Shown piece by piece: positions 1 through 64,000 of a DNA stretch of 64,000 bases (positions within the stretch are counted from its first letter, which is position 1; every line of letters starts with the position of its first letter). This DNA comes from Octopus vulgaris (Eukaryota). The position numbers and the translations under genes are program-made. Where the stretch lies: NCBI GenBank assembly GCA_951406725.2, contig OX597821.1:22444001-22508000 (forward strand), read 5' to 3'. Below the pieces are notes generated by a model. It was not told where the DNA came from. It made no database searches and saw only the letters and a list, made by a program, of their open reading frames with translations.

Positions 1-24
1 TATATATATATATATATATACATA

Positions 25-180
25 TATACGACGGGCTTCTTTCAGTTTCCGTCTACCAAATCCACTCACAAGGCTTTGGTCGGCCCGAGGCTATAGTAGA
101 AGACACTTGCCCAAGGTGCCACGCAGTGGGACTGAACCCAGGACCATGTGGTTGGTAAACAAGCTACTTACCACACAGTC
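25..180 (-). mobile_element. SINE family A, 5' half (tRNA-like head plus CORE-like segment), cut by the window edge
   Basis: Near-identical to the head half of full copies at 28553-28947 and 34385-34804. Confidence 0.85.
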
Positions 181-1035
181 AATAAAATATTGTCCAGCGA
201 ACTGCTGGCGGCAAGTTTAAGTTTTTCCTATGCTTTCTCCCTAAATTAGTTAATTTTAAAAGATAAACTTATTTCAGATCCTGTTGAATGGTTTTATACG
301 TGTGGGTGGGGGTTGATAATGTCCTTTATCTTTTCAAGGGTTGATAAAATGTCATAGGTTAGTTTAAGCCTTTTATACCCCATTTCTTCTTTTTTTCAGT
401 TTTTTTTTTTCGTTTGAATTCTCAGCTATATTTTCCAGGAAATGTTTATTCATTTTCCTCTTTTTTTTTTTGTACATTATATACATTTTATTTCCATCTA
501 AAATTCACTCCTTTTAGAACAATTTTCATTTTATAAAATTATGCTGGCAAATTCTTCAATTAACATAAACATTTATTTACTGAAAGAAAATTACCGGAGA
601 ACTCTCTTCCAATTCTCCCAAATCTTTCAGCAAAAACTGTATTGAAACCAGCAAACTAGCACCGACAGCTAGCAAAGCCAAGCTACTCAAGACTGATGAA
701 GAGCAACTAGTCTCTGAATGCTGGCTTTGTTGGGTGGAGGTACTTATCTCCCCTGCTTGAAAACTTGAGGACACAGAACGCTTGTGTCACGTAGCCAACT
801 AGAAACGGTGTTTCTTGGGGCTAGATAGCAGTAGCATTCTTCCCTTTCCTATAGCTGCGACATTAAATTGGCAACAAACCATCAATTTATCGTGCTGCTA
901 CTGCATAACTCTCTGAGAGATTTAGAAATGCAATACTTCTAATTTTGTATTGAAACCATTTGTGGGGAAGAGAGAAAAAAATGCACCAATCGCTTCAACT
1001 GGTCGCACACCACAAGTTTCAACGGAACCTACGGT

Positions 1036-1660
1036 AGCAAGCCAGCACGCACGCAGCATTATCACGGACAATGGCGAGGCCAAGGCGCTGGAAAAGACAA
1101 GTGCCCTCACGGGCATCACCTGTCACCTAGGTGAGGCGAGCTGCCAACGATGACAAGAACTTCGCGGTTAGTAGCCCAGTCCCTCGGAAAGTCTCAAAAG
1201 CCACAGGCTGGGAGAGATAGTTCACTGTCAGGTCCCGATGCTTCAGGATTTTGTTCCGTTCGGATACGAAAGCAATGACCCTTCTATTTACTGCAGCATC
1301 CATGATGTAGGAGGGAGCAAAGGACCCACAGACTGTGGCATTCCAAATGGGGTACCTACCTCTAACCTAGGGACAGAGGGTAAGACCATCAGGTCTTTTT
1401 CCATCACTACTGAATAACTCCGTCGGATCCAGAACTGAGGGAGTATAAATCCGAGCCAGGGCTCGCGTAATGGTTAGGCTTAGCTCGGTGTGACGAGCGA
1501 AGCGGCCAGCATTTGGGCAGCAAGACAGACCGTGAATACCTACGAAATCTAAGGGCCTACCACAGCGACATCTCAGTCCCCTACAGACGTCAGCTTCCAC
1601 TCCGAGTGCGATAGAGATGCGGAGTTCATCAAGACTGAGTAAACCTCTAACGTTGGCCAT
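1036..1660 (-). mobile_element. CRE-clade non-LTR retrotransposon 3' relic (zinc knuckle plus restriction-like endonuclease), with stops and frameshifts
   Basis: Translation gives CRCGRPLDFVGIHGLSC, ARH, GKRPDGLTLCP*, IWNATV, and in a shifted frame TGDAREGTCLFQRLGLAIVRDNAACVL. This is the motif order of CRE-type RLE C-termini. Confidence 0.8.
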
Positions 1661-1871
1661 GTTGATATTAAGAAAGTAAAATTCAAAGGTTGCTTGGCGG
1701 AGATAAACATTCCTTTTTTTAAAAATATTTTTCGTTTCTTTGTAAGTTGATAAAATAAATAAAGTATCAATCAAAAGTGCTCAATAGAGCCGATATAATA
1801 GTTTGTGATTTTCTTACATGAACTTGGACCCCAAAAGAAAAAAACATGTTAAGACGGCGGTCAATAAATAC

Positions 1872-1917
<46 letters not shown>

Positions 1918-2244
1918 GATGGGTCAAAAGCCACGCACCAAAACATGATATTTTATTTATGTTATAATTATTCATTTTGTTCACCAGTTTGTGTATTCAT
2001 CATTATTTTACTCAATTTTAGACAAAAGCAAACAAACTAACAAAAAATGGAGCATGTCTTTGACAGTTCTGATTGAACTTATTTTGTGCATGACTTTTGA
2101 CACTCTTTGTACATTTCTTGGTCTACAGCGTCGTACGAAATTACTGACGAATTTAGTTACATACCGCTGGTGGTCTAAGTTCAAATTTTGTAGTTGACGA
2201 CAGCTGTCATTTTTCCTCCATCGATAATATGAATATCAATCACA

Positions 2245-2961
2245 GGATCTTTTCCTTTTGAACGGCACACAATTTCTAGTTAACTAAACACTTTAAAACT
2301 TCGTATACTGGTAGAACGTGTCAAAATAAAACATTTTTTTCTCTTGGCTTTCTTGATAAAATTATAATTCGTTTGTTTCACGTAGTTTAATTTTTCGAAT
2401 TTTAACCAATGAATCGCCTCTAATTGAGCTAAAATCATTTGCTGCGTCTAAAACTGAGACAACGTCCTGTCACTAACCCTAAACCTCACCCTAACCCTAA
2501 ATTTTTTTTTCTTAATTGTTAAATTAATTTAATTGTTACGCGTGTAAAAAAAAAACGAAAGCAATGGAAAATAATTTAAACAATTAACAAACAAAATAAT
2601 TCTATTGTTAATTGTTTAAATTATTTTCCATTGCTTTCGTTTTTTTTTTACACACGTAACAATTAAATTAATTTAACAATTAATAAAAAAAAAATTAGGG
2701 TTAGGTTTAAGGTTAGTGACAGGATGTTGTCTCAGTTTTAGACGCAGCAAATGATTTTTAGCTCAATGGAGGTAATCGATTGGTTAAAATTGCCGAAATG
2801 CTCGAAATTTCAGACGAAATATCTTACAAACTATAGAATTTTCTCAATAAAACCAAGAGAAAATGATGTTTTATAAACACATTCTACCAGTATACGAAGT
2901 TTAAAACTTTTTAGTTACCTAGAAATTATGTTACAAAGTGCCGTTCAAAAGGAAAAGATCC
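2245..2961. mobile_element. Foldback (palindromic) non-autonomous DNA transposon, Merlin- or MULE-like
   Basis: Termini GGATCTTTT...AAAAGATCC; ~345-bp inverted arms around a spacer of roughly a dozen bp; exact 8-bp TSD CAATCACA at 2237-2244 and 2962-2969; CCCTAA/TTAGGG motifs in each arm. Confidence 0.85.
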
Positions 2962-4635
2962 CAATCACATACTGGAGCCGATATAATAAACTATACTCTA
3001 AGCCCCACAAAAAAAAAAAAAAAAAATCAAGTAACAGGTTTACTACTTGGAAACTATAATCACGTCTATCTTTTCGGTTTGACGCTAGATGCCTTTTTTT
3101 TTTCCTTCTTAAATCGAGCCCAGCCACCGTCCATTGACTGAAACAAGTAAAGGACGTTGATCTTGTTTATGTTTTGGTGTTCGAGTTTCGCCAAGGACAA
3201 CTTTTCTGTTCATAGGGTACTTACGATCCCCACCCCAACCCCGGAATTACCCAGTAGCTATTTACACCTTACATTTATTATTTACAGCGCCGGCTTTGCC
3301 GTGCTACTACTACTACTAGTACTACTACAACTAGATGAATGAATTAATCGACTTTACCAAACTTCGTTGTTATGCTAATTAGACCTACCCGGAATTTATG
3401 CATCTATAAATAACTACAAAATAACTTTCTATTGGATAAGGAAATGAATAATCGATCACTCCTTTCTTTTGCTTATTAACAACCTATCCCTTTATTTTCT
3501 TAGCCTATAGAGAGAGACCAACCCGTTGTCTATTCACATGCTTTCTTTATCATATGAAGAGAGAAACGTATTCCCTTCAGTAGCACGCTGTTATATTTAC
3601 TTTTCATTTTATTTCTATCTTATTTTCCACTCTAACACATTTTGATATTTAAGAAACAATTTGATCATTCTGTAAGTATGTCGTTATTATTTAAAATAAA
3701 ATTTTTATTTTTATTTTTTCGCTGTACATTACTCGTGTGTTGACATCCTGTTCGACTATGGCTTAGGGCCTTCGTCTCATGTTTTGCTATGTGTATGTGT
3801 GCTTTCTTCTCTATATTATATATTGCTCTGAGAGAGAATTCCGCAGACGGAAACTGTTTCGAAGGCCATCTTTATACTTTTTACTGGGGCACAACCTTAG
3901 TCGAACAGATCGATGCCAGTATTTTTTTTTTAAAGTTTGCTACTTATTCTATCGATTACTGTAGCCGAATCGCTAGATTACGGGGATGTGAACAAACCAG
4001 CATGGGTTGTCAAACAGTGGTAGAGGACATAGACACACATATATACATATATATTGTGCGCCTGTGATCAATTAGTGTTGGCTTGTTTACATCCATGTAA
4101 ATTTGCGGTTCGGCAAACATATCCGACAGAATAATTACCAGTCTTGAAAAGAATAAGTACTGGGGATCAATTTGCTCGACTCAACCCTTCGAGCAATTCT
4201 CCGTCCAGCCTGGCCAGGCCACAGCTGCAATGACTGAAACCAGTAAATGAATAATAGAAGTTCATGAGTTGAGCTAAGTTAGTGTGTTGGGGATGGAGGA
4301 GGGATATTGAGGTTTAAGGACGAAATGACCCGTTTGTCTGTAAGACATAAACACTTTATTTCGTTGCCTCCCTTTTTGCCTCTCTTCTCTTATATTTTCA
4401 GTACTACACTGTTGCGTTTTATTCCTTTTTTCTCCACGATATATTTTTTAAATTCTTTTACTTATTCAGTCATCAAACTGCGGCCATGCTGAGGCATCAC
4501 CTTGAATTTTAATTCAATGAATCTAATATATATATATTTAAAGCATGGTACTTATTGTATCTATCTCATTTGCCGCTAATTTAGGAGGCTATAAGCACAC
4601 CAACAGCGGTTGTCAAGCGGTGGACACACATTATA

Positions 4636-4693
<58 letters not shown>

Positions 4694-4939
4694 GACAGCT
4701 TTCTGTCAGTTTCTGCCTACCAAATCCAATCACAAGGCATTGGTCGACCCGAGACCTATTTCCTGTAATTTTGAAAATAAAAAAAAAATAAAAAAAAACT
4801 GGAGAAAGTGCTGCTAAGAATTTTATCCGACTTTCTATTGATTATGATGCAGGCTGCGACGTTTTTAAAAATGTGATTTATGTAGATTAAAATTGTAATA
4901 TATGTAGATCTATGTAATGTGTGATACATGCTTTTTTTT

Positions 4940-5140
4940 TTTCTTTACTGGTTTACTTTAGCTAAAAAGTCTATAACCATAAACTTTGGAGTTTCTCTAA
5001 GGCCAGTGAGATTATTGCGCTGCACATTCCTTAGGGACAGTTGCAAGTCAGTAGCTGCAGGTAAAGACATTTGCGGCGAAGGGATTCCAAAGGACCGTTG
5101 CTCTCGCGTAGAACGACTGGGTTTATGGATCATTGCAGGA
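4940..5140 (-). mobile_element. Possible degraded LINE (L2/CR1-group) 3' end
   Basis: Translation SRSTREQRSFGIP...LPAATDLQLSLRNV resembles LINE ORF2 C-termini and ends in an A-run; weak. Confidence 0.35.
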
Positions 5141-6077
5141 CCTGGTATGTAGGCGGGGCTGGGGGATGAACACAATAATGGTGATAATAAGGATCTGATT
5201 TGGGAATAACTTACATCTTTTCCACAAGTTTCGGAAGTCCTGTGAAGAGTTAAAACCCTGCCTCATCTCCTTACTAAAAGACACACACATCCATACATAC
5301 AGTTCTATAAATAGTGGAATACTAGCCTAGCTAATATATCCAGCATGATAACTTTAATTAACCAAATGAATATTTGTACCTAGGGCTTGGGAGGTAAGGG
5401 GCAAGGGGTGACAACTCATAATCAACGAAAGGCTCTGTTCGAAATGTCAGTCCTCTTTTCTACCTCAGATTAAAGTACATAGTTTATTGTCCTTTCGTCA
5501 ACTGTTTCTATAAAATCTATGGACACAAACCATCACCACTAGTTACCTCGGATGCTACTGTTTCACTTTGGTAGTTTGGTAGATTTTTTTTCAACCTGTT
5601 TTAAACACGCATGAACCACCTTTTATTCCATACACACACACACACACTTATATACTTATTCATTTACACAACTATTTTCTTCTATATACATGTCAAGACT
5701 TCTACCTGCTTCTCTCTCTCTCTTTCTCACACACACTCATTCAAGCACACTTACAAACTCTTAACCCTTCCTATACCAACTACTTAATATAAGTTACCTC
5801 TCACTACATCTCTAGAAGAATATACTTCCTTTCGCCCACTATGTCTCATATATTTACGAACATTTCTTGACACGACCAAATCTTCAAGGTTTCTGCCACC
5901 TCTACTGTCTCTCCTCTTCCCCTTCCTTCTATCTCTTTGTTTCCTTTTCTTTCTGAGATAAAATCTATTCTTGTACCCATATGTGGGATTTTATTACCCC
6001 CACCCCTCCATATTGAGACAATTCAATCAATGAATATTAACCTTCTCCTGCTGTGACTTATCGGTATTCGAAAATAG

Positions 6078-6126
6078 CTTTATTCGTCCCGTCTGTGTGT
6101 AGCCCCTTGTGGGTAGTAAAGAAATA
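6078..6126 (+). mobile_element. 49-bp 3'-tail-only retroposon insertion (SINE family B tail)
   Basis: Sequence ...TAGCCCCTTGTGGGTAGTAAAGAAATA flanked by perfect 15-bp TSD GGTATTCGAAAATAG (6063-6077, 6127-6141). Confidence 0.85.
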
Positions 6127-7337
6127 GGTATTCGAAAATAGTTGGAAATTCCCGCCATAAAGACAAACTGGAGTGGGGCTCACTTAAAAGGCCGTTTTAA
6201 ATATACCTATGCCTGAATTTATTTATCGATTGACATGCGTATAGATATTTTGATTAATAGCTACATTAACTGATTGACAAACAGATTAGACTAATAGCTA
6301 GCTAGAAGATAATGAGTAAATCCCTTCAGGCTTGATATCAATTCCACTAGTCACATGTTAAGATGGAAATGTAGAATTAAGCCCTGTCTACAGTCAACAC
6401 ATACCACACGCACGTATGTTTCTACCGTATATATTGACTAGTCCTAATATTAGGGCTTATAAACCCAACGGAATAATGTCTATCATGTATATGTCAAGAA
6501 CGAGGAAGTGAATTAGGTATTTAAGTGTGAGAGTTGAACTTTTGGTCTAATATAGTTATTTGTTTTATTTTTTTATTTATTACAGAATTAATTTGTGGTT
6601 GAGAGACAGCAGTAGAGTGGAAACTGAGAGGGGGAAGGGCTCTAATACAATACCGTCCGATGGAGTGGGAGATACACACTCGGGTTGGACTAAAAACATA
6701 GCCTCTTCCCTTCTAAAATATCGTTTATTTACTTGAGAGTGGGGAACAAGGAATGGTATGATGGAGGGGGTTTGATGGCTACACACTCACACACACGCGC
6801 ATACATTCAGATAGAAATAAGTTATGGCCTCCTCTTTCATTTCGTGATGTGTATTTTCAACAGGGAAAATATATATATATAAAAGAAAAGTGAGAGGATA
6901 GTGAAATAGAAGCGAGGACAAAAGTTCTCTCCAGTCAATATCTAACATGTTTTCTATTACCTGCATCAAGTGTCTTTCAGATTACAAGTTTATATAGTTT
7001 TCAGTTTAGATGGTAAAAAAGGGACTAAAATTGATGTCTGTAATGAGAAAGGGACTTCCCTCGTCTCCTGTCTCTAGAGTGAGAAGATAAGGAGGAGAAT
7101 TACTAGTGAGAGTAAGAGAGGATAAGCTGATGTATGATAGGGATGATGTGAATAGTGGGGGGGGGGGATGAAGATGTGAGCCCTTTAGTGATGGGATTAG
7201 CGTGAGGAGTGGAGTAAGAAAGTGTGTAATAAAGAGGAGAGAGGGAGGAGAATAGAACTTGCGAGTCGTCCCTCACCTCGATGCTAGGTGTCGCTCTACA
7301 TCTGCAAACTTTTTTATTTCCGCTGTTGTGGCGAGAG

Positions 7338-7505
7338 ATGAGGGTCGGACCTAAGGAGTCGTCACCTTCGAAACTGAGGAATTACCCGTTATCTAGTAGT
7401 AGTGGAGGTAGTATTAGCAGTGGTACTACAGCAACGACTGCTACTACTGGAAATGTACCAGTGAACGTTTACGTCGATGACAATGATGATGACGATGATA
7501 TAATG
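7338..7505 (+). CDS. Candidate first exon of the tetraspanin-like gene (start could be ATG 7281, 7338 or the terminal ATG 7503)
   Basis: Non-repetitive CpG-retaining region with open frame MRVGPKESS...DDNDDDDDIM followed directly by donor GTAAGA at 7506 in phase 0, matching the phase-0 open acceptor at 49643. Confidence 0.5.
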
Positions 7506-7944
7506 GTAAGAGTTCTTTCAAACAAGAAACTTCAGAACATCTGCTTCTTAATTTTTTATAGAACTGTTGCTCTATTCATGTGTTGGTGCTAGTATTATAG
7601 TGGTGTAGTGGCACTAGTCTTTTAATAATGATTTAATGTAGTGTTAGTGATGTAGTATACGCGTGATATATATGGTGCTGATAATGATGTGTAGTGGTAA
7701 TGTTGCGGCGATAGTAGTGATAAGTGTAATAGTGAAGATGTGGTAGTAGTCATGGTGATGTACTAATAAATGATAATATAGTGCCCTGTCGTGTGAGTGG
7801 TTAGTTACAATGGTGGACTGTGAGGTTTTTTGTGATTGTGTTTGTATTATATTGTTCTCTATAGTATAATAATACAGAGATAAGATGGTGGTTGTGGTGG
7901 CAGTTATGCTCGTAGTGTTTATACATATAGGTTATATAGGTTTT

Positions 7945-8095
7945 TGTGTGGTAAGAAGCTTGCTTCCCAACCACATGGTTCCGGGTTCAGTCCCACTGCG
8001 TGGCACCTTGGGCAGGTGTCTTCTATTGTTGCCTCGCTACAGCCAAAGTCTTTTGAGTGGTAAACGGAAACTGAAAAAAGCCCGTCGTATATCTA

Positions 8096-8152
<57 letters not shown>

Positions 8153-8340
8153 CTGTCTGTCTGTCTGTCTGTTTGCCCCCTCCCGTCGCTTGACAACTGA
8201 TGTTGGTATGTTTACATCCCCATAACATAGCGGTTCGGCAAAAGATACCGATGGAATAAGTCCTGGGGTCGAATTGTTCGACTTAAGGCGGTGCTCCAGC
8301 ATGGGCACAGTCAAATGACTGGAACAAGTGATAAAAATAA
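7945..8340 (+). mobile_element. SINE family A copy
   Basis: Head TGTGTGGTAAGAAGCTTGCTTCCCAACC...GGTTCAGTCCC (B box), CORE-like TTGGGCAGGTG, central (TA)n/(TG)n, family tail. Confidence 0.85.
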
Positions 8341-9932
8341 AAAAATATATAGGTTTTATATACATATATATATATATATAATTTTTCTTTTCGCGACCGT
8401 TGACATTGTGACGTGGTGATATACTGAGTGTGTATAATATATATATAGTACCATATATATATATATATTTCAGTGTTGAGAGTTTGTTTTTGTGGCTTAG
8501 TCTCTTGTAGTATAGTTTTTTTTATAAACTGTTGCTTGATACTTTTTATTTGTGTTATAGCAATCGACGCTGGTTTATTAGTAGCGGTGGAGGTTGTAGT
8601 TTTGTTTGCTTCTTGGGACGAAGTCAGAGTTCCTTAAAAAAAAAAAGCGCAGTGTTGGTAGTATAGACATTGTTATGATGATCTTATTGTGTTGATCATG
8701 TTGTAGTTGCAGAGTGGTAACTATTTGTAACGGTGGTGTATGGTGCTTCTGTATGTGATCTGTGTTTGTAATGGTGATAGTTATAATGTTCACAGGCTTG
8801 GCCGAGTGGTTTAAGAAGTTCGCATCGCAGTCGTAAAAGTCCTAGGATACGGCTCCACTGATTAGCATTTAGGCCGACCCAAAGACTTGTGAGTAAAACA
8901 GCTTTGTCATTAGTTAGAATTACATTGTAGATATAAGTCTGTGAAATATTCAGCCACTTACACGTTAATTAAACGAGTAGATAGATAGGTCAGTTGATCG
9001 AACAATTGGAATACTGATTGATCATCGAAACCGATTTAGTTATGATTGTTACTGATAATCAAGGGCAATCTAGCAGCAATGATTATGTTTTGGTATATTT
9101 TAAATTTTCCTTTTATTAAAGTGTGTGAATTACAAGCGTTTCAGAATGTGTAATATAAAATGAAAAATACTGAGATAGAAAATAATTGATTTTATTGGAG
9201 ACAGTTATTCTGGAGGCACGATGAAAGGAGATAGTTAAAAAGTTTGAAAAAGATAAGCTTTCTTAATGCGAATTGCATATTATTTTGATGTTACGAAAAA
9301 TACGGCAAAAAACCCCAAAAAAACTAAGAAATTCGATTTAATTTGTAACAGCTATTTCCAAAATCGTTGTCCAACAGGAGTTGGCTGCTATTTCCAGCAG
9401 ATCAAAAGACTATGTAGAGACCTTCATTGACTCATGTCGCTTCTGCTGCTGTTTTTTCTTTTACCTCTTATTTTTCATTTATGGTTTTATTGTTGTTGTA
9501 CTTGCTGCTGCTGCTGCTGTTATTGGTGTGAACTGTGGCAAAGTGATGTCAACATCCCACATGTGCCAACAACTCTTTGATGTTTTTACACAAAAACATG
9601 CTCATTGTAAATAACTAGTATCTTCATATAATTTCACCGAGTCCCTGGGGCAGGTTTTGAATTCTACCCGACACCGCTATTAATAATTAATTCTTCCTAA
9701 TTTTGGCGCAGGAGCAGCAATTTTAGGAGAGGTTTAAATAGTTAAACATAGACCCCAGTACTTGAGAGGAACTTATTTCATCGTCCCCAAAAGGATGACA
9801 AGCAAGGCCTACCTTCGCGGAATTTGAACCTAAAGAGATAGGAAGAAATAGAAGCTGAGCATCATGTTGGACGCGCTATTAATGATCGTTAATTAACCAA
9901 TAATCAATCATTATTAATTTAATTCCGTTCGA

Positions 9933-10116
9933 TGACGTCACGATGTCTCGACGGTCGCGGAATTAAGCAACTGAAAGTTTAAAATAACAAACAATTAGTA
10001 GAAACGACGAACACCACCACATCCCATTTCTTTAACCTTCTCACCTTACTAACGTCACTCAGGTGTCGAATGTCTATTTATAGAAAAAGCAATTAGTAAG
10101 TAGTTTGCTGACGTCA
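9933..10116. promoter_or_regulatory. Cluster of CRE (CREB/ATF) motifs in putative intron 1
   Basis: TGACGTCA at 9933-9940 and 10109-10116, plus half-site CGTCA at ~10053, in unique sequence. Function not shown. Confidence 0.4.
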
Positions 10117-10324
10117 CTCACTGCATAAAGTATATTTGCATCATTGATACAAAGGGTCTGATTGTGTTTGGGGTTTATAGTGGATGTTGTTCCTAATAAC
10201 AATCACTGTTGTTTGTTCTTTAGAACAAGATCAGTCATTTTCAGAGGTTGAAGATCAGTCGATACATTGTACTTCAGTACTTGACTAGTATATTTTATTA
10301 AGTCCGTAACGATGAATAAAAAGT

Positions 10325-10705
10325 CCTTTCTATTATAGGCATAAGGCCTGAAATTTGGGGAAGGGGAATAGTCGATTACATCGACGCCAGTACTCATCTG
10401 GTACTTAATTTATCGACCCCGAAAAGATGAAAGGCAAAGTCGACCTCGACGGAATTTGAACTCAGAACGTAGCGGCAGACGAAATGCCTATTTCTTTACT
10501 ACCCACAAGGGGCTAAACACAGAGGAGACAAACGGATTAAGTCGATTATATCGACCCCAGTGCATAACTGGTACTTAATTTATCGACCCCGAAAGGATGA
10601 AAGACAAAGTCGACCTCGGCGGAATTTGAACTCAGAACGTAACGGCAGACGAAATACGGCTACGCATTTCACCCGGCGTGCTAACGTTTCTGCCAGCTCG
10701 CCGCC
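10325..10705 (-). mobile_element. Two nested or tandem SINE family B copies (tRNA-like head plus Meta/MESC-like central domain)
   Basis: Head GGCGGCGAGCTGGCAGAAACG...GAGTTCAAATTCC; domain GTCGACTTTGCCTTTCATCCTTTCGGGGTCGATAAATTAAGTACCAG present twice. Domain name is from recall and needs checking. Confidence 0.85.
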
Positions 10706-11339
10706 TGAGTTCGATTATATGAATTACAATGTAATATTAGTAGAAATAACGAGCATAATACAATGTAATAATTAGTTATGGCAATCAATCGGTTTGAGTC
10801 TCAGAAATGCCATTCGCGACAATGGTATTTCTGAGATTCAAAACAATTGATTACCTAGATTATATACTCAGCACTTATTTGTATTTTGTTATGCGCGTTA
10901 TTCCCCGGTCCGTGACAAAATTGTCTTGCATGGTCCATGGTAATAAAAAGGTTGGAGACCGCCTCGACGTTCAAAGGATCGTACCTGACCATGTAATTCT
11001 AACATTGGTACTTGACCACGAATTATAGGAGGTGGATAATAGTCGATTTCATAGTCCTTCAAGCGTTATATGAGACTTAAGTGTTTGTAAACTGACTTGT
11101 TGAGTCTCAGCTCAACTCAGATTTAACGGATCTCTGATTAAACGTATCACAGTCGTTACTATCATTTTATATATCAGAGATTAACTATACTAGTAAATGT
11201 ATCTTTTTTTATAAGAAGGTAGGATGTGGGTTGAGGGTGATTTAGCTACTGTTTATATAGTAGGTCAAGCAACTCAGGTTCTGTTCTTAGCTGTTATTTA
11301 GTATATAATTTTATTGGTTAATATCTAGATCCGCACCCG

Positions 11340-11943
11340 GTGGGAAAAATGGAAACGAAAATGTGTAACAGTTGTAAGGCATCGTATATTGACGGAATAA
11401 GACGGAAAAAAAGCGCGCTGACAAACGGGGTTGGGGGGTGGGGGTGGTGGGGCTCGGGAAATTCCCAGGATCAACCGTAGAGGATCATGGAAAAAAATAT
11501 GTGTAACAGGTGTAAGGCATCGTATATTGAAGGAATATGACGAAAAAAAAGCGCGCTGACAAACGGGGGGGGGGGCTCGGAAAACTGCCTACGATTTAAA
11601 GAAAAATTTACCATCAATTTTCACCATTTTAAACGCATTTCACACACATAGCCCAATGTCATAATTCAAAACTAACGCAGCGAAAATTTTGAAAAGTTCC
11701 CCCAGTTCTGAAAAAAATCGATAAATTCGACATGGGGTCGCGAATCAGAAACACAATGGTGAAAATTGATGGTAAATTTTTCTTTAAATCGTAGGCAATT
11801 TTCCGAGCCCCCCCCCCCCCCCGTTTGTCAGCACGTTTTTTTTTCGTCATATTCCTTCAATATACGATGCCTTACACCTGTTACACATATTTTTTTCCAT
11901 TTTTGCCTCTACGGTTGATCCTGGGAATTTCCCGAGCCCCCAC
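11340..11943. repeat. Inverted repeat (~185-bp arms) enclosing a Helitron internal fragment
   Basis: 11447-11628 is the near-perfect reverse complement of 11755-11943; spacer 11641-11752 matches ~22824-22934. Confidence 0.85.
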
Positions 11944-12708
11944 ACTGAATGGTACACAAAATGTTTAGCAATTAAAATGTGTTCCTTTTCAAAAATAAAC
12001 GCATAGATAATTGTTAACGACTTAAAAAATATTTAATTTATTTAGTTTTCAAATTATCTCCCCTTCTTTCCGAAAGCTGCCAACCATTACCGCTAGGTAG
12101 CTTTTGTTTTTCTTTTTTTTATTGTTTTCCTTTCTCCTTTTGAGAGGGAAATTTCAACTGCATTCACTCCATACTCAAGTTTTGATCGTCCCTTTTCTTC
12201 CTCCAGACAGTGGCCGCCTGCTCACCGATTTTCATTATAAGGTGTAGGTAGAGGCACAGGCATTGCTGTGATAAGACGTTTTCTTCCCAATCACATGGTT
12301 CCGGGTTCAGTCTCACTGCGTGGCATCTTCGGCTATTGTCTTCTACTATATATATATATATATATTCTTGTTTCAGTCATTTGACTGCGGCCATGCTGGA
12401 GCACCGCCTTTAGTCGAGCAACTCGACCTCGGGATTTATTCTTTGTAAGCCCAGTACTTATTCTATCGGTCTCTTTTGCCGAACCGCTAAGTGACGGGGA
12501 CATAAACACACCAGCATCGGTTGTCAAGCAATGCTAGGGGGACAAACACACACGCACTATATCGATAGATATAGGCGTTTTTCGCAAATTGTTTTTTGTT
12601 GAAAAGATTCTCTTGAGTATTTCCAGGGGTACTGCGAAAAAAAATCTGAAAGATTCCCACCAAACAGAGAAATTCCAACTTGTTGGTGCTTCCTAACTCC
12701 GACGTCCA

Positions 12709-12748
<40 letters not shown>

Positions 12749-13299
12749 TGTGTTTGTGTTTGCCCGCACCTTCGCTTGTCAACCAGTGTCGGTTTGTTTA
12801 CGTTTCCGTAAATTACCGATTCAGCAAAAATTCTTCAAAACGATGCCCACAACAATGGCTGCAGTCTCATGACTGAAACAAACAAAGAGAAGATAGGACA
12901 TCATCCGAGCGAGATGTATTCCCTCTCTGCATTCTGAATGACGTGTGTTCTGTTTCTTCTAATCCTTGTATGTTGAATAAATAAGAATTGAAGAAATGAC
13001 ATCACGTAATTCATGTGACGCGCGTGCATTTGTGTATGTCTGTGTCTGTGTATACATACGTATATATATATATAGAGAGAGAGAGGTCGTCGTTCACTTA
13101 CGACCAGTCAGTCGGAACCAGTTGTAAGGCAACGACCTGTGTGTGTATATATAATGTATGCATATGTATATATAATGTATGCATATGTATATATAATGTA
13201 TGTATAGGTATATATATGTATATATAATGCGTGTATAGGTATATATATATACTCTTTTACTTGTTTCAGTCATTTGACTGCGGCCATGCTGGAGCACCG

Positions 13300-13344
<45 letters not shown>

Positions 13345-13347
<3 letters not shown>

Positions 13348-13552
13348 TCATCATCATCATCGTTTAACGTCCGCTTTCCATGCTAGCATGGGTTGAACGA
13401 TTTAACTGAGGACTGGCGGACCAGGTGGCTGCACCGGGCTCCAATCTGATCTGGCGGAGTTTCTACAGTTGGATGCCCTTCCTAACGCCAACCACTCCGA
13501 GAGTCTAGTGGGTGCTTTTACGTGCCACCGGCACGAGGGCCAGTCAGGTGGT
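13345..13552 (-). mobile_element. Family C: 5'-truncated RTE-type LINE 3' UTR with (GAT)n tail
   Basis: Matches the 3' part of the longer copy at 51748-52307; other copies at 17530-17690, 38435-38667, 51066-51220, 53742-53915, 57967-58110. Confidence 0.7.
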
Positions 13553-16263
13553 ATATGCGCGCGCTCACGTGCGCTACTTTAACATTAACCTCCTGCCGGA
13601 AGTCGATCCTACGTTCCAGTGATGGCGGCCATCTTCTATCTTAGATATTGTTCTCAATCGAAAGGCTGGATGCGAAAGCGATTGTCCTCTTAACACTGAT
13701 ATCAACCACTATTGCACTATAGTAATCTCTCTCTCTCTTCTCAAGTAGCACTAAATAGAGGTAAGATACGTGCCAGAGTTATAGGCTTTATTGTCGTTGT
13801 AGTTTCAATGTTTTATATCCATTCCAGTGTGACAACTGTTGATCCGGCAACTTATTATGCTTTATGTTTGGTGCTCTTGCCTAAGAGCACCAAGGCGGTC
13901 TCTAACCGGGTACACACTTTTGACCACATACATGCCAGTCGTAACTATTCTGCCTTTTATTCAGATGACTTTATTTAATGTCTTTTTGCACCTTTCTTTT
14001 CATTAACAATAGGAGGCATATTTTTTTCTTCATATTCATTTACTACACATTATTTTACACCTTGTACACTATTTTTTTTTCCAAATTTTGTGATGGGTGG
14101 TGGGTGGGGTGCAGACTCGGATAATTCACACGGATTCAGTAACCCTACTTCGACACCCGGTCACAAAAATGGGGGGGGGGGGGAGTGTAATAGGTGTAAA
14201 ACATGTAGTAAACGAATATGAATGTTCCGAGCCCTATCCCCGCCCCCCGTTCGCCAGCGCGCATTTTATTTTTTTTTTCATATTCGTTTACTACATGTTA
14301 TTTTACACCTATTGCACAATCTAAAAAAAAATTTGCTCGGGTCAAACACTGGAGTTTCCTCGAAAACTTAAGTGGCTTTTACTTTTGGGGTGGGTTTATC
14401 GATTTTGGAATATACTTAAGGATGATTTTTTTTTCAGGAATTTTCAATCGTTTTCGTAAAGCATTCACTTTCTGTTGCATATTCAGGTTACAATGTATCC
14501 TTTCCTTTTTAAGGGAGTCGTACGCTTTGTAGATTTCGCTGCTATTTTTAGCAGAGCGAAGCTATCGCCTAGAGGCTCTCGTGGAGGGAGACTTATAAAA
14601 AGTATCAACATGAAGACAATTGCTTCCCAGAATATCCCATCAAAATAATGAAAGCAACGTGGTGTGTTCAATAAATTCTCTAGAATTATACTGTTTCACT
14701 TTCTGAACATTTCAAAATTTGTTCCATTCCTTAGGCTGAAAATGTAATTTTTAAAAAATGCAAGACTTCAAATGTAAACAAAATATATTTATACGTTTGA
14801 AATGCAAACGGGACATGATTGCAGAACTGTGTGTGTATTAAAGAGACTTTGATTCTCCTCATAATTTTCTTTAAAATACATAGCTTTTAATGAAATTTAT
14901 GTGAGATACATTTTAGATGTAGATTACAATTACATGGGTAAAGGAATGGAAAATATTTTCGGGAAAGACTTCCTCCAGTCCCCATACCATTTTCTCGCAA
15001 ATTATTAATTTTTTTTTTTATGTATTTTTTCCCCAAAACCCACCTTTTCGGATACGGAGATTCCGGAAAATTGCCAAAAATCGGAATTTTGAAATTTTTT
15101 GGACCCTCCTCCCCCCCAACAATTTCTTCATTTTTCACTTTTTTCCCTAAACCTAACCCTAAGTAGAAAAATTTTTGGAAATTTTTTTAGAATCATAATC
15201 TCTGTATTTTTCCGCATATTTTAAGATATAAAACATTTGTGAAAAAAAATTTAACAAAAATGTTTGGAAATTTTTTCAGAATTATAATCTCCGTATTTTT
15301 CCACATATTTTGAAAAAGAAAATTTCTGAAAAAAGTTAAAAATGAAAAAATTTAGTGGTGGGTGTGATTTCAAAATGCTGGGTTTTGCCAATTTTTTGCA
15401 GATTCATGTAGCCGAAATAGGTTTTTTTTTGTGTAGAAACAAAAAAAAAAAAAAAATTAAATAAAAGAAAAGAGGTGTTTTGGGTACAATAGGAAGTCTT
15501 GCCTATTTTCATAAGGTGGTGAGCTGGCAGAATCATTAGCAGGCCAGGCGGAAATGCTTGATGGCATTCGTCCGTCCTTATGTTCTGAGTTCAAATTCCA
15601 CTTGGTCGACTTTGCCTTTCATCCTTTCGAGGTCGATAAATTAAGTACCAGTGGAGTAGTCGATGTGATCGACTGTCCCTCTCCCTGCAAAATCCTGGCC
15701 TTGTACCTATAATAGAAATGATTATTATTAATAAATAAAGAAATCATTTTCACCTGTCCTTATGTTATGAGTTCAAATTCTGCCGATGTCAACTTCACCT
15801 TTCATCCTTTTGGAGTCGATGAAATAAGTGCCAGTTATGTACTGGGGTCAATGTAATCAACTGATCCCCTCCCTCGAAATTTCAGGCCTTGTGCCTATAG
15901 TAGGAAAGATTATTATTCCCCCACCTCACATCACACTTTGTTAAATGCATATTTTTTTAATGAAATTTTCCTTATATGCCTTTTCAGTGATGTAAATGAC
16001 GGGGTTTTTTTTTTCTAAATTATATCTGCCATTCATTTATGACCAAGGCAAGCATGCACGCGAGCACACACATACGACAGGCTTCTTTCAGTTTCCATCT
16101 ACCGAATCCACTCACATGGCTTTGGTTAGCCTGGTGTATGAGACACACACCCAAGGTACCATGCTGTGGAAGTGAACCAAGAACTGGTTGGGAAGCAAGC
16201 TTTTTAATTAGTCATGCCTGCATCTCAAACCGTGCCTATCAGAACCACACCTACACCATTTTA

Positions 16264-16294
<31 letters not shown>

Positions 16295-16939
16295 TAAGGA
16301 AAAAGAGGTAAGAATTTTGGATAATTATTTATTCAGTGCTTTTGTTTTGGAGAATCATTAGAAATGATGATTCTCTGAAACCAGATGAAAGCACTAAATA
16401 AATAATTATCCAGAATTCTGACTTCCTTTTCCTTGATATATAAAGTCCGTACACCACTTCAAACACTCTACACACACACACACACACACACACACGTGTG
16501 TGTGTGTTTTTAGGTTTTATGTCTGTTTTTCTATGTTGGTATGGATTAGACAAAACTCACAGAAGAAAATTTTCTATTGCTTGATGTTCTTCCAGTCACC
16601 TATCTTGGTTTTATAAATATTCCCCAAACCTCCATTTCACTGAACCCCATCACATCCACTGGGCAATGTGAACATTTGTTTACTGAAAAATATAAGCGAT
16701 GTCACTCTTTTGCTCAGCTGGAACAGACTTATTCCATGGTTTGGTATAACAGCACCACCATGTATCTTTGATGCTTTTAGTGGGGCCTACTCTGTTGCAA
16801 GCATTCAGGCCAGATCCTCCACCAGCCCATGAGGCCCTGTAAAGGAACATAAGTACTGTTCCCTTTTTTCTGGGTTAATAGTTAAAAAATACAAAATTGA
16901 AAAATTGAATACACTGTATTGGTTTTCTTACATATTTTT

Positions 16940-17268
16940 CATCTTTTACTTGTTTGTCATTAGACTGGCCATGCTGGAGCACCACCATGAACTTTTAGTT
17001 GAATGAATCAACCCCTGTACTTATTTTTTTAAGCCTGGTACTTATTGCATCAGTTTGCCGAACCACCAAGTTATGGGGATGCAAACACACCAACACCAGT
17101 TGTCAAGTGGTAGTGGTGCACAAACACAATGACACACATATACACTTACACCGCATATATACACAATGAGCTTCTTTCAGTTTCCATCTACCAAATCTAT
17201 AGTAAAGGACACTTGCCCAAGATACCTCGCAGTGTGACTGAACTATGTGGCTGGGAAGCAAGCTTCTT
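16940..17268 (-). mobile_element. SINE family A host copy, interrupted; its head resumes at 19083-19115
   Basis: SINE sequence stops at GGAAGCAAGCTTCTT and resumes at 19083 as GGAAGCAAGCTTCTTACCACACAGCC. Confidence 0.85.
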
Positions 17269-19082
17269 TATTTCATGAAAATTGGCTATAAAGGCCTTAT
17301 ACAGAGGGGACAGTGCAAGGCGGGGACAAAAAATACAAAGCAAATGGAATAAAATTATGTAAGGAAAGAGGAAATGAAGTCGCTCTGACCCCCCCTCCCA
17401 CCTCCGGGCGACTTCATTGAACCCTTTGCAACAGCATTTGAATTTCCATTTGCAACCAACTTTAGAATATAATTATTTACATTTTACTATAATTAATCCA
17501 CATCTTTTTTTCAAAGTGTCTATATTATCATTATCATCATCATCGTTTAACGTCTGCTTTCCATGCTAGCATGGGTTGGACAGTTCAACTGGGGTCTGGG
17601 AAGCCCGAAGGCTGCACCATGCCAGTCAGATCTGGCAGTGTTTCTACAGCTGGATGCCCTTCCTAATGCCAACCGCTCCGTGAGTGTAGTATATTTCTTT
17701 AAAATGTCTATATACCTTATTCTTTCCGGCATTATGCTGGTGTCTATTCTTTTGTACTACCACATGCAGTCATAGTTTCCCATATACTCATGCACCTTCC
17801 ACAGGCTATTAAGGTCCATCAGCATGCAATAATTGTTCTCGGGCAGACCCTTTACACCTGCTATATCCACCTTGACTTTTCTGTCCCACAAATTTACCTC
17901 GTTATCCAGTTCCTTATTCTGTCCATTATACATAAATACATATTTTTTCTTACAGGGCAGGTGTGGGTAACTTTGAGGCTCCTGTGTGTTTGTAATTGTT
18001 TTTTTGTCAGACTGGGCATGGGCAGGGTTGGTGTCTAGGAAGTGGTTGGGGTAAAGTGGGTATGGGTGGGCGCGGGTTGGGTCATTCTTCACCATGTGTC
18101 TTTTTCTTTTCTTGTTCTCTGTTTCTTCCTCGATGGTCATATCCTTTTCCTCCATGGGCTGTGGAGCACTTACCACTCTTTCACTCTCCCCAGCCTTTTC
18201 CAGTGGTGGAGGGCATTCTGCTCTAATGTGGCCTGAAGGGCCACATTTATAACGCCACAGAATTCTTCCCTCCACTCTAACTTTCAAAGTAGTTTCACCC
18301 ACTAAGATATTTTCTACCATCTTTTCCAGGTCCTCCTCTGTGACCTGTATCATCATTTCAAGGGTTTGTCCTCTCCAATTCCTTTTGGGTGTTCTGGTGG
18401 CCTGCAGGACCACAACCTTCTCCTCCATGCCCAGCAGTATGGCAGCCACCAGCCAGGCTGTATTCACTTCTGGTGGTATGTCTTCCACCTCAACCCTGGA
18501 ATTATGCCTCCCAAGGTACACAGGCAGAAGTATCACCTCATCTGTCTTCAGCGGTGTGGCTTAGTACAGTCTGGCAGTTGCTATCTCCTTAAACTGCACC
18601 TCTACTGTTCCACACTTTTATTCCCTGGCAAGGTATGATATCTCCTGCCAGGCTGACCTCAGTGCCTTTTCCACCTATGCCTCTGACACTACTTCAATTT
18701 TCCTTGTTGCTGTAGCATAGGTTCTATAGACAATCGTCCTTTCTTCCTTGTCCTTTAATACTTTTTGTGGGGAGAACATCTTCACATTATTCCCCTCCCT
18801 TTCAAGCATTTCCTTGAACTCACTCAACTCTTCCAGATTGATTTCTTCAATTTTTTTCTCTAGCTGCCACTGCATCATTCCTCCTCTCCATTTCCTTGTC
18901 CGTCTTGTTTAAGTACTCAACCAGTTCCTCTTCAGACAGATCACATTTTAGAGAAGAATACTTCAACTTCTCGCTCAACACCCTTCCATTACACAAGAGG
19001 GAAAACGTCGCTCCGCCAGGACAGCCAAGAGAACACATGTATACCAAACAAATCCAACAATGCAACTGAACAGCCATAAACC
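17269..19082 (-). mobile_element. ORF1-only Tx1/L1-type non-LTR retroelement (HAL1-like), decayed
   Basis: 15-bp TSD (17254-17268, 19083-19097); broken ORF ~18990-17757 with a charged coiled-coil-like N-terminus, RRM-like RVEVEDIPPEV and degenerate knuckle VRVEGR...RYKCGPSGHIRAECP; no ORF2 between the stop and the 3' end. Confidence 0.75.
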
Positions 19083-19297
19083 GGAAGCAAGCTTCTTACC
19101 ACACAGCCATGCCTGTATACATGAATATATATATATGTATGCATAGCTGCATGGGTAAGAAGTTTGTTTCCAACCGCATATTTCTGGGTTCAGTCTCACT
19201 GCATTGCATCTTGGTCAAGTATCATCCTGAGCTGATCAAAACCTTGTGAGTAAATTTTGTAGACAGAAACTGAGAGAAACTCATGGCTCTGTATTTG

Positions 19298-19625
19298 TTA
19301 GTTAGTTAGTCAATTTTTCGGCTCAAAAAGCAAAAAAGCAAGGCCATGTAGGGGGACATGGAGTTATGTACAGGGTGGTGTTCATGTAAAAAGTTCAGGC
19401 CACTTGTGGTCAAGGGAGACTTTGAACCGAGCGGTCGTCGGCATCTTCACCATCTCGTCCGGCAGCTTATTCCATGGATCCGCTACCCAGACAGAGAAAG
19501 CCCCTCTCCTTCGATTGAGATGAAATCGTCGCAGATAGAGCTTTTTGGAATGACCCGCAGCCGACGCTCTGGAGCAGGAGTGAAGAACAGCTCCTTCGAG
19601 AGGTTACACTTTCCGCTTATGATGT
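19298..19625 (-). mobile_element. CR1-type LINE 3' fragment with (TAAC)n tail
   Basis: Near-identical to the 3' part of 55350-55910. Confidence 0.85.
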
Positions 19626-19959
19626 GTGTATGTACCCTACTCAGTAGAGTTTTATACACAAGATAACCTTGTCTTAGAAAGATGCCTTGACAAAGAACTT
19701 GGGTTCCTCATTCCCAGTGGGTTTGCAGTATCATTGGACACCAACCCAAGTATTTGTACATACTTGCCTGGAATACATATATGTATACAATTACAAATTG
19801 GCTGGCCAATGACTCTTCTCTGCCCTTTGACAGGTTTTGTTTTTTTGTCCCACAGGGTGTCCAGTAAATCATACTCCTCACCAAGCAAGTTTCATGGGAT
19901 TACCAATCAAGTCAACAATGACCTGACCATGTGGTAGATTGTACCGGATTATATGTTAC

Positions 19960-20222
19960 ATGTTACCAGTAGCGCTTACCTGTGATGTATGCAGCAAAGT
20001 CTGCAAGAGCCATTCCGGACTTGGGTGACATTTAAAAACCCACAAGAATCTTCCATGGGTTAGGCCAAAAACATGGATTTAGTTTGCAGTCTTTGCAGCG
20101 AACTGTGTCAGTCTCTTGCTAGCTTCATGAGTCACTCTCAATCTCACATTCATAGGAACAATCAGTTATAAATCAACCTGTCGGCAATGGACCGGCTCAG
20201 CTAACATGTTGGCAGCCATCAT
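19960..20222 (+). mobile_element. RTE-type LINE C-terminal relic (two C2H2-like fingers)
   Basis: CDVCSKVCKSHSGLG*HLKTH from 19981, then VCSLCSELCQSLASFMSHSQSH; the CxxCxxxCxSxxGLxxHxxxH pattern is typical of RTE ORF ends; in-frame stop present. Confidence 0.6.
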
Positions 20223-20735
20223 ACAGGTGTGGCTGTGTAGTAAGATGGGGGGGGGGATAAAAAGGAAAAAACGATTGGTGGGCATCGCTTTTTCACCCCC
20301 ATTAATCATCATTTTCATTTTTCATTTCATATAACATTATGTCTGTGTCCAGTCCACAGCTTCCTATTTCTATGTAAGGCCTTTATGGCCAATATAATGA
20401 AATAAAGAAGCTTGCTTCCAGATTCAGTCCTACTGTGTGGCACTTTTGCCAAGTGTCTTCTGTAGCCTCAGGCCAACCAAAGCTTTGTGAGTGGATTTGG
20501 TAGACAGCGACTGAAAGAAGCCCGTTATATGTGTGTGTGTGTATGTGCCTGTCACGCCACCACTTCTTGACAACTGGTGTTGGTCTATTTACATTCCCAT
20601 AACTTAGCGGTTCAACAAAAGCACTGATAAATTATGTAACAGGTTTCAAAAAAAGTACTGGGATTGATTTGTTTGACTAAAATCCTTCAAGGTGGTACCT
20701 TAGTATGGCCACAGTCCAATGACTGAAACAACTAA
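20222..20735 (+). mobile_element. SINE family A copy interrupted in its head by a ~160-bp retroelement 3' end (20246-20404)
   Basis: GGCTGTGTAGTAAGA | insert ending TAAGGCCTTTATGGCCAATATAATGAAATA | AAGAAGCTTGCTTCC. Confidence 0.8.
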
Positions 20736-21088
20736 TACACATCTATCCATCCATCTATCTATCTATCTGGTGTTTCTGTCCTCTTGTCTTAACACCATGT
20801 GATATTTGTGAGTGTCACCATCATACAAGTGGTGTCATTTGTTTCTAATTATCAATGAAAAACCTATCTTGCCGTAGCGGATAAGGGTTGGCAACAAGAA
20901 AAGCATCTGATCATAAAGAAAAACCTGCTTCGACAAAATCTGACTGACCCATGCAAAACATGAGAGTAGACGTTAAAACAGACAATGACTTGATGAGCTT
21001 CTGTATACCAGTTCTATTAACAAGGCATTGCCAAAGATTCTCTGCAGTTGGTCTGAACCTGAGATCATGTGGTATTGCAGTAAACTTC

Positions 21089-21294
21089 GTGTGGTAAGTA
21101 GCTTGCTAACCAACCACATGGTTCCGGGTTCAGTCCCACTGCGTGGCATCTTGGGCAAGTGTCTTCTGCTATACCAAATCCACTCACAAGGTATTGGTCG
21201 GCCCGGGGCTATAGCAGAAGACACTTGCCCAAGATGCCACGCAGTGGGACTGAACCCAGAACCATGTGGTTGGTTAGCAAGCTACTTACCACAC
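21089..21294. repeat. Hairpin made of two inverted SINE-A heads
   Basis: 85-bp arms 21089-21173 and 21210-21294 with one mismatch and a 36-bp loop. Confidence 0.9.
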
Positions 21295-22718
21295 AGCCAC
21301 GTTAAATGTTGATGATGATGATGTTGGTGGTGAGAGGCCCTGCTTGTCTCCTAGCTACATGTTGTACAGCCATTATGTTTGGACTGAACCACTTCAGCAA
21401 ATTTGAAGAAAGAAAGGAAGACAAATTAGAATCTCATAGTTTGTTCAAAGCCCCCTATATTCCCTACCTACCTACCTATCTACCAATACACTTACCACAT
21501 TACTAGAGATGCCACTACTCACTTACTTATGCCTCACTCTTTTTGTTTTTCTTAAAGAACCTGCTGCTTGCTGCCTGCTTGGTTTCTATGGAGATAAAAA
21601 TAGTCTTGTTATGTGTTGGTTATTTTTCTACTTCATCTTAACCCTCTTCTCATTTCTTAGTTTTTTTTTTGTTTCATCATCATTATCGTCGTCATCATCA
21701 TCATCATCTTGTTGATGTATGATGATGGGTGTGTGCACTTTCACTTGAGGTTTGTTTTACATCCAGTTGTAACTGTGTTGGTTATATTTTGGCAGAATTG
21801 GTTGAGGTGGCAATGGTGGTGCTAGTATTGTTGCTGTTTAGTTCAAGGTTGACCCTGATCTAGCAGACCTATGATCAAAGGCATTCCAGTCGTGACCATC
21901 TTGCCTTTTTCCTTTTTTGTATGGTGAAGCCAGGACCACATTATGCGCACATCCTTTTCTAAGAAAGTAGTGTGATATTTGAAATAGATTTAGCTGCTGT
22001 TTCTGCAGACCAAGTGACCATGTGGAAACATTATCATTGATTATTTATTGTTCCCAAATTCAGATCTGATTGTGTAGACCCACGATTTAAGCTGTTCCAT
22101 TTATGACCATCACGTCAGACTATATTTAGGATGACAACATTGTCTAACTTATTACTTTTTTACTTGTTTGGGTCATTGGGTTGCAACCATACTGGGTTTA
22201 GGCAAACAAATCAGCCCCAGTTTTTCTTTTTTTTTAAAGTAAAAACCCAGTTACTTTTTCTCTGTCTCTTGCTAATCTGCTATCACAAACATAAACAAAC
22301 CAACACTTGTTAAGTGGTGAATGGTGGAGGACAAACACACACACACATATATATACACGACAGGCTTCTTTCAGTTTTGATCTACCAAATTTACTCAAAG
22401 TTTTGATCTACCCAGGGCTATAATAGAAACCACTTGCCCAGAGTGTTGTGCAGTGGGACTGTACCCCCAAGACTGCATGGTTGGGAAGCAAGCTTCTTAA
22501 CACAACCATGTCTACTGCTTTAAAAAGAAAAGTGAGATTATAGGGTGATTTGGCTGCTATTTCTAGCAGATCTAGCAACCACATACAGAAATGGTGGTGG
22601 TGATTTTGTATCTAGCTGTTAATGTTGTTTCATCCCCTATCGATTGTCATAATCAAAGACATTCCTCATATGACCATCCCATTTTTTAATCATGCAGAGT
22701 ATATCCAGAACTATATTA

Positions 22719-23091
22719 TCTCTCTCTATATAAACGGCAGTTTGTCTGTGCGTGTTTCTGTGTGTCTGTTTTCTCGTACCCTCACTCTGACCACGGCTTT
22801 CAACCGATTCTGATGAAACTTGACACACACATAGCCCAATGTCATAATTCAAAACTAACGCAGCGAAAATTTTGAAAAGTTCCCCCAGTTCTGAAAAAAT
22901 CGATAAATTCGACATGGGGTCGAGAATGAGAAACCCAAACCACAGACCGTCTAGGGGACGCAACTCCACCTGTTTTAACTCTCAAAAAAAATTTACCATC
23001 ATTTTTTTTCTATTTTTTGGCTATAACTCTCTAAAAATGCTTTATAGTTATTTCCCTTACAAACCTGAGCAACGCCGGGCGATACTGCTAG
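22719..23091 (+). mobile_element. Non-autonomous Helitron
   Basis: 5' TC, 3' CTAG, subterminal hairpin CCTGAGCAACGCCGGG, inserted between A and T, no TSD. Confidence 0.85.
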
Positions 23092-23178
23092 TTCACTATA
23101 TCTTTCCTGTAAGAACTTATAGTGTGATTTATGAGGTATTAGGTTGGTGTTTCTTGCAAGTCCAGCGATCATGTAAAG

Positions 23179-23413
23179 TAGTGGTTCCCAAACATTTTAA
23201 GGCTGCCGTCCCCTTGACACTCAAACCACATTCCTAGTGCTCCCCCCCCCCACTACAAACGTAGGCCACTTTCTGCAGCAAAATTCAAAACAGTATTTTA
23301 CGAATAATAACCTGGGGGGGGGGTTACATAACCCCTTTTGGCCACACTATTATTGCCCCGCTTGTCTTCAGTGCCTCTCTTGATCGTTCCACTGCCCACT
23401 TTGGGAACCACTG
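23179..23413. mobile_element. hAT-like MITE
   Basis: TIRs TAGTGGTTCCCAAA / TTTGGGAACCACTG; imperfect 8-bp TSD ATGTAAAG/ATGTAGGG. Confidence 0.7.
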
Positions 23414-24244
23414 ATGTAGGGGCTCCCTTGATATCTCCAGACAATCACTTGAGATTATGTCCCCTAGTTGTTCCCAAGTGATTGTTCTACCATCTCTGGA
23501 AGAAGAGATCATTCTTATAAATCAAGAACTTATTTGATCTGCCCTTAACTATCATTTTTTTCTTTTTAATAAACCAGTTATTTAGTTTTTACTAAATGTG
23601 ACTAACCATTGAGTTATTTATTTTCTCATTGTGTGTCAGTGTTTATGGCTGGACAGGTGTATACACATATATATGTAAGGTATATTTATATAGGTATATA
23701 TATAGGAGTGGGTATAGGTCTGTGTGTGTACATGCACAAATCTCTATCATTAGATTCCACTTGGTCGAAACAAATGCCTCTTTATTTAAAATAATACTTG
23801 ACTCATTGCGTTCTCTCTCTCTCCATACACTTAAACCATTTACTTCTGCCTGTCTGTGCCATATATTTAGTTCTGTGTAAATTTGCGTCTGAACACTCAC
23901 ACACACACACATACTGTGTCCGTATACGCACACATGTATGAATGAATATACATTTTTTTCATGTATTAAAACTTGCATGTATATATGAATGGAAGTGTGT
24001 GTTTATGCCTATTTGTCTACTTCACACGGGTCACAATCCTTGAACTACTTTTCACAATATTGTATTTCCTTCAAAATACACGTGTATGTGCGTTAGAGGC
24101 AAGTGGAAAATATGTTTACTTGTGTGTATTGTATTGTATATATATATATAGATTTTATATAGAGAGATAGATATATATAGAGAGAGAGAGAGGCATAACT
24201 ACAGATGTATACCCCCCCCCCTAATACCATGGGCTTATTTACAG

Positions 24245-25970
24245 ATATATACCCCACCGACTTTGTTGCCCCATAACTTCCAGAAACATCGATATTTTTT
24301 AATGGAACTTTCGACAAATAATTGCTTAGATCCTGTAGATGGAGTGTATGTCCAGATTTGTTGCAGAAAAGTTCTTTCCAGGGTTAGGGAGAGGGTTTTC
24401 GGAAAAATCACACGGCCCGACATCCCCCCCCTCCCGTAACTTTCAGGAAAATGGGTATTTCTTAATGGAATTTTATACAAATACCCTTCAAACGGTGTAG
24501 ATTACGATTACAAAGAAATTAGTAAGCGGCGTTGGGTGGAGTTTCTGGAAAACGGAGTTTCGGATCAGACGGCCCACATAAGTTGGAATTTCTCCGTTCT
24601 GACGGGGATTTTTCCCAATTTTTTGTTTTCAGCACAGTTTTTGGAGTTACGGGAGGCATCTTTTCACAAAAAAAAAATTTTTTTCACTCCCGCCACCCCT
24701 CACCACCTTAGTCCGGATCGATTTTGGCCAATTTTCTTTTTTTTTTTCTTTTCTTACTACGCTCTTAAAACCTGCGAGAGAAACATTTTAGGTTAAAAAA
24801 AAATTATAATTTCAGAGGAAAATGTGTGATTTAAAGGAGATCTGGCTGTTGTTTCTAGCACAGGCCAAGCACTCTCTCCTCGTTTCTTTTCTCAGTCTCA
24901 CATCTATTGATGTTTTTCAATATTTTTCTCCCCATAAACACACTTTATGGAATGATGATGCCAAAGTAACACACGCGTAGTCCATTGCTGCGATATCAGC
25001 AAAGAAAAAAAGAAATGATGGTAATTTAAATTTTTCCTCGCACCGCAACCGAGCCAGGCCGTGGTATGTGTGTTAGATAAAGACATTTTCTAACAGAAAA
25101 GTATGCTATCAAAATAAATCATCTTTTACATATCTCTTATTAAAATCACTCTGGATAAATCCCAGCAATAAATCTTCTCAGGCTTTCCAATATTTTAGAA
25201 TTATATAACAGAATCGGGGTCAGGGGGTGGGGCTAAAAAAAAATCATAGATTTTCAAAGTTTTCTTTTTTTATAGCATAAATGTGTTTATGGGGGAAAAT
25301 ATTGAAAAACAATACATATTTCAGTGAGAAAAAATAAGGAAGGTGGTCTTGCGATGTGCTAGAAACAACAGCCAAATCTCTCTTAAATCAGACTTTCCTC
25401 TAAAAAGGTTTCATTTTCTTTCTTTTTTTTTATTTAACCGAAAAGGTTTCTCTCGTGTTTTTTTTTTAAGTGTGTTGTGAAAAAGAAAAAGAAAAAAAAT
25501 GGTCAAAATCGGTCCGGACTGGGTTGGATGGCTGGAGCGAAAAAAATCATAAATTTTCAAAATTTTCTTTTTTCTTTTTGTCAAAAAATGCCTCCCATCA
25601 TTCCGAAGACTACTGAAAAGAAAAAATTGAAAAAAAATCCCCGTCAAAACGGAGAAATTCCAACTTATGTGGGCCGTCTGATCGGAAACTATTCTCCCTT
25701 CCAAAAGATTTTGCCTCCAGATTTCTTCGTAATCGTTTGAAAGGTTTTTGTATAAAAATTTCATTAAAAAAAATGAATTAATTTCCTGAAAGTTACGAGG
25801 CGGGAAATGTCGGGTCGTGGGAACTTTCCGAAACTTCCCACCACCACCATCACCTTTGCATTCATTCATTCATTCTACAGGATCTAAGCGATTATTTGTT
25901 GAAGGTTTCGTTAAAAAGTCTCCGTGTTTTCCTGGAAGTTATGAGGCCACAAAGTCGGCCGGGTAGGCTT
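24245..25970. repeat. Large diverged foldback (~700-bp inverted arms, ~320-bp spacer)
   Basis: Colinear reverse-complement blocks, e.g. GATCAGACGGCCCACATAAGTTGGAATTTCTCCGT (~24565) vs ACGGAGAAATTCCAACTTATGTGGGCCGTCTGATC (~25650); CTTAGATCCTGTAGA vs TCTACAGGATCTAAG. Confidence 0.8.
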
Positions 25971-26689
25971 TGTATATAATTCTTGAGCCAATTTACTTTC
26001 CCAGTCTTCTCCTTCCTCCTCCTCCTCTCTCCCCCTCCTCCTCCTCCTCACGACCACCCAAAACATCTTTTTGTGACTTACGAAAACTTCCTGTTTGTTG
26101 CTTCTTGTCCTCCTCTGACACATTTCATATTTAAAAGAAATCTCTTTGTTTTATTCTCTCTACTTATCTGAGGAGGACACATTACTCTCGTCACGGATAT
26201 TATTTCATCTCAGTTTTTTTTCCCCCTCGTGTGTGTTTAATTCATGTAAGTTTCTCTTTAATAATCATTTATTCCCTCTCTCTCTGTATATATATAAATG
26301 TATGTTCTGTATTTATTGTTGCTTCAGTGTTTGTCTCGTTATTATTTTTCTTCCGTCTCTTCATATCTCGTCGAGGTAAGCCTATTCTTCCATTTGTCTG
26401 GGGACGATTAAATACTGAGGTTGATATATTCAACTAACCTCCTCAAATTTGTGGCCTTCTGCCCAAATTAGAAAGCGTTATGAGTTTGTCTCCCACCTTC
26501 TTCAGGCTGATGAAATAAGTACGGCTCGATGTAATTCACTTGCTTCCTTCCCGAAAATTGCTGGTCTTGTATTAATATTTAAAATCATCATCGTCGTTAT
26601 GACTATTAAGATGAGCTGACTCTTCGGTTCAAAATCTGTCACAGTTGACTTTGCTTTTCATTCTCTTTGGGTCGATAAAATAAAGTACC

Positions 26690-26870
26690 TATTTCTTTAT
26701 TACCCACAAGGGGCTAAACACAGAGGGGACAAACAAGGACAGACATAGGTTATAGTCTATTACATCGACCCCAGTGCGTAACTGGTACTTAATTTATCGA
26801 CCCCGAAAGGATGAAAGGCAAAGTCGACCTCGGCGGAATTTGAACTCACAACGTAACGCAGACGAAATAC
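26690..26870 (-). mobile_element. Young 5'-truncated SINE-B inserted antisense in an older SINE-B
   Basis: 17-bp TSD CGATAAAATAAAGTACC at 26673-26689 and 26871-26887. Confidence 0.9.
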
Positions 26871-27043
26871 CGATAAAATAAAGTACCAGCCGAGTACTGG
26901 AGTCGATATAATTGACCTAGCTCCCTCCATTCAAAACTCCCGAACTTGTGGTTAAAATCTATAACTGTTACTAAGCGGCTGCTGATGGGTAAAAGTGGTA
27001 GAGCATGTGATGTTGAATGGGGCCTACTCAGAGAAACTGAACT

Positions 27044-27366
27044 GGCACTCCGTCGGTCACGATGACGATGAGTCCCAGTTGATCCGATCAGCAGAACAGC
27101 CTGCTCGTGAAATTAACGGGCAAGTGGCTGAGTACTCCACAGACACATATTCTTACAACAATTCTCAGTGAGATTCAACATGACAACAGAATGTGAGAAG
27201 GCCGGCCCTTTGAAAAGTAGGTACTACTCATTTTTGCCAGCTGAGTGAACTGGAGCAACGTGAAATAAAGTGTCTTGCTCTAGGACACAGCACACCCCTG
27301 GGAATTGAACCCATGACCTTACATTCGTGAGCTGATTACCCTAACTACTAAGCCACATGCCTTCAC
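27044..27366 (-). mobile_element. SINE family D, CORE-like body variant
   Basis: tRNA-like head (A/B boxes), GTGTCCTAGAGCAAGACACTTT CORE-like block, 3' ~180 bp shared with 30807-31186. Confidence 0.75.
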
Positions 27367-28552
27367 TGTGGGTATACTTTTCTAAAGAGAAAAGAAACCC
27401 AGAGAGGACAGTTTTGATGCTGGATATGTGGCTGAATTTGGGCCTTTTTTGTAAAAGTTTCCCCTCAATTATTCTAGATAATCATACTCCCCAATTGGGG
27501 AACTTCCTTCTTTGAACTTAGTCTTATGTCATTTTTGTTGACTGAGATTTTTTTTGTTTTATTTTTAATCTGAGTAAACCCTGCTTTTTGTGTGATTGTA
27601 TTTCTTCTTGTAAGCTCCTCTGTGTCTTGGAACCATTGTATTCAATGAATACAAGGTCAATGTATAATGAAAACCTTGCTCCAAAATTTCAGGCTTTGTG
27701 CCTATTTTTACAAAAATCTTTCTTAAGTGTTGGGAGGGCTATTTTAAAATGACTTGCAGAATTTAGTCACACATGTCCTTCATCTGTTTTGAATTAAATA
27801 TCTTTGCAGAGCCTACATTACCTTATTTCCTACTGGTTCCATCTCACAAACTACAAACAACTATACCCTAACCCACATTAAGCTAGTAGCCTTGAGCCTA
27901 GTTTGGAAATCAGTTATAAGGCAAGGGCGGTAGATAACAGAATGGATTCAACACCAGAGAAACTTCTTTACAAGTATATCATTGTCCTATCAGTAATTAT
28001 ACCATATAAATTACGGGGACATAAACACACCAACACTGGTTGTCAAGTGATGGCAGGAGACAGACATAAAGACACTCACACACGCACATATATATATGAC
28101 AGGCTTCTATCAGCTTCCATCTACCAATCTACTCAAGGCTTTGATCAGATTGAGGCTATAGTAAAAGACACCTGCCCTAGGTGCCACCATGTGGTGAATC
28201 TGAATCCAGAACCATGTGGTTAGGAAACAACCTTCTTCCCACACTGCCACATTTTATGAAACTCTTTCTCTCTTCCTCCATCCCCACCATAAACTGCAAC
28301 CTAGAAAAGTAGGTCTCCATTTGGCCCTTTCATTACCATGTTTTCATTGGTTGAAATACATTGCTTTCGTTTTAATTATTTTTGAAGAGAAAGAAGAATC
28401 CAAGAATTCTGTTAAGTGAGTCTATCATTATTAAGTTGAAACTGGAACATAAATTGAAATGAAATTTTGATGCAACATTTAAAAAATTTAGATGGAAGTT
28501 TTTATTATATGTACAGGGACAGTGTCAGGTGGTTTGAAAGCCAAAACGCAAT

Positions 28553-28752
28553 ACTCTTTTACTTGTTTCAGTCATTTGACTGCAGCCATGCTGGAGCACC
28601 GCCTTTAGTCGAGCAACTCGACCCCGGGACTTATTCTTTGTAAGCCCAGTACTTATTCTATCGGTTTCTTTTGCCGAACCGCTAAGTGACGGGGACGTAA
28701 ACACACTAGCATCGGTTGTCAAGCAATGCTAGGGGGACAAACACACACACAT

Positions 28753-28785
<33 letters not shown>

Positions 28786-28947
28786 CGACAGGCTTCTTTC
28801 AGTTTCCGTCTACCAAATCCACTCACAAGGCTTTGGTCAGCCCGGGGCTATAGCAGAAGACACTTTCCCAAGATGCCATGCAGTGGGACTGAACCCGGAA
28901 CCATATGGTTGGTTAGCAAGCTACTTACCACACAGCCACTCCTGCGC
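28553..28947 (-). mobile_element. SINE family A, young full-length copy (likely an octopus OR/OK-type SINE)
   Basis: Head GCGCAGGAGTGGCTGTGTGG (A box)...GGTTCAGTCCC (B box), CORE-like block, internal (TA)/(TG), AAGTAAAAGAGT tail. More than 25 related copies or fragments in the window. Confidence 0.9.
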
Positions 28948-29029
28948 AATGATTGAGTTAGATATAACTTCATTACAGCTTTGATAAGAAATAATATATA
29001 AATTGCTTGTGTACAACAATAATCATATC

Positions 29030-29386
29030 CTTTACTCTCTTTCACTTGTTTCAGCCATTTTGACTGGCCATGTTGGAGCATTGCCTTTAGTAGAGCAAAT
29101 CGACTAGTACTTATTCTATTGGACTCTTTTGCCGAACCGTTAAGTTACGGGGACGTAAGCACACCAGCATCGGTTGTCAAGCGATTTTGTGGGGGACAAA
29201 CACATTCACACAAACGTATACACACACACACATATATATATATACGACAGGCTTCTTTCACTTTCCGTCTACCAAATCCACTCACGAGGATTTGGTTGAC
29301 CTGAGGCTATAGTAGAAGACACTTGCCCAAGGTGCCACCATGTGGTTCGTAAGCAAGCTACATACTACACAGCCACTCCAATGCCT
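29030..29386 (-). mobile_element. SINE family A copy
   Basis: Colinear with 28553-28947 apart from small deletions. Confidence 0.85.
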
Positions 29387-30806
29387 ATACATAAATACTC
29401 AACTATAAAATAGGGTTGTACAAAAACATTCAGTGAATGCTACAGGTAGTGAAACATTTAGCCAGCAAGCTTGGGATTAGAAGTAACCTAGATTTGGGGA
29501 TTTTCCAGTTTTTTGCCTGGAACAAGAAGAAAGACAAATATACATAGCAACTGTCTTAACAAACCTGCTATACAGCATGTATGCCATGAAAATCAAAACT
29601 AAAAAAAGAAAGAAAAAACTTCAGTTGACAATTGACACACTACTATAAAGCTGGTTTCAAATGGAGTTGGTTTTCCACCAGGTGAATAAATGATCTGGTA
29701 CCTGTATTCCTAGTGTGCCATTCGTTTGTTTTAGTTTAGTTTAGTTCAGAAGTGAGTGACAGATAGTAGTATTTCTTAGAATGTTTTTGTGAGTATGCTT
29801 TGATTTATCTCTGTAATGACATCTAACTGTAAACTGTGCACCACTTCTGACTGTGGGCACAAAAAGAATATGAGAAGTGTAACATGTTATGGAAATTCAA
29901 AAATTAGACAACAGTCTAGGTATTAGAAAAGTCCTTGCTTTGGTCTACAAGCAGCAATTGTAGAAACAAATGGCAGTTATGCTGACAAAAAATTCAAGCT
30001 TTTGCTTAATAATGCCATCTATGTTTAAAAATTTTTCGTTACCATACTTCACTTGAAAATACACCCTCTTTATTTCGTTTATGTATGGAAATAATGAAAA
30101 ATGAAGTAAAATTACTTAACTGTTTTTAAGCTGATGTTTGGAGCACAAATTCACATGAAACTTTGTATGGAAATTTTGATTTTGACAACATTGGAAGTTT
30201 TGTACCATAGAACTAAGAGTAGTCTTGGGTAGGTTGATATCAAGAGTTAAAAGTCTTTCTACATTTTCTACTTTGTTGGGTCTATTCTGATCGTGTAACA
30301 CTTCTAACTGCTAGGAAAATAGATTAGGAATAGAATCAGCATAGTGAAAGATGTTGAAAAGGGCATTGCAACATCACTAGTGTTGGTGCCACAAAACAAT
30401 GCACAGTGTATATTGTATAAAGTGGTAGGTATTACGAAATGCACCCAGCCCTGAAACTGAGATGACTGAGCAACACCTAGTCCTTTGACCTATCTAGGAG
30501 GGCTGTAACTCCAATAAGATCTGGACTCTGTCAAAATGTCCAGTCCATACCATCATGGTAAGCGATGAGATAGAAGACATGCATTTGAGTAACACTCCAT
30601 GTTTACTATTTGCGATACAAATAGAAGTGGTTTTTTTTTTGTTTGTTTTCTTCATGGCCTCAAGAAAAAATGCCTGGTAATGTTGGAAGTGAATGTTTGA
30701 CGAGTCATTGTTGTTTTTAGCGTTTTATGAATTGCTCAAAGCTGCATAACGTTTGAGAAAAAGATGGACAAAGAGAAGGAAGTTAAAAAATAAGCGTGTG
30801 GTAGAA

Positions 30807-31186
30807 GCACTCCGTCGGTTACGACGATGAGGGTTCCGGTTGATCCGAATCAACGGAACAGCCTGCTCGTGAAATTAACGTGTAAGTGGCTGAGCACTCC
30901 ACAGACACGTGTACCCTTAACGTAGTTCACAGGGATATTTAGCGTGACACAGAGAGTGACAAGGCCAGCCCCTTGAAATACAGGTACAACAGAAACAGGA
31001 AGTAAGAGTGAGAGAAAGTTGTGGTGAAAGAGTACAGCAGGGATCACCACCATCCCCTGCCGGAGCCTCGTGGAGCTTTAGGTGTTTTCGCTCAATAAAC
31101 ACTCACAACGCCCGGTCTGGGAATCGAAGCCACGATCCTATGACTGCGAGTCCGCTGCCCTAACCACTGGGCCATTGCGCCTCCAC
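30807..31186 (-). mobile_element. SINE family D, alternative body variant
   Basis: tRNA-like head GGAGGCGCAATGGCCCAGTGGTTAGGGCAGCGGACTCGCAGTC...TTCGATTCCC; tail shared with 27044-27366. Confidence 0.8.
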
Positions 31187-32874
31187 AAAAAAAAAAAAAA
31201 AAAGCAGGACAGTACTGAGTGGCTACAACAATTATTACAAAGGATTATATGAATAGATTCGGGCATGGCTTTGTGATTAAGAAGCTCTCTTTGCAACCAC
31301 TTTGTTTCCAGTTCAGTTCCACTGCACAACACTTGGGCAAGTGAATTAGGCAGAGGGAAACTGTCTGGAAGCCTGCCATTTGTATATAATGTGTGTTTGT
31401 GTTCGTCCTCCCCCCACTTGAAAACTGGGGTGGGCTTGTTTATACCCCATAACTTAGCGGTTTGCAAAAGAGAATAACAGAATAAGTGCCAGATTAAAAA
31501 AAAAAATAATCTCTGGGGAATCAGTTTATTTGACTAAACCCACTGAGGCAGTACCCCAGTATGGCCACAGTCCAGTGATTGAAACAAACAAAAGATAAAA
31601 GGGGAAATGCACAAGAACAAACTGTGAACATATTTATTTAAACCCTTTTGTTGTCATATTTCTGTTGAAGTAAACTGGCTTTATTTCAGTTAATTTTGAA
31701 AATGAAAAATTTGATATAAGAACATGAAGATGGCTTTTGGCGAGGGGGGGGGGATAAGTCAGAGAAAAGCTTATGAATGATGACAAAAGAACTTTGACAA
31801 ACAAAAAATAAAAAAAAAAATGATTGACTGTTTAACCAACAAGTTAAACAAATGATTGATTAGTTTGTTGGCTAATAATTAATAAGTAGAAATTGGCATA
31901 TTTACTCTCCCAAGACAACTAAATTGATATAAGAAAATGTCTTTATTACCCTGATGTTTGGAACATAAATTAATGTGAAATTTTACTGGAAGAAATTAGT
32001 TCAAATCACAGGAAATTCATATCATAGAACCAGGGGTATTTTCAGACAAGCTGGTATCAAAAGGGTTAAGAAAATAATTATCGTATTTGTTTCCATTAAA
32101 CTTTCTTAGACGTCTATATAAGCATACGCATCCATGTGTATTTCAATACTTTGATCCTATAAGGCTGGTAGAATCGTTAGGAGACTAGACAAAATACTTA
32201 GCAGTATTTCACCCATCTTTACATTCTGAGTTCAAATGCCACCAAGGTTGACTTCGCCTTTCATCTTTTCAGAGCCATTAAAATATGTACTAGTTGAAAT
32301 CTGGGATCAATGTAATCGACTTATCAAACTTCCCACAACATTGCTGGCCTTGTACCAAAATTTGAAAGCAATATTCTGAGCCTATAAGGTTTCGGTAGTG
32401 TTCTTGTGACTAGGAACATAGTTCTTGTTTATTTTTCATGGGGCTTATAGGCAAATTAGTTTTGCTTTGTGCTATCCATGATATGTTAGCTGTTGTTGTT
32501 TAGCCCAGGGTCGTCCCTGATCAAGCAGAGCTATGATGATGTGAGCAGGAGTTTATTATCATGCCCTAAGAATATTTATATACAGCAGTAGCAGCACTGT
32601 GTTTGGTATAAGAAAAATAGTTTGAAGGTCTGTGATATTTGTGTGTATACAGCAGCAGTGTCCCTGATATGTAAGCAGTCTTGCAATGTGGGTCTACAGC
32701 AGCCATGTCTATGCATTTGGGTACAGTAGCACTGTGTTACATTTATGAGAAGTACTGTTATGTGGATGTACAGTGTTTCTGTGTGTAGTAGCTCTGTCTT
32801 AGATATTTGAATAGTACAGTAATGTGAGTGCCTTTACAATGTTTGTTGTGTATGACAGCACTATCCAGATTTAA

Positions 32875-33092
32875 CCCTTTTGTTACTAACCCGGCCAAAA
32901 CCGGCTCTGGCTCTATGGTAAAATGTCCCACTTTCATAAGTTTTGAATTAAAATATTCCACCAAACCTTAGCCACAATTTACATTCCTAACACTAGCTGA
33001 ATGATAACAGTTGTTTTACTAAATTCTTTGTTATATTTAAAATGATTGAAAGAAACACAGAACATCTCAAAATAAATACAGTAACGAAAGGG
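32875..33092. mobile_element. piggyBac-type MITE, family 1
   Basis: TTAA TSDs; TIR CCCTTTTGTTACT / AGTAACGAAAGGG. Confidence 0.9.
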
Positions 33093-33412
33093 TTAAGAGC
33101 AATACTGTTTGTGGATCTACAATGTTTCAGAACCTAGAGCAGCTCTGAAGTTTAGATCTGTGTTTGTGCATTTAACTGCACTGTCCAGATATGAAAGCAG
33201 TACTGTTTTGTGGATCAAGGATGTTTCAGATCCTAGAACTGTCCTAGGTATGGGAGCAGTTCTGAAGTTGAGATTAGTACTTGTGCATTTAGCAGTATCC
33301 CAGACATGTGAGGAACAATGTGGATCTAGATTGTTTGTTGATCAGCAATACTGTACTGCAGTTCTATGGCAGCAAAGTATGTGCAGTCGCAGCACTATCC
33401 CAGATATGTTAA

Positions 33413-33632
33413 CCCTTTCATTACTAACCCGGCTGAAACCGGTCTGGCTCTGAGTACAAATGTCTTGTTTTCATAAGTTTTGAATTGAAATCTTCCACCA
33501 AACCTTTAGTTACAATTAATGTTCCTAACACTAGCTGAATGATAACTAAGTTATTTTACTAAATTCTTTGTTATATTTAAAGTAATTGAAAGGAACACAG
33601 AGCATCTCAAAATAAATACAGTAACGAAAGGG
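33413..33632. mobile_element. piggyBac-type MITE, family 1
   Basis: TTAA TSDs, CCC...GGG termini, near-identical to 32875-33092. Confidence 0.9.
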
Positions 33633-34384
33633 TTAAAAGTACTTTAATGTGATCTTAGAGCAATAGTTCTCAGAATGACAGGTATCAGCCCACCTTGGCA
33701 AATATTAAGGAAGTGTTTTGTCTCCCCACTTCTTTAATAAGTAAACGAAATAGCTTATGTCCATATAATTCTTCCATCTTCAACTGATATTTAGCAAGTT
33801 TAAAATCTTGATTTCATTAAAATATTACAATTTGTGTGGCCCCCACATTACTTTTTAGTAATGTGTAAATCAGAATTTCTTAGAAAATATGCCTCTGAGT
33901 GGTGTAACCATACCTAGTGGTGTTGAGTCTTACAAGTGGTCAAGATGAATAAACATGAGTTCAATTTCTCCACTAGACTTACACTTTCTAGACCAGTGAT
34001 TCTAAAAAAATATTTTATTAATCTATGGACCCCTTTGATTACTATTTTATTCTAATAGAACCCCATAACCATTCTATGTTTAGAAACTAGTTCTATAGAT
34101 ACTTCTTTCAATGTTCTTATTTTACTTTTCACCCATTAACTAGTGCAGGTAGGACTTTGTGGTTAGGGTGATGAGTACACAACTGTTGTAGATCCAGAGT
34201 TTTTGATTCTCAGACTAGGTAGCACGTTGTGTCCATTGAACAAAGTACTTTCCCCCCAGACACACTACTCCAGTAAAAAAAAAAAAAAAAGTTACTTTTT
34301 CAAGTCATACCGACTCGTAAGGTCCACTCTCATGGTGTATATATTCTTCACCTGGACGAGATGCCAGTCCGTCGCAGGATTTTA

Positions 34385-34599
34385 CTTTTTACTTTTTTAT
34401 TGTTTCAGTCATTTGACTGTGGCCATGCTAGAGCACCGCCTTTAGTCGAGCAACTCGACCCCGGGACTTATTCTTTGGAAGCCCAGTACTTATTTTATCG
34501 GTCTTTTTTGCCGAACCACTAAGTGACAGGGACGTAAACACACCAGCATCGGTTGTCAAGCAATGCTAAGGGGACAAACACAGACACACAAACATATAT

Positions 34600-34632
<33 letters not shown>

Positions 34633-34804
34633 CATATATACGACGGGCTTCTTTCAGTTTCCATCTACCAAATCTACTCACAAGGCATTGGTCGGCCCGG
34701 GGCTATAGCAGAAGACACTTGCCCAAGATGCCACGCAGTGGGACTGAACCCGGAACCATGTGGTTGGTAAGCAAGCTACTTACCACACAGCCACTCCTGC
34801 GCCT
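34385..34804 (-). mobile_element. SINE family A, young full-length copy nested in an older CORE-like SINE
   Basis: Full head-to-tail match; host sequence resumes at TCATTTTTGCC (~34807). Confidence 0.9.
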
Positions 34805-35369
34805 ATTCATTTTTGCCTGCTGAAATGAAGTGTTTTGCTGAAGAACACAGTGCGTTAGCTGGTCCAGGAATCGAAATCACAGTCTTATAATCACAAGCCC
34901 ATTACCCCAACCACTCAGTCACTTAACTGAAAATTAGTGCCAGAGTCAACTGGGAGGTAATCGTGTCCTGGAGCAGGGTCTTGTACTTTCAGCCTAAAAA
35001 TACCTTACAAATCTGGATAAGCTCTGACCTCATGAGCCCTTTTTAGGGCTCATGGCAGACTTTTTCTAATGAAATGGATTGTCTGAATAATTTTATTTTT
35101 TATTTTTGGAAATGAATCAAGAATTAGGACTGATTTAGTAAACAAACTTGTTTGCTTTTAAGCTGGTATTTGGAACATAACAAAAGTGTCTTTTAAAATG
35201 ATTACTGAAGACTTTTAATTAAAATGTGAATACATCTTTTAACGAGGTTTTCTTTCAAAGAAATTGAGAGTCTTATTCATACTGGTTAGTATCCAAAGGG
35301 TTAAGTCTATGTATTGTACTATTTTTTTAAGATACATATATACTTACACACAAACACTCATGCACACAC

Positions 35370-35421
<52 letters not shown>

Positions 35422-36202
35422 ACACACACACACACTGATATAAACAAATATACAGCTGTTTCTCTCAAATATTTCAAATACGTATCATCACAAATTCTCT
35501 CTGATATGTAATCAAGATTGTTGACTGCATGTATGTTTAATTAGAGATAAAGCAAATAATGTTATTTACAAGCCACCAAATTTCATATGAGTGGTGGTGG
35601 TGGTGGCGGCGGCAGTGGTGTTGTTGATGATAGTGGTTGTAGTTGTAGCAGTGTAACAAATAATGTATGAATACCAATAACGATGATGATGGTCTTTCAA
35701 TGAAGCAGAAACCTTGCCTCTATGAATGTCAGTGACACAAATTTGGTTGAATCTGATGCTTTTCTCAGATATAAGGCAATTTTATGTTTGAAGAATCATT
35801 TGCACATCAGACAAGATGCATTTCTTCCAGCATTTTACATTCAGAGTTCAGCTCCTACCAAGGTCAACTTTGCCTTTGCCCCAGCTGGGCTGTGCACCCA
35901 ACTTACCACATGCATTTGTCCCTTCAGTGTCTCAACTCTCAAACTTTGTGTTCTAAACACTTGGCCCAATGTTTCTTACCCAGAAATTTGTCTGGAATGC
36001 CAACTCCGTGTCTTTCTGTGGAGACAGTAGTCTATATCAGCTGAACTACTCTGTCCACTTCAGTGTGGAAGGACTAATCATGAATAAATAGATGAGAGGG
36101 AAAGTCTAAAACAAGTCTTCTCAAAAGATCTGATGATGTATGTATGATTTATTGGATGTGTAGGGAAGATTTGTTGAAGTTGAAGTTGAGTATGATCTAA
36201 AG

Positions 36203-36808
36203 CAGTGGTTCTCAACCATTTTTTTTTTTTTATCTGTGGACCCTTCTGATTCCTATTTTACTCAGATGGACCCTCCTAACCATTTGATGTTAACCCTTTA
36301 GCATTTAAACTGGTCATATCCAGCCAAAATATCTCACCTGTTTTATGTTCAAACTGACCAGATCCAAGCTCTCTCACCTACTCTACAAAGTTATTCTACA
36401 TTATTCACATCTTCGAAATCTCGAAGATCTTTGAAAGAATAACCTGAACACTAAAGTGTTAAGAAACTTATCTTATTTTTATAATGAAATATTAGGAAAC
36501 AATTGTTTATAAGCCATTTAAGAAACATGAAAACCATTAGATTCACTTCAACATTTAAATTTAATTGGTCGAAATATTTTCGTTGCTTTGAGACTGCGAC
36601 CTGTTCACTGACAAAATTCCCTTCCACGCTGCAATTGTTTTCGTTCCAGCGCACGATCTCAGATCAGATCACTCGCTATGCAAGTACATCTCCGAAATAT
36701 TAGGAAATGTATAAAAAGAATTTGCTGTGTATTGTCGAAGTATAAACAATTTGTTGCACATAATTTTCAACAGCAAAATCTTATATGGACTCTGGTTGGG
36801 AACCACTG
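36203..36808. mobile_element. hAT-like MITE containing a piggyBac-type MITE (~36295-36458) and another repeat
   Basis: TIRs CAGTGGTTCTCAACC / GGTTGGGAACCACTG; internal TTAA-CCCTTTAGCATT. Confidence 0.7.
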
Positions 36809-36912
36809 ATCGAATTGGATGTTTACTATGAACCTTCATGGTAATGAAACATAAATGTTAGATAGAGTAGGTCTGGGGTGGTTGGAGACTGATGTGATAG
36901 TATAAATTTTAA

Positions 36913-37124
36913 CCCTTTAGCAATTAAAACGGCCCAAAGATTTTACCTATTTTATGTTGAAACCAGCCAGATCCAGGCTCTCACACGTATCTTACGACGT
37001 CGTTCTAAAAAGGTGCAATCACATCATTGAAATTTCAAAGCTGTGAGATAATGAATGATTAATTCAAAACAATGTGATTAAAGAAAAGCATTACATTTGG
37101 CTGAGTAATCTGAATGCTAAAGAG
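36913..37124. mobile_element. piggyBac-type MITE, family 2
   Basis: TTAA TSDs; TIR CCCTTTAGCA / TGCTAAAGAG; also at 50249-50468, ~51560-52336 (interrupted) and ~56475-56693. Confidence 0.8.
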
Positions 37125-37213
37125 TTAAATGTGTTTTAAGTGTGGAAGATTTGTGGAGATTAGTGAGAAATGCAATAGAGTATGGTCTGTTGGTATGGTT
37201 TATAAACATAGAT

Positions 37214-37379
37214 AGGTGCAGGAGTGGCTGTGTGGTAAGTAGCTTGCTTACCAACCACATGGTTCCGGGTTCAGTTCCACTGCGTGGCACCTTGGGCAAG
37301 TGTCTTCTACTATAGCCTCGGGCCAACCAAAGCCTCGTGAGTGGATTTGGTAGACGGAAACTGAAAGAAGCCCGTCGTA

Positions 37380-37413
<34 letters not shown>

Positions 37414-37626
37414 TTTGTGTGTGTCTGTATTTGTACCCCCAACATCGCTTGACAACCGATGGTGGTGTGTTTACGTCCCCGTAACTTAGCGGTTCGGCAA
37501 AAGAGACCGATAGATTAAGTACTAGGCTTCCAAAGAATAAGTCCTGGGGTCGATTTGTTCGACTAAAAGGCGGTGCTCCAGCATGGCCACAGTCACATGA
37601 CTGAAACAAGTAAAAGAGTAAAGAGT
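37214..37626 (+). mobile_element. SINE family A, young full-length copy
   Basis: Complete head, body and (AAGAGTA) tail. Confidence 0.9.
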
Positions 37627-38855
37627 ATAGATGTCGAATATGAGAGATCTACCATAGGTGCAGACATGGCTGTGTGGTAAGAAGTTTACTTCCTAACCAC
37701 ATAGTTTCAGCTTCAGTCCCACTGCATGGCTCCTTGGCAAGTGTCTTTTACTATAGCCCTGAGCTGATAAAAACCCTATGAGTGTATTTGATTGCTGGAA
37801 ACTTAAAGTCCTTAATACATGTCCATGTGTGGATGTGCTTGTTTGTTATTGTCTACTGGCCTTGGTAAATGAGTGTCACTGTCATCCAAGCAGTATCCTT
37901 TGTTTCTATTCTTCTGAGACACGTCTGGTCATGGGGGGGGAAATATTACCTTATTTGGAAACGGACGAGGGTTTGTGAACAACAAAGAGGGCTTCCAGCT
38001 GTTGAAAATCTGGAAATGATTATGAGGGCATTTGGCTTTCGAAAATTTGCCTCAGCAAATTTTGTCTAACTCATCATGTGAGCATGGAAAAATAAACATT
38101 AAAACGATTATAATGACTGTGATGATGAATATTGACTGACACACTGAAGGATTTATCGTACATTAAATCAATGGTGCCTTCATTTCATCTGTGACTTTCT
38201 TCTTTTTTTCTTCTTTTTTTTTCCAAGCATGTGCCTGTTACATGTAATTGAGCTTGTTACTGTTATTTCTGATGAAGAAAAAGCAAACACCATTGACAAC
38301 TGGACAGAAAAATGAGATTTTACTGTGTCTGGGCTACGGTGAAGAGACCTAAAAGGATTCCACAAGCGTACACTGTCTTATTGGTTGACTGGCATAAAAG
38401 ACTCTGTAAACATGCTGAATTCATATAATTATGTTCACGTAAAAAGCACCTCCGTCCGTGGCCGTTTGCCTGCTCCGGGTGGCACGTAAAAAGCACCCAC
38501 TACACTCACGGAGTGGTTGGCGTTAGGAAGGGCATCCAGCCGTAGAAACCCTGCCTGATCAGACTGGGCCTGATGCAGCCTTCTGGCTTCACAGACCCCA
38601 GTTGAACCGTCCAACCCATGCTAGCATGGAAAGCGGATGCTAAATGATGATGATGATGATGATGATGTCTTCTTTTGTTGATGATCAGTTTGTTTATCTG
38701 AATGAGAAATGAAAGGAGCATGACATTTGCAACATTGGAGATCAATCCCACCTGCACCAACAGAAAAACACTCACACTTGGAATGATAGATGATTTTACT
38801 GACTTCCCGAGGCGCAAGTGAAGACTCACTGCTTCAATTTCAGTTTTATGAAAAA

Positions 38856-39250
38856 CTAGCAGTATCGCCCGGAGTTGCTCGGGTTTGTAAGGGAAATAAC
38901 TATATAAGCATTTTTAGAGATGTAAAGTATAATAGCCATCTCAATATGGCTAACCACAAAAAGGGGGTGTTACTGTAGCTTTTTGCGTTCTGAGATTTAA
39001 TAATAAATTTTTAGAGAGTTACTTCCCTTATATATGCCAAAAATGCATTAAAAAATGGGAAAAATTTGGTGAATTTTTTTTAAAATCGTAGACTCATCGT
39101 AGACGCGCGCTAATACTCAGAAGGGCTCGATATGAATCACGACTATAAGATACCCGGTTTTGGTTAAACTGCACCACAAAATGTGGGAGTAGTTAGGAAT
39201 CTAAATTGTAGGGGACAGACAGCACACAACCTCACTTTTATATATAAAGA
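38856..39250 (-). mobile_element. Non-autonomous Helitron
   Basis: 5' TCTTTATATATAAAAG, 3' hairpin CCCGAGCAACTCCGGG plus CTAG, A|T target. Confidence 0.85.
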
Positions 39251-39505
39251 TTAACTAGTTGGGTGATAAATCATTTCCCCCACCGGAATAGGATGATGGT
39301 CTTGTTCAAGTAGCATTGTTTTATGATGCAATAGTGACCATCCCTTTTGAGTGCAATAAACTAAAACAATATTGAATATTTTTGCTATCTAAATTGAGAA
39401 CACATAAGAAGTAAGATGTATCTCCATCCAGATAGGACACAAGGCTATATCTGGGGAAAATCTAACGTGTTTCTTAAACCGAAATGTAAAAATGATCCAT
39501 TATAC

Positions 39506-39737
39506 CAGGGGTTTCCCAACTGGGGTCTATGAAAATTTTTCAGGGGCCATGAAAAAAACAAAAAAACTATGCTTCAGTAAAGTTTGTGTGCAATAAATTG
39601 GTTATATGTCCACAATACACAAAATATTTTGATAATTTTTGTACAAGCCTTAATAATATTTAATTATAAAAATACAATAGGATTGTAAAATAGGAAACAA
39701 AGGGGTCCATGGGGAAAAAATTGGTTGAGAAATTCTG
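39506..39737. mobile_element. hAT-like MITE
   Basis: CAGGGGTTTCCCAAC...GTTGAGAAATTCTG; 8-bp TSD CATTATAC/CACTATAC. Confidence 0.7.
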
Positions 39738-41079
39738 CACTATACCAAGAGTGAAGAAGTTCTTTTTTTTTTTTTATTGGCGGTGCTCCAGCATGGCCAC
39801 AGTCACACATGACTAAAACAAATGAAAGAAAAAAGAAGTCAAATTACTTGTGCAGAAGAAATTGTTGGGTTACATCTATGCTGAGAGAAATAACTTTTTA
39901 ATTTTACAATTTTACAAGTATGTAGATTATGTTACATTATTACTCTTGTGGTCTTGAGGCTTATCCCTTTTGTTGTCCTGTTTCTATAGAATTTCATTGT
40001 CTTTGTTTCATTTAATTGTGAAAATAATGAAGAATTTAGTAAAACAACTTTGTATGAAGCTGGTGTTTGGAACACAACTTAATATGAAATTTTGATGGAA
40101 GTTTTTAATTTAGATCACTTTAAGATACAAATATTGCATTGTAAAACCAGGAGTGGTCTCAGGTGGGTTGGCACCAAAAGGGTTAAACTGTTTTTTTTTC
40201 TTTAGAATTTTTTTAGAGATTTTGTCAGCAAGGAATTTCCCACCACTGATCTATGCTGTTGCTTGATCAGCTACCTCTTGCAGTCAAAGCCTCTTCAAAT
40301 CACACCCTACTACCTTGTGAAAAGAAGACTTATGTCTTAGGTTTGTCACAACCCTCCAGGATTGTTAGGATGGTGCTTGTCAAGGTTTCTGTTTCTTAAA
40401 AGGATACACACATTGGATGATATTTTTGTCTTTTATTTTTTGCCTGTTCCGCTCATTAGACTACAGCCATGCTGGGACACCGTCTTGAAGGGTTTAGTCA
40501 AACAAATTGATTCTAGTATTTTAAACTTGGTTCTTATTCTATTGGTCTCTAATTGCTGAACCATTAACTTATGGGGATGTAAACAAACCAACATCAGCTG
40601 TCAAATGGTGGTGGTGGTGAGAGGACACACACAAGGACATGCTCCCACCCAGTTTCTTTGTACTAAATTTACTCGCAAGCTATGGGTTGGCTCAGGGCTA
40701 TTGTAGAAGACACTTGCCCAAGGTGCCGTGCAGTGAAACTGAACCTGAAACCATGTGTTTGCCGACTGAGCTTCTTAACCACACAATCATGCCTACACTT
40801 GAATTTAAAAGAAACAAAACTAGCAACACACACAGGTGACTCTAATATGGTGGATCAGAGCTGCCTGAAGATAAACAACACCGACAATTTTAATAACGTG
40901 GACCACTTAACCTAATAAATTGAAATAATTAGTCTATGTTTAATGAGAACACTGTGAACCTCCCCACTCATTGAGAGATAATTGTGGATAGTAGTCGTTT
41001 GCAGCAGCAATGCTCATTTAACTTAATTTATTTGCAAAAGGTGTGGTGGGGCAGCATTAAATATATGTATACATGTATA

Positions 41080-41310
41080 GGCAGCAAGCTGGCAGAAACG
41101 TTAGCGTGCCGGGCGAAATGCGTAGCCGTATTTCATCTGTCGTTACGTTCCGAGTTCAAATTCCGCCGAGGTCGACTTTGCCTTTCATCCTTTCGGGGTC
41201 GATAAATTAAGTACCAGTTACGCACTGGGGTCGATGTAATCGACTTAATCCGTTTATCTGTCCTTGTTTGTCCCCTCTGTGTTTAGCTCCTTGTGGGTAG
41301 TAAAGAAATA
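41080..41310 (+). mobile_element. SINE family B, young full-length copy
   Basis: tRNA-like head, central domain, tail ...CCTTGTGGGTAGTAAAGAAATA. Confidence 0.9.
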
Positions 41311-42206
41311 TATGTATACACTTCTTTACCACAGACAAACACAAAAAAACATGCTCTTATAATCTCTTCATTCCATATACTTTGGTAATTGTTCCTTGGC
41401 AATGGACACATTTAGTAATGAAGTGCCACTGTGGCTGGTGGTGGCAGTGATGCAAGGGAAAAACCATTTGGATGTTTGGTGTGGTGGTACTGATGGTGGA
41501 CTTTATGATGTTCATTTAAAAAGCCTTGTTTGTTCATTTTACTTTTTTTTTTCACACTAGTATGGGCAAATTGTATATATTACATTGTGTAAGAATTATA
41601 ATAAAAAATGTTTTTCCTTTGGTCAGTGAGTGTTATTTCCTATTTACTTCTATCTAGAAATCAAAGGAAATGACTAATATTCCCTTCAGACTTTGCTTTT
41701 GTGATTTTGACAACAATGTCTTGAAACTGACCTATTTTCCATTACATTTCAGTCAGATTCAACGCTGAACTGCTGCAGCAGAAATATTGTTGTAGCAAAT
41801 ATTCAGCTCAATACCACAGATTTGCTTGTCAGTTGCTTGACCTTAATCACTTGGGCATGTCCCTTAGTGGCTAACAGATCATGAGCAGGAGTAGTGGTGG
41901 AGCATCATAGCCATGTGTTGAGAGGGATTCATAAGGGTTTGAATAGATGTAACAAAAGCATGGGTTGAAGGAAATATTAGCCATTTTTCATAGTTTCTAA
42001 GGGTAAGCAAATAGGAAATAACAGTTGCTACCCAAGGACAAAAATCATGTTACACAGTGCTTTGCAACCAAGTGCCCTTCCTCTTACTCGCTTTTCGTGT
42101 GAAGGTTATTTTTCTTATTTCACACACTATTCTTAACAAGTGACTTTTGTAGAGCACAAGTGTAAAGAGAAACAAAGACATGCACAGACGCATAAACACA
42201 CACACG

Positions 42207-42266
<60 letters not shown>

Positions 42267-42268
<2 letters not shown>

Positions 42269-42495
42269 CGGCGAGCTGGCAGAAACGTTAGTGCGCCGGG
42301 CGAAATGCGTTGCCGTATTTCATCTGTCGTTATGTTCCAAGTTCAAATTTCGCCAAGGTCAACTGTGCCTTTCATCCTTTCAGGGTCAATAAATTAAGTA
42401 CCAGTTATGCACTGGGGTCGATGTAATCGACTTAATCCGTTTCTGTCCTTGTTTGTCCCCTCTGTGTTTAGCTCCTTGAGGGTAGTAAAGAAATA
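42267..42495 (+). mobile_element. SINE family B, full-length copy within (TA)n
   Basis: Near-identical to 41080-41310. Confidence 0.9.
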
Positions 42496-42739
42496 TATAT
42501 ATATATGTATACAGACAATAGAATGTGCTCAGTATAGAAAACACATTGCAGTGTTCATGAGGATTTGAGCATAAACTCTGAATTCTTGATCCAGAGTAAG
42601 GTCCGTACCATCAAGAGTGGCTATATTATCTGTGTGTGTTATATACATATATGTATGTATTTGTGTGTGTATACATACATACACATGCATACACATAGAC
42701 TTGTACAAATATACATACATACATATGTATATATACATA

Positions 42740-43119
42740 CTCTTTACTCTTTTACTTGTTTCAGTCATTTGACTGCGGCCATGCTGGAGCACCGCCTTTA
42801 ATCGAGCAACTCAACCCCGGGACTTATTCTTTGTAAGCCCAGTACTTATTCTATCGGTCTCTTTTGCCGAACCGCTAAGTGACGGGGACATAAACACACC
42901 AGCATCGGTTGTCAAGCAATGCTAGGGGGACAAACACACACACGCACATATATACATATATATGACGGGCTTCTTTCAGTTTCCATATACCAAATCCACT
43001 CACAAGGCTTTGGTCGGCCCGAGGCTATAGTAAAAGACACTTGCCCAAGGTTCCACGCAGTGGGACTGAACCCGGAAACATGTGGTTGGTAAACAAGCTA
43101 CTTACCACACAGCCACTCC
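42740..43119 (-). mobile_element. SINE family A, young copy
   Basis: Near-identical to 28553-28947. Confidence 0.9.
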
Positions 43120-45282
43120 ATGCATATTATAGATATATATTCTTGGCTCAAATCATATTACTAGGCTGCTAAGATGAAAAAGAAGGTGCAGTCAAGAAAG
43201 AATAAGAAGCATGTTGTAATCCATACAATAATCTGGTACACGCATGCTGGAACAAGGTATGACTGAGCTTATTCTCTGGAGGAGAGAATACAAATCCTTA
43301 ATTCATACTCTACAAATGATCACAATATTAGGGACTACAAAAATTCTCCAAAGGATGATGGTTAAAACAATCTGCTTTCCTTCACAACTTTGCTACTAAT
43401 TAGCTGGTCAATCAAAATTCACTCAAAATTTAAAAAAGGAATGAACACACACACACACATGAGTTTACTGTATTATAAAAGTGACAAAGCCACTTTACTG
43501 TCCAAAGCCAAGTTTACCTAGGTAATATAATGTGGTAGAGTTCACTCTACTGTATATGTTGAATGTAACTGTCAGCAATACAGTCTATCTAGTTATATGT
43601 AGGTCCTGCAGTGATATTGTTCACTCTACTGTGTTAACTGGTTATGATCATAGCTCTCAACAGCACACTTTCAGGTAGCTGTAACTAGATTCCACTGTGT
43701 AGTATAGCTCTCTGTCCAAGGTGCCACCCTCGTCTATGGATAGAAGAGGCAATTTAGTCTCCCTTTTACTGTCTGCCATTGAGGTGGGTGCATTACCAAA
43801 AGAGCACGAGAGGCATCACTTCTCCATTGTGCCAAGTAGTTTCACCTGCAGCAGAGGTCATTGCTGCTGCTGATCAAGAGCTGGCCTTGATGTTGACCCA
43901 TGACTCGCAGCCAAAGAAGGAGATAGCTCTTTGTTCTATATTAATAGTTACTCAGTGATATTGTTAACTTAAGTATCTCAGAATAGTATCCGCATACTAT
44001 TCTCCATTACTTCCGCTGTTAAGATGTGCAAACTCCACGTCATCTGAGGAATTTTACAGCCTCTTCAAGTGGAGTTTTTATCTCGTGTCCAATTAAAAGC
44101 ATGAAATGATGTTGACAAGCACCTCTCCTTAAAAGGCCTTTCAGTATTAGCTGGTGGTTATCATAAAGCCTTGTTCCGTCATCAGGTTATCATAAAGCCT
44201 TGTTCCGTCATCAAGGAAATACTAAAAATAGCAAGACTGATGGACATTAAAATAATAATGATGTTGATGATGACATTCCAGAAACTGTGAACCAACTGAT
44301 GTTGGCTCACAATTTCCAAAACAGGAAAAGAAAAATGCCATACATATGTATGTATATATATATATATATATATATATTTATTACTCTGTCTTATACTTCC
44401 AACTGCGCCTATCTTTCTTAGACAACTTTATAAACATTTTAGTTGGTTTTGTTGTACGTTCACCACTTATATTACAACACTATTATGGCCAAATGCCTTG
44501 CAGTATTTATTCTAGCCCATTGCATTCAAATGCTTAGCGACATCTTGTCCATCTTCACATTCTGAGTTCAAATTCTGCTGAAGTCAACTTTGCCATTCAT
44601 CCATTTGGGGTCGATAAAATAAGTACCAGTTGAAGACTGGGGTCAATGTAATCGATTATCCCCTCCCCTAATATTCAGGTCATGTGCCTGTAGCAGAAAA
44701 GATTGTTATTATCATTATTATTATTATTATTATTATTATGAAGGCGACAAACTGGCAGAAACGTTAGCATGTTTAGCAGCATTTTGTTCATCTTTACATT
44801 CTGAATTCAAAGACAGTCAAGGTTGACTTTGCTTCTTATCCTTTTGGGGGTCAATGAAATAAATACCAGTTAAGCACTTGGGTCAATGTAATTGGCTTTC
44901 TCCTTTTCCCTGAAATTGCTGGCCTTGTGCCAAAATTTGAAACCAATATTCTGCAACAGCATGTCTGACCCTAGGGAGATATTACCTTGCTTGAAAGTGA
45001 GTAAGTGTAGGCAACTGCAGGTGTCAAGTTTTGTGATTTGCTCATTTCATAAGCACAGGTATAGGAACAAAGATCAAATAGCTGTAAACTGCAATTTTCA
45101 GTCTCGCCGTAGCAGAAGCAAAGCAAACAGAACCTATGAGAAAGAGTAACAACATCAGCCGTGACCCTGTTTATTTTAATTGCAATATATATAAGAAAAA
45201 ATGGACGAGTCCACATAAGACTCATACATGCCATGTGATTGGTGGTTTCTAATTACTTAAACAAATATATATTTCTTTACTT

Positions 45283-45288
45283 AAAAAA
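45283..45288 (-). terminator. Pol III terminator (T6) of the tRNA-Lys relic
   Basis: TTTTTT on the minus strand 8 nt after the tRNA 3' end. Confidence 0.6.
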
Positions 45289-45296
45289 TTACCTTA

Positions 45297-45382
45297 CGCC
45301 CCGCAGAGGGACTTGAACCCGCGACCCTCAGATTACTTCTAAGGTTGACCCATAAAAGTCTGATGCTCTACCGACTGAGCTA
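45297..45382 (-). tRNA. tRNA-Lys(UUU): Intron-containing tRNA-Lys(UUU), probable pseudogene lacking the 5' acceptor strand
   Basis: Minus strand TAGCTCAGTCGGTAGAGCATCAGACTTTTA-[19-nt intron 45352-45334]-ATCTGAGGGTCGCGGGTTCAAGTCCCTCTGCGGGGCG. D arm and anticodon arm match eukaryotic tRNA-Lys(UUU); intron at canonical 37/38; upstream CAAACAC cannot pair with the 3' acceptor strand. Confidence 0.85.
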
Positions 45383-45624
45383 GTGTTTGTTATATGTTCG
45401 TTAGGAGTTCAATACATGACAAAAAGGACATCTATCTGATTGCAAAAAACCTACCATAAGTTCGGTCTGATCCATGCAAGCATGGAAAAGTAGACATTAA
45501 AAGAATGATGATTGACATACAAAGAGGAGCACGCATGCATGCACACACACACACACTTCAAACAAGCATGTATGCACTTGGAAATATCACATTGTCACAG
45601 CATAAATTCCCACTCCACATAAAT

Positions 45625-45950
45625 GTTAGTTAGTTAGTTAATTTTTGGCTCAAAAAGCAAAAAGCAAGGCCATGTAGGGGGACATGGAGTTATGTACAGG
45701 GTGGTGTTCATGTAAAGAGTTCAGGCCACTTGTGGTCAAGGGAGGCTTTGAACCGAGCAGTCGTCGGCAGCTTCACCATCTCGTCCGGCAGCTTATTCCA
45801 CGGATCCGCAACCCGGACGGCGAAAGCCCCTCTCCTTCGATTGAGATGAAATCATCGCAGATAGAACTTTTCGGAGTGACCCCACAGCCAACGCTCTGGA
45901 GCAGGAGTGAAGAACAGCTCTTTCGAGAGGTTACACTTTCCGCTTACGAT
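45625..45950 (-). mobile_element. CR1-type LINE 3' fragment with (TAAC)n tail
   Basis: Near-identical to 19298-19625. Confidence 0.85.
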
Positions 45951-47909
45951 AATATAAAATATATCGTCACAAAAATGTGTTATTTGTGTGTGTATGTATA
46001 ACAGTGTGTTTGTTCGTGTCTGTGTGTGAGTTTCTGTTTTAGCTTTCAGTCACACCCTTTACTCTGTGCTATTCCTGTGGGTGGATTCTTTTGACAAAAT
46101 CTTAGAAATACACATGCAAGCATACACAATTTCCTTTCCAAATAGTTTGCCTGGTGTTTGTTTATTAGTGATTTGCACACACACACACACACACACATAG
46201 ATTGATAGCAGTACCTTGTTTTTAGTGTTGATGGTGGTGACTGGCATTGTTGGGTCATCTGAGAGAGGGGTCAAGTAAGATAATCTCTTTAAGTTGAAAC
46301 CTATTGATTAGATAGAGAGGGGATAATTTAGACAGCATCGGGGTGGTGGTGGTGGTGGTGGTAGCAGTATTATAATAGTTGCAACAATTTAAGTAGAAGC
46401 AGTGATGGTGGTAGTGGTGGAGTAAGCAGCTGTGATAGTCTAGATGGTGGTGGTGGTGGTGGTGGTGGTGGTGGTAAGGGTTGTGATATTCCCTACGGTG
46501 GTATTGCAGTGGTTGCGAAAATGTAGGTTAGTTGTGCTCAGGAAACTGTAGAGTGTTATTTGATAATTTGTAGTAATAGTGGTGGTGGTGATAGTAGTAG
46601 TAGTAGTAGTTGTGATGGTGATTGTTGTTGTTCAGCCGGTTGGTCAGGCTCAGTCAGTTGATCTTGTGTTGTGGTGGTGGTGGTGTAGTGGTACAGATCA
46701 GGAACAATTAGAGCAAAGAACTACTTGTCTAGAGCAAGAGTGTCTCCACTTGAACATGTCAGTCATGTTGGGTGAATCAGTTTTCAATAAAAGCAAAAAA
46801 AAAAAAAAACTATTTCTCCTATTAATTGCATCAGATATTTTTATCATTATTATTTCTTATGAATATTTTATGGCTGCTGCTGTTGCTGCCCCCTGCCTTC
46901 CCACTGACCATTCCTACATATAAACACACTTTAGCCAGGGTAAGTCTTCCCCCCCCCCCATACAACGTACACTGCTTGCTCCTCCAACCTCTCTCCAAAC
47001 AGGTAATATTTTGAATAAGAACTGATTTGGATTTGAATGATCCTTTCCAACCCAAACTAGAATGGAAGATGGATGTAAAATATATTGATTTCAAATTTTG
47101 GCACAAGGCCAGCAATTTCAGATGAGTGGGTAGATCAATTACATCGACCCCTGTGCTCAACTTCTACTTAATTTATCATCTCCTAGAGGATGAAAGGCAA
47201 AGTCAACCTCAGCAGAATGTAAAAAAAAAAATGGATGTGATTTTGAGGAAGATTTGGTCAGTAATCTCTACAGGTGGCCTTGTAGGGGCTCCCTCTTGGG
47301 CAGATTGCAACCTGCAGGACATTATGTATGCCATGGCATTGGAAAATTGCCATGACTTATTTTTAGTGGTGTGGCCTGCCTTATAATAGACTATGTGTCT
47401 TGTGCTACCTGCTTCTTGAAAGAGGTTGCCCACACTTGTTGTAGAGGCTCCTTCTTTGGTTCAAAGTTTGTTGACCATGGGCCAGAATCTGGTCAAATAG
47501 ATTTGACCTGTAGCATGAAGCATTTGGTCAGTGTTTCTGTCGGATTATGTAGTCCTAGGTACACTTGGTCTGAATAGAAGAAATAAGGTATCTAGAACAC
47601 TACTGAGGATAGGTCTGCCAGTTTAGGGCTGACCTTGGTCTAAACAACAATAGCAATTTCACTTCTCTGACTCAGCTTAATAATTCAACATACTAGAAGC
47701 AGCAGCAGCCAGATTTTCCTCAAATCACATACTGGTCTTTGGCCCTGCTGGGGCACCATCTTGAAAGGTTTAGTTGAACCAAAGGGCCCTAGTACTTTTT
47801 ATTTTTTTTTAAAGCCTTGTACTTATTCTATTGGTTTCTTTTGCCAAACCACAAAGGACTTGAGACATGAACAAACCATCACCAGTTGTCAAGCACAGTG
47901 ACACACACA

Positions 47910-47946
<37 letters not shown>

Positions 47947-49163
47947 GGGTAAAGAGTAAAGACCCTTTCAATCATGAATGACCATGGGGTTGCACTGAGA
48001 AAGTTCCACTTCTGAGGCACAAGCCTAGGCAAGGTTGTTTACGGAAGTAATCAGGAAGGTTTTTAGAGAAAAAAATTTGAAATACTTGTCCAAGAGGCCA
48101 TGCAGTAGCATTGAACTCCAAATCAGGTGGTTGCAAGGCAAGCTTCTTGATTACACAGTCATACCTGCCCCAATACTTCTGAGGGACAGGTCTGGGATGG
48201 TGTCCACCACAACACTTTATGATAGTTCTGTTGGATTGGTGCTGCTATGGAACCATATAACAACAATTTGTTCTATAACATTTGTGCAGTCAGTTCTAAA
48301 GATGGTTCCAAAACATAGTTCAAAGATGGTATTTGATTTTAAAAAATCCTCTATCAGTCTTCCATTTCTTCTCTTAGAATTTTTATTTTTCCCTACTAAA
48401 TATCAGTGATTTGTCATCATTGTTGATGCTCTTGTTTGTTATTCTCCACCTGTAAAAACCACTCTAGTCTAATGGGTCCCATGGTTTTATTCAAAATTAA
48501 CCCTTGTCTTCCATCTTTCTTTTATTTCCACTTCTGTAAACTCTCTTTCCCTTGGCATTCAGCTGTTAATCTGCACCAAACCCAAAGATTTTATGTTCAA
48601 ATCTGCTATAATGATGAATGTTTTATATTTCTTTTTACTTTTTTGTAGTTTTTATTCCTTTATGTAGATCTTCTGTGTATATATGTATGTGTGTGAAAGT
48701 AAATCTGGATAGATTTCTTCCAATCCTTGAGGAAATTCTATCTTTCATTGACTTTGTCGTTCTATCTATGCAGGCTAACCAGTTTGTTCAAACAAGAAGC
48801 GCCTATAGTTAAAATAAACATAACGAAACATATTTGTACACGTTCCTATTAACATGCATGTACACACAAACACACACATTTCTACAAACATTTATACAGC
48901 CATATATTTAATACATGCCAACTCTGTGTAAACATATGTATCCACAAAGCCACACATTCACCCCATACATACAATCAACTACAGAGAGCCACATATGCAC
49001 CCACTAACTGCATGTATACAAAAACACCATATTCAAACCCTAGTTAACCATCATAGAAGCCTTGTATGGTCCTCCTATTTGCTAAAGGTAGCAGCCAAAT
49101 CTCCTCCAAAAGAGTTGAAGTAAACATCTCATAATGTAGTCGTACAATGTCTAGAAAAAGAAA

Positions 49164-49256
49164 TGGGATGGTCAGATTTGGAACGACTTTGATTTTAGGT
49201 TTGCTTGTTTAGGAACTATCTGGAACTAAACAACCCCCCCCACACACACACACACA

Positions 49257-49292
<36 letters not shown>

Positions 49293-49630
49293 TGTATAAT
49301 GCCCTTGTGTATTTCACCCATTAATGTATTCTTTCTTGGGATGGTCAGATTTGGAACAACTTTGATTTTAGGTTTGCTTGTTTAGGAACTATCTGGAACT
49401 AAACAACCACCACACAATATGACAACCACACACACATATTTCTGTATAATGCCCTTGTGTATTTCACCCATTAATGTATTCTTTCTTGGGGTGGTCAGAT
49501 TTGGAACAACTTTGATTTTAGGTTTGCTTGTTTAGGAACTAAGCAACCACCAAACAGTATGACAAATGCATATATTTCTTTAAAAATGCTCTTTTGTACT
49601 TCACCCTCACTAATATATTCTTTCTTTTCT
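49164..49630. repeat. Tandem triplication of a ~150-175-bp unit just upstream of the splice acceptor
   Basis: GGTCAGATTTGGAAC.ACTTTGATTTTAGGTTTGCTTGTTTAGGAACTA recurs at ~49170, ~49343 and ~49493. Confidence 0.9.
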
Positions 49631-49642
49631 GTGTCTTTTCAG

Positions 49643-49780
49643 TCTCTCAAGAAGCAAGCATCAACTGTTGAAGAGAATCATATGGATGATAGCAAAACTC
49701 GAATCCGACAGTCTGATGATCAAGATCGTTGTACCATCTGTTTACGCAATGTTCTTCATTGTTACAATGTTTTTATTCTG
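49643..49780 (+). CDS. Tetraspanin-like (CD151/Tspan11-type) coding exon: cytoplasmic N-terminus and start of TM1
   Basis: Branch-like CACTAAT (49608-49614), polypyrimidine tract and TTTCAG acceptor; frame SLKKQASTVEENH-MDDSKTRIRQSDDQDRCTICLRNVLHCYNVFIL then phase-0 donor GTTGGT at 49781. CxxCLxxxLxxYNxxxx| parallels CD151 CGTVCLKYLLFTYNCCFW|, where tetraspanins have a conserved intron. No later exon recognised in the window. Confidence 0.75.
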
Positions 49781-49912
49781 GTTGGTTTTTATTTTATAAT
49801 TTAAAAAAAATTTTTTTATTTTTTTTTACTTTACTCACTACGAAAGCAACAAACTGGCTGAATCACGACTACATCGGATAAATGTTCAGTGTTATTTCTT
49901 CCAGTTCTTTAA

Positions 49913-50122
49913 CCCTTTTGTTACTAAACCGGCTCTGGCTATGTGGTAAAATGTCTTGTTTTCATAAGTTTTGAATTAAAATATTCCACCAAGCTTTAGT
50001 CACAGTTTACATTCCTAACACTAGCTTAATAATAACTAAGTTATTTTACTAAATTCTTTGTTATATTTAAAATAATTGAAAGAAACAGAGAGCATCTCAA
50101 AATAAATGCAGTAATGAAAGGG
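49913..50122. mobile_element. piggyBac-type MITE, family 1
   Basis: TTAA TSDs and family TIRs. Confidence 0.9.
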
Positions 50123-50818
50123 TTAAATTATATTTTGTCTTTTATCTGTTTCAGTCATTAAACTGCGCCATGCTGGGGCACCACTTTGAAGAAGTTTTAG
50201 TTGAATGAAACAACCTTAGTACTTTTTTTTTTTCAGATTGGTACTTAACCCTTTAGTGTTTAAACCGGCCATATCCGGCCAAAATATTCTACCTATTTTA
50301 TGTTCAAACTAGTCAGATATTGTCATTCATAACTACCTTATTGTGTCATTTTAAAAATAGACAATCGCATCATTGAAATCTCAAAGCCATGAAATGATGC
50401 AAGATTAATTTTACATGGTGTGAATACATAAGCTTTACATTTTACAGAATAATCTGAATGCTAAAGGGTTAATCTATTGGTCTGTTATTGCCAAACCAAT
50501 GATTTACAGGGATGTAAACAAACCAACAGTCAAGTGGTAGTGGTGGTGGTGGGAGGAAAAACAGGCACACGCACATATATATGATGAGCTTCTTTCAGTT
50601 TCCATTTAACAATCCGCTGACAAGATTTTGGTCGGCCCAAGATAATAGTAGAAGGCACATGCCCAAGGTGCCATAACCATGTGGTTTGTGAAGGAAGCCT
50701 CTTCACCACACAGCCATACCTGAATTCAAATTCCATATTGGTCAGCTTTGCCTTTCATCCTTCAGGATGTTGATAAAATAAAGTGTATGTGTATATATAT
50801 ACATATATATATATATAA

Positions 50819-51027
50819 GGCGGCGAGCTGGCAGAAACGTTAGCGCGCCGGGTGAAATGCTTAGCGGTCTGTCACAACGTTGTGAGTTCAAATTCCACCG
50901 AGGTCGACTTTGCCTTTCATCCTTTCGGGGTTGATAAATTAAGTACCAGTTACGCACTGGAGACGATGTAATCGACTTAATACCTATGTCTGTCCTTGTT
51001 TGTCCCCTTGTGGGTAATAAAGAAATA
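50819..51027 (+). mobile_element. SINE family B copy
   Basis: Head, central domain and tail; 3' junction GAAATA|GGTA. Confidence 0.85.
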
Positions 51028-51747
51028 GGTATATATATACATACATACATACACACATATATTAACTACACTCGCAGAGTGGTTGGCGTTAGGAAGGGCA
51101 TCGAGCTGTAGAAACTCTGCCGGATCAGGCTGGAGCCTGGTGCAGCCCCTAGCTTCCCAGACCCCGGTCGAACCGTCCAACCCGTGCTAGCGCGGAAAAC
51201 GGACGTTAAACGATGATGATATATATATGGCGGTTTGTGTGTGTTTTGGTGTTTGTCCCCCACCACCACTTGACAACCTGTGTTGGTGTGTTTGCTTCCC
51301 CGTAACTTAGCAATTCAGCAGGCTTAGAAAAAATGTAGTGGAGTTGATTAATGTGACTGAAATTCTTCAAAGCAGTGCCCCAGCATGACCACAGTCTAAT
51401 GACTGAAACAAAAGATAAACAATGAAGTTAAAAAATATAAAAGATGTTGTGGCTAAAATAATATTTTACATACTGAAAAAAAAATTCAAAATAATATGAA
51501 GTAATATAACCATTACATTTGACATAGTATTTGGAATGCTAAAGAGTTTAATCAGATTTAAACCAGGTATATCCGGCCCAGATATTCTACCAGTTTGATG
51601 TTGAAACTGGCCAGATCCAGCCTCTCACATTTACCCTACAATGTTGTTCTAAATACAAACAATTACATCTTCAAAATTTTGAAGATACAAGATACTACAT
51701 GATTAATTTTTGAAAAATGGTATGGATATAGAAGCATTCATCATTAA

Positions 51748-52307
51748 TCATCATCATCATCATCATCATCATTTGGCATCCGCTTTCCATGCTAGTTGGG
51801 TTAGACAGTTCAACTGGGGTCTGGGAAGCCAGAAGGATGCCCTTCCTAACGCCAACCACTCCATGAATGTAGTGGGTGCTTTTTACGTGCCACCGGTACA
51901 GGTGCCAGAGGAGGCTGGCAAACGGCCATGATCGGATGGTGCTTTTTACATGCCACCGGCACGGGAGCCAGGCGAGGCTAGCAACAGCCATGATCGGCTG
52001 GTGCGTTTTACGTACCACCGGCACGGAGGCCCGTTGGGGGCGGCACTGGCAATGGCCACGTTCAGATGGTTCGCTTACGTGACACTGGCACTGGTATCAC
52101 AGCTACAATTTCCATTGATGTTGATCGATTTTGATTTTGATTTTGATTTTCAGTTGCCTCAACAGGTCTTCACAAGTAGAGTTTTGTGTCCCAAGAAGGA
52201 AAGGCATGCATAAGTGGACTGGCTACATCCCAGGTAGAGGCCACGGGTTATGGTCTCACTTGTCCTGCTGGGTCTTCTCACGCACGGCATACTTCCATAG
52301 GTCTCGG
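51748..52307 (-). mobile_element. RTE-type LINE 3' end (ORF terminus plus long 3' UTR), nested in a piggyBac-type MITE
   Basis: RDLWKYAVREKTQQDK* at 52306-52256 (DRxxW-like RTE end), internal (AAAATC)n, tandem GGCACGTAAAA-type units, (GAT)n tail. Confidence 0.7.
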
Positions 52308-53103
52308 TTTGGTAAATTAATGCGAATGCTAAAGGGTTAATCAGAACCTCCAGACCATTGTGGATGGGTCTCACCAGAATTTCTTAGATGCTTAATAGTA
52401 GTTGCTGGGATCTGGACTATAGTCTGGCTCTGAAGAGAGAGGGTGGGACCAGGGTTATGTGATGAAGTCCTTGCTATTTTGATAATGTATGTTCACAACA
52501 AGGGATGCTAGGTGATGGCACAGTGTAGCGTTTGTAGCAATTTTGAGCTTTCTGATTGCATGCTGTTCATGCTTAGAGGAGTGTTGGGGTTTACATAATA
52601 ATATTTACTTGCTGCTATAATTGTCTACATTCCCATTCTTGCCCTACATTGCCTCCACTCTACCCCTTCCATCTCCTACCACCTGTTTTGTTGGGCGGGG
52701 TGCAGGGATGACAGTCATCCTCCCCCTTCACATTGGTTTTTTTCTGTCTTTCTGTGAGAGGGGAGTAGTGTGGCATGACGGGGTGGAAGTCACTGCGTAT
52801 CTTGTTTACTTCAACTGATAACTGTATGTATAACATATGGCGCAATGACATTCACACACAAATGTGCCTACACTCGTCTTCATACATGCGAATATATGCA
52901 TGTTTATGTATGTGTGTGCATATGCACACATACACTCAATACCAACATCAACAGATAGTGGTGGGTTTTTTCTTCGTTGTTCTTCTTCAAATAGATAAGG
53001 GCTACAACAGAGAGTGCAACTTGTATCATCATGGAAAAATAGATGCAAAATAATGACGTGCATCTTCTCTCTCTCACTACACACATTTATGCATGCATAC
53101 ATA

Positions 53104-53497
53104 ACTCTTTTACTTGTTTCAGTCATTTGACTGCGGCCATGCTGGAGCACCGCCTTTAATCGAGCAACTCGACCCCGGGATTTATTCTTTTGTAAGCCCA
53201 GTACTTATTCTATTGGTCTCTTTTGCCGAACCACTAAGTGACGGGGACGTAAACACACCAGCATCGATTGTCAAGCAATGCTAGGGGGACAAACACAGAC
53301 ACACAAACACACACACATATATATACATATATATGACGGGCTTCTTTCAGTTTCCGTCTACCAAATCCACTCACAAGGCTTTGGTCAGCCCGAGGCTATA
53401 GTAGAAGACACTTGCCCAAGGTGCCACGCAGTGGGACTGAACCCAGAGCCATGTGGTTGGTAAACAAGCTACTTACCACACAACCACTCCTGCACCT
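53104..53497 (-). mobile_element. SINE family A, young full-length copy
   Basis: Complete match to the family. Confidence 0.9.
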
Positions 53498-54404
53498 ATA
53501 TTAGTACATAAAGTACATAAATATAAGTACATAAAGTACTTATATTTCTTTTACAAGCTTGTATGTGCGTGTGCATGTACACACGTGTGTGTCCTTGTCT
53601 TGACATCGCGTGATAATTGTAAATGTATGTTACTGTCCTATAAACTGTTTCATTCATTTCCAATCTTCTGCAGAAACATGTCTGGCCATGGAGAAATATT
53701 ATCTGGATTGGAAAACAGGTTAGGGTTGGCAACAGGAATGGCATCATCATCATCATCGTTTAATGTCCGTTTTCCGTGCTAGCACGGGTTGGACGGTTCA
53801 ACCCGGGTCTGGGAAGCCAGGGGCTGCACCAGGCTCCAGTCTGATCTGGCAGAGTTTCTACAGCTGGATGCCCTTCCTAACGCCAACCACTCCGCGAGTG
53901 TAGTGGGTGCTTTTTAAAACAATGATTCAATACTATATTCATCTAACCCTTGCTAGCATGGAAAAACAGATGTAAATACACACACACCTGCTCACACATA
54001 TGCATGTGTATACAGTATTTTGAATTTACATTCCATCTTGGTGAAAAACACTGTAACATTCTGACATGGTCCAGAATGCCAAATTATCTCTCAACCATAT
54101 GACATCTGGCATATTTCATTCTTGTTTTCTACCTAACAAACCACTGGTCACACTCCCTCTCCTCTACCAATATTCACCTCTAGGAATTTTATTTTACCAA
54201 AGAGCATTCCAACTCTGAACCATCCAGTCTTCTTAGCAGGAGTCTCTTACCAAGTATATTGATCCATTTTAAGACAGTGGGGTGAAGTTTAGCCCTTTAG
54301 CATCTCAAACCTACCCTACAATGTCATTTGAACAATATACAAAGACACCATTGAAATCTTTAAGTACAGGATAATGCATGACAAATCCAAAACAATGTAA
54401 ATAA

Positions 54405-54788
54405 ATGGCTATGTGGTAAGTAGCTCGCTTACCAACCACATGGTTCCGGGTTCAGCCCCACTGCGTGGCATCTTGGGCAAGTGTCTTCTGCTATAGCCCC
54501 AGGCCGACCAATGCTTTGTGAGTGGATTTGGTAGACGGAAACTGAAAGAAGCCTGTCGTATATACGTATATATATATATATGTTTGTGTGTATGTGTTTG
54601 TCCCCCGAGCATTGCTTGACAACCAATGCTGGTGTGTTTATGTCGCCCGTAACTTAACGGTTCGGCAAAAGAGACCGATAGAATAAGTACTGGGCTTACA
54701 AAGAATAAGTTCCGGGGTCGATTTGCTCAACTAAAGGCGGTGCTCCAGCATGGCCGCAGTCAAATGACTGAAACAAGTAAAAGAGTAA
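54405..54788 (+). mobile_element. SINE family A, young copy
   Basis: Near-complete match, opposite orientation to 53104-53497. Confidence 0.9.
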
Positions 54789-55349
54789 ACATTACATTTC
54801 ATTGCTATTATGCAAGAGTGTTGTAAGTCCAAAATGTTGCTTTTTCAGAAAACGAAAAAATAGTTTCACCTTTCCATAGTAAAACTGTTGTACTACATTT
54901 TGACAATTTTTGATATCTTGGCATCTGAAGCAGGTGGAGATGAAATAGTGTGAGCAAAAGAACCGGCTATTGATGCAAAAATAATATTGAAAAAAATGCA
55001 TTTGGCCAAATTTGGACATACACCAGTTTAATATAACAGCAACGATTTGACAAAGAAATCTGAATGCTAAAGAGTTAAGAGATTTAACTGCTATTCCTAG
55101 CAGATCAAACTGTAGGGCAAAAAGCTCTCTCTTGCTTTCATCTTTAGTGGTTACTGCTAAAACCTTCATCTTCAAACAAGCTAAGTCATTGTAGGTATGT
55201 CTCTTCCTGGTTGTTTGATTTAGAAACAGCAGCCAAATTTCTCTCGGGTCAGATTTTACCATCTTGGAGAAGGAGATACATCAAATAGTGTAGATGTTCA
55301 TATGCAAAACAAGTGGAATGGTCATGGTTTGAATGCTTTTGTTAACAGG

Positions 55350-55910
55350 TGTTAGTTAATTTTTTGGCTCAAAAAGCAAAAAAGCAAGGCCATGTAGGGG
55401 GACATGGAGTTATGTACTGGGTAGTGTTCATGTAAAGAGTTCAGGCCACTTGAAGTCAAGGGAGACTTTGAACCGAGCGGTCGTCGGCAGCTTATTCCAC
55501 GGATCCGCAACCCGGACGGAGAAAGCCCCTCTTCTTCGATTGAGATGAAATCGTCGCAGACAGAGCTTTTCGGAATGACCCCGCAACCGACGCTCTGGAG
55601 CAGGAGTGAAGAACAGCTCCTTCGAGAGGTTACACTTTCCGCTTATAATGTTGTGAGCAAGAATGAGATCACCATGGCGCCGTCGTTTTTCTAGAGAATA
55701 AAGGTCGAGCGTCTTCAGCCTTTCTTCATAAGACAAATTCTTGAGACCAAGAACCATGCGGGTAGCCAGCTTCTGGACTCTTTCAAGGATGCTGTATGTC
55801 TTTGAGGAGACAAGGAGAAGAGGCTTGAATCCCGTACTCCAATATGGGTCTCACCAGCGTGACATAGAGCGGTAGGAATATGGTTGCTGTGAGCATTCCG
55901 GATGACCGTC
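55350..55910 (-). mobile_element. CR1-type LINE 3' fragment (ORF2 C-terminus)
   Basis: LYVTLVRPILEYG and LSYEERLKTLDLYSLEKRR...RLRGHSEKL...FSVRVADPWNKLP, characteristic of CR1 ORF2 ends; frameshifted. Confidence 0.9.
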
Positions 55911-56943
55911 TTTACTCATATGTTAACATTACCCCCTTTATGCTTCGTCTAGCATGAAGCTCCACTCCCCATTTGGAGGTCATGGTCTTGCAAACCCTGC
56001 ATAGTATCTCAGTAATGCTGCTGGCATGAAACTGTACCCAGTACACATTGTAAAGTGGTTGGCATTAGGAAGGGCATCCAGCCATAGAAAGCATACCAAA
56101 GCGGACATTGGAGTATGATGCAATCCTTGGGCTCATCAGATCCTGTCGAACTTGTCTTGGAGCAGTTTGGCATTCATAATGACTTTGAGAAGTTATATAA
56201 TTCCATGTTCATGTGTAGAGACAGATGTTGTGTTGCAAGAACATCTCTTTAATGTGTGTAGATTAAAGACGAAAGATGTTTTGGGGAATCGAGTATATTT
56301 TAGACTGAGGGTAAAAATATTGTGGTGATGGTGGTGATTGCATGTAAATGGACAGGGAGTTTGATTGGAAACATTGGAGTTAACAGAAGAGAAAGTAGTG
56401 AATTACATTAGCCCTTTTGATACCAACATACCCAAAGCTGCCCTTGGTTCTATTATACAAACTTCCTGTTTTAACCCTTTGACATTCCAGCCAGCCGTAT
56501 CCGTCCTGAATGGTCTACTTGTTTTCTGTTCAAACCAACCAGATCTTGCTTCTCACACCTACCCTACAATGTTACTTTAAAAATAAGCAATCACATCATT
56601 GAAATCTCAATGCTGAGATAAGACATGATTAATTTGAAAGCAGTAGGAATAAATAAGCATTACATTTGACAGAGTAATCTAAACACTAAAGGATTAAAAT
56701 GATCTAAATTAACACCTTAACCCTTTTAGCAGTCACATTAGTTTGTCAAATGTATTGCTCTTTATCCACATTGTTTGGAATTAACCATGCATTATCTTGC
56801 AGGCTTGAAATTTTGGTTATGGGATTGTTTACTTTTAGCATGACATTATAGGGTGAATGTAAGAGACTGTATTTGACTAGTTTGAACATGAAACGAAAAT
56901 AGAATATTTTGGCCAGATGTGACTGGTTAAAGTTTATGTACAA

Positions 56944-57303
56944 CTAGCAGTATTGCCCGGCGTAGCTCGGGTTTGTAAGGGAAATAACTATATAAGCATT
57001 TTTAGAGAGTTATAACAAAAAAATGATGGTAAATTTTTTTTTAAATCGTTGACTCATCGTAGACATTTTTAGAGAGTTACTTCCCTTATATAATAGCGAA
57101 AAAATGCATTAAAATGGAAAAAAATGATGGTAAATTTTTTGTTTTTAATCGTAGACTCATCGTAGACGCGCGCTAATACCCAGAAGGGCTCGATATGAAT
57201 CACGACTATAAGATAGTCGTTAAACTGCACCGCAAAATGTGGGAGTAGTTAGGAATCTAAATTGTAGGAGACAGACACACAACTTGACTTTTATATATAA
57301 AGA
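56944..57303 (-). mobile_element. Non-autonomous Helitron inserted in the TIR of a pogo/Tigger-like MITE
   Basis: 5' TC, 3' hairpin plus CTAG; removing it restores TACAA|TAATCCCTCG, matching the opposite TIR CGAGGGATTACTG (~57525-57537). Confidence 0.85.
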
Positions 57304-57540
57304 TAATCCCTCGCCATATCACAGTTCACCTATCACACACTCAGTACATTGCAGTTCACCTATTGCGCACTCAGTACATCGTGGATTTTTCTGGCTAATA
57401 TATGTAAATTCATATCACGGACTCCTCAGTATATTGCGGGTTTCTGCAGCCAATAGGTTTTTATATTTTTTGAGATTTTAATTATTTCTATGGGAGGTTT
57501 TGGATTGTAATACCCGCTGTAGTCGAGGGATTACTGAATA

Positions 57541-58178
57541 CAGTAATCCCTTGTCTATCGCAGGTGTAACCCTAACCCCCTGCAATAGGTGAAAATCCAC
57601 TAAGTTGAAATAGTGCTGTACTGTATATTGTTTTTATTGTTATAATTTGTATATATCTTATTATGAATGCAAAACAACATCACGCACTCACTGCCTCCCG
57701 AGTTTTGTTTTCCATACAGTATGTGCAATTCGTTGTCTACTCATTTATGATACATATTCTCTTAATTTATTTTGATTAATGTGTTATATAGTGCAGTACT
57801 CTACTGTATTTCTATTTATTAATTTTTAGGTGTGAAAATGCTTATTTTACCACAGAAATATTTGAAATCTAAAAAATATAAATATCTATTGGCCACAGAA
57901 ACCCATGATATACTGAGGAATCCACAATATAAATTTACATATATTTATGTAATTTACATATATAACCGGCGTTAGGAAGGGCATCCAACTGTAGAAACTC
58001 TGCCAGATCAGATTGGAGCCTAGCGCAGCCATCTAGTTCGCCGGTCCTCAGTCAAATCGTCCAACCCATGCTAGCATGGAAAGTGGACGTTAAATGATGA
58101 TGATGATGATAATAACCAGCAAAGTCTGCTATGTACTGAGGGTGCGATAAGTGACCCGTGATGTGGCGAGTGATTAAT
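57541..58178. mobile_element. pogo/Tigger-like MITE containing a family C insertion
   Basis: TA-CAGTAATCCCTTG...CGAGTGATTAATG-TA termini. Confidence 0.6.
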
Positions 58179-58928
58179 GTAATTACGTTTCAAACACCAG
58201 TTTGATAATGACAAAAGTTATTTTGATAAATCTTTTGTTATTTTCGAAATTTAATGAAGCAAAGACAGTACAGTTCAGCAGAAGTACAGTAAGGATGTTG
58301 TGTATTAATACATCAGTCCAACTGATGCTGGCATAGAAGAAAGGACATTAAAATGTTGATAGTAGTGGTAACGGTGATATCAATTTCCTTGTTTGCTTAT
58401 CAACAGGAGTCAGCAAACTCTTACATCATCGACCTCCTTCGTGGAATCGTTGATGACTTATCAACCCTCGTTGCGTAAATCTAAAATAAAAATTTAAAAA
58501 AGAATACTTAATTCTAAATTTCTTGGTTTTAAAACAGTAATTCCTTTGTCCTTATCAGTCATTATTGCATTTTTTATAATCAGAAATATTTAAAGAAATT
58601 CAATGAAAATACTAAACAAAATTGATAAAGAAAAAAAATATGATACAAATCAACCCCTTGGATAGCCCCGTAGTCCCCACCAGTGTTCAGTACTAACCAC
58701 TGTGAAATTCCTTTTATTTATTAGCGACAAAGCCAGTATTAGTACCAACAAGTAATATTTATCCCAACTTAAATGCGAATGTTCTGTTAGAACAAACTAT
58801 ACTGCAGTAGATTCCATGAGAGAAACTCTCCTATTGGCTTTTGGTTCAAAACAAGAGGACATTCTTCACCAAGAACAAATACGAGAGTTTCACAGTTTAG
58901 TTTGTTCTAACAGAACATTCATGTTTAA

Positions 58929-59149
58929 CCCTTTTGTTCCCAACCCGGCTGAAACCGGCACTGGCTTTGTAGTACAAATGTCTTGTTTTCCTAAGTTTTG
59001 AATTAAAATCTTCCACCACACCTTAGTCACAATTTATGTTCCTAATACTAGCTGAATGATAACTAAGTTATTTTACTAAATTCTTTGTTATATTCAAAGT
59101 AATTAAAAGAAACTCAGAGCATCTCAAAATAAATACAGTAATGAAAGGG
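58929..59149. mobile_element. piggyBac-type MITE, family 1
   Basis: TTAA TSDs and family TIRs. Confidence 0.9.
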
Positions 59150-61101
59150 TTAAGTGGGGATAAATATTACCTCTTTTTATCTTGTGTCAGCCATTGGACT
59201 GCAGCAATGCTGGAGCACCACCTTGAAGGGTTTTAATTAAACAAAGCAACCCCAGGGCTTATTTTATTAAAACCTGGTGTTTATTCTATCAATCTCTTTT
59301 GCTAAGTTAGAGGAACATATACAAGCTAACACTAGTTGTCAAATCATGGTGGGGAGTAAACACACACATAGATACATACTTGTGTGTCTGTGTGTATCAT
59401 GTAGATAGGGTTAAAATCCAAGCTGTGTCCTTGAAGCACATCTGCCTCTTGCAGAATTCCAAACCTGCATGTAGATGTTATATTTGTTTCATGTATGCGT
59501 AAGAGTTGAAAATACTGGAAAATATTTTTGCAGAATTGTTATATATCAAAACAGGAAATTGGAAAAATTTTTAGCATTACTTATTCATATGGTGAATAAA
59601 TAATACCAAAAAATTTTCAAATCCCGTTTGTGTGTGTGATGGGCTTCAAGTTTCTATCTATGAAATTCACTTACTAGGGTATGGTCAGTCTGTGGCTATA
59701 GTAGAAGACATTAGCCCTAGCTTCCACGCAGCAGGAGTGAAACTGGAGCCATGTGGCTGGGAAACAAATTTCTCACCACACAACTATGCCTGCACTTAAT
59801 GAAAATGAAATAAAGAACAGTAAAAGTTCAGTCATTTGGTGAATACTATGTCTGGAAATTAGTGAGTTTTACTCTTAAATGTCTGTGCTCTTCCAGATTC
59901 AGTTTGCTAATAATGCAGCACCCTTAACATTCAAAATTGTTTTAGGTGTTTATCAACCCCTTGGATAGCCACGTTGACCCCTAGGAATCAGTAATGACCA
60001 CTTCGTTGTGTCTGGTCTAAACAAAATAGAAGCAGTTTGAAGCTCAATTTCTCACTTGCAGTGTCTTCATGTTCTTTCAACAATAACTATTCCACTTCCT
60101 CTCACCAGGAGGTCTTGCCTAGGGTTAAAAGAATTCTTGAGGAGGGAAGTATTAACAACAGTTTGTCAGAAATGTCATTCAAATGCATCTAAAGACTGTT
60201 AGCCTAAACGATGGATTAATTGTCTTTGTGAGCATTTAACATAAATGAAGGCCTGTGTGTGTGTGTGTGTGTGTGAAAAAGTTAAAAAAGCTCTATTTTA
60301 TGCCAAAATGATTTTTATTATCTCCTTCCTTAATGCCAAATTAGTGTATTTAAGCTAAAAATCTCTTTATTATCACAACACAGTCTCAAATTGCTATCAT
60401 TAATGACCTAAAAACAGTCTTTAACATCAAGTCAGTTTGGCAAGTATGATGAGGGCAGGAGGGGGAGTTTTATTAAGGGCGTAGGTCCATGGAAAACATT
60501 GCACATGAAATTGCTACTGCATGGTTGGTATTATCGTAGTCATCACATCCTTGCACACACACACACACACACACTTAATAATACATGTGTATAGATGTGC
60601 TCCCAGTTTTTGTTTTGATCATATAACAAAATTCTTTGCAACAATTATTGTCATTTTATATCCGTTTTTGAGACAGGTACAGGTACAGGTGTGGCTGAGT
60701 AGTAAGAAGTTTGCTTCCCAACCACATGGTTCCAGGTTCAGTCCCACTATGTAGCACCTTGGACAAGTGTTTTCTACTGTAGCCCAAGGCTGACCAAAAC
60801 CTTGTGAGTGGATTCAATAGTTGGCAACTTAAAGAAGCCTGTGGTGTGTGTGTGTATATACATATATATACATACATGCATACATACATACACAAGAGGT
60901 ACTGGAAAGTTGCTTGTTTTAGATAAAAGAAAATACAGGAAGATCAATTAATTATGATTTTATTCAACATATTCTCCTCTCAGATTCACACACTGCAACA
61001 GTCCTTCAGTTTTTCTAAGCCTTGTAAAAGAAATTAGAAAGTTGGGCCTCCAACTAGGCCTTTTGCAAAACCTATAAAACCAGGAACTTTTCAACGTCCC
61101 C

Positions 61102-61102
<1 letters not shown>

Positions 61103-61157
<55 letters not shown>

Positions 61158-61198
61158 ATACGTGTGTGTGTGTGTGTATACGTGTGTGTGTATATATG

Positions 61199-61233
<35 letters not shown>

Positions 61234-61432
61234 ATATATGTGTGTGTGTGTGTATATATGTGTGTGTGTGTATATATATGTGTGTGTGTGTGTATATATA
61301 TGTGTGTGTGTATATATGTGTGTGTGTGTGTATATATATGTGTGTGTGTGTATATATATGTGTGTGTGTGTGTGTATATATATGTGTGTGTGTATATATA
61401 TATATATATATGTGTGTGTATACATATATATA
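61103..61432. repeat. Compound (TA)n/(TG)n microsatellite with ~20-bp higher-order period
   Basis: About 330 bp of alternating purine-pyrimidine sequence in repeated (TA)2-5(TG)5-9 blocks. Confidence 0.95.
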
Positions 61433-63494
61433 ATATTTATGTGGTTGTCTCTTTGTCTTAGCATCACATGATAGTTATAAATGGATATTACTGTCATACA
61501 AGCAAGGTCTTTCCTTTCCTATATTCAGCGTGAATGTGTCTGGCTATGGGGTAATTTTATCTTGCTCAGAAATGGGTGAGGATTGACGGCATGTAAGGCA
61601 TCTGGTTGTAGAAAATCTGCTTCAAATAAACTTTATCTGACCCATGCCAACTTGGCAAAGTAAATATTAAATGACAGTAATGATGATCATTATTTGCAAT
61701 ATTTACATTTGACCCAGGATCGATATTTCCCCCAAGACACCTGGAGAGTATATCAGCTGAAACGTGTTAACAACAAACAAGATGAGTACAAATATTCATC
61801 AAATGTAAATAATGTACATAATTCCTCATCTCTCAAATATAGAACTGAATAATGATTTCTCTACTTGTCACAGTCCTTCTTTGTCTTTTAATAATACGGA
61901 TAACTATGTAGAAACCTGTTGTACATGCCATGTTCTTTTAACTTTCAGTTGTTTATGACTGGATACCTTCCCGGTCACTAATCACTTAACAACATGGGAC
62001 TCTGTAAATTTTATAGATGCAGGCATGGCTGTGTGGTCAAGAAGTTCGTTTCTCAACCATTTGGTTTCAGGTTCAGCCAAACTGCATGGCTTCTATTATA
62101 GCCCCCAGATCAACCAAAGCCTTGTGAATGTATTTGGCTGATGGTAATTGGAAGAAACCTATATTTGTGTGTGTGTGTGTGTGCGCACATTTTTGTCTTG
62201 GTATCACATGATAGTTGTAAGCTGGTGTTGCTGTTATCTAGATAGTGTCATTGATTTCCAGTCTTCCATGAAAACCTGACCAATATTGGGAAGATATTAG
62301 TTTGCTTGGAAACAGGAAAAGGTTAGCAAGAAGAAAGGCAGCCAACCATAGAAATTCTGACTAAAAGTCTGCAGTCATGGGAAAATGGATGTTAAATTGG
62401 GAGTGATAGCAGATAGCAGTTTGCATTGCTCAGTTTTATAGCATGGTTGGTCCAAGAGTCCTAACAATACAGGGAGTATAAACAGGTGAGACTGTGGAGG
62501 ATACAACTCGTCTGGGGTATCAGTCATAAGAGTGTTGGATAGAATGCTTGATGTTTTTTCTAACTCTCTTCATCTTGAGTTCAAATCCAACCAAAGTAAA
62601 CTTTGCCTTTCAACCTTTCGGAGTTTTATAAACTCTGAAAGGTTGAAAGGCAAAAATAAAAATATGCCAATCATAGATAGGATGGTACATTGGCAGGGTT
62701 GTTAGAGAATCAAGCAAGATACCTTGTGTCTGTTCTGGCCTCCTTTGTGGTCTAACATCCATATCTTCAACACTGGCACCACTGGTGCTTGTCCAAGTTG
62801 GCAGCATTTGCCTGGGACAAAGATCAGTGGCATGGAGATGAGAAACTTACATATATCATTCCTCAGAAAAGTCTTACCCAAGCCTGCAAGTACCAGGTTG
62901 TCAGTCACCAAAGGAGGCCCTAAAATGTGGTATTGACTTGTAATAATACAGGTCAGTAAGAAGTACAATTAAATTCTGACATCAATCACTTCTCTCTCTC
63001 TCTTTCAAAGCTTTTCTCTCATCTCCACATCTCGCTCCTTATATCTCTTACTTCAACTGCCTCCTCATATTCTTACTTTCTCACCTAACTTTAAATCACT
63101 TCAGCCTTATTTTATTTTTAAAGTTTGCCAGCTATCTTATAAAAAATGTCAGACATTTTACTCAACACTTAAATTCTTTCTTTTGTTGTCTATGCAGATC
63201 CTTGCTATTTTCCCCATATCCAAGATTATGGCACTTAAATATTGCACAGCTCTTCTGGGGTATCAGAGTCATAAAGGTGTTGGATAGAATGCTTGATGAT
63301 GTTTTCTGGTCAACTGGAATTTATTTTTATCGACCCCCAAAAGGATGGAAGGCAAAATTGATCCTAGCAGAATTTAAACGTAAAGACGAATGAAATACTA
63401 CTAAGCATTTTGCCCTGTATGCTAACGATTCTGCCAGCTCACTACCTTTTTTTTTTTCATACACTTTAATATTATACATACAGTAGAGAATACT

Positions 63495-63899
63495 CTCTTT
63501 CTCTTTTATTTGTTTCAGTCATTTGACTGCGGCCATGCTGGAGTACCACCTTTAATCGAGCAACTCGACCCTGGGACTTATTCTTTTGTAAGCCCAGTAC
63601 TTATTCTATCGGTTTCTTTTGCCAAACCGCTAAGTAACTGGGACATAAACATACCAGCATTGGTTGTCAAGCAATGCTAGGGGGACAAACACACACACAC
63701 ACATATATGTATATATATATATACACACATATATACGACGGGCTTCTTTCAGTTTCCGTCTACTAAATCCACTCACAAGACTTTGGTCGGCCCAAGGCTA
63801 TAGTAGAAGACACTAGCTCAAGGTGCCACGCAGTGGGACTGAACCCGGAACCATGTTGTTGGTAAACAAGCTACTTACCACACAGCCACTCCTGTGCCT
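63495..63899 (-). mobile_element. SINE family A, full-length copy
   Basis: Complete match to the family. Confidence 0.9.
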
Positions 63900-64000
63900 A
63901 TTTCTTCATTTCTCTTCATTTCTTGCTAATCTTCACAAATGCTCTGCATTCAAAACCCAGGTCTCACTGTCATGGAGTATCACACTTCTGACTCAAGCAT

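Follow-up and report, generated by a model that had tools for sequence, protein, structure and literature searches.

The insert at positions 20246..20404 of the window (the whole 64,000-nucleotide stretch of Octopus vulgaris DNA analysed here) is probably the tail of a 5'-truncated ORF1-only non-LTR element, one of a family that lands at a single base in the head of a SINE and that likely gets there with the endonuclease and reverse transcriptase of an L1/Tx1-type relative with the same landing base. The host SINE copy lies on the forward strand. Its 5' part (20222..20245), delimited by comparison with intact heads, contains the A-box-like TGGCTGTGTAGT and closes with the target duplication AAG(A) (3–4 bp, 20242–20245). 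This left flank reads GTGTGGCTGTGTAGTAAG(A), so the duplication amounts to AAG or AAGA only. The forward-strand insert is the 159-bp, 5'-truncated 3' UTR of an ORF1-only element, 91% identical to the copy L022 over 139 bases. It includes the hexamer AGCTTC (20358..20363), which is complementary to GAAGCT in the target word and predicted to pair with read-through RNA (probability 0.97), and a terminal GGCC-TTTAT-GGCC hairpin (20378..20390), which was found by alignment and folding and is part of what it has in common with a second element at 17269. Its 3' end, TAAGGCCTTTATGGCCAATATAATGAAATA (longer form GGCCAATATAATGAAATA), abuts AAGAAGCTTGCTTCC at 20405, where the 3' part of the host SINE resumes (20405..20728, of the old AAGAAG type and with a short deletion that follows the target word).

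The second element (17269..19082, reverse strand) is an ORF1-only element of 1,814 bp including a nested repeat; it belongs to a different subfamily and is full-length, which had gone unnoticed earlier. Its 5' junction is at 19082/19083, and the 15-bp target word AAGAAGCTTGCTTCC is duplicated on both flanks: the 5' copy (19083..19097, reverse strand) is preceded by the SINE 5' part, to about 19115, and the 3' copy (17254..17268, reverse strand) is followed by the rest of the SINE. The ORF1 core (18210..18845, reverse strand) is 38% identical to ORF1 of the autonomous element described below (tblastn, E 3.6e-44) and is interrupted by several stops; a reverse-strand fragment of another short repeat (17526..17693, approximate limits), recognized from its sequence and its own ~17-bp duplication, is a later insertion. 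The initial annotation had described an insert of ~160 bp with the same junction and relative orientation as at 17269, and both hold: each element has the same junction and orientation relative to its own SINE. It had also stated that the two loci are not duplicates. They are alike only in their last 37 bases (84% identity), which means that neither duplicates the other. The upstream parts differ as described; the hairpin reported there is weak, with z scores of −1.9 (20246 insert) and −2.1 (17269 element) against single-base shuffles, and in the 20246 insert it depends on a G run within the first ~17 bases that is absent from the other aligned copies. The two matches of the 19-base tail motif (17269 and 20404) lie 3.1 kb apart, with only 106 in 2.8 Gb; being of different subfamilies, they point to a local hot spot or to chance.

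There is strong support, from the genome-wide count of the bases that follow the 3' end, for the proposal of the initial annotation that these elements target the SINE head between its A-like and B-like boxes. Exact matches to the 19-base tail motif number 106 (reversed control, 0), and 70 of the 91 old-type ends among the matches listed, classed by eye, join the same SINE-head base; at position 4 of the target word, 68 of the 70 have A, 1 has T and 1 has G (also by eye). The other 21 are off-site or unreadable; the off-site copies examined mostly begin AAG, several with their own 11–17 bp duplications. A search from the target side gave 172 junctions, and at 28 of 30 loci inspected the upstream sequence was element-like and came from many subfamilies; the tail and head patterns of these searches were exact, so that diverged or off-type tails are under-counted. 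Inserts at the site show 5' truncation at different points, a fixed 3' end and a target-site duplication. The site can be written GTGTGGT^AAG[A/T]AG, with a precise 3' end lacking poly(A) and target duplications of 3–17 bp. By the yardstick for target-specific families in the consulted part of a survey of Tx1 elements, namely more than 20% of flanks of one type (PMC4494074), the octopus families are target-specific, with 77–97% (70/91 listed old ends and at least 97/100 young ends) compared with the threshold of 20%.

The putative autonomous partner emerged from one junction locus that carried the end of an ORF2 (zf-RVT); from there, 150 scored matches were found, many with open frames of 1,140–1,150 codons. 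The young autonomous element is 5.44 kb long and has two ORFs. ORF1 contains a zf-CCHC, and the 1,133-aa ORF2 of the partner copy L111 contains Exo_endo_phos, RVT_1 and zf-RVT, all of these domains scoring above cut-off. The best solved (PDB) relative of the young ORF2 is human L1 ORF2p (E 4e-67), and its nearest named homologue is from Argonauta hians (64%). The apurinic-type endonuclease, the reverse transcriptase, the C-terminal zinc motif and the upstream ORF1 are those of the L1 group of non-LTR elements; no Tx1-named reference occurs among the 120 listed ORF2 homologues, and the Atlas matches, as names only, were called both LINE-1 ORF2 (0.97) and Transposon TX1 149 kDa (0.96). The mean difference among thirteen full-length young copies is 1.3%. 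Among all 100 young autonomous tail matches, at least 97 join the SINE target word, 99 read AGTAG and 0 read AAGAAG; none of the 100 has a poly(A) tail, and SINE body sequence follows the junction in about 95. From the shared site, tail and timing, it is likely that such an ORF2 cuts this site and moves the ORF1-only RNAs. For the old subfamily of the 20246 insert, the search for an intact contemporary partner returned two decayed autonomous-type tails at AAGAAG (L051/L081 and L059/L130) and no intact copy.

Full-length ORF1-only copies with the old tail type are 1.5–2.2 kb long. ORF1 homology was detected in 23 of 31 short-element stretches and ORF2 homology in 0 of 31 (E 0.01; for 17 of the 31, the last 1.5 kb only), that is, ORF1 is encoded and ORF2 is lacking in these stretches, as in HAL1-like elements. 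ORF1 identity to the autonomous element is 21–30% in the subfamily of the 20246 insert and 35–41% in the 17269 group, and the two fall on two deep ORF1 branches of a 29-row tree. Ten copies of the former subfamily differ by about 17% over their last 150 bases, a figure inflated by flanking sequence in one truncated copy. A second ORF1-only tail exists in two spellings: the older is followed by AAGAAG in 22 of 27 cases (AAGGAG in 1, AAGTAG in 1, none in 3), and the younger by AAGTAG in 29 of 29. Only 2 of these 29 young ends are followed by SINE body, and 17 clearly stand before the 5' end of another element. Random use of empty heads would give far less stacking than this, and its source would be template jumping, co-transcription or unequal crossing-over. 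Young ORF1-only elements form head-to-tail arrays at G000:C5:78746208-78756184 (L148-L153), where six 3' ends are about 1,985 bp apart, and at G000:C10:101175558-101186115. The young ORF1-only elements upstream of the ends L125 and L116 have a near-identical 3' end and ORF1s on different branches, which suggests tail swapping; the L125 copy retains an open ORF1 of 415 aa. In one off-site case (L028/L040), an extra AAG stands at the 3' junction before a 14-bp duplication, as if derived from read-through RNA.

The target word changed with time, from AAGAAG in old families and the old SINE type to AAGTAG in young families and the young SINE type. Exact intact heads number 11,099 of A type and 88,251 of T type, and at an A share of 11% among them the probability of finding 0 AAGAAG in 100 young autonomous ends is 7e-6; the A share is higher once diverged heads are counted (12 of 43 heads in the flanks retrieved). 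The A-type heads are older, with 5.0 versus 2.6 mismatches in 32 bases (12 A and 31 T heads). Tail clusters with nearest-neighbour identity of 99–100% are all of T type and those at ≤97% nearly all of A type, in a sample in which some loci were picked for A. The initial annotation had considered AAGTAG a possible escape variant and had suggested comparing insertions into the two spellings. The comparison speaks against escape: the young families insert into AAGTAG (99/100 AGTAG for the autonomous tails, 29/29 for the ORF1-only tail), which means that AAGTAG is not immune and that the family moved there. Occupancy of the old exact heads is about 2.5% (172 vs 6,667), which puts little pressure on the SINE and makes escape unlikely as a driver. 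The family likely followed its target as the SINE spelling changed, rather than being escaped.

The short, A-rich duplication of 3–4 bp at the 20246 locus could be taken to mean that the shared junction arose by chance, through A-rich microhomology or by copying of one ancient composite. Target duplications are present at both ends, at off-site insertions as well, which argues against a microhomology accident of the kind that the initial annotation had allowed for; the truncation points and flanks differ, many subfamilies are represented, and duplications reach 11–17 bp elsewhere. With the junction counts (70/91 listed, at least 97/100 and 29/29), chance and composite duplication are refuted and have next to no probability left. 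It is also very improbable that the SINE is a bystander, the true target being a tRNA gene or another host sequence to which the head is merely similar. The head is tRNA-like in its box-like motifs, and other site-specific elements target small-RNA genes, according to the part of PMC8869645 consulted; against this, SINE body lies beyond the junction in ~95 of 100 young ends, the target word follows the SINE subfamilies, and the head is not called a tRNA (ARAGORN predicts none in the window, and one young copy compared with Rfam matched no tRNA family). Somewhat less remote, and still unlikely, is an arms race in which the SINE escaped by exchanging AAGAAG for AAGTAG and the element drew level only afterwards. 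AAGTAG follows only 1 of the 70 on-site old ends, the T type, the younger of the two, now predominates, and a SINE source copy would have its promoter boxes separated by an insertion. Yet few source copies were at risk at an occupancy of ~2.5% of the old exact heads, the old families may predate most T-type copies, and the SINE subfamilies are distinguished by several further positions away from the target site. Targeting of the SINE head itself, by a family that followed the SINE's spelling, remains the preferred reading.

How the RNA contributes to this targeting can be approached from its two ends. The 5' copy of the target word has TAACC as its last letters in 53 of the 55 young copies that are full-length. 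These include 12 loci, paired by coordinates, at which the 3' copy differs (TTACC, TTACG, TTATC and others), and none has a 5' copy that follows a non-TAACC 3' copy; at one locus, the same private change occurs at position 8 in both copies. The constant TAACC and the shared private change together indicate that the first part of the word is a true duplication and that at least its last 5 bases are likely RNA-borne. Such letters would rebuild the site at the 5' end, which fits the head-to-tail arrays. Recurrent variants of the 5' junction, seen also at L115 and L123, are an extra T (TTTGCTAACC, 13 of 55 full-length copies) and GTCTAACC (3 of 55 and L123). Toward the 3' end, AGCT[T/A]C is present in 69 of 89 rows, of which 64 have it complementary to their own target and 5 show a mismatch; the 89 rows represent few lineages, with some loci picked for AAGAAG, and the 64 are not independent events. 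The 20 rows without the motif comprise 8 of the 17269 group (still on site), 11 decayed copies and 1 false row. The motif lies about 79 bases from the end in autonomous elements and 41–49 bases in ORF1-only tails, and at two different distances it must have changed at least twice. In 7 of 7 motif-bearing tails folded, it is predicted to pair with the first read-through bases (probability 0.94–1.0). One autonomous copy (L084) combines the old motif with the new target, and this single copy hints that the target changed first and the motif afterwards. A separate test for conversion of the 3' junction by read-through RNA gave the downstream letter of the other subfamily in 5 of 25 inserted heads and in 0 of 11 intact TAACC heads, numbers too small to carry weight.

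These features raise the possibility, which we hold as doubtful, that the endonuclease reads a short core only, while the UTR motif and the end letters pick the SINE subfamily and specificity is inherited through the RNA. The match of the motif to its own target at two distances and the partly element-borne 5' target copy would fit, as would the locus L114, with AAGAAG on its 5' side and AAGTAG on its 3' side. The consulted part of PMC7265360 proposes for SART1Bm and R1Bm that the RNA anneals to the DNA of the target, target-like letters in or behind the 3' UTR, much as in octopus, determining where reverse transcription begins; the motifs of those elements, however, pair with the bottom strand after it is nicked, whereas the octopus motif has the opposite polarity (top strand, read-through RNA). 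Moreover, the motif is missing from 8 ends of the 17269 group that are nonetheless at the site, is decayed in 11 more and mismatches in 5 of 69, and the predicted fold onto read-through RNA fully accounts for it. That a LINE lineage is partly RNA-programmed in its site choice, the motif and the letters at both RNA ends switching with the site and tracking SINE subfamilies, is accordingly no more than a tentative suggestion.

Under the preferred reading, in which an enzyme-led family follows the SINE, the ORF2 endonuclease would nick the bottom strand opposite GTGTGGT^AAG, the nick would prime reverse transcription at the fixed RNA end GAAAUA, and the top strand would be cut up to about 16 bases downstream. 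Nick, priming and top-strand cut are the established steps of target-primed reverse transcription. ORF1-only RNAs would borrow the autonomous enzyme in trans; full-length RNA would start within the target word, rebuilding the site at its 5' end so that later elements could insert in front; and the enzyme's preference would have followed SINE turnover, the UTR motif being altered later in a way that kept the read-through pairing. Box-like motifs flank the target site in the SINE head. Pol III promoter function depends on the spacing of the A and B boxes, and an insertion that parts the A-like and B-like boxes would be predicted to silence that SINE copy. Contigs from four runs, compared with the junction in a check for expression, did not span it by the criterion applied, a result that counts neither way. 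The target SINE, which we take to resemble octopus SINEs, has a tail that ends in (TAAAAGAG) repeats. As a candidate passenger at its own site it was rejected: its tail joins there in 0 of 15 genome-wide matches (T-type word only).

Insertion into other mobile elements has precedents in the Tx1 clade. The consulted part of PMC4494074 describes Tx1 in Tx1D (Xenopus), Tx1-Mar in Mariner-N4_AMi, Tx1-8_Crp and Tx1-4_AMi in LTR elements, and Tx1-9_AMi in Harbinger; the targets that it lists are piggyBac, Mariner, LTR, Harbinger, U2, U5, 5S, satellites and microsatellites, with no SINE named there. The octopus elements resemble this clade (PMC4494074, same part) in their apurinic-type endonuclease and reverse transcriptase, a fixed site in a mobile element and non-autonomous passengers sharing the site, and differ from what is described there in that the target is the promoter region of a SINE, the passengers are ORF1-only and the target word changed with the target subfamily. 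They resemble mammalian HAL1 (half-L1) as non-autonomous L1-group elements that keep ORF1 only (PMC5753468, in part), and unlike HAL1 as portrayed there, they are site-specific, form two deep ORF1 groups and are stacked before each other and before the autonomous element. In an octopus species, 13 recently active L1-Tx1 families have been reported, in a text whose consulted part does not contain the word "target" (PMC13282606). A SINE-targeting Tx1 element, or this system, was unreported in the literature searched; a record in Repbase, Dfam or SINEBase may exist.

Gag-only passengers beside full elements and head-to-tail arrays are known from Drosophila HeT-A with TART/TAHRE, and Chlorella Zepp inserts into earlier copies of itself. 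HeT-A/TART/TAHRE and Zepp target chromosome ends or themselves; the octopus target, by contrast, is a dispersed SINE. Compared with these precedents, the octopus set is a variant in which site-specific elements of L1/Tx1 type aim at a SINE head, are accompanied by passengers that have only ORF1, and have switched target word in a way that can be dated. The usual relation is thereby reversed: here a SINE provides a LINE, and the ORF1-only parasites of that LINE, with safe landing places dispersed through the genome. Old as well as young stages of this one targeting system are preserved as a dated series, in families, in target words and at hundreds of junctions, which makes it testable how a retrotransposon endonuclease shifts its specificity and what share the RNA has in this. 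Some young copies retain an intact ORF2, so that assays of the enzyme are possible; these would be relevant to site-specific gene insertion by means of non-LTR elements.

Two further repeats of the window were noted. A second SINE (41058-41310 and 42270-42495) has a tail much like that of the autonomous element, TGTCCTTGTTTGTCCCCTCT...GAAATA. Among the first 100 of its 28,727 ends, 0 join the site type found at 20405, and about 20 join GGTATTTC in its own head; it is probably a second, self-targeting system. A 231-bp repeat, presumably resembling the 3' end of a CR1/L2-type LINE, is present in three copies (19326-19556, 45652-45882 and 55372-55602).
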